From NCBI GenBank assembly GCA_002269645.1, contig NIVC01002668.1, positions 1 through 64,000 of the forward strand: 64,000 bases of DNA, in the 5' to 3' direction. This document shows positions 1 through 64,000 of the stretch, in pieces. This DNA comes from Macrostomum lignano. Its lineage: Eukaryota. The notes beneath the pieces were generated by a model, which saw only the letters and a program-made list of their open reading frames with translations, had not been told where the DNA came from and searched no databases. The position numbers were made by a program, and so were the translations under genes. Position 1 is the first letter of the stretch; every line of letters starts with the position of its first letter.

Positions 1-2
1 CT

Positions 3-810
3 ATGAGAAGCATCATCATTTGTAGCGAAAATGCTGAAGGTACTCCTAGTGACTTTCATTTTCACCTGCCTTCATCTATTTACTTGGATCGAAATGTGGA
101 CTATGAGGCAGGTCTGGCTGAAATCCATCTGCCTGCTGCATGGTTCAATGTTGACGAGCCTTACTGCTTCACTGTCTCAGATGGAAGAGAGCATGAGGCC
201 CTGGTTCTTCAACCCGGACGCTTTGCTAGAGTGGAGGAACTGGTGGAACGCCTGAATGAGCTGCTGGCCAACTCTGAGTCACTGTTCTTCGATGCAATGA
301 GCGAAAGGGAGTCTGAAATGGAAGCTGATGAGTCCGGTTTAATGGGGCGAGCAGCGCTAGAGATATTGGCATAAAGTTTGAAATCCAAGAGTTGAGAACA
401 GTAGTGCTCAACAACACGGCTCGAGCAGAATTGTTCCTTCCATCAAGTAAAATTCTGCAGTGGCTGGGATTCGGAAACCAGCCTGTGAAGATCCCACCCG
501 GACGGCAAGTGTCACTCTGCTGCATCGGTTGTCCGCCCACCAACCTGATCAACTTGCACTGCAGCATTGTGGAGCGAACAAACTGTAACTGGAACTCCGT
601 GCTGCGAACTGTGAGCATGTCATCCGATGTCGAATGGGCAGCTACATGAGCAAAGTGTTTAAGAAAGCAATTTTCTTCCCGATTCAGAAAGCTAATTTTC
701 TATATGGCATTAGATTTCAACTGCGTGACATCTTTGGCTACTCACTGACTGCTCGGAGCAGCAGCCCTGTTCTGCTCACAGTTCATATTCGGGAAAGGCT
801 AATACAATGA
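3..810 (+). pseudogene. Polinton minor capsid (penton) protein, split by two frameshifts (about 370 and about 640)
   Basis: N-terminus SDFHFHLPSSIYLDRNVDYEAGLAEIHLPAAWFNV fits the F..LP..i.L...weVgL.Ei..P..w.Nv penton motif. The C-terminal piece in frame 646-810 reads VFKKAIFFPIQK...IRFQLRDIFG...VLLTVHIRE. Confidence 0.7.
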
Positions 811-1215
811 ACTACCAACAGCTGATTCGTCAGTATTCAGGGACTCTGGCAGGAAGCCAAAAGCCGGCGCTCTATGGCTGTGGGAGTTTTCCAGGAATCA
901 TGACTTACCAGCCTCCTCCAGAAGCTTCCACAAAGTCAATATCGCTATCAAAGCCAGCCATACCACCGCCAGCGGTAGCAGCAGCAACAGCAGAAGCAAT
1001 AGAAACAGACCAAAGCAGCGACTAGTCAAACAGGGCAGTAAGAAGCAGACAAAAAGAAGAAAAAGAGTAAGACGGAGAAATCACCGAAAAGAAGCCAGTC
1101 AGGGCGAAATAAACCTAAGAAAGGGAGGTCTAAAACTCAAAGCAAGAAAACAGGCAAAGGAAAGCAAAAAGTGAGCAAAAAGACTGTGAAACGTGTTCTG
1201 GACTCGCTCTCATAG
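807..1215 (+). pseudogene. Basic (protamine/pVII-like) virion core protein, frameshifted
   Basis: Lies between penton and major capsid. N-terminal LYGCG fits the adenain consensus (M/I/L)xGx-G. K/R-rich segments (KRRKRVRRRNHRK; KKGRSKTQSKKTGKGKQK) continue in shifted frames to TAG at 1213-1215. Confidence 0.5.
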
Positions 1216-1217
1216 CA

Positions 1218-2495
1218 ATGGCTTACGGATTCAACCCGAGACTCGATTTGTTCAAGTCCCCCATGCTGCAGACTGCCATTGAAAAATCCACATATGTTGA
1301 TATTCACCCCGTGAACTCTATTGTTACTAACTCACCTATTGAATTCGACTGTCATCCATCGGCTGATGAGTACACTGATCTGCTGAGCTCATTCCTGTAT
1401 ATTCGCTGTCGCCTAGTCCGGCTTGGCGGGGCTTTGATGAGGGAGGAGGTTCGAAATGCCGATGGAGTTGTCACTGAGCGCAGAGACAGTGGGGTGCACC
1501 CAGAAAACTTTGTCCTGTCTACGGCATTCTCAGATGTAATCGTGAGCATCAACCAGCGCATTGTATCAGGTGGAGACCAGCTCTACCCCTACCATGCCTA
1601 CCTAAAAGCTCTCATGGCTCATCCGATGCTCAGCAGTTAAAGTTCTACCCCGCCGGATTCCTGGAACCGAAACTGCTGCTGAGGGCATGCCGAGAGACAC
1701 AGGGAGTCCCGCTGGGTGGAGTATGCGGGACCGCTGCTCAGCGACATCTTCCAGTGTCCTGTTCTGCTGCTGAACAATTTACACCTGCACATCAAGCTGA
1801 TGCCCAGCGATACTGCATTCGCCATCGAACCCCAGATGAGAACAACACAGCCTACCGAATGGAAATCTCCCACTGCATTCTGAACCTGCGCCGAGTCAAA
1901 GTGGCGCCTCACATCAGCCTGGCGCATGAGCAGGGACTACCAATCAGAACGCACTTTACCCCATCGAGCGAACCGAAATGCAAAACTTTATTCTACCCAG
2001 GGAATTCAGTCAAAAAACATTGAAGGATTCACCCATGGCAAACTGCCGAAGTTCGTTATGCTGGTCTTCGTGAACCACCGAGCCTTCAATGGCCATCACC
2101 ATTCCAGCCCCTTCGAGTTCCAGAGCTTCAACCTCAGCCAGCTAGCACTAAAGAAAGGTGGTGAAGCCATGTGCCACGCTGCATTTGCACCTGAGAATAA
2201 TTCATTCGTGAGAGAGTACTTGCACTACCTGAAAAGCTGTCAGTCAGCCAGCCCTACCAACTCGGTTCCGTGGGTCCCCTACCAGTTGTTCTCCAACGGC
2301 AACACAGCTTTCGCATTCGATCTCACGCCTGAGGGAGCGGCCCTGTGGTACGGACAGAAGGAGGGCAATTTGCGGCTGGAGATTCGCTTCCGACAGGCCC
2401 TGGAGGAGCCTGTATCTCTGATTGTTATGTGCCTGTATGACTCACTGATTGAGGTCACCAAGCACAGGGAGATTCTGCTAGATTTTCCATCCTAG
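1218..2495 (+). pseudogene. Polinton double-jelly-roll major capsid protein, interrupted by at least 2-3 frameshifts or stops (about 1640-1980)
   Basis: LDLFKSPMLQTAI...PIEFDC...YTDL at the N-terminus. GPLLSDIFQ..LLLNN, ILNLRRVKVAPHISLAHEQGL, GKLPKFVMLVFV..AFNG....PFEF and GNLRLEIRF....LIVMCLYDSLIEV..HREI follow in successive frames. Confidence 0.9.
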
Positions 2496-2518
2496 GAGTA
2501 CGCTGGCGCAACGCTAAT

Positions 2519-3002
2519 ATGGATGCTTTTCAACTGCTTAAACTGGCTAAAAGCTTTTTGCCACAAAATAACTGTTTAATTATTGTCTTGAATTCAATAA
2601 ATAAAACATCTTATGCTTTAAACTTTATTCAGCGAGCAACTCTCAAAAGAAATTTATCTCGATGTAAGTTTATTTTCTTTCTGCTTCAGTACAGCTCATC
2701 CTTCGGTCACTGGGTGGTTTGTTATGCTGATAAGGAGAATTCCATAGAACTCTTTAACTCTCTGGGCTGGGACTCCAGCACTTTAGAGATCATTCACAGA
2801 GCACTGAAATCCTTTTGGTATTCTCCATTCTACTTACGTAGCAATGTGAATCGAATTCAGAGCTGACTCTGCTAAATGCGGTTTGTTCTGTCTCTTGTTT
2901 GCCTATCAAAAGTTTCGTTTCAAGCGCTCGTTTGAGTGGGTTCTGCGGCACCTCCATGCAAATCAGCAGAGCCACTTGAATGAAGAATCTGCAAAGGTTT
3001 GA
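2519..3002 (+). pseudogene. Adenain-like cysteine maturation protease, with a 1-nt frameshift just before the catalytic Cys
   Basis: GHWVVCY...IELFNSLG...NRIQS, then DSAKCGLFCLLF in the next frame (about 2862-3002). Confidence 0.8.
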
Positions 3003-3063
3003 GAGTTGCTTAAGAAAAAGAAATTTAATTAGATTTTAAAAATCAAGAATTTAGCTCAACAGG

Positions 3064-3717
3064 ATGGAAACACGTGAGCGGATAAACTGTTATGATGTGC
3101 GCCTGCGACAGGGAAGCTGCATGATTGTCAGCGGGCCTACAAATGCAGGAAAGACAACCTTCGTGAAACATCTGATACAATACAAGGATGTCATGTTTGA
3201 TGTGAAGCCTGGGAGAGTTCTGTGGTACTACGGGATTTCACAAGCAGCACACTCTGAGCTCAGCAGTCTCGGCGTGCACCTGCAGCAGGGATTTCCCAGC
3301 AGTATCGAGACCGCACTGAGACCCAATGACCTGGTTGTATTTGATGACCTGATTGAAGAAACTTCCAATTCTGCTGCAATGCGAAATGTTTTCACTGGAA
3401 TTGCCCATCATTTGCCCTGCTTTCTGGTTATGCTCACCCAAAATGTATTTTTTAAAGGGAAGGAGTTGCGAACAATGAGTCTGAATGCGATGTACTTTGT
3501 GATCATGAAGAACCCCAGAGACCAGCTGCAGATTGCAGCGCTGGGCAGGCAGTGCTTTGCTGAGAAGCCCGGATTTCTGCTGTCAGTGTTCAAGCACGTG
3601 ACATCGCACGGCAGGGGAGCCTACCTGCTCCTGGATTTTCACCCTTCCACCCCTGATGAGCTGCGGGTCCGGGCTCGAATCCTGCCCAATCAGCGACCCC
3701 ACCTGGTTTACACTTAA
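3064..3717 (+). CDS. FtsK/A32-like genome-packaging ATPase
   Basis: Intact 217-aa ORF with Walker A GPTNAGKT, Walker B LVVFDD, and the HH...LTQN and ISLNA-like (MSLNAMYFV..KNPRD) motifs of Polinton ATPases. Confidence 0.93.
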   Translation: METRERINCYDVRLRQGSCMIVSGPTNAGKTTFVKHLIQYKDVMFDVKPGRVLWYYGISQAAHSELSSLGVHLQQGFPSSIETALRPNDLVVFDDLIEETSNSAAMRNVFTGIAHHLPCFLVMLTQNVFFKGKELRTMSLNAMYFVIMKNPRDQLQIAALGRQCFAEKPGFLLSVFKHVTSHGRGAYLLLDFHPSTPDELRVRARILPNQRPHLVYT

Positions 3718-3795
3718 GAATAACAGCCGAGATTTGCCATTTGTTCTATATTCTGCAACACTAATGATAATGGAAACTTTGACTCACATGAAAGT

Positions 3796-4080
3796 TTGTT
3801 TGATGTTCTCGCGTCACCGAAATATTCCATCAGCTTTAAACGTCTGTTGATCAGAGCGGGTCCAAAAGCCGTACGTGAATTTCTCATTGAGGCCTGCTAC
3901 AACCTATTGCAAAACACTCTGTCGTTCTCACTCACTCAAAAGGCAGCGCTGGTGAAGCAAAAGCAAATAATCCGCAAAATTTCTACACATAGAAGAGCTG
4001 CGGATCTGCTAAATACGGGTTTTATCAAAATTCTCTACATTCTAATAAAGCTAGTGAAGAAAAAGAAGCAAAATGAATAA
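3796..4080 (+). CDS. Small basic conserved Polinton protein of unknown function
   Basis: LIEACYNLLQNTLSFSLTQKAALVKQKQIIRKI resembles the E...N.L.G...l...qk..L.k.k..lR motif common in Polinton ORFs. The true start may be slightly upstream. Confidence 0.55.
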   Translation: MFDVLASPKYSISFKRLLIRAGPKAVREFLIEACYNLLQNTLSFSLTQKAALVKQKQIIRKISTHRRAADLLNTGFIKILYILIKLVKKKKQNE

Positions 4081-4752
4081 GTTCTCAGAAATGGTTCTGA
4101 TCCCCAAGTCAGAGTACGACATGCTCACACAGAATTTGAAGCCAGTCGAGTCTGAAATGGACACTGCTGTGAGATATGCGCAGAGGAAATGCAATGATAT
4201 TTTGCTTGCCGAGGATTGCCCAGACGATGTGAAAGCTGCCATGTACCATGATGCGATGAAGAGTTTGCTGGCCAAGCGCAAGCGGACTGGAAAGGATGGT
4301 GCGGTACCTGCGAGTGATGCAAAGATGCTGAAAACAGATATTGCACCAAGCAGCTGGGGGGAAAAGATCACCCAATCCGTGCCGCAGAAGTTTAAAGCGA
4401 GAGCCCGCAGTCTATGGGCCATCCTATCTGGCAATCCTTCTCTGATTCGGTGTCCGAAAATGGCGAGGCGCAAATTTCTGGGAAGACAATACCCTCCTCA
4501 AACATCCTGGATTTGTTTCACAGTGCGGTGAGGGATTCGAAATGTGCCAGCGAGCCGGTAGGCTGGAGTGAGTTTGTCTCATTGCTTCAAGACAAAAAGC
4601 TTAACATCCCAGCTTCGGCTATAGGAAAGTCAGTAAGGCAGCTAATTTCTAAACCGGCTGTTTCTCCAGAGGCCACCCCTGCACATCATACAGTTAAGGG
4701 ATTCGGGAGTGGGAGAGCCTGGCTACACCTGAGCAGGAAAAAAACTATTTAA
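4073..4752 (+). pseudogene. Conserved Polinton hypothetical protein, one frameshift (about 4420-4530)
   Basis: MVLIPKSEY N-terminus, and SSNILDLF...EPVGWSEFVSLL....IPASAIG in the second frame. Confidence 0.55.
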
Positions 4753-4805
4753 GAAGGGGAACTGAGTCGGCTTCCCGACATCATGCGTCTTGAAACCATC
4801 CGATC

Positions 4806-5651
4806 ATGAACTATATTGACTTCCAAGGCTTCCCACGCGAGAGATCGAGCAGAGATTTCGTTGTGAAGGAGCTGGCCATTGCCCAAGTCCGGGCTGGCAG
4901 TTACCATATCACTCATCACGTGTACGCCTCTCCGTTCTCATGGGACAGAATCTCACCTGAGATGCAAGTACATTACAGAAAGCTCTCAAAGAATTTGCAT
5001 CATTTCAAGTGGACAGATGGATCCCGACCGTACATGCATTTGGCTAATGACATTCTAAACATTGCTTACGGTCCCACCTGGACAAGCGGGGTGAAAAAGT
5101 CCATCTTTCTGACTGAGCTGCTTGGCAGACAGGTGTACAACCTAGAGGATCTGGGATCACCTTTGATTCAAGCATCTGATACTGGTTGTGCAGTGAAAAA
5201 TGTATTACTGTACTACAACTGGCTGAAACCGAAGTTCTGTATCAACTTAAGAAGCGAGGTGTGCCCGCACCACTCAAAAGCTCGCAAAGACAGCACCACT
5301 GACAGAAAGGACTCTCTAAATGAGTACACCTGCGACAGCCCTGCGAGTGACCAATCTGGTCGGCGGCGTGGATCTGAGACTTGCTGGAGACAGGGGTGCC
5401 CAGTTGCCTCTGCGGGAACTGGCTCTCAGCATGGCTCATGTCATCTATCGCCCCGTCTGGCCCCGAGTGCTTATCAAGAGGATGCGGAGTCCCAGAGTGA
5501 CTCTATTGCTCTATCCGACTGGACAACTGAGTATCTGTGGCGCCCGGAGCTACTCGGCCTCAGTCAGGGCCGCTCGTCGCTTCGTGGCTATGCTGCATCG
5601 CAGAGTGCCTGCTCAACTGCTGCCTCATCAAACTGTGCATGTGCGGATTAA
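4806..5651 (+). CDS. Polinton accessory protein, possible DEDD/RNase H-like exonuclease fold in the first ~145 aa
   Basis: N-terminal YIDFQGF...FVVKELAI motif and HHFKWTDG...KG-like segments. The C-terminal half is low complexity and overlaps the TBP ORF out of frame. Confidence 0.5.
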   Translation: MNYIDFQGFPRERSSRDFVVKELAIAQVRAGSYHITHHVYASPFSWDRISPEMQVHYRKLSKNLHHFKWTDGSRPYMHLANDILNIAYGPTWTSGVKKSIFLTELLGRQVYNLEDLGSPLIQASDTGCAVKNVLLYYNWLKPKFCINLRSEVCPHHSKARKDSTTDRKDSLNEYTCDSPASDQSGRRRGSETCWRQGCPVASAGTGSQHGSCHLSPRLAPSAYQEDAESQSDSIALSDWTTEYLWRPELLGLSQGRSSLRGYAASQSACSTAASSNCACAD

Positions 5652-5883
5652 AACTATTACTGCGCATGGGAAAATTGACTTGTGCAGAGCACTTCCCCTC
5701 GCTAATCTTGTGAACACTTTACCAAATGCTCAATATGAGCCAGAATCATTTTCTGCTTTAATCTGCAAACTAAGCTTCTGCAAATGCCTGCTTTTTCACA
5801 ATGGCTCATTTGTTCTCAGTGGTGCAAAAACAATGAGCATGCTAATTTCCGACTTTTCCTTGCTTGTCCGTTTTCTGTGCTAA
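5320..5883 (+). CDS. TATA-box-binding protein (TBP) homolog encoded by the Polinton
   Basis: 187-aa intronless ORF with two TBP repeats: VTNLVGGVDL...LPLRELALSMAHVIYRP...MRSPRVTLLLYPTGQLSICGARS...AARRF and IKTITA...LPLANL...NAQYEPESFSALICKL...CLLFHNGSFVLSGAKT. The ATG directly follows an in-frame TAA. Confidence 0.88.
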   Translation: MSTPATALRVTNLVGGVDLRLAGDRGAQLPLRELALSMAHVIYRPVWPRVLIKRMRSPRVTLLLYPTGQLSICGARSYSASVRAARRFVAMLHRRVPAQLLPHQTVHVRIKTITAHGKIDLCRALPLANLVNTLPNAQYEPESFSALICKLSFCKCLLFHNGSFVLSGAKTMSMLISDFSLLVRFLC

Positions 5884-6599
5884 TAATAACCATATGTTTC
5901 AACAATTAAATAAAAAGACGACAGCTGAACAAAAATATAATAATCTTGCATGCATATACCACGTATTAAGATGCGTGCATTTTAATCAATATACCTGAAA
6001 ATCAGACTTCGATCGACTTTTTCTTTATTTTCATAACTGAAATCGCAATATTAGTTTGAGTATAGAAAATTTAATCAGACCACAACCAACTCAAGAAAAA
6101 AAGCACACCCATCACTCAGATTATGCACTGCTAAGACAAATAAAAACGAACAAGAACTAGCAGAAATGAAAAAGGAAGCCAATATTTTTCAGATAATCAT
6201 TGGATAATGGTTACAAAAAATATGAGTAGCAAAGCTAGCAAAGATAAAAAGGACAGTAACTCAGTTCATTCAATTGTGCAAAAATTCAAGGATAGTAAAA
6301 AAGAGGAAAGCCAGACCAATATGACGCAAATTATTCCAACATGGCTTTCACAAGTTCGCATTGAAATAAATCTGGAACAACTCAACCCGAAAATGTTACG
6401 TTCAGTTAGTTGCTTAGAGACTACAAATATGTAACTAACTGAATTGGCTCTATTCGTTCCAGCATTGTCATTATCATCATCATCCATCATTATCACCATC
6501 ATCATCATTCAGATTAATTAAACCACTGAAACAATTCATGGAGTACATAAGTAAAAGTCAATAAATTTCAACGCCAAGGTTACACAGATGTGCAAAGCA

Positions 6600-9500
6600 T
6601 CACTCTAAGCAGTCCGCTGTCCTTTTCGGACTACCCCTGATTAACAGCTGAAAGTGGCCGAACGGAAGACTTGAATTCGAGCCAGTCCACGCTCGCTTGT
6701 CCTCCCAGATACTGAGAGCGAGCTTACGTTGCTCAATGGTGAAAACGCGATGTTTCTCACTTCCAATTCGACGAACAGTGAGCGACAGCTTTGAAGCCCC
6801 CTTGAAAATCTTGACGTAGTCGTCGTGGGAGACTTCATTCTTCATCACGCTTCGTTGGATGCCTTTTGCTTTTGCTTTGCATGCCGCCGAGCTTTCAGCG
6901 AGGAAAGAATAGAGCTTGGGCCTTAGCAGCACCCACTCAATCTGTTGCAGTCCACCAGCTTCATCTTTAATGCAGCCTAGCTTGGCCTTTAGCCGATTCG
7001 AGAAGAGAGGATGATTAGTGAGAAAATTGGAGGTGTCCAAGAGGCCTTCGGCATGCAGGATTGGCAGCACTTCTCTCTGCAAACTAAGGTTCTCTAAGCT
7101 CAAAAACAACGAGTCTGTATCGCCACCGCAAACTCGAACTCTTGCTCCATCACGGAATTCTAGCATGGGTTTTATTTTGTCATAGTAAAGTCGATACATG
7201 ATGATCTTGGAGCGATCTAGAACACACTGCCCCATGAAAATTGGCCGATCAAGAGTTACTTCGCGCTTTTGAAGCTCAAAGATGCTGAGTGACGGCGTAA
7301 TGATTGTGAATGATGCGACATTTGGTTGAGAAGAAACAGTCTTGGCTTTTTTCTTGTCACTGCACACTCTGATGTCCCGCCGCTTGCGCACGTTCTCCAT
7401 TGTTTTGCCAAACAGGGAGTTATTTTTCAGTTTATAGAAATCCTTCTCGAAATCATTTTTCGCCATAGAGCGCTTCTCGCTATTCATCTTAATGTAGTCC
7501 GCGAAGACAGGTTCTTGCCTGAATTCGATCATCCTGTGGAGCCCATGCAACTTCATTCCGTGCGATAGATAGAATCGGAGAGCAGACGAGTGCAGTACAT
7601 AGGAAAACTTGTTGTGGCATGTGAGCATTAATTTTTGTACTCCACGGTAGCGCGCAACGGTAGGATTCTCAGTCGTGTTCGCGTCGGGCTGCTGCTGCTG
7701 ATGATGCTGAGAATGATCATTGTCATGTTGAAGCAGTACCCATAATTCTCGCATGTACTGCGGAAATTCTTCAAAATTCGGACACCTTTTCTCTGGGGCG
7801 AATGGAAGATCCTCCGTTGCCGTGTGGATTTCGGCTGGGTAGAGCAAATCCGCTTCGACAAGGTAGCCGATTGGAGCGTCATCATCCAGGGAAAGAAAGC
7901 GGCACTCGGACCATGAGCAGAGCTCCTCTTGACTGAGCCAGCGAAAGCCACCAACAGGTAGGGGCATTGTGAGCGCATGACCGTAAAGATTATTAGCATC
8001 AACAGCCAGTAAACTCCTACCTGCTGGTTCATTATCATCATCGCTACTTTCGCTCTGGACATGATGTACATTGACAAAAGACATTCCACCCCGAATTCCT
8101 TTTTCAAACATTTTATACATCTCGAGGTCAGTTAGCAGTTCGATCTTGACTTGAGAAGACTTTAGTGCAGAAGCGAATGATAGGCCTGGAGTTGACACAA
8201 AATGCACCGGATCTAGCTTGTCTTCCTGCAAACTCAGCCTTCGAAACCCCTCAAAGATATCTGCTAGTTGCCTGATGTCCAGCTCCAAGTAGCAGAGCAT
8301 GTAATCGCGCAATGTTGTAGATTCGAATTCAGTCCAGGCCTTCTGCGCATGCCGATACTCCGCCTCGGTACAGTGGCCGTTGGTGAGTCGGTTAAAAAAG
8401 CTTTCTACTTTTGGTAGTTGGCGATCATCAAGCACATTCAAATTCGAGAGATAATCATAAGGGAAAACTCCCTTACTAAACAGTACATCGCTTGAAAGAT
8501 TTGGATACTTTGATCGCATCGCATTAGTGATGGGACAGTTGTCCTCCGGCAAGTTCTTAATAAGTTGAGAGAGACTGCTGTGTAGGAATTGCAGTGAGTC
8601 GATGAATTGTAGCGTGAAAAACAGGGGCTTTTTTACGCCATCTTTCTCATACTCATCAATCTGGAACTCGACCCTCATGGAGAGGTACGACTCGGCAGTT
8701 TGGGGGATGACGCTCACCCTCCAACCAGTCATGTCACCCAGCGCAGTTGAGAAAATCAAATGCAGGTCATATCCGCGAAGATTGTGGAAAACTATTGGCA
8801 AAAATCGCCGTTTTAGCCGAGCAAGCTTGTTACACGAAGCGCAGGCAGCACCCTTGTATTCACCGCTGAGGTGGTCGTGATCCCAGTGCTTGTCAGAAGA
8901 TGAAATAAACACTGCATTGCATAAATAGCACTGTGGGGCATCTTGAAAGCTGCGCCTGTTGTCATCTCTGTTTCTGTCAGCAATCTGATGACTAAACTCG
9001 GTATTCCAACCATAAACTTCACGAGCAAGACGTTCGAGTGAGGCCAAAAACTGTTTCACGACAGAATTCGGATTGGGTCCGCTGCAGAGGAAAACATCCT
9101 CACTCGGCCTCAGAATTTTGCTGCTCATACCCTCTCTTGGAATAACAATGTAGCCAGCAGCTACAGGTACATGCTCAGTTAACTTGGTGACAGTAACTTC
9201 TCTTTCAGACTCCACTGGTTCACGTGGGGTGTTCAGAGCTTCAAAATCTGCGTAGACAACAAATGGGGGACTGATTGTCTTTTCCCAAGCCATGAACTGC
9301 ATTGTGTTGCTACTTGCATCAGGCATGCGCTCCATAATGGCTGGTTTCAGTTGAGGATTGCAGCTGTCTCGATGCTGCTCCAACTCTTCCTGGGATCGAA
9401 ACGGAGAAATGCACTTCTCACACCATTTGCGATTCCTCAGACCTTTTTTGCTGTTCAGGAGCCGGTCCAGGTTCGAAACTGCACACCAGTGTCCAGTCCC

Positions 9501-10358
9501 ACAATTCTCATCACCACCACCATCATCATCAGCATCATCGGTGCTGGAGTTGCGAAGCAAGAGTAGAGGAATAACCTTGCGAGAGGCACAAATCCCAGGA
9601 AGAGGCTGGCGAATGACATAGGCCTCATCATCTTCCCAGCTAAAAACTGTGAAACAGATTTCGGAATTATTTTCCTCTATAACGTCTAAATCGGAAATTG
9701 CGACTGGTAGTGCGATGCCGCTCAGATCGATTTCATCCAACCATCTGCTGTAAGTTGTTAGTCGATGGCAAGACTTCATCACACCAGGATCTCTGATGTG
9801 CAGGTAAGCGAGACAGGCAAACAGAAAGCAATTGTTTCCATCGCTCGGTGGGTTGATTATGGCCTTCTTAACCGCCAGCTGATTGGGCAAAGAAAAATTC
9901 GCGCATCGTCCACGATAGTAGCGAATGCGATCAGTGAGGGCAGAGCACAGATCAAAATAGTTGATTTGCTCAACTATCCAACCGCTCCCATTTGAATTGT
10001 AGGCATCAATCTTGCGTTCCAGCTCAGAAAACTGCTGCAACCACCACAATTCAAAATCTCTTAGATCAGAGAGAAGCTCAAGACCGCATGCGATCCACTT
10101 ATCTTCTGCATTGATTACCGCAGCTTCCTTGATTCTCACCATTCTGATGTTGAACTTGAGCTGCGCTCGAATAGATTTATTCTCGGATGAATCGAATCTC
10201 ATCTCAACAGCCTGTAGCACTGCAAACTTCGTTGATGATAAAAAATGAAATGGCTCGAGATCTCTTGATGCTGGAGTGAAGCGTCTGACCTGCAGCGTGT
10301 CATCATGCGCACTAGCGTGAATAGCCGAGCTGAATTGAATGCCTGCATGAATTAGCAT
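6600..10358 (-). CDS. Protein-primed family B DNA polymerase with terminal-protein/OTU-like N-terminus, C2H2-like finger and endonuclease VII-like insert
   Basis: Intact 1252 aa. Motifs: GSGW; LP..L..KKAIINP..NNCF; GHWCAV; CEKC...H...C; ExoI YADFE; WDHDHLSGEYKGAAC..CN; FHNLRGYD; Pol A DANNLYG; Pol B KLKNNSLFGKT; Pol C GDTDSL. Confidence 0.97.
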   Translation of the reverse strand: MLIHAGIQFSSAIHASAHDDTLQVRRFTPASRDLEPFHFLSSTKFAVLQAVEMRFDSSENKSIRAQLKFNIRMVRIKEAAVINAEDKWIACGLELLSDLRDFELWWLQQFSELERKIDAYNSNGSGWIVEQINYFDLCSALTDRIRYYRGRCANFSLPNQLAVKKAIINPPSDGNNCFLFACLAYLHIRDPGVMKSCHRLTTYSRWLDEIDLSGIALPVAISDLDVIEENNSEICFTVFSWEDDEAYVIRQPLPGICASRKVIPLLLLRNSSTDDADDDGGGDENCGTGHWCAVSNLDRLLNSKKGLRNRKWCEKCISPFRSQEELEQHRDSCNPQLKPAIMERMPDASSNTMQFMAWEKTISPPFVVYADFEALNTPREPVESEREVTVTKLTEHVPVAAGYIVIPREGMSSKILRPSEDVFLCSGPNPNSVVKQFLASLERLAREVYGWNTEFSHQIADRNRDDNRRSFQDAPQCYLCNAVFISSSDKHWDHDHLSGEYKGAACASCNKLARLKRRFLPIVFHNLRGYDLHLIFSTALGDMTGWRVSVIPQTAESYLSMRVEFQIDEYEKDGVKKPLFFTLQFIDSLQFLHSSLSQLIKNLPEDNCPITNAMRSKYPNLSSDVLFSKGVFPYDYLSNLNVLDDRQLPKVESFFNRLTNGHCTEAEYRHAQKAWTEFESTTLRDYMLCYLELDIRQLADIFEGFRRLSLQEDKLDPVHFVSTPGLSFASALKSSQVKIELLTDLEMYKMFEKGIRGGMSFVNVHHVQSESSDDDNEPAGRSLLAVDANNLYGHALTMPLPVGGFRWLSQEELCSWSECRFLSLDDDAPIGYLVEADLLYPAEIHTATEDLPFAPEKRCPNFEEFPQYMRELWVLLQHDNDHSQHHQQQQPDANTTENPTVARYRGVQKLMLTCHNKFSYVLHSSALRFYLSHGMKLHGLHRMIEFRQEPVFADYIKMNSEKRSMAKNDFEKDFYKLKNNSLFGKTMENVRKRRDIRVCSDKKKAKTVSSQPNVASFTIITPSLSIFELQKREVTLDRPIFMGQCVLDRSKIIMYRLYYDKIKPMLEFRDGARVRVCGGDTDSLFLSLENLSLQREVLPILHAEGLLDTSNFLTNHPLFSNRLKAKLGCIKDEAGGLQQIEWVLLRPKLYSFLAESSAACKAKAKGIQRSVMKNEVSHDDYVKIFKGASKLSLTVRRIGSEKHRVFTIEQRKLALSIWEDKRAWTGSNSSLPFGHFQLLIRGSPKRTADCLE

Positions 10359-10440
10359 GTTGTTGGGTGTACGCGTTTCACTCGACAGTTAAAATTTATA
10401 AATCATAATCCTAATTCCACCTCATTATGGTGCGGGAATC

Positions 10441-10750
10441 GGTTAATCAGGAATCAGTGAATCGGGAATCGGCGAATCGGGAATCGGTGAATCGGGAATC
10501 GGCGAATCGGGAATCGGTGAATCGCTAATCAGTGAATCAGGAATCGGGAATCAGTGAATCGGTGAATCGGTGAATCGGGAATCAGTGAATCGGTGAATCG
10601 GGAATCAGTGAATCGGTGAATCGGTGAATCGGGAATCAGTGAATCGGTGAATCGGGAATCAGTGAATCGGTGAATCGGTGAATCGGTGAATCGGGAATCG
10701 GTGAATCCGTGAATCGGGAATCGGTGAATCGGCGAATCAGGAATCGGGTT
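10441..10750. repeat. Tandem array of GAATCGGT/GAATCGGG/GAATCAGT units (roughly 35-40 copies) upstream of the PolB start
   Basis: Directly visible 6-8 bp periodicity, e.g. gaatcggtgaatcgggaatcagtgaatcggt. Confidence 0.95.
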
Positions 10751-11529
10751 TTATGACTACTTTTTCTTGTACTTATAGAGGGAAGAGTCTACTTTACTGG
10801 CTTTACTAATCACATTGGATTGACTCACTGGTTGGTTCGATTTCGATAGCAAAATTGGTAGACTCAAGCGGCCGATCACTTGCTGATGATGATGATGAAG
10901 TGTCTCTCGAAGAAGCCATCTCGGTTCGGTTGATGACACGGCTTAGAGCATTTTCGATGAGAATTAGATGAGGAAATTTGCTGAAATACATATTTGTGAA
11001 ATTATTTTTTCTTGCAAAAGTAAATTCAAATCCCTAATTTGTGGATATACGCTCGTATTAAGTGTACATATTTTCGAAAGTTGTACTTCGGGTCTTGTCG
11101 TTACGTGCCAAATTTCGGGGTCTCATAATGGGTTTAATAAAAGGGTCTTATGAAACGAATTCTAAAAATAATTCAAAATAACTCAAAGCTGAAAACTTTT
11201 CCAAAATTCTGCGCTTCATTGCGCTTTAAAACTTATATTTAAAAAATGCAATGATACGCTACATTATTAGAAGCACAAGTTAAAGAAGGAGATTACAAAC
11301 CCAACCAGAATCAAACCCAATCTGCATTCACACCCAAGCACAGCTTGCAATTGATCAACGCGCACTGCCTGCATAAATATGAACTTTAAAAATAGCAATG
11401 AGATGTTGAAAAGAAAAATAAACATTATTCACTTTTTCAATATACGGATAATCATGCATCTCGCAATTTAACTCAACACAAAATGTTGCTAAATTAATAT
11501 TTAACGACTGGTACATTAGAATTATTAGT

Positions 11530-12891
11530 TTAGAATTGAGAATTGCTCAGGCGAATACGGAAAGCCCCTCCCAAGTCAATCCAATATTCACCCGTAACAC
11601 TGTTGGGCAGAACCAGCTGGATGCAGAGAGGTGCTGGCTGCTGCACTTCATTAGCGGCCGCAGGCTGAACCTCAGTCGGTGGTGGCGGTGGTGGAGGCGC
11701 AGGGCCTGAGTCCATATCGCGAATCAGGTCGGACAGGCTGACTTCGACCGCAGGCTGAACCTCAGTCGGTGGCGGCGGTGGTGGAGGCGCAGGGCCTGAG
11801 TCCATATCGCGAATCAGGTCGGACAGGCTGACTTCGACCGCAGGCTGAACCTCAGTCGGTGGTGGCGGTGGTGGAGGCGCAGGGCCTGAGTCCATATCGC
11901 GAATCAGGTCGGACAGGCTGACTTCGACCGCAGGCTGAACCTCAGTCGGTGGCGGCGGTGGTGGAGGCGCAGGGCCCGAGTCAATATCGCGAATCAGGTC
12001 GGACAGGCTGACTTCGACCGCAGGCTGAACCTCAGTCGGTGGTGGCGGTGGTGGAGGCGCAGGGCCTGAGTCCATATCGCGAATCAGGTCGGACAGGCTG
12101 ACTTCGACCGCAGGCTGAACCTCAGTCGGTGGTGGCGGTGGTGGAGGCGCAGGGCCTGAGTCCATATCGCGAATCAGGTCGGACAGGCTGACTTCGACCG
12201 CAGGCTGAACCTCAGTCGGTGGCGGCGGTGGTGGAGGCGCAGGGCCCGAGTCCATATCGCGAATCACGTCGGACAGGCTGACTTCTGCCAGCATCCTGGC
12301 ACGCTCCATATTTTTTCCGGGAACAGGGATTGCACGCCGCTGCTGCTGCTGTTGCATTTCTTGCTGCTCCTGTGCTTCAGGCTCACCATCGGGGTTCTCG
12401 AAGAAAGCGGTGTCCAGCTCATTCAGCTCGAAGTCAGGGGTGCCACCTCCATCAGCAGCATCAAGCAGGGGAGCTCCGACATCATCATCAAGTAGAGCAG
12501 CAGAAGCAGCAGCAGGCTGGGCGTTGGGCTGGTCACCAGTGTTCGTTACTCGGCCGCATAAGCTCGTGATAACTTGACTCAAAGTGCTCACCGGGTCTCG
12601 AATGCGTTCTGCCGCCCTGTTGCGTTCCTCTTGACGTGCAACTTCCAGAGCAGTAATGCGTGCCTGCTCGCGGTCTTCAGCAGAGCTCCAATTAACAGTC
12701 GAATGATTTTTATGCCTTTTGATTTGGCCTCTAACGGTGAAGAGCTCAACGGACTGGCATTCATGGCATAGTAGCCATCGGGTGACACTGCAGCCTTCAT
12801 TCGCTACATGGTGCTTTAGTCCACCGAGCATACTAATATTGCAGGTGACACACACCTCATGAACGTAGGATGGGCACCGAGAATGGCTCAT
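11530..12891 (-). CDS. Polinton ORF with Cys/His-rich N-terminus, acidic and polyQ segments, and seven 30-aa polyproline repeats
   Basis: Intact 453-aa ORF. CxxC...HH and CxxC...HxxH at the N-terminus; repeat unit SLSDLIRDMDSGPAPPPPPPPTEVQPAVEV. Confidence 0.7.
   Translation of the reverse strand: MSHSRCPSYVHEVCVTCNISMLGGLKHHVANEGCSVTRWLLCHECQSVELFTVRGQIKRHKNHSTVNWSSAEDREQARITALEVARQEERNRAAERIRDPVSTLSQVITSLCGRVTNTGDQPNAQPAAASAALLDDDVGAPLLDAADGGGTPDFELNELDTAFFENPDGEPEAQEQQEMQQQQQRRAIPVPGKNMERARMLAEVSLSDVIRDMDSGPAPPPPPPPTEVQPAVEVSLSDLIRDMDSGPAPPPPPPPTEVQPAVEVSLSDLIRDMDSGPAPPPPPPPTEVQPAVEVSLSDLIRDIDSGPAPPPPPPPTEVQPAVEVSLSDLIRDMDSGPAPPPPPPPTEVQPAVEVSLSDLIRDMDSGPAPPPPPPPTEVQPAVEVSLSDLIRDMDSGPAPPPPPPPTEVQPAAANEVQQPAPLCIQLVLPNSVTGEYWIDLGGAFRIRLSNSQF
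11661..12285 (-). repeat. Coding tandem repeat, 7 x 90 bp
   Basis: aggg(c)c(t/c)gag recurs at 11701, 11791, 11881, 11971, 12061, 12151 and 12241 (exact 90-bp period). Confidence 0.97.
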
Positions 12892-13477
12892 GGTTTAAAA
12901 TTTAATCAAGGGTTTTTTGTGAAAATTTGAAATTTCGAAGTCCGTTTAAATCTCAACAAAATATATTTTTAATGGCTCAGTAGAATTTTTCAGTCCTTAT
13001 ATTCAAATCACCAGGCAATATCGCCTATATGTACACATACAGATATGTTTACACGTTACATATGTGTATGCACTAATTATTTTCTTACCGTTATTGAGCA
13101 ATAATAATAATAAAACTGATAACATTCCCCCCGTCCCGTGCATCAGTTAGTTTTAAAGACCTCCACCCCAGACCTGCACCCCACTTCCCCGCGCCCAAAT
13201 CAGCAGTATCAAGAAAAACAATAACAAGGCAATAAACGGCGCTTTGCAAGCTCACTTTCACAACAAATTCAGTCCAATTTGCGAGACTCGTACAAAAGTG
13301 CGGAGGAACTCATGAACATAGGCCTATGTATTCCCACTGCCAACAAAGTTTAAATATTGTGGAGATCGGAAGCCAGGTTCGCCCAATTCTCAATTAACTA
13401 TGGCTAATGTACACTAGAGAAGTTTTTTACTATTTTTAGAGAGTCAGTTTTGGGCTTCCCAGGAACTTATGCTGCTT

Positions 13478-14002
13478 TCCTCGCGGCAGAGTCCACCAAT
13501 CCATTTACATAGAGCTCTATTCGGCTTTTTTCATTGAAGATCGAGTAGTAGGAAAATGAAAAGCGTCAAATTTTTCTTTTTTTGTCTAATTAGCTTAATT
13601 ACTTCTCAAAGGATAAAAACATTTTCATTTAAAATCTAGAAACTAGTATTCTTTTGAAATGTTTGAAATGTTATTTCAAATTCGTCCTTTCGTTTCTATA
13701 GAAATACGATAAAAGATCGAGAAAATTTCTCGAACCGAATTCCAGAATCGGATCGCGGTTTTGGAACCGACTATGAAAACGGAACAGACAATATGAAAAG
13801 CTTCGAACCGATTCTGGTCCTGGAATCGGTCATATGAAAAGCCCGTATATTTCGCTCTCCGACCCCCCCCCCATGGAAATTCCGTGGCTTTCCCTGCGGC
13901 AGAGTCCACCAATGCATTTACATAGGCGCTATGTTTACACACATAGGCCCGTGGTTTTCCCACGGAAATTCCTGCGGCAGAGTCCACATTTCCCCTACTA
14001 CT
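13478..14002. repeat. Polinton terminal region with subterminal direct repeats (GCGGCAGAGTCCAC x3) and CTACTACT end
   Basis: GCGGCAGAGTCCAC at about 13483, 13896 and 13974. Terminus at 13995-14002, followed by AGTGAT (candidate 6-bp TSD; the left copy is not visible). Confidence 0.75.
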
Positions 14003-14205
14003 AGTGATGAAACAACTAATTAGATGGCGCATACAGACAGGTAAACGGGCACCCCAGGAACCTTCGGAATAAAGAAGGAATGATTGAGTAGATAAGCCAG
14101 TCATTTGCTTTACAAGTTCATCTAGATTTGATTTTAAATAGAGATTATTAAGAGTCGGCAATCAAAAAATACACATTTCTCACTAAAACCGCAATAAAAC
14201 CGCAG

Positions 14206-15582
14206 GCCTCACCGGCATGGACTTCCAGTTCACCAAGCACTCGTCTGACGGGCCACCGCGCTACAAGATTCTCAACTTCCAGCGCTTGAGCGGCGACTCC
14301 TACCAGTGGGAGGACATCGGCCTGTACAACGGCTCCTCTCTGATGTTGTGGCATAACCGGCTCCGCTTTCGCGACGGCGCTACGCAACCGCCTGTGTCGG
14401 CCTGCCAGCCTGAGTGTCCCGCCGACGCAAAACGGCAGATCAACCCTGGCGAGTGCCGCTGCTGGGTTTGCGTCGCCTGTCCCGAGTACGCCATTGTCAG
14501 TGGCGACCGGGAGCAGTGCGTCGAGTGTCAGAAAGGCCAGCGTCCGTCTGCGGACCGAAACCGCTGCGAGGACATCGCTCTGGAGTACCTCACCTACGGG
14601 CACCCCATAGCCGTGGTGGCGCTGATTTTTGCGTCGCTTGGCGTGTTGGTCACGTGCTTTGCTATTGCCGTATTCATTCGCAATCGGGATACCGCTGTTG
14701 TGAAGGCTTCCGGCAAGGAGTTGTCCTTCCTGCTGCTTCTAGGAATTCTCTTTTGCTACCTCATGACCTTCGTCCTGTGCGCCAGGCCCAACGACTGGCT
14801 CTGCGGCACGCAGCAGTTTGGCGTTGGATTCGCCTTCTCAATCTGCTATTCGGCTTTGCTAATCAAGACTAACCGAATTGAACGGATTTTCCGCGCCGGC
14901 AGACGAACAATAAAACGACCAAAGTTCATCTCGCCACTGTCGCAAGTGGTCATGTTCTGCCTGGTCACATCCGTGCAGATTGTTGTGCTGGCCGTTTGGA
15001 TGCGAATCGAGGCCCCCAAGGCGGTGCGGCACTACCCGTCCAGGGACAAGCATCAGCTCGTGTGCGCGTCTCTTGTTGGCTCGCTTTACCTGGTGGGCCT
15101 GGTGCATCCGATGCTACTCATAGTAGTCTGCACATTCTACGCTTGCCTGACCAGAAACATTCCGGAGGCATTCAACGAGAGCAAGCATATCGGGTTCACC
15201 ATGTACAGCACCTGCGTCATCTGGCTCGGATTTGTGCCCTGCTACTTCTCAACTGCGGCCTTCATCCACATTCGCATCGCAACCTTGAGCTTCTCGATTT
15301 CCCTCTCGGCGACCGTGTCTCTGGCCTGCCTGTTCGGCCCAAAGCTCTACATAATTCTATTCCGTCCGGAAAGGAACGTCCGTCAGTCGATGATGGCGAG
15401 CACTCGGAGGCAGCATTCGACCAGAGATGGGAGCGTTCTTCACCACGTCAACAACAATAACAACAGCAACAGCAACTGCGGCGGAGACCAGTCGCAGCAC
15501 GTCCTGCTGGCATCCTCCATGGCCTCCGGCAGGGGCAACAACCACCAGCAATCGAGAACCGACATCAGCACGCAGGCTGATG
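14206..15582 (+). CDS. Metabotropic glutamate receptor (class C GPCR), internal exon: end of Venus flytrap, cysteine-rich domain, 7TM
   Basis: Acceptor ccgcag|G at 14206. Motifs RYKILNFQ, PVSACQPEC...CWVC..C, VVKASGKELS, LLIKTNRI.RIF, KFISP.SQ, TRNIPEAFNESKHIGFTMYSTCVIWLGF.P, GPKLYIILFRPERN. Donor G|gtaag at 15582. Confidence 0.95.
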
Positions 15583-16028
15583 GTAAGCCATTCCTCTGTC
15601 TGAAAAAATGTTTAAAGCAAAACCTTTATTGATATATATCGAATCGTATAAGGGTGGTAAAATTAAGCAACGATATCGACCTAAAATTAAAGCTCAAACG
15701 ACCCAATCGACTGCAATTGATAACTTGTCGTACATGTCGACTCGAAGCGCTGAGGAAATTGGGAGGTCCAATGGTGCTTAACAGCAGGTATTTCAGGTTA
15801 CATTACCGAGATAGTAAGCTGATATTCTCATTTTCAAGTACGAGCTATTATTAAGACAAGAAGCTCCTCCAATTAATTTTATTGACTCGGGAACAGTTTA
15901 ATTTTACGTCCTAATCGAGTACCAATCATTTTCGGATGTTCAGTGATGATCGATTCCACTCAAAATCGAACAAAAATTAATAAAAATTGATTAATTTATT
16001 TTCAAAATCCTTCTGAATCCGACTTCAG

Positions 16029-16249
16029 TGGAGCTGGTGGGGCTGCTTCAAACGCCGGCCATGGAGTCCAACGAGTCAGCCGTCGGGAGCCCTTCCAGGA
16101 CGCAGAGCTCCACGCAGACTCATGGCGTCTACCGCAACGATTGCGTCACGCAGACCAGCTTTCATTCCATTAGGGATATGATGCTCAATGCGGAAATTAG
16201 TCGCAGGATCTACTTTCTGTCTGAGAGTACGGAAGAGGTGCAGCTTTGA
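16029..16249 (+). CDS. mGluR terminal coding exon (C-terminal tail ending EEVQL, PDZ-ligand-like)
   Basis: Acceptor ttcag|TG is phase-compatible with the phase-1 donor at 15582, and the frame stays open to TGA at 16249. Confidence 0.7.
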
Positions 16250-17347
16250 GCTCACTGTCGAGTTGACTAACGGTGTTGTTTTCGTTCTTTTTTAAACCTC
16301 TGTTTACCTGCTACACGCTCACTGTAATTACGATGCATTTCAAATAGCAAAACACAAAACCCGATACTAACCTCACGACTGACCACTTGCTTCTCTTGCT
16401 TGTTGCCGGAATTCAGTAATCACTGCACAACATACGCATAACTGGATGTATAGCTGCTTCTGATTGTTGTAGATTTTATCACTAATAAGGTGGTATAAAT
16501 GTTGATTATTCTAATGGAACTTATTGTCTTTGTGCATATGTATCCGTATCTATGTAAACGTATTTAAATCTGCACTCGTAAACATGTATATACATACATA
16601 TATTGACCAGTTGACCAGATAAATCGGAGTTATATAAGATTTACTCCTTCTTTTTATGCTTTTACACTGATGGCGGAGCTGAAGACCATCTGAACATCTG
16701 GCATAGCACAGCAAGGAACTTTGGAACGTATTTTAAGACTTGCTACTGTCTCAGCTTCATTATTTAAAGCTAATTTGAAACAGACAATTACAGACAAGGG
16801 GGAAATTATTTTAAGATTCAAAATTTTCATAATAAAGGTGTGTTAATCCCCCAAAATTCAGGCTTCAGTTATGAGCTCACAATACAATGAAACTACAAAT
16901 CGACAGCTATACGAGCTGACACACTTTCACCTTTTAAAAAAATTTAAAAAATTAAACCGTAATGCGTAAACACCAGTAAAACAAAAATCTGGCAAATTTC
17001 TGCTGGGGCGTAAAAGCCGAGTTGCAAAGTGCCATTTTCAAATTTTCCCTTCATTTTTATCGACTGAAATAACTGTGAAAAGGTTTCCAGCAGTAAAGTA
17101 TTCTGTTTGCAATTGTCAGATCTGAAGCATCAGTCGAACTTCTCAAAGAGACACGAATGCAGAATCGATTGACCAGACCATATAGTTGCTATGTGTCTCC
17201 TCACTTAAAGGAAAAGTTCCGTTGAGGTGCTTGTTATGACAATTATTATAACCACAAGCCTTCTTTCCCCCAAAGTGTGGAGTAGGAACAATCCGCATCC
17301 GACATTTAAAAATGCATTGCTTTATGAGACAGTAATGTCTCAGGACT

Positions 17348-17580
17348 AAAGCTGGACCTGTCCCTCAGCATCTCTCGGTGCGTCATCCGATACCCAGTGC
17401 TGGCGTCTCCCACCTGGAATCCCGCGTACTCCGCATGCAGCTCAGAGCCGTTCCACAGTTTCATCTCCACTTTGAGGGTGGCGCCGCCCTGGCTGAGCGA
17501 GTGGATGGCGGAGAGACTTGCGGGAGGAGAGCGGCTGAGTCTGAGTCACTTCTGCTCGGCTTGTGGCCTCTGATTCGCAA
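17348..17580 (-). pseudogene. Truncated third copy of the fibrinogen-domain exon
   Basis: Near-identical to 19150-19340 and 23690-23900. The acceptor is mutated (cccgcaa instead of cccgcag) and the 3' half is missing. Confidence 0.8.
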
Positions 17581-18904
17581 TGAAAATATTTTAACGTCAT
17601 AGCAGATGGTGCAGATAAAATTAGTTTGCTTTGAGCACGTCTTTTGTGTGCAATCTAAATTAGCTAATGCTAAAGCAGAATTAAAGCAAAATGAATTCTG
17701 CTTATGCAACTCACTTGAAAGCTGGCAGTGTTTCAGTTGGATAGCTTTTTGGCCTCCTCTACTCAGACTGCCAATCTTCCTCCAAGATGGGTTCTCAATT
17801 TGAATAGGACTAAGATAAGTTGAGCGGATTATCATAGCTAGGATGTTATGCGAGGATAAATGGAAAATGTGAGATACTTGTGACTTTATTGAGAATCCTC
17901 TCATCGCAGTAAAATAAAACAATTTCTTACCTACACCGTTTTTCAGGTGTACACTGCAGTGACACTCCCTATGTGATCGCTCTTTCTCCTTCTCTCTCTT
18001 CCTTGACAACAAGAAAAAGATATTAATTTCATCTGAAGTATCCATAGAAATGGAAATACTTTTAGAAATAGAAAATGAATATTTCTGGTAAAAATGCCCT
18101 GCTGAGTTGATTCCAAGCATTACTTGAGCAACTGGGAAATCTTTTAGAATTTCATACTCAAAGGAATTGAATGTTTCTGCTTATTCATTCATCTCATTAC
18201 ACCTGAATTTATTGTCACGCTTGCTAAATGGCCAATCAATTTGTCAGTTTTCCTGGGGCACGAGTAAAAAGCGGAAGTGCAGCATCCCAGACCGCATCAC
18301 CCCACCAGCCAGCCAACCGACCCGGCACTTAAAACGCCCTTGACACCAACATAGTGTCATTGGTGTAAAAAACTTCTAGAGAACTATATGCGCGCTGACG
18401 AACCATGTCCAAACGCCTTGTTTCTACCGATGAGATGACACTCACTCCGAACCTCTGACTCTCACTTGCTCACATACCAGCATCTTCATTAACCCAGCAG
18501 CAGCTCTCAGCGAATCTGCGGATCTTCACCATCAACTGCGAACACGCTCTCTGTTCTTGTGACACCTCCGATGAGTCCGTCTGCAGATCCATGCCTGGAG
18601 CTAATTGACATTTGTTTCTCGCAACTCGTAACTCAGCCTTTAACCATGTAACTCCTTTCTTAGTGCTTACCTTAGTTTTTGAGTTTTCTGAGTTCTTGAG
18701 TGTAAAAACTTTGATATAACTGAGAATTGCAAACAGCATCTGTGTATTTGAACTTTTCAGTCAGTAAAACTCTAGCAATATTGAAGATTTCGAGAAGCAG
18801 TAGTAGTTTGTGGTTAATAATTTGCAGAAGCAAGGCAATTAGTCTCAGAATATTTTAGCTAGTAATATAAATCCGATAAAAACTAGCTGCTCAATTTTTT
18901 ATGC

Positions 18905-21264
18905 TCAAATCTGCAGCATGAGCCGAACTCCACGAAGAGACAGCGGGACAGAGCCAGTGTGCCAGATCATATTACTGTAATCTGCGGTCTCTCCCGAAAG
19001 AAAAATTCCGTTGGGGTTGGTGAAATGGCAGTTTTTAAACCACCAGCCTCCTTTTCCCCATATGTTTGAGCATGACTCAGTGCTGTCGTCATTGTCCCTG
19101 TCCTTCGTGGAGAACCGCATGCCTTTGCTGTGCTCCAAAGCGTCAAAGCTGACATTGGACCTGTCCCTCAGCATCTCTCGGTACGTCATCCGATACCCAG
19201 TGCTGGCGTCTCCCACCTGGAATCCCGCGTACTCCGCATGCAGCTCAGAGCCGTTCCACAGCTTCATCTCCACTCTGAGGGTGGCGCCGCCATGGTTAAG
19301 CGAGTGGATGGCGGAGAGACCTGAGGGAGGAGAGTGGCTGAGTCTGAGTCGATGAAAATCATGGGAGTAGCCTCCAGGTTCTCTGAAGCCACCAATGCAG
19401 CAGGAAAGGCCAATGTAGAGCATTACCATCAAGATGCAAGTAGTTAATCGAAACATTTTAATCGGCTGAGCAGCCAATCATTCAATTCAACTTGCATCAT
19501 TCGAAGCGCATGAGTCACAGAAATTTGTTATAAATCCACAAGATGTGCTTCTACTGCTGACACGCAATATTAGCTGATACAAAAAGGCCACTCACCGATC
19601 CAGAAGTCAGTGCCCTCACCGAAGCCAGTCTCGTACTCAGTCCAGTTTCGTTGGAAACTCACTATGCCAGTAAGTCGCTGCTGAATCTTCAGGAAGCAGC
19701 GACCGTCTGGCTGCAGTTGAAACGCACTGGAAGAGTTCGTTGTGCGGTGAGCAGAGGCGCATTGCAGTCTGGCCCAGGACTTCAGACTGGAGCAGCTCTC
19801 TGCATCTTCAGACGGTTTCATTCTCCATGATGAAGTTATTCGGCTGGGTTCGAAAACGCACTGCTCAGCAACCAGCGATGTCACCCGCCACTGGACGTGT
19901 CGCCACAGGTCAGTGGGCTCCGTCAGCAAAGCAGACCTGGAAGTCAGTGTCAGTGAACTTGCTTGCAGCACTGTTTGGACTAACACGCTTGTGCGAACGG
20001 ATATTATAGATCCAGACCTGATCGTTATCTAATTTGTTTTCTGAAAACCAAAACACTACAAAACAAAATCGAAATAAACTCTACGCTCGCACTTAATCTC
20101 GTCTGGAATCAGGTATCAATAGCTCACAAAAATGTCAGCCAACCTGAGACCGCGGCACTCCCTTCAGTTTCTGCAGTACAGCCACAGCTGAGCGGACCTC
20201 CAGTCTGCCGACGCCATCAGCGGACCGACCTCGAACCGAGCACTCAACGAAGAGCTCACCGATCTCTCAGCAGTCCACAGCCGCATGAAATCGACCGAGC
20301 CAGGCGACAAGTCGGCCAACTGAGTCCTCACAGCATCGCGTGTGGCCTCATCTTGCAGCACCAGATCCAGTTTCAGGTAGTGCATGTCTCGGCTGTAGTC
20401 ATACCTGACTGACTCGCTGCTCAAGCTGGAGATGTTGTGGCACAGCAGAGGCTCGATGAGGAAGTGGCCCTTCATGTCGAGTCTCTGGTGCACTCGGGCA
20501 GAGCAGTTCTCGAGATTGATGGAGCGGATGAATTTCAGCTGTCCGCATGTCACCAGAGGTGAGAATTTTTGCCGGTTCAAGTCCAGATCGAAAATGCTGT
20601 CGTTTTGCAGCATGACGCGGCTCTGAATGTCATGGCAGGAGGCGTTCGCAATAATCGAAGCAATTAATTTCACTTTTTCAAGAGCCTGCCGAGGTGAATG
20701 TTTGAAACGGTCTTGCACTTTAAACCACTGGATTTGTTTATTCAAAAATATTATTTTCGACTGTCTCTGTTTTTGTACAAGCAAAGGCCAGCTATTTTTC
20801 TCCAGCGCCAGTCTGAGAGTGGCTACTGGCTCATTCGGAGTCCACAGGAAGCCCAACACTCGAATCGATGAGCGGGTGTCGGCCGAGACGCTGATGTTAG
20901 TCACGTTGGCGAAGCTTACAGAACTCGGTGACAGATGCTGCATTTGACGCTGAGCCTCTGCGAGCATCCCAGCATCCTTCATCAACACGGGAACATTGAC
21001 ATACTTTTGCTGAGCAATGGAGTCGAATCGAGCAGCAATGCCTCTCAGGCTGTCCGTCACGCACATGAGCGGCTCGACTGCCAAGTGCGGACCGTCGCTC
21101 GCTCCCGTGTCGTGCACGAACAGCGCGCAGCCGTTCACGCTGAGCTGCGCCACGAAGCGGAGCCGCAGAGAGTCAGCGGGAGCGCACTGGGAGACCTGGC
21201 CGGCTGCCAGCGAGCAGAGCAGCAGAGCCAACGCTGCAGAAACTCGCAACTCATAGAGCGGCAT
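18905..21264 (-). CDS. Secreted fibrinogen-related protein, copy 1; exons 21264-20144, 19936-19596, 19320-18905; in-frame TGA at 20164-20166
   Basis: Signal peptide (RVSAALALLLCSLAAGQ) and phase-consistent GT-AG junctions. FReD motifs IQQR..G.VSFQRNWTEYETGFG..DFWIG|LSAIHSL, LRVEM, YAGFQVG, GMRFSTKDRDND, GGWWFKNCHFTNPNG. Confidence 0.8.
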
Positions 21265-21778
21265 AGTTTGAGATGCAAGTCTAAGGCCTAAATGTAGTTT
21301 AAGTTTTTATTGCTTTGGTTTGCACAATGGAATTCTGATTCGTCTCGCAGTGTGTGGACGCAGCCAAGTCAGAAGCGAAATGCGAGCTGTGAGCTGCACC
21401 GGCTTATATAGAGCTCACACACGATGGGGGGGCATGCCGTCCAATAGTGAAAGTCGCAAGGGCGTGAGTCAGTCGAAGCTCAGCTTGGGTGCATCCGAAC
21501 CCCCAGCTGGACTGGCGAGCTGTTTAGTGCCAGAGCACTCTTTCGGTGCCCCAGTTGCAGTCCGTGGCCGCCGCAAGGCACGACTTTGCTTCTGCGCACA
21601 GTAGAAATTTGAAGAACCGCAGACATTCCGTTTGACAGCCACGCATGTGTAAGACGCATTCGGCTTTTCTCAGACCTTGGATTCTTTCAGCGTTGTGTAT
21701 CGCATAAACAAATAAGTTTATTAATTTGGGTTTTCTAAATTTTCTCTGTTTTTGCTTTCAGTGCATGAGCTGAAGTCT

Positions 21779-22278
21779 CAAGCAATTAGAGGCCTCTGTG
21801 TCGTGTTGGGGACGAAGGCGGCCTGTGTCAAGCAATTAGAGGCCTCTGTGTCGTGTTGGGGACGAAGGCGGCCTGTGTCAAGCAATTAGAGGCCTCTGTG
21901 TCGTGTTGGTGACGAAGGCGGCCTGTGTCAAGCAATTAGAGGCCTCTGTGTCATGTTGGGGACGAAGGCGGCCTGTGTCAAGCAATTAGAGGCCTCTGTG
22001 TCATGTTGGGGACGAAGGCGGCCTGTGTCAAGCAATTAGAGGCCTCTGTGTCATGTTGGGGACGAAGGCGGCCTGTGTCAAGCAATTAGAGGCCTCTGTG
22101 TCATGTTGGGGACGAAGGCGGCCTGTGTCAAGCAATTAGAGGCCTCTGTGTCATGTTGGGGACGAAGGCGGCCTGTGTCAAGCAATTAGAGGCCTCTGTG
22201 TCATGTTGGGGACGAAGGCGGCCTGTGTCAAGCAATTAGAGGTCTCTGTGTCATGTTGGGGACGAAGGCGGCCTGTGT
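21779..22278. repeat. Minisatellite, 10 x 50 bp
   Basis: agcaattagaggcctctgtgtc(a/g)tgttggggacgaaggcggcctgtgtca repeats every 50 bp from 21781 to 22231. Confidence 0.97.
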
Positions 22279-22942
22279 AAAGTGCGCAAAACGCCTGCAA
22301 ACTGATGATGAGATTCAATCCTCGAGATCTGAAATCAACAGCCAAAAAGGGCAGAAGCACTAAACAGTTTGCAAATGTGAAATGAAACACAGGTGACAAT
22401 CAAGATAGCAGCTTATCGAGGCTGGCACAGGAAGCAAGCTCACAGAAAGGTTCTCAGAGCGGGACAGGAAAGCGACCCAGCCCACAGATCTGCGGACGTC
22501 AGCGTTCAGGGTTTGAGAGCGACGCTGATGGCACGGCGGGCGCGGCATTGCATGGTGCGACAGAGATCTGCAGTAGAGCCTCAGCAATTATGAGAACAGC
22601 AGTTGAGAATAAATAAATGATGGCCAAAAGTTATTGGCTTAATTTTCGAGCGAGACAGACTGACAGGCAACCCTTAAAAAGTGAGAATCCATGCAACTGT
22701 AACTTGGCGAATGAAGCGCTGCACTTACTCGACTACCAATTAAAGTCAGTTAGTAGCGGCGGTCCTAAATGCTATCATTTGAACAAACAAAAAGCCTGTC
22801 GTATTGCAATGTTGCCATCGCAACCGTTGCTAAGCATTATAAATAGCACGCAATCATCTACTGGACGCAGTGCTCAAACGGGATACCGGACATTTCCATT
22901 GGGCGTTCCTCCTCCAGAATTTCCCCTCCTTCAGAGTCGAAA

Positions 22943-23060
22943 TACCGGAGGGTAAATACCGGAGGGTAAATACCGGAGGGGAAGTACCGGAGGGGAAATA
23001 CTGGAGGGGAAATACCTGAGGGAAAATGCACGAGGGAAAGTACTGGAGGGGAACACCGGA
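22943..23060. repeat. Short degenerate 14-bp tandem repeat (taccggaggggaaa)
   Basis: About 8 visible units. Confidence 0.8.
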
Positions 23061-23441
23061 TTTCAGTTAATGGGAAATTCGAATGTAAAAACTTTGCACT
23101 GACAGAGATTTGTGAACAAAATTTGTGTACTTCAAAACTACACAGGTTTCTGGAATTAAGATAGTGAACTCATTCGAATGGAATTGTCTGTGCCTGCTAA
23201 AATGAGTTTATTGAGTTGAAATTCGAGAAAAATATTGGTTTTAGTTTCTATGCGCTCGACTGTTTTAAATCTGTAAAACTCCTGCAATCTGGGAGTTTTA
23301 AGAAAACTATATTTTGTGGATAGTAATTTGCAGAAGCTAATGGTGCTCATTAGTCTCATAAAATATTTTTGTATTAATCCGACAAAGCTGTATTTAAGTC
23401 AACAGAGTGCGTCACTGAGTTGCTGCGCAAATTTTTGATGC

Positions 23442-26400
23442 TCAAATCTGCAGCATCAGCCGTACTTCACGAAGAGACAGCGAGACGGAGCCAGAATGCC
23501 AGGTCATATACCTGCATTCTATTTTCTCTCGTGAAGGAAAAACCGCGTTAGGGTTGACGTGATGGCAGTCTTTAAACCACCAGCCTCCTCTACCGCATTC
23601 GTTTGAGCATGAATAACGCGATACGTCATTGTCCCTGTCCATCGTGGAAAACCGCATGTCCTTGTGGTGCTCCAAAAAAGCGTCAAAGCTGACACTGGAC
23701 CTGTGCCTCAGCATCTCTCGGTACGTCATCCGATACCCAGTGCTGGCGTCTCCCACCTGGAACCCCGCGTACTCCGCATGCAGCTCAGAGCCGTTCCACA
23801 GCTTCATCTCCACTCTGAGGGTGGCGCCGCCCTGGCTGAGCGAGTGGATGGCGGAGAGACCTGCGGGAGGAGAGCGGCTGAGTCTGAGTCACTTCTGCTC
23901 GGCTTGTCGCCGCTGCAGTCAGGTGAGTCGCGATTCGGATGTTCATGAAATTTTAAAAATATATCTCTATTAATTTTGAGCTTGTGTTGTGCTAAAAATC
24001 TGGATTAATGCGTGAATGAACTCCGCTGATGCATCCAGCTCCCTTTAAGGCTGGTAATGTTCCAGCTGGACGTGGACGGCCTTTCTGCTTTTCTCCACTC
24101 AGACTGTGATATCTTTCTTCAAGATGAGCTTTCAAATTGAGCGGAGTATCATTCAGCTAAAATACATAAAAATGCGAGATATGAGATACCGCGTTCTGAT
24201 AGACAAAATAATACTACATGTACTTCCACATCTACGAGTTCGCGTCGATTGCATCATATTTTTGCCTTGTGCACACTGTAACTCGAGGGCGCAGTTGCGT
24301 AATCGCGCACGCTTTGACGCCTTTTGCCACGGAACGCGCATTCGCATATGCGCGCTGTTCATAACTCCTGCCTGTTCCCTGCACTCCTTTCCTCTGTGCT
24401 CTCGTTTGCAGCCACTTGACAGCTTGGCCGTGGCTGCTCTTTGTTCGCTACGGTCCAGAGGTCACTGGTGATTTCACTAGTGGCCCGCTTTTCCGTATCT
24501 TATGGCGAATGGCGGAAGCTGGAAGACGTCAGGCTTCTGAAGAAGTGGCGCACGGTGTCCAGGCGCCTGGTTTCTATCTTGAGATGGCACTCATTTAACA
24601 TAAAATTAGTCACCTAGTCACCTAAAAGCACAAGATCTGCTTTCACTCCTGTCATACAAAAAGACTGCTCACCGATCCAGAAGTCAGTGCCCTCACCGAA
24701 GCCAGTCTCGTACTCAGTCCAGCTTCGTTGGAAACTCACTATGCCAGTAAGTCGCTGCTGAATCTTCAGGAAGCAGCGACCGTCTGGCTGCAGTTGAAAC
24801 GCACTGGAAGAGTCCTGTGCGTTGAGCAGAGGCGCATTGCAGCCTTGCCCACGACTTCAGACTGGAGTAGCTCTGCATCTTCAGACGGTTTCATTCTCCA
24901 TGATGAAGTGATTTTGCTGGACTTGGAGAGGCACTGCTAAGCAACCAGCGATGTCACCCGCCACTGGACGTGTCGCCACAGGTCAGTGGGCTCCGTCAGC
25001 ACAGCAGACCTAGAAGTCATCAATTGCTTTTTTGAAGGACAGTGCTACGGGGGAATACAAACCGAATTAGTAGAAAACTGAAAAAATTCAACATCAAAAG
25101 CAAATAATTCGAATGCATCCTAGGCTCACTATGAAATTACTAGCCTTAGGTAGAAAACAGTAGGGGGTAATGATGCTGCTGAAATCTATGCATTTATTTT
25201 TTATATTGAAGAACTATGGCATGTATGATGCTTTGCTTTTTTTCAGGTCAGGAATCTTAGTTTTATTCTTGCTAAGACTCTTGATGAAGCTGTTCAGCAA
25301 AGAGCATATAACTACCAGGTAGCAAAACTTAACTTAGAAAGTCCTGGATATGAAATTGTAAACCTGCTAAGGCAAAATGTCAGCCAACCTGAGATCGCGG
25401 CACTCCGTCAAGTTTCCGCAGTACAGCCGCAGCTGAGCGGACCTCCAGTCTGCCGACGCCATCAGCGGACCGACCTCGAACCGAGCACTCAACGAAGAGC
25501 TCACCGATCTCTCAGCAGTCCACAGCCGCATGAAATCGACCGAGCCAGGCGACAAGTCGGCCAACTGAGTCCTCACAGCATCGCGTGTGGCCTCATCTTG
25601 CAGCACCAGATCCAGTTTCAGGTAGTGCATGTCTCGGCTGTAGTCATACCTGACTGACTCGCTGCTCAAGCTGGAGACGTTGTGGCACAGCAGAGGCTCG
25701 ATGAGGAAGTAGCCCTTCATGTTGAGTCTCTGGTGCACTCGGAGAGCAGTTCTCGAGATTGATGGAGCGGATGAATTTCAGCTGTCCGCATGTCGCCAGA
25801 GGTGAGAATTTTTGCCGGTTCAAGTCCAGATCGAAAATGCTGTCGTTTTGCAGCATGACGCGGCTCTGAATGTCATGGCAAGAGCCGTTCGCAATAATCG
25901 AAGCAGATAATTTCACTTTTTCAAGAGCCTCCTGAGGTGAATGTTTGAAACGGTCTTGCATTTTAAACCATTGGATTTGTTTATTCAAAAATAGTACTTT
26001 CGACTGTCTCTGTTTTCGTACAAGCAAAGGCCAGCTATTTTTCTCTAGCGCCAGTCTTAGAGTGGCTACTGGCTCATTCGGAGTCCACAGGAAGCCCAAC
26101 ACTCGAACCGATGAGCGCGTGTCGGCTGACACGCTGATGTTGGTTACGTTAGCGAAGCTCACAGAACTCGGTGACAGATGCTGCAGTTGACGCTGAGCCT
26201 CTGCGAGCATCCCAGCATCCTTCATCAACACGGGAACATTAACATACTTTTGCTGAGCGATTGAGTCAAATCGAGCAGCAATGCCTCTCAGGCTGTCCAT
26301 CACGCACATGAGTGGCTCGACTGCCAAGTGCGGACCGTCGCTCGCTCCCGTGTCGTGCACGAACAGCGCGCAGCCGTTCACGCTGAGCTGCGCCACGAAG

Positions 26401-26507
26401 CGGAGCCGCAGAGAGTCAGCGGGAGCGCACTGGGAGACCTGGCCGGCTGCCAGCGAGCAGAGCAGCAGAGCCAACGCTGCAGAAACTCGCAACTCATAGA
26501 GCGGCAT
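23442..26507 (-). pseudogene. Fibrinogen-related gene, copy 2 (exons 26507-25389, 25009-24673, 23860-23442), disabled
   Basis: Closely similar to copy 1. It has a 2-nt deletion near 25742, an in-frame TAG near 24938 and two further 2-nt deletions in exon 2. Confidence 0.85.
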
Positions 26508-28077
26508 GGTTTGAGATGCAAGGGCCCAGTTCAAATGCAAAGCTCAGCTTTTGTTGTTGTATCGATGGTCAGAGGATTGCAGCTGCATTCTGTAAAATGG
26601 CTGCATTTATATACAGAAGAAGCATTCCCTAATAAATTTCACGTGACTGCAGGCTGCACTTCGCATTCCAGACGCATCATGCGGCCTGCCAATATCCGAG
26701 CGCTTTGCCATTTGCATCAGGCTCTCTGCCCTCAGCTTCCCGATTCGGTTGGCTAGATTTTCGTCCTCTTTTTTCTCTGTCAGTGTCTATCCAGGCACTG
26801 CATGCGTCACTTGCAACCTTAGCGACATGCGGTGCACCAATTTTACCTGCCTTGATGCAGGAGTTTCTGTTTGTGCTGAATGCCCTTTCGAAAATTTTGG
26901 GAGCCAGCTGATTTTGCAATCATGCCATGCCAGCTGTGTCTAAGTCCGTGTTTTTAGATTTGTTCAATCTGTAGTCACGCTTATACGCAAGACTATTATG
27001 CGAATTGGTTTTTCTGCTTTCTGGAAATAACGGCGTTTAACAGTGGAACTGCCATCATAGTCGGATCACTGCGCCATTTTAAAGTTTTCATATCAGGCTT
27101 TAATAATGGAAAAAAAACCTTATCTGCTGGATATCCTCAACCTGACTCTCAAGCAACTACGCTCGTTATAGACACTAGGGAACTACGCTCGAGATCTTTC
27201 ATCATATCCTTTACATTTCTGCAGCTTCAAGATTATTTTATGCATAAATATGGCTATTGTATAATAGCTGTGAATTGTGTCCCGGATCCACGCAGTTTAA
27301 GTTTCAACTCGTTTTTTCAGATCTCTGAAGGCCTTAGCAGCTGTCGCTCTATATCTCAGTTTATCCAATCGAGCGCGCCCACTCAGAAGAGGAATGGGCC
27401 GTCGTCGGTGATCATCATCACAGTCGCTAGTACTATTTTATAACAGGGAGGCAGACTTTAGCAGGCGCGGCTCTATCAGTGAGGCTGTTGATTTTTTGGG
27501 GAAAATTATTTCATCGCGACTATGCAAAAGACTGATAATACTAATACATTGCGTCACTTATTTGACTGACGAGCATTTGACTGCTGACAAATTGATCAAT
27601 TTCGACGTTAACCCTAATCATAACCCTAACCCTAATCTGATCGGCAGTCCCGTCCCGGATATGCCCTTCGCCGACGCGGAATAAACACATCTCATTATAA
27701 ATCTGAAAACATGGATTCGTTGCAGGCCAGCGACAACTTGGGAAGCGTAGTGGTAGCTCGTAGTAATAGTATCGATGGGAAGCATGGCCTCGCTAGGAGT
27801 CAGGTACAGGACGCTCAGATCGTCATAAATTGTATCAGTGAGGGTCATGGTTCCGGCCATAGATCTTATATTTACTAGATAGGCCACTTTGTATTGCGTT
27901 AATAGGGAAAGTGCGACCGCTGTTTTTCGTCACTAGTGCGAAAAAAGCCGACATGGGGTGCTTAAATTTTGAGTTCAGTAGCTTAGGGACATAGACGCTA
28001 TTTTTTGAGAAATTGAAAAAATTCATTAAGTAAGAGTAGAAATGTTCAAACATAGCCATTAGCAGTATTACAAGAAG

Positions 28078-29200
28078 ATGCTGAAAAATAAGAGCAGCTC
28101 AATTTTAAACTCGAGGTGTTGTTGGGCTCGTGGTTGCAACTCGCATATATTTTCTCCTCAACTGGATGAAAATATCATTCTGCCCCATTTTCCGAAGTTT
28201 GATTATGCCGCTCAGTGTTGGATCGACGCATTAGAAGAAGAGGCTATAACATTGGATGTCGTAAGGCAACACAAACTGAAGCTACGAGCGTATGTAGCCT
28301 GCATTTTGAAAAAGACGCCTACGTAACTCCGGGTGGAAAAATTTTAAAGAAGACTGCTTTGACGTCGCTATCAAAACTGCGCCAGACTGGTAACACGTCA
28401 GTCAAAGTTTCATGCCCACAGCCACAAAAACTGGCTGACCCGAACTCAGTATGTGCCTGCCCTGTCGACTATGCCACATCGGAAGTAGGCATTGAGTCGT
28501 CAAAAAAGCAGGCTGGAGTACAATTTTCTCCTGGTACAACTGCCGAAGCTACGATCAACTAGCTACGCTGTAAGTTGGTATCGTCTCAAAAAATCCGAAC
28601 AGTCTGCTAAACAACGAGAGTTGAGGCTGCGAATTAAATCAGAGAAGGCTGCTCAGCATAAATCTGCAAGCTCCAGAAACGCATTAAGGGTGGCTAGGCA
28701 AGCAGTAAATCGTATGCGTTGTAGGTTGCATCGCACCAAGAAAGTTGACAAGTTAATGAAGCCGAAGAAAAAGTTGCTAGCGTCTTCAAAAACTCGCCTA
28801 ATTTTAACCTTTTCGGTGAACAAGACGACCAATCTCGAGGAATCCGCTGGACTCAACGAGAATTGCGGTTTGCGCTGAGTCTACGTCACAAGTCCAGCAG
28901 CATACCGGTTTCTGCGAACTTCGAGAATTTTTTCGGCAGCCTGGGATTTGTCCGTTGACCATGACCACAGATACTATATAAGTTATATAGTATCTGTGAC
29001 CATGACGCATATTCAAACTAACTTGTCCAAAAAGTCACCGAATGAGAAGCTTGCAACACTCTGCATGGACGCTATGTATATTAGTCTATCAATTCGATAT
29101 GATGAGCACCGAGACATGATTTCCGGCTGCGTCTCTGGTAACGATCCTTTTGGATACGTCCCAACCGGCTGGTCAGGCAGTCCTGGCTCCCATGGACGCG
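28078..29200 (+). mobile_element. Degraded THAP-domain P-element-like transposase
   Basis: THAP motifs in shifted frames (CCWARGC...HFPK...W; VCSLHFEKDAY...LKK). Then FALSLRHKS/PAAYRFLR and KLATLCMDAMYISLSIRYDEHRDMISG, matching the P-transposase L.fDEm.i...l.YD...D.i.G region. Confidence 0.7.
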
Positions 29201-30994
29201 ATCGAGGAAGATGAGATAGTGCCGTACATTGCTGTATATGCATTTGCGGAAAGTATCAAGATTTAGTTGCCAAACTTGCCGGGAGCGTATTTTTTCAGAA
29301 AAATCAGTCCCGACGTTTTTTCAGCTCAAAACGTTCCCAGAATGCTTCCACGGACTAAGTACGCCTTTTAAAATAAGTATCGGTGTGTTCACGAAGATGG
29401 AGCTCCTGTTTCGAGCCGAAATGACGCAGTGATGCAGCGATCATGCTTGAGCGTTTTAGTGCAGCTAACCTCGAGCTTCCTTTCTGCAGCGATCATTTCT
29501 CAGCAACAATGATGCTATGAGGTTGTTCGTATACGTGTGCGTTTGCATCATTGGTGTAGACTTCGCATGCGCAGGTTTGTCAGAAAAGCCGAGTGTATCG
29601 CTGCACAAAATAAAATGTAAAACTTTCGCACATTTCGTCGACGTGTGCTCGTCTTGATCTATACGATCCAATAATAGATCGAGATACATTGCTATAGTGG
29701 GCATTAAGTTTATTTTATCTAACTTACGCTTTTACTGTGTACCTAAGTTGAAAAAACTGCGAAACTTTGTTTACTAAACAAGCTACTACACGTGCTAAGT
29801 TAATATATATAACTTGTGTTTAAATGCATCTGTTAAGTAAGTTAGTTTCTGTCTCATTAACTGTTATTTTAAGCTAACCATTTTGAATCTGCGTTTTTTG
29901 CATTAAATACATACAAGAAAGGACCAGCAGTTAACTTTTTCTGTTACAACGAAAATTTGAGTTCAGTATGTATTTTTTGTCTTCACGCTAATGGTTCTGC
30001 CAGACAGATGAGAGAAGGGAGAAGATAAGAGGAAAGATAGGAGAAAGAGAGATAAAAGGATAGAAGAGAGGAGATAAGAGGAGAGATAGGAGAAGAGAGT
30101 AGAGAAGAAAGAAGAGAGCTGAGCAGACATACCTTGGGCGCGCCGGATTGCCATTGTGAAATTTTAATGGACCCCGAGGCCCAGATAGAGAGGCTTGGCG
30201 GGCCGGAGTCCGCCGACCCTGCTCTACTCGTAGGCCAATTCGCGTTGCATTCCTTTAGACCCACTGTTGATTAAAATGAACTGTAAATCGATGCAAACAA
30301 TGGAATAGCCAAATTAAAATTAGAGCGACCGATCATTTGCGCACTGAATAAAAAGAATGGCTGCACAAAAATGCGATTTTATTTTCACAGGGCCGTGAGA
30401 CACAAGAGGCTGCGCGATAACTATTTGCTGTTGCTGCTACTAATGTTAGTAGTAATATTACAAAATGATAACTAAACCATGTTTAAGTTAGCCGAATAAA
30501 ACGCCGAGTGCACAGAAGAACTATAATATGAGATTATCAGCTAAACCCCATATGCGGACAGAAGATTGCAAACAGAAAAATGCTAAATTAATAATACAGT
30601 ATATAATAACAGTAAGAATGAAACACGCATTGATAGCTACTATTAGTAGAGCGACGGGACAGAGCAGAACTATATTTGGGTTAACATAACAGAGCACAAC
30701 ACAAACAATGCACGCTATTATTCATAATTATATTATAAAGTAGTTAAAGATGCCCCCAGCTGCCAGACAGCGCTGCAGAACCGGTTTTTTCACCCTTAGT
30801 AATTAGCTGAATATGCATAGTAACAAATATAAAGTTACAAGTACACTTACATACCATTTTGCAGTGTTAGATTAAAATTTGAATTAAACAGCAAGAGCTT
30901 GCGAGGAAGAAATTTTACAACTGCCAGCTCTCCTGTTCTCTCTGGAAACAGACTGCCATTAGACAGTCTTTGAAGACTATCGGACATTATTTAA

Positions 30995-31530
30995 AACTCT
31001 CCAACATTCCTTGAAACTCTCCGACATTCCTTGAAACTCTCCGACATTCCTTGAAACTCTCGGACATTCCTTGAAACTCTCCAACATTCCTTGAAACTCT
31101 CCTACATTCCTTGAAACTCCCCTACATTCCTTGAAACTCTCCGACATTCCTTGAAACCCTCCGACATTCCTTGAAACTCTCCGGCATTCCTTGAAACCCT
31201 CCGACATTCCTTGAAACTCTCGGACATTCCTTGAAACTCTCCGACATTCCTTGAAACTCTCCGACATCATTTGAAACTCCCCGACATTCCTTGAAACTCC
31301 CCGACATTCCTTGAAACTCCCCGACATTCCTTGAAACTCCCCGACATTCCTTGAAACTCCCCGACATTCCTTGAAACTCCCCGACATTCCTTGAAACTTG
31401 AAACTCCCCGACATTAATTGAAACTCCCCGACATTAATTGAAACTCCCCGACATTATTTGAAACTCCCCGACATCAATTGAAACTCCCCGACATCATTTG
31501 AAACTCCCCGACACTTTTTAAATTCCCCAA
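30995..31530. repeat. Minisatellite, 20-bp unit ccgacattccttgaaactct (about 25 copies)
   Basis: Directly visible periodicity. Confidence 0.95.
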
Positions 31531-31672
31531 CTTTATTGGAAAGTCTCCGAAATTCATTGAAATAACTGGGAAACGGTGCGGTAACCAGTACACAGCTAAT
31601 CCTAACCCCCAATCAAAAACCCATTAAGCAGTTTGCGCAAAGTCTCGCCGGCTCAACGCTATTCTCATCTCC

Positions 31673-32772
31673 TCAGGCCTTGCGCTTCTTGGCCGCGGGC
31701 TCGTCGCTGCCGTTGTTCCCGGCGGCGGCGACAGACTTTGGCCGGCCTCGCCTGCCGGTGACCTCGTCGCCCATCTCCTTCTCGATGAGGGTGATCAGCG
31801 TGTTGCAACGGCGCTGCAGCTCCATGGCTGTGCGCGATTTTAGGAACCAATCAAACCTGAACTGCGGAGTCTGGCGGACGGCGTGGCGCAGCAGCTCGTA
31901 GGCGTTCTCGGTGTCCAGCCCCAGCTTGTGCAGGTAGCAGATGAGGAACCGGTCCTCCTCCTCTGTGAATGCCTTGCCCTGCGGGTGGGGTTTGGGTGAT
32001 CGGGTTGGTTAAAGGGGAGGGGCTTTTGGCTGCATAGGGGAGCTTTGTGCGTCTGCCTGTTTACACCTCTGTGCAGTGTGTAGCTTCTCAGTTTGGCTTG
32101 GCGTTTAAACTCAAGTTTGTTTGCCCGCCTGCCATTCTGCTGACTTGTGCGTGAGAGTGTATCTGTGTGTCTGTCTGTTTGTCTGTCTTCTTGTATCTGT
32201 GTGTCTGTCTGTCTTCTTGTATCTGTGTGTCTGTCTGTCTGTCTTCTTGTATCTGTGTGTCTGTCTTCTTGTATCTGTGTGTCTGTCTTCTTGTATCTGT
32301 GTGTCTGTCTGTTTGTCTGTCTTCTTGTATCTGTGTGTCTGTCTGTCTGTCTGTCTTCTTGTATCTGTGTGTCTGTCTGTCTTCTTGTATCTGTGTGTCT
32401 GTCTGTCTGTCTGTCTGTCTTCTTGTATCTGTGTGTCTGTCTGTCTTCTTGTATCTGTCTGTCTGTCTGTCTGTCTTCTTGTATCTGTGTGTCTGTCTGT
32501 CTGTCTTCTTGTATCTGTGTGTCTGTCTGTCTGTCTGTCTTCTTGTATCTGTGTGTCTGTCTGTTTGTCTGTCTTCTTGTATATGTGTGTCTGTCTGTCT
32601 GTCTGTCTGTCTTCTTGTATCTGTCTGTCTGTCTGTCTGTCTGTGTGCCTGTCTTCTTGTATCTCTGTGTCTGTCTGTCGTGTTTCTGTTCTGTCTGTCT
32701 GTCTGTCTGTCTGTGTGCCTGTCTTCTTGTATCTCTTTGTCTGTCTGTCTGTCGTGTGTCTGTTCTGTCTGT

Positions 32773-32829
<57 letters not shown>

Positions 32830-32878
32830 GTGCCTGTCTTCTTGTATCTCTTTGTCTGTCTGTCTGTCGTGTGTCTGT

Positions 32879-32947
<69 letters not shown>

Positions 32948-35900
32948 TTGTCTGTCTGTCCGTCTATCTGTCTATCTGTCTGTCTGTCTATCTGTCTGTC
33001 GTGTGTGTGTCTGTCTGTCTTCTTGTATCTGTGTGTGTGTGTCTGTATGCCTGTCGGTCTGTTGATCAGCTAAACCACCGCAACTTTACACACACATCTA
33101 CCCACCTTATTAGTTCCGTAGTGAATCTTGAGCTGGTGGAAGGGTGCCCGATAGCGGCCCATCTTGACGTCAAGCGAGCGCTTGATGGCCTGGCGGCGGG
33201 CCAGCTTGGCCTCGCCCCGCTGCATCTGGGCCAGAATTCGCTCATTGTCGGTGAGCTCGCCGTGCCGGCGCCAGAACACCTGGGCATATTCGCGCACCTC
33301 TTCGGGCGTTTTGCCTTCGATCTCTTGGCAGATTTTGTCAATCTGATCGCGACCGTGCTTCTCGTTGGCTTTGACGAACTGTTGGAAGTCGCGCCGGCTC
33401 CAGTTGGTGAAGCCCTGGCGGCAGTGGTATGTAGGATTGGCTGGCATTACATGGCAGGCGTGATAATGCCCTAAAGATCCAAGGGACCGAGTGAGACTCC
33501 TAAGACAGCGAGCGACGCAGGGGTCAGAAGACACAAAAGGGACAGTGTCCCAGGGGACAGAAGAGGTCAACAGACACCTGGCTGGAGATTAGGAAGCCAA
33601 GAGATACTTATAAGGGTCAAGCTAAAGAGCCAGGGAAGGTCAACAGACACACCTGAAGATGCAGAGACCCAGGGGAGATCAACAGACACACCTGAAGACA
33701 CAGAGACCCAGGGGAGATCAACAGACACCTCTGAAGACACAGAGACCCAGGGGAGGTCAACAGACACATCTGAAGACACAGGGACCCAGGGGAGGTCAAC
33801 AGACACCTCTGAAGACACAGAGACCCAGGGGAGGTCAACAGACACATCTGAAGACACAGGGACCCAGGGGAGGTCAACAGACACATCTGAAGACACAGAG
33901 ACCCAGGGGAGGTCAGCAGACACCTCTGAAGACACAGAGACCCAGGGGAGGTCAACAGACACATCTGAAGACACAGGGACCCAGGGGAGGTCAACAGACA
34001 TCTCTGAAGACACAGAGCCAGGGGAGGTCAACAGACACCTCTGAAGACACAGAGACCCACTCGCAGGAACTCCAACCTGCCCATGAAAAATTACCTGCTC
34101 AAGCAGAGACTCTTTCTCCTTCTGCTCAGCCTCAGTGAGCGGCTCGGCCTCATCAATCTTGGCCTGCTGCTCCTCCCGATCGGGTTCGCCTGGCGGCACT
34201 CGGTAGTTGATGCTCTTGCTGTGAAGAAAAATTGAGGATTGATGCGAACTTTTACTACGGGACAGTCATGGGACAGTCATGGGACACTCATAGGACATCA
34301 TTTAACATAGGACAATCATAGGACAGTCATTAGACAGTCATGGGACAATTATGGGACACTCATAGGACAGTCATAGGACAGTCATAGGAGAGTCATTAGA
34401 CAGTCATTTACAGTCATGGGACAGTCATAGGACAGTCATTAGACAGTCATTTAAAGTCATGGGACAGTCATAGGAGTCTTTAGAAAGTCATTTAAAGTCA
34501 TGGGAAAGTCATAGGACAGTCACGTGACAATTATCGGAAACTCATAGGACAGCCATAGGACAGTCATTAGACAATCATTTAAAGTCATGGGACAGTCATA
34601 GGACAGTCATTTAAAGTCATGGGACAGTCATTTAAAGTCATGGGACAGTCATAGGACAGTCATTTAAAGTCATTAGACAGTCATTTAAAGTCACGGGACA
34701 GTCATTAGACAGTCATTTAAAGTCATTAGACAGTCATTTAAAGTCATGGGACAGTCATTAGACAGTCATTTAAAGTCATTAGACAGTCATTTAAAGTCAT
34801 TAGACAGTCATTTAAAGTCATGGGACAGTCATTAGACAGTCATTTAAAGTCATAGGACAGTCATTAGACAGTCATTTAAAGTCATGGGACAGTCATAGAA
34901 CAGTCATTAGACAGTCATTTAAAGTCATAGGAGAGTCATTAGACAGTCATTTAAAGTCATGGGACAGTCATAGGAGAGTCATTAGACAGTCATTTAAAGT
35001 CATGGAACAGTCATAGAACAGTCATTAGACAGTCATTTAAAGTCATAGGAGAGTCATTAGACAGTCATTTAAAGTCATGGGACAGTCAAAGGAGTCATTA
35101 GACAGTCATTTAAAGTCATGGAACAGTCATAGGAGTCATTAGACAGTCATTTAAAGTCATGGAACAGTCATAGGAGTCATTAGACAGTCATTTAAAGTCA
35201 TGGGACAGTCATAGGAGTCATTAGACAGTCATTTAAAGTCATGGAACAGTCATAGGAGTCATTAGACAGTCATTTAAAGTCATGGAACAGTCATAGGAGT
35301 CATTAGACAGTCATTTAAAGTCATGGGACAGTCATAGGACAGTCATTTAAAGTCATGGAACAGTCATAGGACAGTCATTAGACGGTCATTTAAAGTCATG
35401 GGACAGTCATGGGACAGTCATAGGACAGTCATTAGACGGTCATTCAAAGTCATGGGACAGTCATAGGACAGTCATTAGACAGTCATTTAAAGTCACGGGA
35501 CAGTCATAAGGACAGTCATGAGTCATAGGACAGTCATGAGACAGTCATAGGACAGTCATGAGACACTCATAGGACAGTCATGAGACAGTCATAGGACAGT
35601 CATGAGACAGTCATAGGACAGTCATGAGACAGTCATAGGACAGTCATGAGACAGTCATGAGAGTCATAGGACAGTCATGCGAGTCATGAGACAGTCATGG
35701 GACAGCCAGACACTCACCGAAATGCCAGCACCTCCTGTTCCAGCAGCTCAATAAGCCGGGAAGGAAAGAACTGGAAATCCTGCACAATGGGCTGCTTGGG
35801 CGGCCTGGGAGCCTTCGGCGCCTTGGGCTCGGCCTGGCGCAGAGCCTCCTTGAAGTAGGCGTCCACAGCGTAGTTGGCCTTGCGCTCTCGCTTGGGCGGC

Positions 35901-38900
35901 TCAATCCAGTTGGCGGCGATGTTGGCCTTGCGACCGCGGTAGTCCTCGCCTTCGAACATGTAGGTGCCGAACTGCTGATCAGCCTCGGTGTCCATGCTGA
36001 AGGTGCGCAGGCTAGACTCGCCCAGGTTGGCCAGCTGCTTGTTCAGCTCGTCCGTTTTCAACTGGCTGCGAGCCAGGATCTGGTCGATGTCCTCGTCGGT
36101 GATCTCGGAGTCCTTGGAGCGGAAGATGTGCTGAGCACCGTGGCGGATCATGGTGAGCACCTCGTCTTTGCCCAGCTGGTTGGCCTTCTGGTCCACCAGG
36201 CGGCCCTGCTGGATGACCAGGTTGTCTAAGCGCAGTTTCATTTCTGCGCGCCAGATGATGCGCTCCTCGATGGTATGCTCCGTGACGAAGCGGAATACGC
36301 GCACCTGGGTGAGCAGAGGGAGATGGTCAGGTGAGTATGGAGAGTAGGGAGCAATTATAATTTTACAGTTTAATTCATACCAATGAAGTATGAAAATGCG
36401 AATTTTCCCAGATCAGCCCAAGTCCCAATCTGATGAGGATGAGTTTATTTGCCTTGCAGGACAAAGACTACAAGCCTTGTTGGCTGAGATAACTTGAGGT
36501 TCCCATCTCTTCTACAGGTCAATCCGTATATAGATAAGCTGAGTCGGCATTTTTTTTACCTCAAGGGCTAGATAAAGAATCTAGCGAATGGTTGCCGGTG
36601 AGATGAGAGAGGGAAGAAGGAATAGAAGAGAGATTAGAGAAGACAGAATTGAAACGTGACAGACGGGAGACAAGATGAGATATATGATAGAAGAGATGAG
36701 AAAGACGATATGAGAGATGAGAGAAGAGGGGAGAAAAGGTGAGAGAGATAAGGGGGAGAGAGAAGAGGGAGAGGGAAAAGAGAAGAGAGAGGGCAGAGGG
36801 AAGAGGGAAAAGAGAAGAGAGAGGGCAGAGAGAAGAGAGAAGAGGGAAAAGAGAAGAGAGAGGGCAGAGAGAAGAGAGAAAAGGGAAAAGATAAAAGCGA
36901 AGGCAGAGGGAAGAGGGAAGAGAGAAGAGAGGGCAGAGAGAAGAGGGAAAAGAGAAGAGAGAGGGCAGAGAGAAGAGGGAAAAGAGAAGAGAGAGGGCAG
37001 AGAGAAGAGGGAAGAGAGAAGAGAGGGAAGAGAGAAGAGGGAAAAGAGAAGAGAGAGGGCAGAGAGAAGAGGGAAAAGAGAAGAGAGAGGGCAGAGAGAA
37101 GAGGGAAAAGAGAAGAGAGAGGGCAGAGGGAAGAGGGAAAAAAGAAGAGAGAGGGCAGAGGGAAGAGGGAAGAGAGAAGAGAGGGCAGAGGGAAGAGGGA
37201 AAAGAGAAGAGAGGGCAGAGAGAAGAGGGAAAAGGGAAAAGATAAAAGCGAGGGCAGAGGGAAGAGGGAAAAGAGGAGAGAGAGGGCAGAGGGAAGAGGG
37301 AAAAGAGAAGAGAGAGGGCAGAGAGAAGAGAGAAGAGGGAAAAGAGAAGAGAGAGGGCAGAGAGAAGAGGGAAAAGAGAAGAGAGAGGGCAGAGAGAAGA
37401 GGGAAAAGAGAAGAGAGAGGGCAGAGAGAAGAGAGAAGAGGGAAAAGAGAAGAGAGGGCAGAGAGAAGAGGGAAAAGAGAAGAGAGAGGGCAGAGAGAAG
37501 AGGGAAAAGAGAAGAGAGAGGGCAGAGAGAAGAGGGAAAAGAGAAGAGAGAGAGAGAGAGAGAGCAGAGAGAAGAGAGAAAAGGGAAAAGATAAAAGCGA
37601 GGGCAGAGGGAAGAGGGAAGAGAGAAGAGAGGGCAGAGAGAAGAGGGAAAAGAGAAGAGAGAGGGCAGAGGGAAGAGGGAAGAGAGAAGAGAGGGCAGAG
37701 AGAAGAGGGAAAAGAGAAGAGAGAGGGCAGAGGGAAGAGGGAAAAGAGAAGAGAGGGCAGAGAGAAGAGGGAAAAGAGAAGAGAGAGGGCAGATAAAAGC
37801 GAGGGCAGAGGGAAGAGGGGAGAGAAGAGTTCCAAACGGACCTGATGGCCGGGGTTGGCCGATCCCAGAGACAGACAAGGCTCAACAAAAACCCACCTGT
37901 TTCTTCTGTCCAATGCGGTGAGCCCGATCCATGGCCTGCAGGTCCACCTGCGGATTCCAGTCGGAGTCGTACAGAATGACCACATCGGCGGTGGCCAAAT
38001 TGATGCCGAGACCGCCAGCTCTGGTGGACAGCAGGAACAGGAATTTTTCCGAGTTGGGCGCGTTGAAAGCCTCGATAGACTCGTGCCGCTCCGAGTGAGG
38101 CGTCTGGCCATCCAGCCGGCAGTAGCGCAGGTTCCTGTAGTAGCAGTAGTCCTCCAGAATGTCCAGCATGCGGGTCATCTGGCTGAAGATCAGCACCCGG
38201 GAGCCTTGGTCGCGCAGCTTGGGCAGGAACTTGTCCAGCAGCACCATCTTGCCGCAGTTGTCGATCAGGTGCTCATCGGTGGTGTACGGCGGGCCGGGCT
38301 CCGCGCCATCGAACAGGTAGGGATGATTGGCGCACTTCCGCAGCTGCATCAGGATGTTCAACAGGCGAGTCTTCTCAGTCTTTCCGGCGCCGTTCACCAC
38401 GTCGATGTCCTTCATGAGCAGGCGGGTGTACATCTCCCGCTGCATGTGGCTCAGGCCGATGTAGATCTTCGTCTCCTTCTTGGGCAGCAGCGCCTTCTCT
38501 ACGTCCGCTTTGACGCGGCGGAGCAGGAAGGGGCGAAGGATCTGGTGCAGGCGGCTGCGGGATTGTTGTTGCAATGCTTGGTATTGGGCCTCACAGCACA
38601 GCTTCTACTACACTCACTATCCGCCCCCATTAGCATCTACTACTCACTACTACACTCACTATCCGCCCCATAAGCATCTACTACACTCACTATCCGCCCC
38701 ATCAGCATCTACCACACTCAATATCCAGGATTATCCAGCCCCCATAAGCATCTAACACACCCAATATCCGCCCCATTAGCATCTACCACTCACTACCCGC
38801 CCCCATTAGCATCTTCCACACTCACTATCCGCCCCTATTAGCATCTTCCACTCGATATCAGCCCCATTAGCATCTTCCACTCGATATCAGCCCCATTAGC

Positions 38901-40031
38901 ATCTTCCACTTAATATCCGCCCGATTAGCATCTACTACACTCAACAGCCAGCCCCATTAGCATCCACTATATCAATATCCACCCTATTAGCTACGGCCCC
39001 AGGCAAGCAGAGAGAGCCACTCACCGGATCAGATCCTGCTGCTGGTCAAGCGACTCTGGATTAAACCAGGAGTCGAACTCTTCGCTATTGCTGAACACAT
39101 CGGGCAGCAGGAAGTTCAGCAGAGCCCACAACTCGTGCAGATTGTTCTGCAGCGGAGTGCCAGTCAACAACAGCCGGTTGGACGACTTCAGCTCTCGGAC
39201 AATCTCGGACAGTTTGCTCTTCTCATTCTTGATCCGATGCGCCTCGTCAATGATGAGATAGCGCCAGTTGAACTTCTTCAACAGCGCCTTCTCGCGGATG
39301 ATCATCTCGTAGGAGGTGACGAGCACGTCCCAGTCGCCGGGCAGGATGGTCTCCTTGATGAGGTTAGTCCTGGTCTCCTGGTCGCCAATCAGGCAGACTG
39401 GCCGGAGGGACGGCACCCAGCGTTCGATCTCTTTCATCCAGTTCTGCAGGGTGGACTTGGGCGCGATGACCATGTGCGGGCCGGAGTGCTGCCTGTAGTG
39501 CTTCATGAAGCCAATCAGCGAGATGGTCTGCAGAGTCTTGCCCAGGCCCATCTCATCGGCCAGAATGCCGTTGATGCCGTTCTCGTACAGCGATATCATC
39601 CAGTTCAGGCCGCGCACCTGGTAGTCGCGCATCTCGCCATTCTTTACATACCACGGGCTGGCGTCGAAGCGCGAGATCTCGCCAGGGTCGGCGCTCTCCG
39701 CCGCGGTCTGCGACAGCAGCTCGTCGTCTTCCTCCTTCTCTGTGCGCCTGTGCCGATGGTCGCCGTCCTTGGACAGCTGGCGTTTAACGCTGCTGCTGCC
39801 AGCCTCCGCTAGCTTCATCTTCAGCGGGCTGGTCACCTTGCGTGACCTGGCTGACGCGCCCTGGGCTGTGCCAGTCTCGATGAAGTGGCTGAACAGCTCA
39901 GTCTGCTTGATGAGATATTCGAATCGTTTAGTGCGGTCGTACTCCAGCTTGTTCTCGAATGCCGGGTCGCGATGGCCAGAGCCAGCATCAGGGATGGCTG
40001 GTTTCGCCTTCGGCCTGCCGTCAGGAGTCCA
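31673..40031 (-). CDS. ISWI: ISWI/SNF2H chromatin-remodelling ATPase; exons 40031-39025, 38554-37897, 36304-35718, 34218-34095, 33414-33106, 31978-31673
   Basis: [81 protein letters not shown], then HAND-SANT-SLIDE ([28 protein letters not shown]). All introns are GT-AG and phase-consistent. Confidence 0.96.
32150..33050. repeat. Intronic (TGTC)n-based microsatellite
   Basis: Long tgtc/tctg runs with cttcttgtatc spacers. Confidence 0.95.
33610..34060. repeat. Intronic minisatellite, 39-bp unit
   Basis: gaagacacagagacccaggggaggtcaacagacacatct, about 11 copies. Confidence 0.95.
34260..35700. repeat. Intronic satellite of gacagtcat/ttaaagtcat subunits
   Basis: Directly visible 9-10 bp subunits over about 1.4 kb. 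Confidence 0.95.
36600..37830. repeat. Intronic polypurine (AG-rich) tandem repeat
   Basis: gagggcagagagaagagggaaaagagaaga-type units; the + strand is almost pure purine. Confidence 0.95.
38600..38990. repeat. Intronic degenerate repeat (cactcactatccgccccattagcatct)
   Basis: About 12 imperfect units. Confidence 0.85.
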
Positions 40032-40759
40032 CTGGGGTGGGGGAAACAGGTGAGTGGGATGGGGCAGCGCTGTCAGCAAGTTGAACTCAAATTTTGGGAA
40101 TACGGTACAAGGGTCTATGAAAATTGGTTCAGCTGTGTCAGGGAAACCAATTTTTGGTCAAATGTTTGCACTTTTATGGAGGCTACTTTGAACTCTATTA
40201 AATGTTTTTTGTCTTTAGGGAAGTTGAGATGCTAAGTCTACTATCCAAATAGGACTGTTGCTGCTATTGTTAATACACTAAAACTAGACTAAGCTTTTTC
40301 AAATACCAGTTTAAGCCATGTCATGATGGACATTAAAAATTTTATAAACAAACATAATCTAATACAAAGATGCAGGTTTCTTCCTACACAATTTTAATAT
40401 GTTGCCTATATTATAAATCATACAAACTTTTATTGCAGTCACATATGCTTTTAAAAACTATCAATATTCTTGTTGACTATAACAGGGGGTTAGACAATAT
40501 AGAATTTTTGAGATTTTTACTACAATATGACAACAATATGACATGAGATTTAATCGACATTTTGAGATATTTCATTTAAATAAGACAAAGGTAAAAACTG
40601 AAAATAGCAGTTCTCTTTGTACAACTTTTTATATTTTTGAAAAACAAATGTAAACTTTGTGCACTTTTGTTGAAGATCAGAACCTTTAATTTGTAAAAAA
40701 AACATGATAATTTTTGGGTGCATCACTTTTCCAGACACAGTTCAATCCCTTATTAAGTA

Positions 40760-41096
40760 GGGGTCGGACGTGATTACGATCGTGATCACGATTTCGTGAA
40801 TTCACGATCATTTTTTTCACGATCGTTATTTCCTTGAAACCTGTTCACGACAGTCGTGAATTTCTGCTTTATTAAATTTTATTAGAAGTATAACTTTTCT
40901 ACTTGGTTTACCAAAATATGTGAAGACAAATGTGTAAAAAAGTAATAAATTTTAAATTTGTTGACTTGATAGCATTACCGAGTAGCTATTATCAATTTAT
41001 AAATATTTCTTTTCTTGTTTTGTTATTTTCAACACTTGTAACTTACGAGCTCAAAATCCGTGTATGCAAATATAAATTCACGATCACGCCCGACTT
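40760..41096. mobile_element. Small MITE-like element
   Basis: Imperfect inverted ends GTCGGACGTGAT / ATCACGCCCGAC with internal CACGA/TCGTG repeats. Confidence 0.5.
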
Positions 41097-42093
41097 TAAA
41101 AATTTCACGAAATTTCATGCTCTACCAAAATTTTCTGCTCGTCCGATCTCTATTATTAAGGGCATTCAATTTTTGTTCAGGTGTGCACCCAGCATGATCC
41201 AGACTATTGAATAAATATGTGGAAAAGTTGCGCGTCTTAGAAAAAGTAGAATTAAGAAGGTGAGTGCTATCATTTTTTATGCGACATGTTTTGCCTCATG
41301 TCAGGCATCGTCAGGCTCTTAAAATTAGTAACGATTTATTAGTTCATTTATATTTAACAATTAAGACTAACAACAGGTTGATAAAAGTCAGAAATGTATA
41401 TAAATTAACAGTAGATTGTACAGTCCGACAGAGTGCTCACAGAGTTACAATGAGGGGAGAGAGGGAAGAGAGAGAGAGAGAGTGAGATGAGCACAAGTGT
41501 ACACCTAGAATAATCTAAGCAGGGCACTGGCACTGTGATTGGCAAGTTGCTTATTTAGGATTGGTTTATGCAATTTTATATGATGCAAGGCAAAACATGT
41601 CGCATAAAAAATGATAGCGCTCACCTTCTTAATGATTAAATATGGTTTGTAAGGAAGGACAACAGCCAAAATTTCAAATCAATGTCACTATAACTCTGTC
41701 AATATTAGTGTTAGTATAGTCAGTATCGCATAGAAGCAAAAAGTGCAGCCCATTTTGGAGAAGGAATTTTTGGCAAAAATGCTTTGGCAAAAGTGAATTT
41801 TTAGTTTAAATAGATGAACATTTTTTGTGAAAGAAAGTGACCAGTTTGACAAAAAGATTGGCTATATTATTGCAAATATACCACTTTGGTGATTGAAGCT
41901 TTATAAAATTATTCATTGCTGCAGATTATTTGCAGTTAGAAAATTAAAAAAACTCATGGCATTGCTAATAGCTATGTTATGTACATGTAATCTATTGATA
42001 GGCCCATGCAATTGATAAATTAAGGTATACAAATAATGATGTGGTTTTTCATTTCCAGTTCCTAAAATACTTTGAAATCCTACTGTAATGGAA

Positions 42094-42909
42094 GGCAGTG
42101 GTTATTTTTATGGCTAAGCCGTAGATATAGCCCAAATACTAATTTTTACGGCTGGCCGTAGAAATGTCAAAAGTTGTTATTATTACGGCTGAGCCATAAG
42201 TATAACGAATTTGTCTATTTTTACGGCTGAGCCATAGATATAGCCCAAATACTAATGTTTATGGCTGGCCATAAAAACGAGAAAACAAGAATGAGAAAAA
42301 GAGAGAGAAGAGAGGAGACAGAAGAGAAGAGTGTAGGAGAGAAGTGAAAGAGAAGTTTCAAAAGACCTTAGTGATGGAGAGGCAGAGGCTGGAGGCCAGA
42401 GTTTGCCAACCAGGGGCGTCGCCATCGGCGGGTGGACAGCTGGGGGACATGTCCCCCCAGATAAAAGATATGGGGGGCACATGCCAATGCTTTGCCCCCC
42501 CGCACCCTTGTGAGCCGGCCATTACGTAAAATCAATAATTTTGCTGAAGGGGGACACTGTAATTCCAGTACACAAGTAGTGCGCATCATCGATCATCACA
42601 TACCCTACATCTGCAGCGTACCATTGTACCAAAAATATACGAGTACATGCATGTACAGCCAGATTTCGAAGTGACTAATTGTCATGAAATTAAATGCCAG
42701 ATCTATTGAAATGGCTATTAAGAATAAATTACAGACAGCCATAAAAATAGTAGTTCCAGGTTATATCTACAGCTGGCTGTAAAAATAGACAAATTCGTTA
42801 TACTTACGGCTCAGCCGTAATAATAACAACTTTTGACATTTCTATGGCCAGCTGTAAAAATTAGTATTTGGGCTATATCTACGGCTCAGCCGTAAAAATA
42901 ACCACTGCC
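42094..42909. mobile_element. Foldback/MITE element with about 140-bp inverted repeats
   Basis: ggcagtggttattt...gccgtagatatagcccaaatactaatttttac...gtataacgaatttgtctattttta at 42094-42230 is inverted at 42770-42909. Confidence 0.8.
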
Positions 42910-43697
42910 GTAACGGAATGGCATAGACTACTAATAAAACAATTGAATTAAACTGCGACAGTAGGGGTTGGACGGGATCCCGATCCTGATCCTGAAATTT
43001 AATTTAACAACTTTAATTTCGGGGAATCGGGATAGGCTAATGTCTTTTTTTTCTGCAGAGTAGAAGTTTTTGCCATAGTCATTTTACTAGAGATATTTAA
43101 GTGAAACAAATTGTTTGAACTATCGTTTCAAGCCCCTTGCCGAATAAAATTAGAAGTCAAAATTTGGAAGCGTCTAAAAAATCACTAAATATATACTAAT
43201 TTCTGCTACATATACATGTATTTCATTTTGCATAAGCAGTAAATCAAATGTAAAAAGTGAGTATTGGTCATACTAAACTTTGTCTTTCTGCATTTTGATT
43301 TCGGTAAATTTCAATTTTGAGTTTGAAAAGTTAACGAATTTTGATTTTGAGGAAACTGCTCTTTCGGGACATCTCTAATAAATCCTAAAATAATCCTAAT
43401 CCTTTGTATCCATATGGAGTTCATTTGCCCCTATCCCGAATCCCGATTCCCAATCCCAATTTTTTTTCCAATTCCGATCCCGACCGATCCCAAAAATAGC
43501 TAAGTAACATAGATAAGTTATACATTTAAATACAATTAATTGTGACATATCTTAGCAACAAGTGCAAGTGCAAGTGCAAAGGGGGGGCTATGGCTACTCA
43601 TGTAGATCAGATGCAATTGCAATTATGTTATTATTATTACTATTAGTGAGTCACATATAGAACTCTTGAAGTTCTATAAAAAAGTCCAGAAGCTCAC

Positions 43698-43712
43698 CTC
43701 ATCATCCGACAT
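43698..43712 (-). CDS. ISWI: Probable first coding micro-exon of ISWI (MSDDE)
   Basis: On the - strand, gcaatcATGTCGGATGATGAG|gtgagc. The phase-0 donor matches the phase-0 acceptor at 40031. Confidence 0.6.
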
Positions 43713-44023
43713 GATTGCAGTAACTTCGCCTTCGGTTAAGATTTCGTAAATTCGCTCCTAGTCTGTGTTTTATAATAAGCGAATGTTCTATATTTGCGTC
43801 TTAGGCCGCTTCAAAAGATGCAAACTTTTGGCGAATTTATTAACTGTCATAAAAAACTAATTTAAATTTTACATAAGTGACAAAATTATCATATAGAGTT
43901 TAAGTACGTACTACGGCTGCTCTATGTGTCTGAAAAAATATTTTGTTTATCGTTGCAATCGTAAGTATAAAACCGTTGATTATAAGACTTGCAAAATACG
44001 ATGCGTGATCAAGGATATTATTA

Positions 44024-44418
44024 ACGAAGAGCTTGCGTGCACGGCCGCCGTTCACGTAAGCTCAGAATTGCGTGCACGGCAGAGCTATATCTTATAGGCT
44101 TATACAGTAAGTCATATACTATTCGAATTAATATTCAAGTTAACAAAAAAACAATGAATTAAGATTACATTTGCAGTCCATGGTGTACGGGGGATAAAAC
44201 ATTATAAAACAATATAGTAAAAAAATTTTTTAATTAGGTTTGCAATGCCAATGCGTGGATTTAAGGGCCCCAGTCCCGGCCAATTGCCGGCTGCCGTGCA
44301 CGCAATTACAACACTAGGTGTACGGCTGCATACATGCAAATAAAGCACTAGGTAGATAGCCGCCGTGCACGCAATTCTGAGCTTACGTGAACGGCTGCCG
44401 TGCACGCAAGCTCTTCGT
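44024..44418. mobile_element. MITE with about 60-bp terminal inverted repeats
   Basis: acgaagagcttgcgtgcacggc.gccgttcacgtaagctcagaattgcgtgcacggc is mirrored at 44360-44418. Confidence 0.8.
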
Positions 44419-45454
44419 ATTATTAAAGAATTAAAAAAGCCCAAATCAGTTCTTAGATTTGCTCAAATCCCTGAACAAATCGAATTTTTACGTCCTATGT
44501 AAATTTAATCTTGCCTTTTAATCCTTTACCAGGGGTCTAAATGAATAAAAGCCAAAAAAACTGCACTCCTGGACCTGGCGAGCCCTCTCCAGCTCTTCCA
44601 CGCGTCCCACTCACTCGAGTCACTCACTCAACCATTTAATAATTATAAATTATAGACCTAACTGTCCGGTGTCCCCGCTGTAACACACCCTCTTATCGAA
44701 TATTTAAACTATAAGTTAAAAACTCTTGAGGTTCAGTTGTAAAAAATTGTGAGTTTTAGTTTTCGTTTCGTTTTCTATAGCCCAGGCCTAATATTAGGCC
44801 CTAACTAATTAAGAATTAACTAGGCCTAGGCGGCCTAGGCCCTAGCCTAATGCAAAGTTCTATGTTCACAATTCCATGTGATGCAGATGTAGACCTAATG
44901 ACAATGTGTGCCAAACTTAGAAACAGAAACTGTTATTTGTCATTTTTAATTAATGCACTTTGACTAGCTAGAGAGATTAGTTACAATTAGAAACTGAAAA
45001 TGATTTTGCTTAGCTGCATTCTAGGCCTATATTGTATTTCAATACAATAGTCAATAGATCCTAAGACTCTACTATTGATTAGACTTAGATAGACCTACAT
45101 TTTCTAATGAATTTTGGATCAATTGGTTAAATTAGGACTTAGGTTAAATTTTAAATTGTTTGAAAAATATTTATTTATAATATTGAATAGAGTTTTAATT
45201 AAAAATAAGCCCTAGGCCTAAATATTAGCCTAGGCATAGGGGCAATCCTACACTTCCATTCAGTAAATTATTTTGACACTGAATTTTGAACAGGTGTGTT
45301 AAATAACAATGTAACCAAACAAAACTGAAACAGTGGAACATGGTAGCAGTCTGTTAGAGTGCATAGTCACTTAGAGTGTGTCTGCAGGTCATTAAGGTGT
45401 CTATAATGGATAGTAATGTCCAATCCAGTACAGGATAGACCCAAATGGACATTG

Positions 45455-45620
45455 GGGATATAGACAATGCCAGAGGAATTCCTCAATGTGTGCATTGAAG
45501 AGAGCATCGCTCGTGCTATGCATGTTGCAGATCTTGCACTTTGCGTGGGCCTATGTGCCCTCTACGGTGTTGGTGTGGACTGTTGGGTCTGCTGGATCTA
45601 CGAAGTGCAGCCGATGGGAA
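45455..45620 (-). mobile_element. Merlin (IS1595/ISXO2-like) transposase relic
   Basis: HFVDPADPTVHTNTVEGT*AHAK...NAHIEEFLW matches the H.FVDP.t..HTN.iE..W...K...l.EF.W signature; the conserved Trp is mutated to TAG. Confidence 0.7.
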
Positions 45621-47913
45621 ATGAGAAATTGAAGCTCAAAAAACAAGCAGCTCACAAGCAACAGCTCCCTTAAACTGACACCCCTTAAACTCTGTTTGCT
45701 CAAACTTTTGGCCATAGACACATTGCCAATTGTTGCCATTTGACTCGGTGGTACGAATTCAAATGTTAAAATAATTTACCAAACGGAAGTGTAGGATTGC
45801 CGGTATAGGCCCTAGCTACATTTATTATATAAGGCCAATAGTCAATACTATGCAATTGTATATTAGACCTTAGGATTAGGCTTATAGGCCCTATTAATAT
45901 TAGGCCTATTAGTATTAGATATAATTTAAAAATCATATCATTTTACTCATTTTTGCCAAAAAATATAAAAAACAATATAATCAGCATTGTGCAACCACCC
46001 CTGATTTATACTAGCTAGGCCTATATAATTTATCTTTTGCCTAAAAGTAGACTATAATTATAACTTACCTGGCCCCCTATTAAAAACTTTTTAAACATTT
46101 TTAACACTAAAATTCTATGGCATAGGCCTAATTTTTTGGTAATATACTTTTTCTTGTTCAATTTCAACAAAACAAAAGGATAGTTGATTCTTTACTTCTA
46201 TTTTGAAAGGATACTATTATATTTTGACTCCTTTTAATTTGGAATATAGTGAGGTAGGGGCAGTTTAAGAAAAATATTTGGGAATTGGGTTACGTTTTAA
46301 ATTTCAGTTCTTCAGGTTTCTTCGAAACTATGTGACATTGAGTTTGCATAAATAAGCTGGAAAATTGAGTAGACGAATCCCAATTGAAATGTCTCGTAGA
46401 TACTCCAACTGATGGGGTCTTCACTCTTCAATCCCAGGGGAGGGTAGTTTTAGTTGTAGATTAGCAGTCTTCATTTGGCACGAGCATTCAGATCTGGGTC
46501 CTCAGACACCATAGATTCAACGTACCTCATATGCTTGTTCTGTTACTAACAGTAGAGTAGCGCTGCCACCACCGTAATTTGTGTATTACGGAATGTTGAA
46601 GTCTCAAAGCTTGTTTCCAGATGAGATTGGGTTGTTTTATGCCCCACCCCCATTTGCCATGGGCAAATGACTTAAGATAAGCTATGGCTCTTAATCTAGA
46701 ATGAAGAAAACAAATTAAAATTGCTGCTTATTTATTAATTGGTAAACAAAGTTATTATAAACAAGTTATTATTATTCATACTCAAGCAGCCACTAACAAT
46801 TCAAATGACTGGGGGTGCTGCAGTGCGGGCTCTCACTTAAAGTAAACTTGAGTAACCGACCGGTTGAGACAAATTAATAAAGGTTATTCGACATCAATTA
46901 GCAAAATAGATTGAGGGGTCAGAAAGGGAGAAAGGGATCAGAAAGAAAGGCATGGGGAGAGACAGGTGCAAGGGGATAGGGTTAAATACCCAAAAATAAG
47001 GGACACAAGGTGGTCGACATAGCCCAGAAAATGGGAAAGGACAAAAACACTATAATGCAAAAGAGGCTACAAGAAATACTGCTGGAAATACACAGAAAAA
47101 AAACAAAATAACCATAAGTTGGACATAATGCCAGAAAATGGGGCATGGAAAACAGAAAAAAGGGCAGAAAACATTATATTTGCGCGCTAGAGGGTGGACA
47201 AATGGGGCCAGAAAGGGGGCAGGTGTAACTTTAATGTTTAGATAATGTTATTGTTATTAAAATCAATTTTCAAAAAATAATCTGTAGTGATACCATCTAC
47301 CACAATAGCTCTAAACATTCAAATTAAATGAATTGAAATTCTGTTTTGGCCATTAAATATTTAGTTTAAACATATTACCTGTGGCTATAGAAAATAAAAT
47401 ATTTATAGTTAAAAGTGTGATATAGGGATACTGGCACATTCAATTTGAATAGCCAATATTCATTTTAGACTAAAAAGCTAAGGCTCATTTTCCCCTTTAA
47501 CTTATCAAAATATTACTTTCAAAAATATATGCTAAAAAGTCTACTTCGCACACTTTTTTTAAGAAAAAAGATGGCTGCTATAGGACATATAGAAGATAAA
47601 AAGGAAATTATCAAAAAAATTAAAAAAGAAAAGCTTTGTCATCTAAAAAAAGGTTGAAGAAAACCAAAACCAATAATGGCCTTATAGGAGAATATCCAAT
47701 GAGGATCTAGCATGAATTCTAGATGCCTATGAGACTAGTAAAGATTATGTTTACTTGGTGGAGAGGATAGGAATCAAAAGAACTTTGGCATATTTCAAGG
47801 CATTTGTTGGGCCTAGTGCGTGGGGTTGGGGTGCACTTTTACTCCGTGTATTGTTTGTGTTTTTAACTCTGTGCATGTACTCATGGTCTGTGGCTCCCGC
47901 TCTTTGCACGTCT

Positions 47914-48860
47914 CTGGGATCAAGCCGGTTCCGGGAATGGTGCAAAAGATTTAGGATGTGGAGGCTCCGAAAAGCAAGAAGGATCTAGAGCAGTTTCTGG
48001 GCTTGGCGCAGTTCTATGGTCGGTTGGTTCCCAACTTTGCTGAGAAGTGTCGGCCTCTACAAGAACTTTGTCGAGCAGACCGTGTGTTTGACTGGAGTGC
48101 AGCTACTGAGGCAGCGTTCACCAATGTGAAGCAGAGCCTGAGTTTGAATCCGTGTGTAAAACCGTTTGAAGTCAACTCACCGGTTTGTCTGCGGGTGGAT
48201 GCTAGCGAGCAGTCTCTGGGCGCTGTGCTGGTGCAGTCAGGGCACCCAGTCATGTACCTCTCGGGCGCTGACCAAGTCTGAGGCCAACTACTCCAACATT
48301 GAGCGGGAGGCTCTGGCCATTGTCTGGGTGGTGGAGCAAGCCCGCAAGATGCTCCTGGGAAAGATGTTCACGCTCCAGACTGACCACGAGCCACTGAAGT
48401 ACATCTTCAATCCCAGCAAGAACCTTCCTAAAACAGTGTTGGCAAGACTAACTCACTGGGCCCTGCAGCTATCTGCTTTTGACTACGAGGTTGAGTATGT
48501 GCCAGGAAGACTGATAGTGGATACAGATGCCTTGTCTCGTTTGAGTTTTGCTGCCCAAGACCCTCCAAGTGATGCTGTGCACCAGCTGGAGCATGAAGAG
48601 GTTGTGTCAGGTCAGAAGGAGCTCTTGTGACTGCAGGATCTTCGTGAGGGAACAAGGATGTGCGCGTTGATGAAGCAGCTGCAGCAGAGGATCAGAACAG
48701 GCCGGTGGGGCCAGGTGTCGCAGGTGGAGAGGCCATACAAAGCATGCTGGGAGGCACTGTCAGTGGAAGACGGTCTGGTGATCCACGGAACCAGAATTGA
48801 GCCCCCACCTGTTCTCCGCAGGCGCATTCTGGAGGTGGCGCACGACGAGGTGCATCCGAG
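47914..48860 (+). pseudogene. Gypsy pol fragment: RT thumb, RNase H, start of integrase zinc finger
   Basis: FLGLAQFYGRLVPNFA, VDASEQSLGAVL, NYSNIEREALAIVW, TDHEPL, DALSRL, RRRILEVAH; contains stops and a frameshift. Confidence 0.9.
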
Positions 48861-48936
48861 CGCCGACCGGCCGACCGATTTGGCGGCCAATCAAGGAAGT
48901 CGCAAAAATGCCCACCCAAAAAACACCCAAAGTAGT

Positions 48937-49000
48937 ACTAAGTAGCTGACGAGGCATTTTGGCTTAATAAGACAGTCATAGTTACTCCTGCCGTTTACCC
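48937..49000 (-). pseudogene. Diverged fragment of eukaryotic 28S rRNA (helix 69-71 / R2 target region)
   Basis: The - strand reads GGGTAAACGGCAGGAGTAACTATGACTGTCTTATTAAGCCAAAATGCCTCGTCAGCTACTTAGT. The canonical sequence as I recall it is GGGTAAACGGCGGGAGTAACTATGACTCTCTTAAGGTAGCCAAATGCCTCGTCATCTAATTAGT. Confidence 0.8.
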
Positions 49001-50005
49001 AAAGTTGCGTTAATTTTGCTTTAGGATTGTTTCACATGTAAGTCACATTTTTAGCCAAAAACTACGTCGCATTTTTGTTAAAACTAAGTTGCACGGCCGA
49101 CCGAATTTTGGAGGTTGCGCATGTATGTGTGGGGTCATCGCCTTCGCCACCCGCTAACCATGACTGAACAGGTGGGCGATCCAATCTGGCTGAGGATGCG
49201 TCCAGGATTTTTGCCGGTTCCGGCCAAGTTAATGGTGCAGCACAGCCAGAACATGGCGCTGGTAGCACACTCGAATCAGTGGACCAGCCGGCCGAGTGCA
49301 CCTGGGTCGCCTGAGGGGGCCAAACCTGAGGCGGAGTTGCCGGAGCAGCTTCCTGGCGCCATGGTTGAGCACCTTCCTGATCCGGAACCAACGGTGGCGC
49401 CAATGAACAGTGGCCAGCAAGAGCCGTACAAGCATTGGCCTCGCCAGCATGTCTGCTATAAAGTCTAGTGACTCTTAGTGACTGTACTTGACTCTTTGAT
49501 TTTGTTCTGGTAGTTTCAGTCTTTGTTTGCTTTGGCAGGGGGCAGTGTTGGGCCTGGTGCGTGGGGTTGGGGTGCACTTTTAATCTGTGTATTGTTTGTG
49601 TTCTTAACTCTGTGCATGTACTCATGGTCCGTGGCTCATGCTCTTTGCACGTCTTTGCTCTATCATGATTTTAATGTACATTGTTGGTGTTTTAGCCCTG
49701 GGGTGGGGGTGGCTACTATTGAACCTTGCTTGTAATAAATCGTATTGTTGGTTGTCGGTGCTCTTGGCACTTTCGTCTTGTCTCGCATACTCTCAGCTCA
49801 TGACTTGTTCATTTCAACAGCATTCTTTTGGTTTATAATTATTCTTTTTCATTTCAATTTATAATCCCCATGTTAATTTCCTTTTTAGCAATCATGGCCT
49901 GTTCAAAGGAAACAAAATTATTGAATTGGGCTTATTTGTTTCACTAGAAAAACTGAATAGAATAGCCAACCTAAAGTTTCTCTTATGGCATATGGCAAAG
50001 ACAAA

Positions 50006-50440
50006 GATCCTTTATATCTACTTCAATTAATAATCATTCAAAATTAAATAGGATAAATATGCATGTAAATGATTGTGAACCAAAGCTAAGGGGGTTTGGT
50101 ATATTATATGATGCTATCATGTTGACTATACTATACAATAGTTGACCATGTACATTATACTATATAGCACTTTAGACTCAATTCTATACATTATCTGCAA
50201 AGTTCTGTAGAGATAAGACAAATGAATTAGAATACAATATGTCCTCACTACCTCCCCTCAGCTTTGGTTTATACTCATTTAAATGGCAGATATATAAATG
50301 ATTATAAACTGAAGGTAGTGTATATTTAGATAGGGATCAATTTTGGTTATTTATATCAAACCCTTTTAGCTTTGGTTTACAATCATTTATATGTATTTCT
50401 CCTATTAAAATGATCATAAACTGAAGTAGATATATAGGAT
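50006..50440. mobile_element. Degenerate inverted-repeat (MITE-like) element
   Basis: tatctacttca...aaatgattgtgaaccaaagctaa (50015-50090) is imperfectly inverted at 50365-50435. Confidence 0.5.
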
Positions 50441-50577
50441 CCTCTTCAAAGAATACTTGCATAGTATGAACATCTCATTGTCTCTTTGTATCATTTTATT
50501 CTATATAAATTTGGCATTAAATTTTTTTACAACAAAAAAAAATAATATTCTAGTAACTTTGGATTTTTAGTTTGATA

Positions 50578-50800
50578 CTAGCAATCTAGTGCAGCCCCCC
50601 TTCGGGGCACCCAATAAGTAAGGACCAACAATAGTTCATGGAAAACAATTAAAAAACCATATTTTCTTAAGAACCAATTCCTTCCTCACTTTTAAAAATC
50701 ACCTTTTTTGTGTAAAATTGTCACGGACAAAGATGTTTGCTATAAATCACTTTTCTCTAAAATTAACAAACAGACAACAAAATATAGCTCCCTCTAAATA
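50578..50800 (-). mobile_element. Possible 3' end of a non-autonomous Helitron
   Basis: The - strand shows the GC hairpin gcccc-gaa-ggggg(c) followed about 14 nt later by CTAG|T. The 5' end was not identified. Confidence 0.4.
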
Positions 50801-50809
50801 GAAAATATT

Positions 50810-51270
50810 CCCAAGACAGCAAGCATCCCCCAGATAGCAAGCATCTTCCAAAAGTAAGCAACTGCAGATAGCAAGCATCCCCTAATGCTCATAGCATAGC
50901 ATCAACCCAGATAGCATATCAAGCATCTGCAGGCAGCAAGCATCCCCCAGATAGCAAGCATCCCCCAGATAGCAAGTATCACCCCAGATAGCAAGCATCT
51001 GCAGGTAGCAAGCATTCCCCAGATATTGTTGAAGCATCCACCTAGATAGAAAGCATCCTGCAGATAGCAAGCATCCCCCAAATATTGTAGAAGTATCCAC
51101 CCAGATAGCAAGCACCCCAGATATTATAGAAGCATCCTGCAGATAGCAAGCACCCCCCAGATATTATAAAAGCAACCACCCAGATAGCAAGAATCCCTAA
51201 ATAGCAAACATCCCTGGATAGAAAGAATCCCATACATGTAGCCAGTACCCCCCCTCCCAAATAGCAAGTG
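50810..51270. repeat. Degenerate minisatellite (cagatagcaagcatcccc)
   Basis: Directly visible. Confidence 0.9.
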
Positions 51271-51399
51271 CAAATGTTACCTATTAATGCAGGATTAATG
51301 CCATAATCGCTTTCTCAGGTTGTGCAACAATCCACATCTCAGCTAGTGCAATAATCTTTTTTTTAGACAGCGCAATAATCAGCTTCTCGGCAAGTGCAA

Positions 51400-51725
51400 T
51401 AATCCTTTCTAATCTAGTGCAATATTCCTTGGTTTATCAAGTGCAATAACCCTTGGCTTAACAAGTGCAATATTTTTTAGTTTATCAAAGGCAGTAATCC
51501 TTGGTTTATCAAGCGCAGTAATCCTTGGTTTATCAAGCGCAGTAATCCTTGGTTTACCAAGTGCAATAATCCTTGGTTTACCAAGTGCAATAGTCCTTGG
51601 CTTATCAAGTGCAATAATCCTTGGCTTATCAAGTGCAATAATCCTTGGCTTATCAAGTGCAATAATTCTTGGCTTATCAAGTGCAATAATCCTAGGCTTA
51701 TCAAGTGCAATAATCCTTGGCTTAT
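51400..51725. repeat. Minisatellite, 24-bp unit atcaagtgcaataatccttggctt
   Basis: About 13 copies. Confidence 0.95.
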
Positions 51726-51876
51726 TTTCATATTTTCGATACATATCGGCTTTATTTCTCTGGTTTCATACTTATCGATATATATTGGCTGTATTCCCGC
51801 AGTTATGTATTTTTCGATACATATCGGCTTTATTTCTCTAATTTCATTTTTGCCACAATTCCAGCCGTCTCAACTG

Positions 51877-54800
51877 ATGAACGAGTCCATCATTGTGATT
51901 GACTCAGACGATGACGAACAGCAGCAGCAGCAGGAGCGGCGGCGGCAAAAACAAAGAGCTCTCGTCACGGCTTCAATTGGAGCAATGAAAGCCAGGTCAG
52001 CAGTTGCCATGCCTCAGCAGCCCCAGCCTCCTCAGCAGCCTCATCAGCAGAACTATGCCGGCAGTCTGCAAAGCGTCAAGCTTGGCGGCTTCGTGCCGCT
52101 CAACTGCACCGTGACAGGCGGCGGCGCTGGCACAGCAGCAGCAGCGGCTGCAGCGAGATCGCGCCGATTCAAGGAGACGCCGCGAGGACGAAAGTCCACA
52201 GGCGGCCTGTGCGTCAGCTCCGCCCTGCGGCTGGGCGGCTCGCCGTCTGGAGTGCAGAAGCAGCCGCAGCAACAGCCGCAGCAGCAACAGCAGTTGTCTC
52301 CGATTGTCAAGCAGGCCCTCCTAACCAACGGCCGGGTCAGCCACTCCTACCCGCCGCCAGCCCCGGCAGCTACGAAGCCGCTGCCTCCAGCCGCAACCTA
52401 CGACTCGGTGATCGAGAATGAGAACAACTACATTGACTACACAGAGTATTTCTACTGCCGAGAGCTGGACCCGCTGGAGACTGTGGTCACCCCACCTGCC
52501 GCTGGTCCGTTTGCCTACAACTGCTGCGTCTGCTCCGCCCAGCTGCCTTGCAGCGATGCGGCTGCCAAGCACATTCTTGAGCACCTGTTCAGCGCCAGGA
52601 TTCACCGCGCCAACCTCACCGCGCACACGCGATGTCACCGCTGCCTGCGCAGCTTCCAAACCCCGCCCGCATGCAGCGGCACCTCAGCCGCGCCCACCCC
52701 GACTGCCTGGACGAATCGGCGCTGGTCTGTCGAATCTGCGAGCTGCACTTCGACACGGACTCGAAGCTGGCCGACCACCTGGCTGGCACGCATCCGCCCA
52801 GGGACATGCCCTACCGGTGCGAGCTGTGCGCCCACCGCAGCTCCAGCCACGCTGATCTGATCCAGCATTTCTACTCCTTCCACGCCTGCAGCGGCGAGCT
52901 GCTCTGCTACTTCTGCTTGAAGGTTTTTCGGTTTCCAAATGGTTGGTGACTTTTGGTTGGCGTTTTTTTCTATCGATCTATAGAACTAATGCATTTTAGG
53001 ATACTTCCATTTTTAGCTTCTGTCTGTGATGATTTCCCTATGAACTTTACTGTACAGGGGATATTTATCTCATAGTAGTATTCAGTTAGGATATTTATCC
53101 CACAGTAGTATTCAGTTGGGATATTTATCCCGCAGTAGTATTCAGATGGGATATTTATCCCCAGTTGTATTCAGTTGGGATATTTATCCCGCAGTAGTAT
53201 TCAGATGGGATATTTATCCCACAGTAGTATTCAGATGGGATATTTATCCCACAGTAGTATTCAGATAAGATATTTATCCCACAGTAGTATTTAGTTGGGA
53301 TATTTATCCCACAGTAGTATTCAGATGGGATATTTATCCCACAGTAGTATTCAGATGGGATATTTATCCCCAGTTGTATTCAGTTGGGATATTTATCCCG
53401 CAGTAGTATTCAGATGGGATATTTATCCCACAGTAGTATTCAGATGGGATATTTATCCCACAGTAGTATTCTTGTGGGATACATTTATCCCACAGTAGTA
53501 TTCAGATGGGATATTTATCCCACAGTAGTATTCAGTTGGGATATTTATCCCACAGTAGTATTCAGTTGGGATATTTATCCCACAGTAGTATTCAGACTGG
53601 ATATTTATCCCACAATAGTGTTCAGATAAGATATTTATCCTAATCTTTTAATCCCTCCGCAGGCACTGGCAGCTCCCCACCAGCGCAGTCTCTCAGCCCC
53701 TACTACTCTCACCTGCGAGCCCACCTGGCGGACAGTTGCTCAGATCCCCATGGCAACGCCAATTCAAACGGCTGCCCAAAGTGCAAGCTGCACTTTCTCA
53801 GCCGGCAAAGCCTGAAGCAGCACCTGGACTCGGCGCACATTGGCAAATGCTTCACCGTGGCAGAGGTGTCCCCAGTACCGTCTGGCGCGACTGCAGCGGC
53901 AGCCTCTGCAGCGGTGACTGCAGCCGCGGGCACCCGCAGTCTGAACGCTGCACCAGCCTCCAGGCTATGCGGCCTGGCCCAGCTGAAATTCAAAGTGAAG
54001 CGGCAGGAGACCTGTCTGGAATGCCTGCAGCCTATGAGCCTGCCTGGTGAGCGACTGAGACCGAGCTTTGCTGCCTACTCATATTCTAAGTAGTATAAGT
54101 CTAGATGGTAAAATTCTTAAAATAGTTTTTAAGGCAGCTTTGTCCAGTGGTTGGAGCGTCAGACTCACGACTGAAAGGTCGGGGGTTCGATTCCCGATCC
54201 CACTAGAACAATTTGTGTCCTTGACCAAGACACTTAACTCTACATTGCTTCAGTTCACCCAGCTGTAAAATTGGTGCCAGCATTAGCTGAGGTGATTGAA
54301 GGTGTGTGTGGCGACCCCCAGTCCTTGGAATGAACAGCCGTACCTTGCAATAGCTGCGGCTGAGCTGTCGGTTGCACATCTGGCCCAATTCGGGCAGGTG
54401 TAATCTATTTTTTTTTTCGTAAAGCTACAAGCTTTTAACCTACTTGAAGTAGTTAAATTTGCTAAAAAGCCATGGGCAACTAACTTTTATGCATTTTGTC
54501 TACTTGCAGTAGCATTATTACTCAACAGAAAAGCTGGCTAATTAACAGTATTTGAATTATAATTCTCAGGCCACTACCAGCGCCAGCACCTGTGCCCTGC
54601 ATGCCGCTATGTTACCTGCTGCGGTGAGGCCTTCGCCAGGCACAAGCGCCGCCACCGCACTGCGGCATCGACTGCTGCTGCCACCTCGGCAGCTCCTGCT
54701 GCTCTGGGCGACATCGGTGTCGGCTCGGGCCTGAGCAATCCGGCGTTTGCGCTCTACTGCCTCTGCGGCTTCGCCACTGTGAATGGCGATGCCATGGCAA

Positions 54801-56366
54801 TGTGAGGACATCTGTTGAGTCTGGGTACCCATAGGCAGCCTGGATACCCCTATGATTGACTAAATACCCCTATGGACACTAGAAATGCAACTATAGACAC
54901 AATAAATGCCCCTATAGACACAATTGATACCCTTATAGACACAATAAATTCCTATAGACACAATAAATACCCCTATTTACACAATAAATACCACTATAGA
55001 CACAATAAATACCCTTATAGACACAATAAATACCCCTATATACACAATAAATACCCTTATAGACACAATAAATACCCCTATAGACACAATAAATACCCCT
55101 ATCGACACAATAAATACCATTATAGACAATAAATACCCCTATAGACACAATAAATACCCCTATAGACACAATAAATACCCCTATAGACACAATAAACACC
55201 CTTATAGACATAAATACCCCTTTAGACAATAAATACCCTTATAGACAATAAATACCCCTATAGACACAATAAATACCCTTATAGACAATAAATACCCCTA
55301 TAGACACAATAAATACCCTTATAGACACAATAAATACCCCTATAGACACAATAAATACCCTTATAGACAATAAATACCCCTATAGACACAATAAATACCC
55401 TTATAGACACAATAAATACCCCTATAGACACAATAAATACCCTTATAGACATAAATACCCCTATAGACACAATAAATACCCCTATCGACACAATAAAAAC
55501 CCCTATCGACACAATAAATACCCATATTGACACAATAAATACCCTTATAGACACAATAAATACCCATATTGACACAATAAATACCCTTATAGACACAATA
55601 AATACCCCTATAGACACAATAAATACCCCTATAGACACAATAAATACCCCTATAGACACAATAAATACCCCTATAGACACAATAAATACCCTTATAGAAA
55701 ATAAATACCCCTATAGACACAATAAATACCCTTATAGACGCAATAAATACCCCTATAGACACAATAAATACCCTTATAGACAATAAATATCCCTATAGAC
55801 ACAATAAATACCCTTATAGACACAATAAATACCCCTATAGACACAATAAATACCCCTATAGATACAATAAATACCCTTACAGTGACAATAAATAGTCTGA
55901 TAGGCAGAATACCCTAATGACTGAATGCCACAGCAACTGCCTATTGCACACCCCAATGTTCAACCCCAGTTACCTTAGCCATCGCTCATCATCACCAGCC
56001 TCCCAACGCACCCAACCCATCGGCAGGCACGCAGCCTCTGGCTGTCGCCTCTCTGTCGGAGTCAGCAGCAGTCGCAGCGGTGGCTCCGCCGCCTCTCGCT
56101 GGCAGCAGCCGGGGTCAACCGTGCGCCTCATTCGCCGTGTTCGCCACCGCCCCACCCGCCTGCTTCGCCATCGCCGCTCTCGCCAGCAGCGCCAGTGCAG
56201 CCAGAAGCGGCAGCAGCTGATGGCCGAATCGCTGGGTCTCGTTGAAGCAGCCGGCGCCGCTGCTGCTGCCGACTCAGTCGGGGAAGCCGCCGCTGCCCTG
56301 ACCGTACCCAGCGGGGTGCCTCTGCTGGAGTCAGTGGGACTGGCAAAGCGGGCTGTCTCTGCCTGA
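51877..56366 (+). CDS. ZNF280/POGZ-like multi-C2H2 zinc-finger protein; exons 51865-52941, 53663-54046, 54570-54801, 55979-56366
   Basis: THPPRDMPYRCELCAHRSSSHADLIQHF..FH....LLCYFCLKVF, CPKCKLHF, CRYVTCC..AFARH and CLCGFATVNGDAMA match the POGZ/ZNF280 finger block. Introns are phase-consistent. There is a 1-nt frameshift in a C-run near 52663. Confidence 0.8.
53060..53640. repeat. Intronic minisatellite, 30-bp unit gggatatttatcccacagtagtattcagat
   Basis: About 19 copies; each has the mini-palindrome GGGATA-TT-TATCCC. Confidence 0.95.
54133..54390 (+). mobile_element. tRNA-derived SINE with CORE-like domain
   Basis: A box (tgtccagtggtt) and B box GGTTCGATTCC at about 54184. Then tgtgtccttgaccaagacacttaactctac...cagctgtaaaattgg, resembling the CORE consensus TGTGACCTTGGGCAAGTTACTTAAC...CATCTGTAAAATGG. 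Confidence 0.75.
54870..55870. repeat. Intronic minisatellite, about 21-bp unit atagacacaataaatacccct
   Basis: About 47 imperfect copies. Confidence 0.95.
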
Positions 56367-56509
56367 GTTGACTGGCAGCCTGTGGCAGCTGTTGTAAAGA
56401 TATGATATATGATAGTTAGCATTTTTTGTTTTGCTTCATTGTAATAGCTTGGTGTCCGACTGTGTGGTTTGACAGGTTCCTATTAATAGTAATGAGTCTG
56501 TCAATAAGT

Positions 56510-57170
56510 GTTTCATAATGTACTTGTCAGGTGTCATGATGTACTTGTCAGGTGTCATTATGTACTTGTCGAGTGTAATTTTATACTTGTCAGGTGTCAT
56601 TATGTACTTGTCGAGTGTAATTTTATACTTGTCAGGTGTCATTATGTACTTGTCAGGTGTCATTATGTACCTGTCGTCCTGTCAGGTGTCATTATGTACC
56701 TGTCGTCCTGTCAGGTGTCATTATGTACTTTTCAGGTGTCATTATGTACCTGTCAGGTGTCATTATGTACTTGTCAGGTGTCATTATGTACTTGTCAGGT
56801 GTCATTATGTACTTGTCAGGTGTCATTATGTACTTGTCAGGTGTCATTATGTACTTGTCAGGTGTCATTATGTACTTGTCAGGTGTCATTATGTACTTGT
56901 CAGGTGTCATTGTGTACTTGTCAGGTGTCATTATGTACTTGTCAGGTGTCATTGTGTACTTGTCAGGTGTCATTATGTACTTGTCAGGTGTCATTGTGTA
57001 CTTGTCAGGTGTCATTATGTACTTGTCAGGTGTCATTATGTACTTGTCAGGTGTCATTATGTACCTGTCAGGTGTCATTATGTACTTGTCAGGTGTCATT
57101 ATGTACTTGTCAGGTGTCATTATGTACTTGTCAGGTGTCATGATGTACTTGTCAAGTGTCATTTACCTGT
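56510..57170. repeat. Minisatellite, 21-bp unit gtcattatgtacttgtcaggt
   Basis: About 30 copies. Confidence 0.95.
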
Positions 57171-57639
57171 CATTTGACCTACCTGTCCGGTTAAACGGGT
57201 AGTTTTAGTCGAAGGACTTACTTTATATAAGCTACATTGTCCAGATAAATTAATGCAACGCCTTAATACTGTACAAAACTAAGTTGAATTCAGTTTAGTG
57301 GAATGTTTCGCTGTTTTTGCATATTTATTGTTTGTATTGCAACATTTTGAATTTTGATTGCCCTATTGAAGCTGCAACGAATGTACGGTACAAGAGCAGT
57401 CAATTCTGCTTAATCATGCCAAGTCCGCATTGGTATTAGTTTTATGGATTTGAAATTCTGTATTTATTCACTCTGTTAACCCTCCGTGCTTAATGATGCC
57501 TTCTAGGGTCGATTTAAGAGCATAAAGAGAGTCCGACCGAGAACACAAATAGCTGTTTAAGAGCTTGCAATTTTTTTGCGGAAGAAGTCCCTAATAGGTT
57601 CAAATAGATATGGAAACAAACGGTTATAAACACAATTAT

Positions 57640-58210
57640 AAAGAGTGCTGTCTATGGCAGCGGGAGAATATGGAGAGTGCTGTCTATGGCAGCGGGAGAA
57701 TTATGGAGAGTGCTGTCTATGGCAGCGGGAGAATTATGGAGAGTGCTGTCTATAGCAGTGGTAGAATGTGGAGAGTGCTGTCTATGGCAGTGGGAGAATA
57801 TGGAGAGTGCTGTCTATAGCAGTGGGAGAATTATGGAGAGTGCTGTCTATGGCAGTGGTAGAATGTGGAGAGTGCTGTCTATGGCAGTGGGAGAATGTGG
57901 AGAGCGCTGTCTATAGCAGTGGGAGAATTATGGAGAGTGCTGTCTATGGCAGTGGGAGAATATGGAGAGTGCTGTCTATGGCAGTGGGAGAATGTGGAGA
58001 GTGCTGTCTATGGCAGCGGGAGAATGTGGAGAGTGCTGTCTATGGCAGTGGGAGAATATGGAGAGTGCTGTCTATGGCAGTGGGAGAATGTGGAGAGTGC
58101 TGTCTATGGCAGTGGGAGAATGTGGAGAGTGCCGTCTATGGCAGTGGAAGAATATGGAGAGTGCTGTCTATCGCAGCGGGAGAATATGGAGAGTGCTGTC
58201 TATGGCAACG
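57640..58210. repeat. Minisatellite, 32-33-bp unit ggagagtgctgtctatggcagtgggagaatgt
   Basis: About 17 copies. Confidence 0.95.
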
Positions 58211-59234
58211 TGAATACTTACTGAGATTTTCCGCTAGCAAAGCACAAGAAGGATAGGCAAGGGGTACAGGCTAAGTAAAGTACATGACAATATTTAATTT
58301 AATTCATTCTGCAATGTTGCTTTGACAAACAAAATCTCACCTATGCGCACTTGAGCACAATGAATCAATTAAACTTGCAGTTTGTTTGAATAGTCCCTAA
58401 TCTCACTGTACAATGTTAATATTATTTATACCTGTATCACTTAAATGTTTTAGCAATTATAAAGAATCTAGTTAATTGTTGAATAATTCGATAGCTTCAA
58501 TTACCTGGCGCTGTTTTTTTCTGCTTCGTTATATTTGGCACCGCTACTCGCTATATCTATCTGTCTGCTTGAGTTTTGCTTCAATATATTTGCCAAATTG
58601 ACTATAAATAGTTGCTTGTAAAATTGTATGTTTCCATTTTCAAATAAATCTCGCTCCTTGTGTGGTATTGTTTGTACTTTTAAATCTGAATTTGACTTTC
58701 CACCTGAATTGCAAAATGGTTATTGTTAAACTTTCAATTTAGTTTTAAAATGTACTTTAAAATGGTCTCATTGCTAGCTCATATCTGGGACTATAGAGTT
58801 TCCTATTATGCACAATGTTCAATAATAGGGAACTTTGTCTTTGTAAGCCCAACCGTGCTTACTAGGTACTTCGGTTTTAATCAGACCAGTTTGTACGAGT
58901 GCAAAGGTTCAGATAAACCTGTCACTGCTTCGTTTTGGTGTAGGCTTACAAGCTACTAGTAAATTTTATCTGTTAGCTAAACAAGCAATATATACATTTA
59001 GTACGATAAATGACAAGTAAAACTGTAAATTTTATACTAATCTTTTCGATTTGGCATTATTCAGACAGATCCTGGCTAGTAATGTTACAGATAGCAGTTC
59101 AACAGCAGCATAAACATTTCATTTTAGTCGGGGCTGTACGCTGGTACTATTGCATTTTCTAAGTCATTGAAGCCTAGGAGTAAACAGTTGAATCCTTAGT
59201 GAGAGGAGGGTGGGGCGATCGAAGACTTGCTTTT

Positions 59235-59440
59235 CACTGTCTATGGTCTAAGTGTCACTGTCTATGGCCTAATTATCACTGTCTATGGTCTAAGTGTCAC
59301 TGTCTTTGGTCTAAATGCCACTGTCTATGACTCTATGGCCTAACTGTCACTGTCTATGGCCTAATTGTCACTGTCAATGGCCTAATTGTCACTGTCTATG
59401 GCCTAATTGTCACTGTCTATGGCCTAATTGTCACTGTCTA
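59235..59440. repeat. Minisatellite, 21-bp unit tcactgtctatggcctaattg
   Basis: About 9 copies. Confidence 0.9.
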
Positions 59441-60608
59441 TTGTAATGCAGCCAATTTGAAAACTTGGGCGCACAGTTAATTTTTTCAAAGCTGTGCAAA
59501 CCTGAAATGAAAGATCTCAACAGATCAGACAAACATGGAAATGTCGTCATCAATTCCGTAGCCATTATGGCCGTTGGTGCTCCAATTTCTCGACAGCGAC
59601 TCTCCAGCCTCCGATCTACATGTAAGGCCATCTTGCTCAGATGCACCATCCTCTCACCACTTCTCCACTTCAGCCTTCGACGCTCCACTTCTCGCAACAT
59701 TCCTAAAGAAGCGATATTTCCTTCTATTGATCAGTTATTTGTTAATTCCTTTTTAATCCAGTCGTTAGTCCTCTTCTGTTTCCAGAAAATGCTCAGGCTT
59801 TCATCCTGTAGGCCTTCATCTCGAAAGCTATCAGTCGCTTTTCATCTTCTCCATTGTCTATCTCTTATTGTTGTCAGCAAATACATGTACAAGTAAAATA
59901 TGCTGTAGAAAGGATTAACTGGGCGCAAATTCTAAAAATGGCTGCCCTACAGAACTTTTTGGCTTTTAGGCAATAAGGGCATGTCTTTGATGGCTTGATT
60001 CATTCAGATTCAACCACTGATAATTAAACTGCTTGTTTATAGTAAGGCTCGATCCATTGTTTAATAAAATGCTACTTTATATTATGTACGATCGTCGATA
60101 CGACAGCAGATACGTCTAGGGGCGAGCTCACTTCTAAATTTAGATTCGCAAATTATGACTTAAAGTACCGGGTGCTACAATACACTATAGCTAGAATGTA
60201 CCTTAGTATACGCTATACGCAAGCAGCTATATGAATACGAATACCTAGTCAATCTAGGTAGAACCTCATTTTCTACACTGCTACACTACGGCAGACAGAT
60301 GCCTTTTTGACACAAACCAAGCAACTTCAGTCCGTAGTGCAAGCGTTACTCAAAACTATAATAAGCTCGTATTTTATACAGTTAAATGCATGTACATGTG
60401 TTGTAGGTTTTGCCAGACGGCTCTAAAATATATTTTGGAGTCAGGGACGCAAGGCACAGCAGGAAGCCAACTCGTTTGTCACGTGTGTGTATTAGCGATA
60501 AAGAGCTTACATTTATAAGTTAATGGCAGCGAGAGATAAGCGAACCACACACGCCTTGACTAACTGAGAATCCTTGCAGAGTAACCTGAATTAACCCCCA
60601 CAGACAGC

Positions 60609-63600
60609 ATGCTATTGTTGGATTTCAGCGAACTGCTTGAGAAGAAGCTGAGCGGAGAGCGATGGAGTGAAGAGGACGTGAAGCTGCTTGTGCGGCTGGT
60701 GAGCTCAGGCCGGCTGTCCGGACAGCAAATCGGAGCAGTGCTCATGCTCATCTTCACCAAAGGCATGGACGCGGAGGAGATTGTTCAACTCACCTCGGCC
60801 ATGACTGCTTCGGGGGAGACTCTGTCCTGGCCTGACAGCCTGAGACCATTGGTGCGTTTTCTGTCGGACGTGCTGACCCTGAACTACTCGAGTGTATGCA
60901 AAGCACTGCAGTCCAAAAGCTCAATTGCGCTTTCTGTTATTTATGGTAGCTACATGTACTCCTCATATTCATTCTTGTTCACCAAATGCGGAATACGCTT
61001 GTAAAACAAAACGATAGGACGATGGGAACGATAGGGACGATTGTAAAATTGATATAAAATTAAAATATTTCTTTTAAACTTAGGGGTTCCGTTCCGGTGA
61101 TTTTGAATGGACATGAATTATGACTATAGAGTTACATTATTTTTACTCCGCTAACACACTGCCTGCCAATTTGAATGCCCCGGCAGGTGGTGGACAAGCA
61201 CAGCACCGGAGGCGTCGGCGACATGGTCAGCCCGCCGATGGTGGCATCACTGACCGCCCTCGGCCTCAAGCTGCCGATGATCTCCGGCCGGTCGCTCGGC
61301 CATACTGGTGGCACCATCGACAAGATGGAGTCGATTCCCGGCTTCAACGCCAGCCTGACAGCCGAGCAGATGCGCGGCGCCGTCATGTCGGACGTTGGTG
61401 GCTTCATCGCCGGCCAGACCGAGGCGATGGTGCCCGCCGACCGCGTGCTGTACGCGGCCAGGTCGGAGACCGCCACCATCCGGTCCGTGCCGCTCATCAC
61501 CAGCTCAATCCTGAGCAAGAAGGCCGCCGAGGGCATCTCCGCCCTGGTGATGGACGTGAAGTTCGGCCGCGCCGCCTTCATGACCACTTTTGAGGAGGCT
61601 CGGATCCTGGCCGAGTCCATTGTGAGATCATATTTGCGTCAATCGTTACATGTAGTTTAGGTGAAACACGTACATGTACAATAATTGCACTGCGGATTTT
61701 GTCTCTTTCATTAGTAAGGCTGCACAAGGTCGTCAACGATTCCTCCCAAAAGGTGTGCTTTTGAGCAACGATTTTGAGTCTGTTGAAGTTCTCGTCCATT
61801 TGCAGCCTGAACGACCGATGGAAACTAATATACTTGCCAAAAAGTTAGCCTCAAATCTTTTTAACAATACGATCGTTCGACATCCGTGACGGCGCAACAA
61901 AAATTGTCAGTGGACAGACTTCCTACCCTTTGGCAGTTCACTTGTGAGCATGAACTGTTCTACACTGAAAGAACTCTCTCATCCAACTGCTTAAGGAGCA
62001 AACCGGACGCGGCTACGGCATGAAAGTGATAGTGTTCATCACCGAGATGGAGCGGCCGCTCGCCCGCTGCATCGGCAACGCCGTCGAGGTGGCCGAAGCT
62101 CTGCAGGTGCTGAATGGAGGCGACGCGGCCTCGGCCGGCCTGCGCGAGCTGGTGGCGCGCCAAAGCGGCTGCCTGCTGCGCCTGACCGGCAAAGTCGCAA
62201 CGGACGAGGCCGGTGCTGCGGCGGTGCGCAACTCTTGGAGCGACGGCTCGGCGCTGAAGGCGATGCGGCGCATCCTGGTGAACCAGGGCGTCTCCGAGGC
62301 GCTGGCCGACAAGCTGTGCGAGCGGGGCCAGTTCAGCGTGCAGGAGTACCTGAGCCGGATGGGCCGGGAGCCGCTGTCTGTTACTCAGCTGAGCAGTCCC
62401 GCTTCCGGTGAGTGCATTGTACTCAGGGGAGCTCAAATCCGCTAAGTCACTAAGTTTAGCAATTTGTCAAGAGTGATCCAGCTGCGCCTTGAGTAGTTCA
62501 TCAACAGGTTGGTGATCAGGATAACCGTAAAATATATAGTAAAAGTACAACTTAAGGACTTTTGGACCATCATTGGCCTGGAGGTTGTTGTGCGATTTCA
62601 CAGTCACGAAGGCCGGCCCCAAGGCGCAGAGAGTCTACAAAACATGCCTGATGATTAGAAAGTCAGAGCCGATGTACACCCTTAGTGAGCGTGTGTATGA
62701 ACGCGTGCTTTGTACATTATGTGCTCATGGGGTGGCGGAATGGACAGAATTGTCATGACCTATCGTTGTGGGACGATGTCGCCAAAAGGTGTAGCGCCAC
62801 CTCAAATTTATAATGGGGCCCTTCCCCTCCCCAGTGATAGATCCTGGCTACACTCTTGATGCTAAAACGAGTCACTTCATGCTCATGCACGCTCAAGGCT
62901 CCTTCAAATGAATTTTAATCACCAAAGACATTGTTTACTAAGTTCACCCCAGGAGGCCCTACATATAGTTCGTAGGATTGCCTTCGAATGAAGCCTACTA
63001 CAAGAGTTATAGGTGTTCACAAGGTGGACTTTAAAGGCAAATTAACTTGATACCACAAATGAAAGCAACATTCAGAACTCGAAGAGGCAAAAGCATTCAT
63101 GCCTTATGACGGCACACGCTCACACAGGGTGAACAGCGGCATGGGAGGCCATGACTGTGAGTCGTCGTGATTCAGGAGTAAGACGCGTTTACCGCTGAGG
63201 CACTCTGCCTCATAACCACATGCTAGGATAAATGCTACATGCTACGAATGCCCTTTGATTGCAGGTTTCGTGTCGGACATTGACGCCCTGTCTCTGGCCA
63301 AGATCTGCCATCAGCTCAGCAGGCCGGAGCGTCTCGGTGGCAAGCTGGATCATTCAACCGGACTCGAGCTGCTGGTTGTCAAGGGTGACGCTGTTAAACA
63401 GGGTACGTTTTTGTCTGAGCTAAACTGTAGTAGGAAGCTTCCAAATTTTAGACCGAGTCAGTGTAGGTAAAAATCAATTTCATTAAAGCCGCTGAATCAA
63501 TTTACGAAGAATTTTTCTAATTTTTAAAAAAAATACTTTGGGAAGTGTGAGTAAATTTTGAAATCAAGAATGTACTTTCACAATCGAGAATGTACTTTCA

Positions 63601-64000
63601 CAATCGAGAATATACTTTCACAATCGAGACTGTACTTTTTTCACAATCGAGAATGTACTTTCACAATCGATAATGTACTTTCACAATCGATAATGTACTT
63701 TTACATTCTAGAATGTACTTTCACAACAATAAATGTACCTTTAGAATCGTTAATTGTCTAAATCGTAAATCGAAAATCGTAAATAAATATATTTACTTTA
63801 ACAATCAAGATGGTACTTCTGCACGTCTTGCACTTCCCTTTATGACCAAACTCAATGAACAATTTCCTTACTGCAGGCAGCCCGTGGGTGACGGTGTACC
63901 ACAGTGACCCGCTGACTGAGCGTCAGAGACAGGGTATTGACGCGTGCCTTCAGGTAACCAAGGAGCGGCCCCAGGTGCTGTCCCTAATCCGTGAGATCTT
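60609..64000 (+). CDS. TYMP: Thymidine/pyrimidine-nucleoside phosphorylase; exons 60609-60851, 61187-61621, 61996-62407, 63265-63402, 63877 to beyond 64000
   Basis: [14 protein letters not shown]...LTSAMTASG; [11 protein letters not shown]; [24 protein letters not shown]; [26 protein letters not shown]; VMDVKFG.AAF; IGNAVEV.EAL; [10 protein letters not shown]. Junctions are phase-consistent. Confidence 0.95.

Follow-up and report, generated by a model that had tools for sequence, protein, structure and literature searches.

A minimal TATA-binding protein gene in Mavericks of the flatworm Macrostomum lignano, and its proposed role at lineage-specific TATA variants

Introduction

The late TBP mimics of herpesviruses (KSHV ORF24, EBV BcRF1 and HCMV UL87) use a TATT box, and ORF24 binds RNA polymerase II (Pol II) itself within a six-protein complex (PMC6541308, in part). 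TBPs of large dsDNA viruses have the two-lobe TBP fold with a diverged regulatory surface. The glutamates of the C-terminal lobe, which form the TFIIB contact, show about 40% conservation in viral TBPs, and these viruses mostly bring a TFIIB of their own; in human TBP, E284/E286 mutants lose transcription, F116 is required for DNA binding, and roles of F116 and F305 have been described (all PMC7221094, in part). In addition, a poxviral TBP/TFIIB-like factor has been described (PMC12917281, in part), and sporadic TBPs are found among the mirusvirus-derived elements of an alga (PMC10675990, in part). A Polinton-related element also bears a TBP label, in Fig. 5 of a study of MELD viruses with adintovirus-like PolB, in its section on non-animal datasets (PMC8502044, in part, and its preprint). 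Neither a TBP analysis nor a promoter motif is given in the text consulted, where TBP is also missing from the genes named for animal adintoviruses, and one of its supplements contains no TBP, TATA or Macrostomum. The label lowers the novelty of a TBP outside the canonical Polinton gene set, which had been part of the original prediction for the locus described here.

Mavericks, or Polintons (adintoviruses), have no RNA polymerase, and no transcription programme is described for them in the literature that we searched. That literature, mostly non-subscription, also yielded no paper that counts TBP among the regular genes of animal Mavericks or reports on their promoter boxes. The element studied here shares with Mavericks/Polintons the PolB, the rve integrase with chromodomain, the adenain protease, the ATPase, the AGTAGT termini and the 6-bp target duplication. 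To our knowledge, neither a TBP nor a PC4-like gene, an overprinted ORF or two promoter classes are among Maverick/Polinton core features.

The locus resembles the herpesvirus system in having a viral TBP-like protein and no viral RNA polymerase, with host Pol II as the presumed enzyme, and in the modified TATA box before predicted late structural genes. Unlike ORF24, however, the Maverick protein is a bare 187-aa core without a herpesvirus-type Pol II-binding extension. It is recognisable as TBP by sequence and keeps the TFIIB stirrup, and we claim no homology to ORF24. Its matches in BFVD are TBP-like proteins of large dsDNA viruses. Most of those viruses bring a TFIIB of their own and no longer have the stirrup glutamates; in the Maverick protein these glutamates do not vary, no TFIIB turned up in the elements, and their genomes of 14-17 kb are far smaller.

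Our main reading, to which we assign a probability of roughly 60%, is that the element TBP is a late-promoter factor whose mode of action resembles that of herpesvirus ORF24/BcRF1. Its target would be the lineage's own TATA variant, YTTAAGAA, which precedes the integrase, packaging and putative capsid genes; the intact stirrup would then attract host TFIIB and Pol II to these late genes. Host TBP would already have read the TATATAAG boxes that stand before terminal genes, namely the PC4-like coactivator gene and, in some copies, the Cys-rich ORF. The outcome would be an early-to-late switch without a viral polymerase. From the fold, the conservation, the residue pattern, the box positions and the group-specific box sequences we infer DNA binding, TFIIB recruitment, starts about 30 nt downstream of the boxes, and the timing. 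For elements that lack an RNA polymerase, a minimal TBP with a matching box is a concrete proposal for how capsid genes are switched on.

An intact TBP gene within a Maverick

The window is the whole stretch of DNA that we analysed, 64,000 nt of M. lignano contig NIVC01002668.1 (assembly GCA_002269645.1). The contig starts within the element, and the integrase, the PC4-like gene and the left terminal inverted repeat (TIR) are thus absent from the window; several of the genes that are present are interrupted in this copy. The features are as follows.

3..374, + strand: putative minor capsid gene, first piece (ORF, gene order)
658..665, + strand: TTTAAGAA box, with the ATG of the putative core protein 149 nt further on, at 807
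1218..2495, + strand: putative major capsid gene, in pieces here (Polinton gene order; no Pfam match)
2519..2866, + strand: adenain-like protease, shorter than in sister copies (Peptidase_C5 above cut-off in a sister copy)
3009..3016, + strand: CTTAAGAA box, 55 nt before the ATPase ATG
3064..3717, + strand: packaging-type P-loop ATPase (motif and position; Pfam matches below cut-off)
3713..3720, + strand: CTTAAGAA box overlapping the ATPase stop; a small ORF conserved in sister copies follows 58 nt downstream
4073..4752, + strand: conserved 230-240-aa ORF, two pieces in this copy (ORF, sister loci)
4748..4755, + strand: TTTAAGAA box, 58 nt before the 281-aa ORF
4806..5651, + strand: 281-aa ORF, a domain of about 160 aa plus a tail overprinting TBP repeat 1 (-1 frame)
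5246..5253, + strand: CTTAAGAA box, 74 nt before the TBP ATG, within the upstream ORF
5320..5883, + strand: two-repeat minimal TBP, 187 aa (ORF, Pfam, PDB matches, AlphaFold2, Foldseek)
5620..5665, no strand: identity-switch zone, TBP codons ~101-115, boundary of virion arm and PolB arm
5909..5914, + strand: AATAAA 3′ of the TBP stop, candidate poly(A) signal (inferred)
6600..10358, - strand: family-B DNA polymerase (DNA_pol_B_2, Endonuclease_7; Pfam), convergent with TBP
11530..12891, - strand: Cys/His-rich ORF whose 30-aa repeats are acidic and proline-rich; candidate early regulator
13995..14002, no strand: right terminus CTACTACT of the element, host DNA beyond

The element is a Maverick, as originally predicted. 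Its PolB matches PF03175 (E=1.5e-18), a sister copy that is 99% identical to the window (C3901) has an rve integrase (E=2.4e-16), and AGTAGT/ACTACT termini with 6-bp target duplications are found in all four copies checked (one of group A, to which the window belongs, and three of group B). In sister copies Pfam confirms PC4, rve and Peptidase_C5, the chromodomain staying below cut-off. Gene order was read from ten long loci on other contigs. Over the part that each of nine group-A loci covers, it runs from the PC4-like gene through integrase, putative minor capsid, core, putative major capsid, protease, ATPase, two small ORFs and the 281-aa ORF to TBP, followed by PolB on the opposite strand; the order in the single group-B locus is related. 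TBP holds the same position in all ten long group-A/B loci. Pfam gives no match for the putative capsid genes, which we take to encode major and minor capsid proteins from Polinton gene order, size and position.

The TBP reading frame, with its ATG at 5320 and a stop ending at 5883, requires no intron. It matches PF00352 in two stretches (E=4.5e-22, 78.1 bits against a cut-off of 22.9), and all 35 of its matches among PDB sequences at E<=1 are TBPs or TBP-containing fusions. The AlphaFold2 model, from a 57-row alignment, has a mean pLDDT of 94.8 and a pTM of 0.85, and in a Foldseek search with it TBP chains make up the PDB rows at E<=0.001, the TM reaching 0.84 and the rmsd being about 2 Å. 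The protein is thus predicted to have the TBP saddle fold; profile and model both bear out the intact, intronless two-repeat core that had been proposed, and the frame had been described correctly. What had been missed is that its first 110 codons overlap the ORF at 4806-5651. Two M. lignano database proteins are 78% and 99% identical to the window TBP. Most of the element, including the 5′ half of TBP, is covered by contigs of four sequencing runs, whose RNA origin is a guess and which reveal neither starts nor strand nor level; they list no GT..AG joint in 4806-5883, and we set them aside as evidence.

Several minor features were noted along the element and beside it. In group-A elements the PC4/Sub1-like coactivator gene (L051:2633-3394) is the leftmost feature noted and follows TATATAAG; group B has a similar gene at the right end, on the other strand. 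The Cys/His-rich ORF contains about seven 30-aa repeats, the type of which varies between PolB arms, and in a sister copy it has a weak FAM76 match below cut-off. An array of 7-8-nt GAATCGG-type repeats lies just upstream of PolB within the element (10433-10750). In the host DNA, the exon at 14217-15632, 215 nt past the element end, is by the look of its sequence presumably a class C GPCR of the metabotropic glutamate receptor type, and the ORFs at 18905-21264 and 23442-23807 presumably represent at least two copies of a fibrinogen-domain-like gene.

Residues that contact DNA and TFIIB

Host TBP aligns to yeast numbering without gaps, and yeast numbers are used here for substitutions. TBP's N-terminal lobe contacts the 3′ half of the box, four intercalating Phe residues and two central Asn residues have roles in TATA binding, and V203, L205 and P191 affect specificity. 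The element TBP is 27% identical to host TBP and lacks the N-terminal extension of cellular TBPs. It shares with them the fold and the equivalents of N69, E186/E188, F190 and F207, and also keeps L114 and R105. Of the canonical set of intercalating Phe and central Asn only F190, F207 and N69 are kept: repeat 1 is altered at F99 (P48 in the element) and F116 (Y65), and the second central Asn, N159, is replaced (T112). Further changes are Q158 to K, P191 to S or N (S in the comparison with cellular TBP) and V203 to K. All of the motifs quoted in the original prediction were recovered in comparison with host TBP: YRPVWP for YNPKRF, LLYPTG for LIFSSG and IKT for IQN, together with YEPESF and LLFHNG. 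That prediction saw altered DNA specificity in these changes; the loss of F99 and N159 could instead mean weaker binding and no new specificity.

The TFIIB side of the protein shows a different pattern of conservation. The stirrup glutamates (E140 and E142), P141 and the repeat-2 residues F144 and F159 are invariant in all 18 group-A/B rows, which answers the question, raised with the original prediction, of whether TFIIB contacts are conserved. The basic helix H2 is mostly kept in group A and is not basic in group B. A search of the whole genome for the TFIIB family gave 15 matches on seven contigs, none of them a contig that yielded a fetched element, and the one such locus examined is an intron-containing host gene. 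For the element TBP with a 172-aa exon of host TFIIB, complex prediction gave no informative result either way (score 0.01).

These residues also bear on a second reading, which the original prediction had raised as a dominant-negative decoy. Host TBP/TFIID would read the boxes, and the element TBP would work away from DNA, where, as decoy or sink, it would tie up host TFIIB, NC2, Mot1 or TAF1 and so dampen host genes or protect promoters of the element. Altered DNA contacts in repeat 1 combined with a retained stirrup and, in group A, a retained helix H2 are what such a decoy might look like. However, the repeat-2 Phe residues and N12 are kept, and helix H2 is not basic in group B.

The suggested resemblance to TRF-type paralogs finds no support. 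The host TRF2-like protein changes different residues, losing the equivalents of F99, F116 and F190 and keeping N159, and in two quick trees it does not group with the element TBP. Its gene (L027; contigs C350, C3090 and C3513 of assembly G000) has a 397-aa open frame in which three of the four intercalating Phe are replaced.

Copies, selection and phylogeny

Of the 150 TBP matches listed from a genome search (out of 152), 94 are near full length, covering at least residues 8-176, and free of stops, with 71-100% identity; such match counts are not copy numbers, since the assembly seems to contain redundancy, with three occurrences of host TBP. Group-B TBPs, at 36-38% identity, gave 17 full-length stop-free matches. 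Between group-A lineages, dN is 0.07-0.17 against a dS of 0.43-0.76 in repeat 1 (the first 110 codons), and 0.23-0.46 against a dS above 1.1 or saturated in repeat 2 (the remaining codons). By these values the element TBP is under purifying selection.

In quick trees the group-A and group-B TBPs form one clade (SH-aLRT 98-99) that also includes Logan, ENA and JGI proteins and lies far from both host TBP and the host TRF2-like protein. A quick tree neither establishes nor rejects a single origin for all Maverick TBPs (p-AU 0.495). Scans of viral contigs for the context of the element TBP found nothing. A metagenome scan gave ten loci, of which the six examined are archaeal or protist cellular TBPs.

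A gene that is intronless, in a window copy where several other genes are interrupted, could also have arisen as a processed copy of host TBP that was captured recently or is decaying, of no use to the element. We find this hardly credible, given the low identity to host TBP and the long separate branch, the purifying selection, the fixed position in the ten long loci and the presence of relatives in outside collections; the possibility, allowed for in the original prediction, of a recent host copy confined to one insertion is refuted by the copy data, the selection and the branch. TBP is, on this comparison of sequences, a regular, selected gene of this Maverick lineage.

A TATA-like box upstream of group-A genes

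TTAAGAA is the most frequent 7-mer upstream of group-A genes: of 55 windows at -100 to -25, 26 contain it. The associated P values are overly small, since the motif was selected on the same upstream regions on which it was tested. The coding strands of five group-A elements contain 7, 7, 8, 7 and 7 copies of YTTAAGAA and their opposite strands 1, 1, 0, 0 and 1; the host background is 6 per 50 kb, counting both strands. Four to six of these boxes per element lie 35-90 nt before the ATG of the integrase, minor capsid, ATPase, small ORF, 281-aa ORF or TBP gene, and further boxes lie 110-149 nt before the core and major capsid genes. The boxes of the window start at 658, 3009, 3713, 4748 and 5246. 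In all 54 fetched group-A rows, (C/A)TTAAGAA is found 65-80 nt upstream of TBP. Group-A boxes are retained where the flanking sequence has diverged, and within coding frames they appear as the rare codon pair TTA-AGA, which accounts for 11 of 96 Leu-Arg pairs where 1.7% would be expected. Across the window as a whole, CTTAAGAA shows no enrichment, with 5 occurrences where 2.95 are expected, and the protease and the 240-aa ORF have no box within 100 nt.

The terminal genes differ: TATATAAG or TATAAAAG lies upstream of the PC4-like gene in five of six copies and of the Cys-rich ORF in three of five, the window's own not among them. Group-A TBP, and in the window's subgroup also the upstream ORF, lies behind the variant box itself, so the first TBP molecules would need another route, a point against a strict switch.

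Groups B, C and D have their own boxes

Groups C and D surfaced through searches with the ATPase and capsid genes. Of the three groups besides A, B and C have a confirmed TBP and D has a candidate. No TBP-less Maverick group was found in this genome by the ATPase and capsid searches, and the link between TBP and box is therefore without a negative control. Each group has its own 8-mer on the coding strand before the integrase, packaging and putative capsid genes, and the terminal genes tend to retain TATATAAG. The 8-mers are near-exclusive to their own group among the 15 elements compared, all of them, like the overprinted frame described below, from this one genome.

In group B, YATAAGAR occurs six times per late cluster at matching positions in all five elements, and the canonical TATAAAAG stands before TBP. 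The group-C box, TATAAGYA, occurs 3-6 times per element on the coding strand and once in reverse over ten loci. The group-C TBP, confirmed by Pfam and by hhalign (97.6%), has no relative in the protein database. It adjoins PolB in seven of the ten fetched loci; one of the remaining loci hits a contig end and two show no TBP in the stretch read. Group C also has a dUTPase and, in some copies, a P-loop kinase-like frame after TBP or fused to it. In group D, TATAAATA occurs 6-7 times, never in reverse, and TATATAAG stands before the first genes. The very diverged TBP-like candidate, present in all seven group-D loci, is found by its own profile (E of 9e-9 to 7e-5; hhalign 34%) and has no Pfam match. 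Group-D elements (L157-L170; contigs C261, C416, C1395, C384, C522, C49 and C296 of assembly G000) are TIR-bounded, about 10 kb long and end in ACTAC..GTAGT. Integrase, putative capsid, protease and ATPase genes are present and no PolB was seen; group D is possibly non-autonomous for replication.

How far these boxes depart from an ordinary TATA box matters for the decoy reading. TATAWAWR is the normal TATA consensus, and departures of one or two bases are tolerated in yeast (PMC4457894, in part). The group-D box fits this consensus and the B and C boxes are one or two bases off, so that host TBP could read them; three of the four boxes are thus as a decoy with a host reader would have them. 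The group-A CTTAAGAA, however, is three mismatches off, and a near-exclusive box for each group is not explained by a common host reader. A decoy accounts less well for the boxes, and together with the residue pattern this makes it, in our judgement, unlikely.

Groups A, B and C share a TAAG core, and just 11-12 nt separate two group-B boxes from the first ATG downstream, a distance too short for a -30 box. In baculoviruses the late TAAG motif is an initiator-like element where transcription starts, and the Maverick box might similarly be a start site, read non-canonically by the element TBP or by another element protein, for instance that of the PC4-like or Cys-rich ORF. Nearly all remaining boxes, however, lie at least 35 nt upstream, as would be expected of a -30 element, the late box of group D has no TAAG, and the element has no RNA polymerase. 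We regard a start-site role as very unlikely. The promoter-selectivity factor of the original prediction, which is close to the late-promoter factor proposed here, gains indirect support from the group-specific TATA variants before late-type genes and from the invariant TFIIB glutamates.

A frame overprinted on repeat 1, and exchange between arms

The ORF at 4806-5651 covers the first 110 TBP codons in the -1 frame. Of 75 rows (69 distinct loci) from groups A and B, 73 keep this frame open over 104 codons or more, the two exceptions being copies with other damage; six further loci with no readable TBP start were left out of the count. Under synonymous resampling, the chance of a stop-free -1 frame is 0.004-0.02 per sequence tested. 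Within the overlap there are 22 group-A columns where a silent T would create a stop, and T is found there in none of 35 distinct sequences, whereas after the overlap such a silent T occurs in 25 of 30 columns, a contrast that is inflated since the second half is more diverged. The overlap may exist for a functional tail, or as a route to a fused product.

The second possibility leads to a further reading, in which the working product is a larger fusion or complex, with the TBP domain tied to the upstream ORF by frameshifting or splicing. The overlap would then exist for the fusion, and the role could be replication, packaging or escape from silencing, over promoter choice. Besides the open frame across repeat 1 in groups A and B, it is notable for this reading that coupling of TBP to the upstream gene recurs. 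The group-C TBP frames (L129, L132, L134, L137, L143, L145 and L147) have no start ATG and begin after pyrimidine-rich AG sites, which suggests splicing to an upstream exon, and the group-D candidate also has no ATG at its start and overlaps the upstream gene. On the other hand, in groups A and B the TBP comes with an ATG and a box of its own, the overlapping frame stops at different places in A and B, and in the window's subgroup an in-frame stop immediately precedes the TBP ATG. A fusion thus seems distinctly unlikely to us. A database protein in which the upstream ORF is joined to TBP (P0011) was rejected as a fusion because it matches single copies with a shifted frame.

The upstream ORF has no Pfam or PHROG match. 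Relatives of its domain in the atlas are 137-181 aa long and without the overprinting tail; a weak atlas lead (0.88) points to PF13017 (DEDD/Maelstrom-like), and the model of the domain, from eight sequences, has a pLDDT of 40.

The overlap ends close to a second boundary. Copies that are 91-97% identical over the arm from integrase to TBP share only patches of 64-72% identity in PolB, and in all eight pairs identity falls at TBP codons ~101-115, from near-identity to about 60-80%. As the drop is at the junction of the repeats, repeat 1 would travel with the arm that carries the boxes and repeat 2 with the polymerase, although this boundary may simply be the last stretch of shared homology. 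Dual coding was set aside as the explanation of the low dS of repeat 1, which is mostly due to arm exchange; a roughly twofold drop relative to neighbouring genes remains.

Discussion

What appears to be new here, as far as sequences can tell, is the presence of four TBP/box combinations in one genome, a frame overprinted on a TBP repeat, and a hinge between two exchanging arms. If the late-promoter reading is true, the herpesvirus late-gene strategy would have a second, apparently independent case. The system is a laboratory flatworm with many recent copies, and its four combinations form a natural series for rewiring TBP specificity, which is hard to do with an essential host protein.

More tentatively, animal Mavericks in general may run a private transcription code, each lineage pairing a TBP of its own with a separate TATA variant for virion and integrase genes, the TBP gene being a genome hinge here. 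This broader view, which we think somewhat doubtful as a whole, includes the suggestion that the gene has been overlooked since it is diverged, spliced or overprinted. For the hinge, repeat 1 would be locked to the box arm by the overprinted frame, and repeat 2 exchanged with the polymerase arm. Were this broader view right, it would supply natural orthogonal TBP-promoter pairs and a way to learn when Mavericks form particles.

Database proteins P0009, P0019, P0040, P0127, P0130, P0149, P0154 and P0075 are also short diverged TBPs without an N-terminal extension, and atlas clusters of TBPs of about 190-200 aa include nematode and chordate records. All of these are candidates for further mobile-element TBPs.
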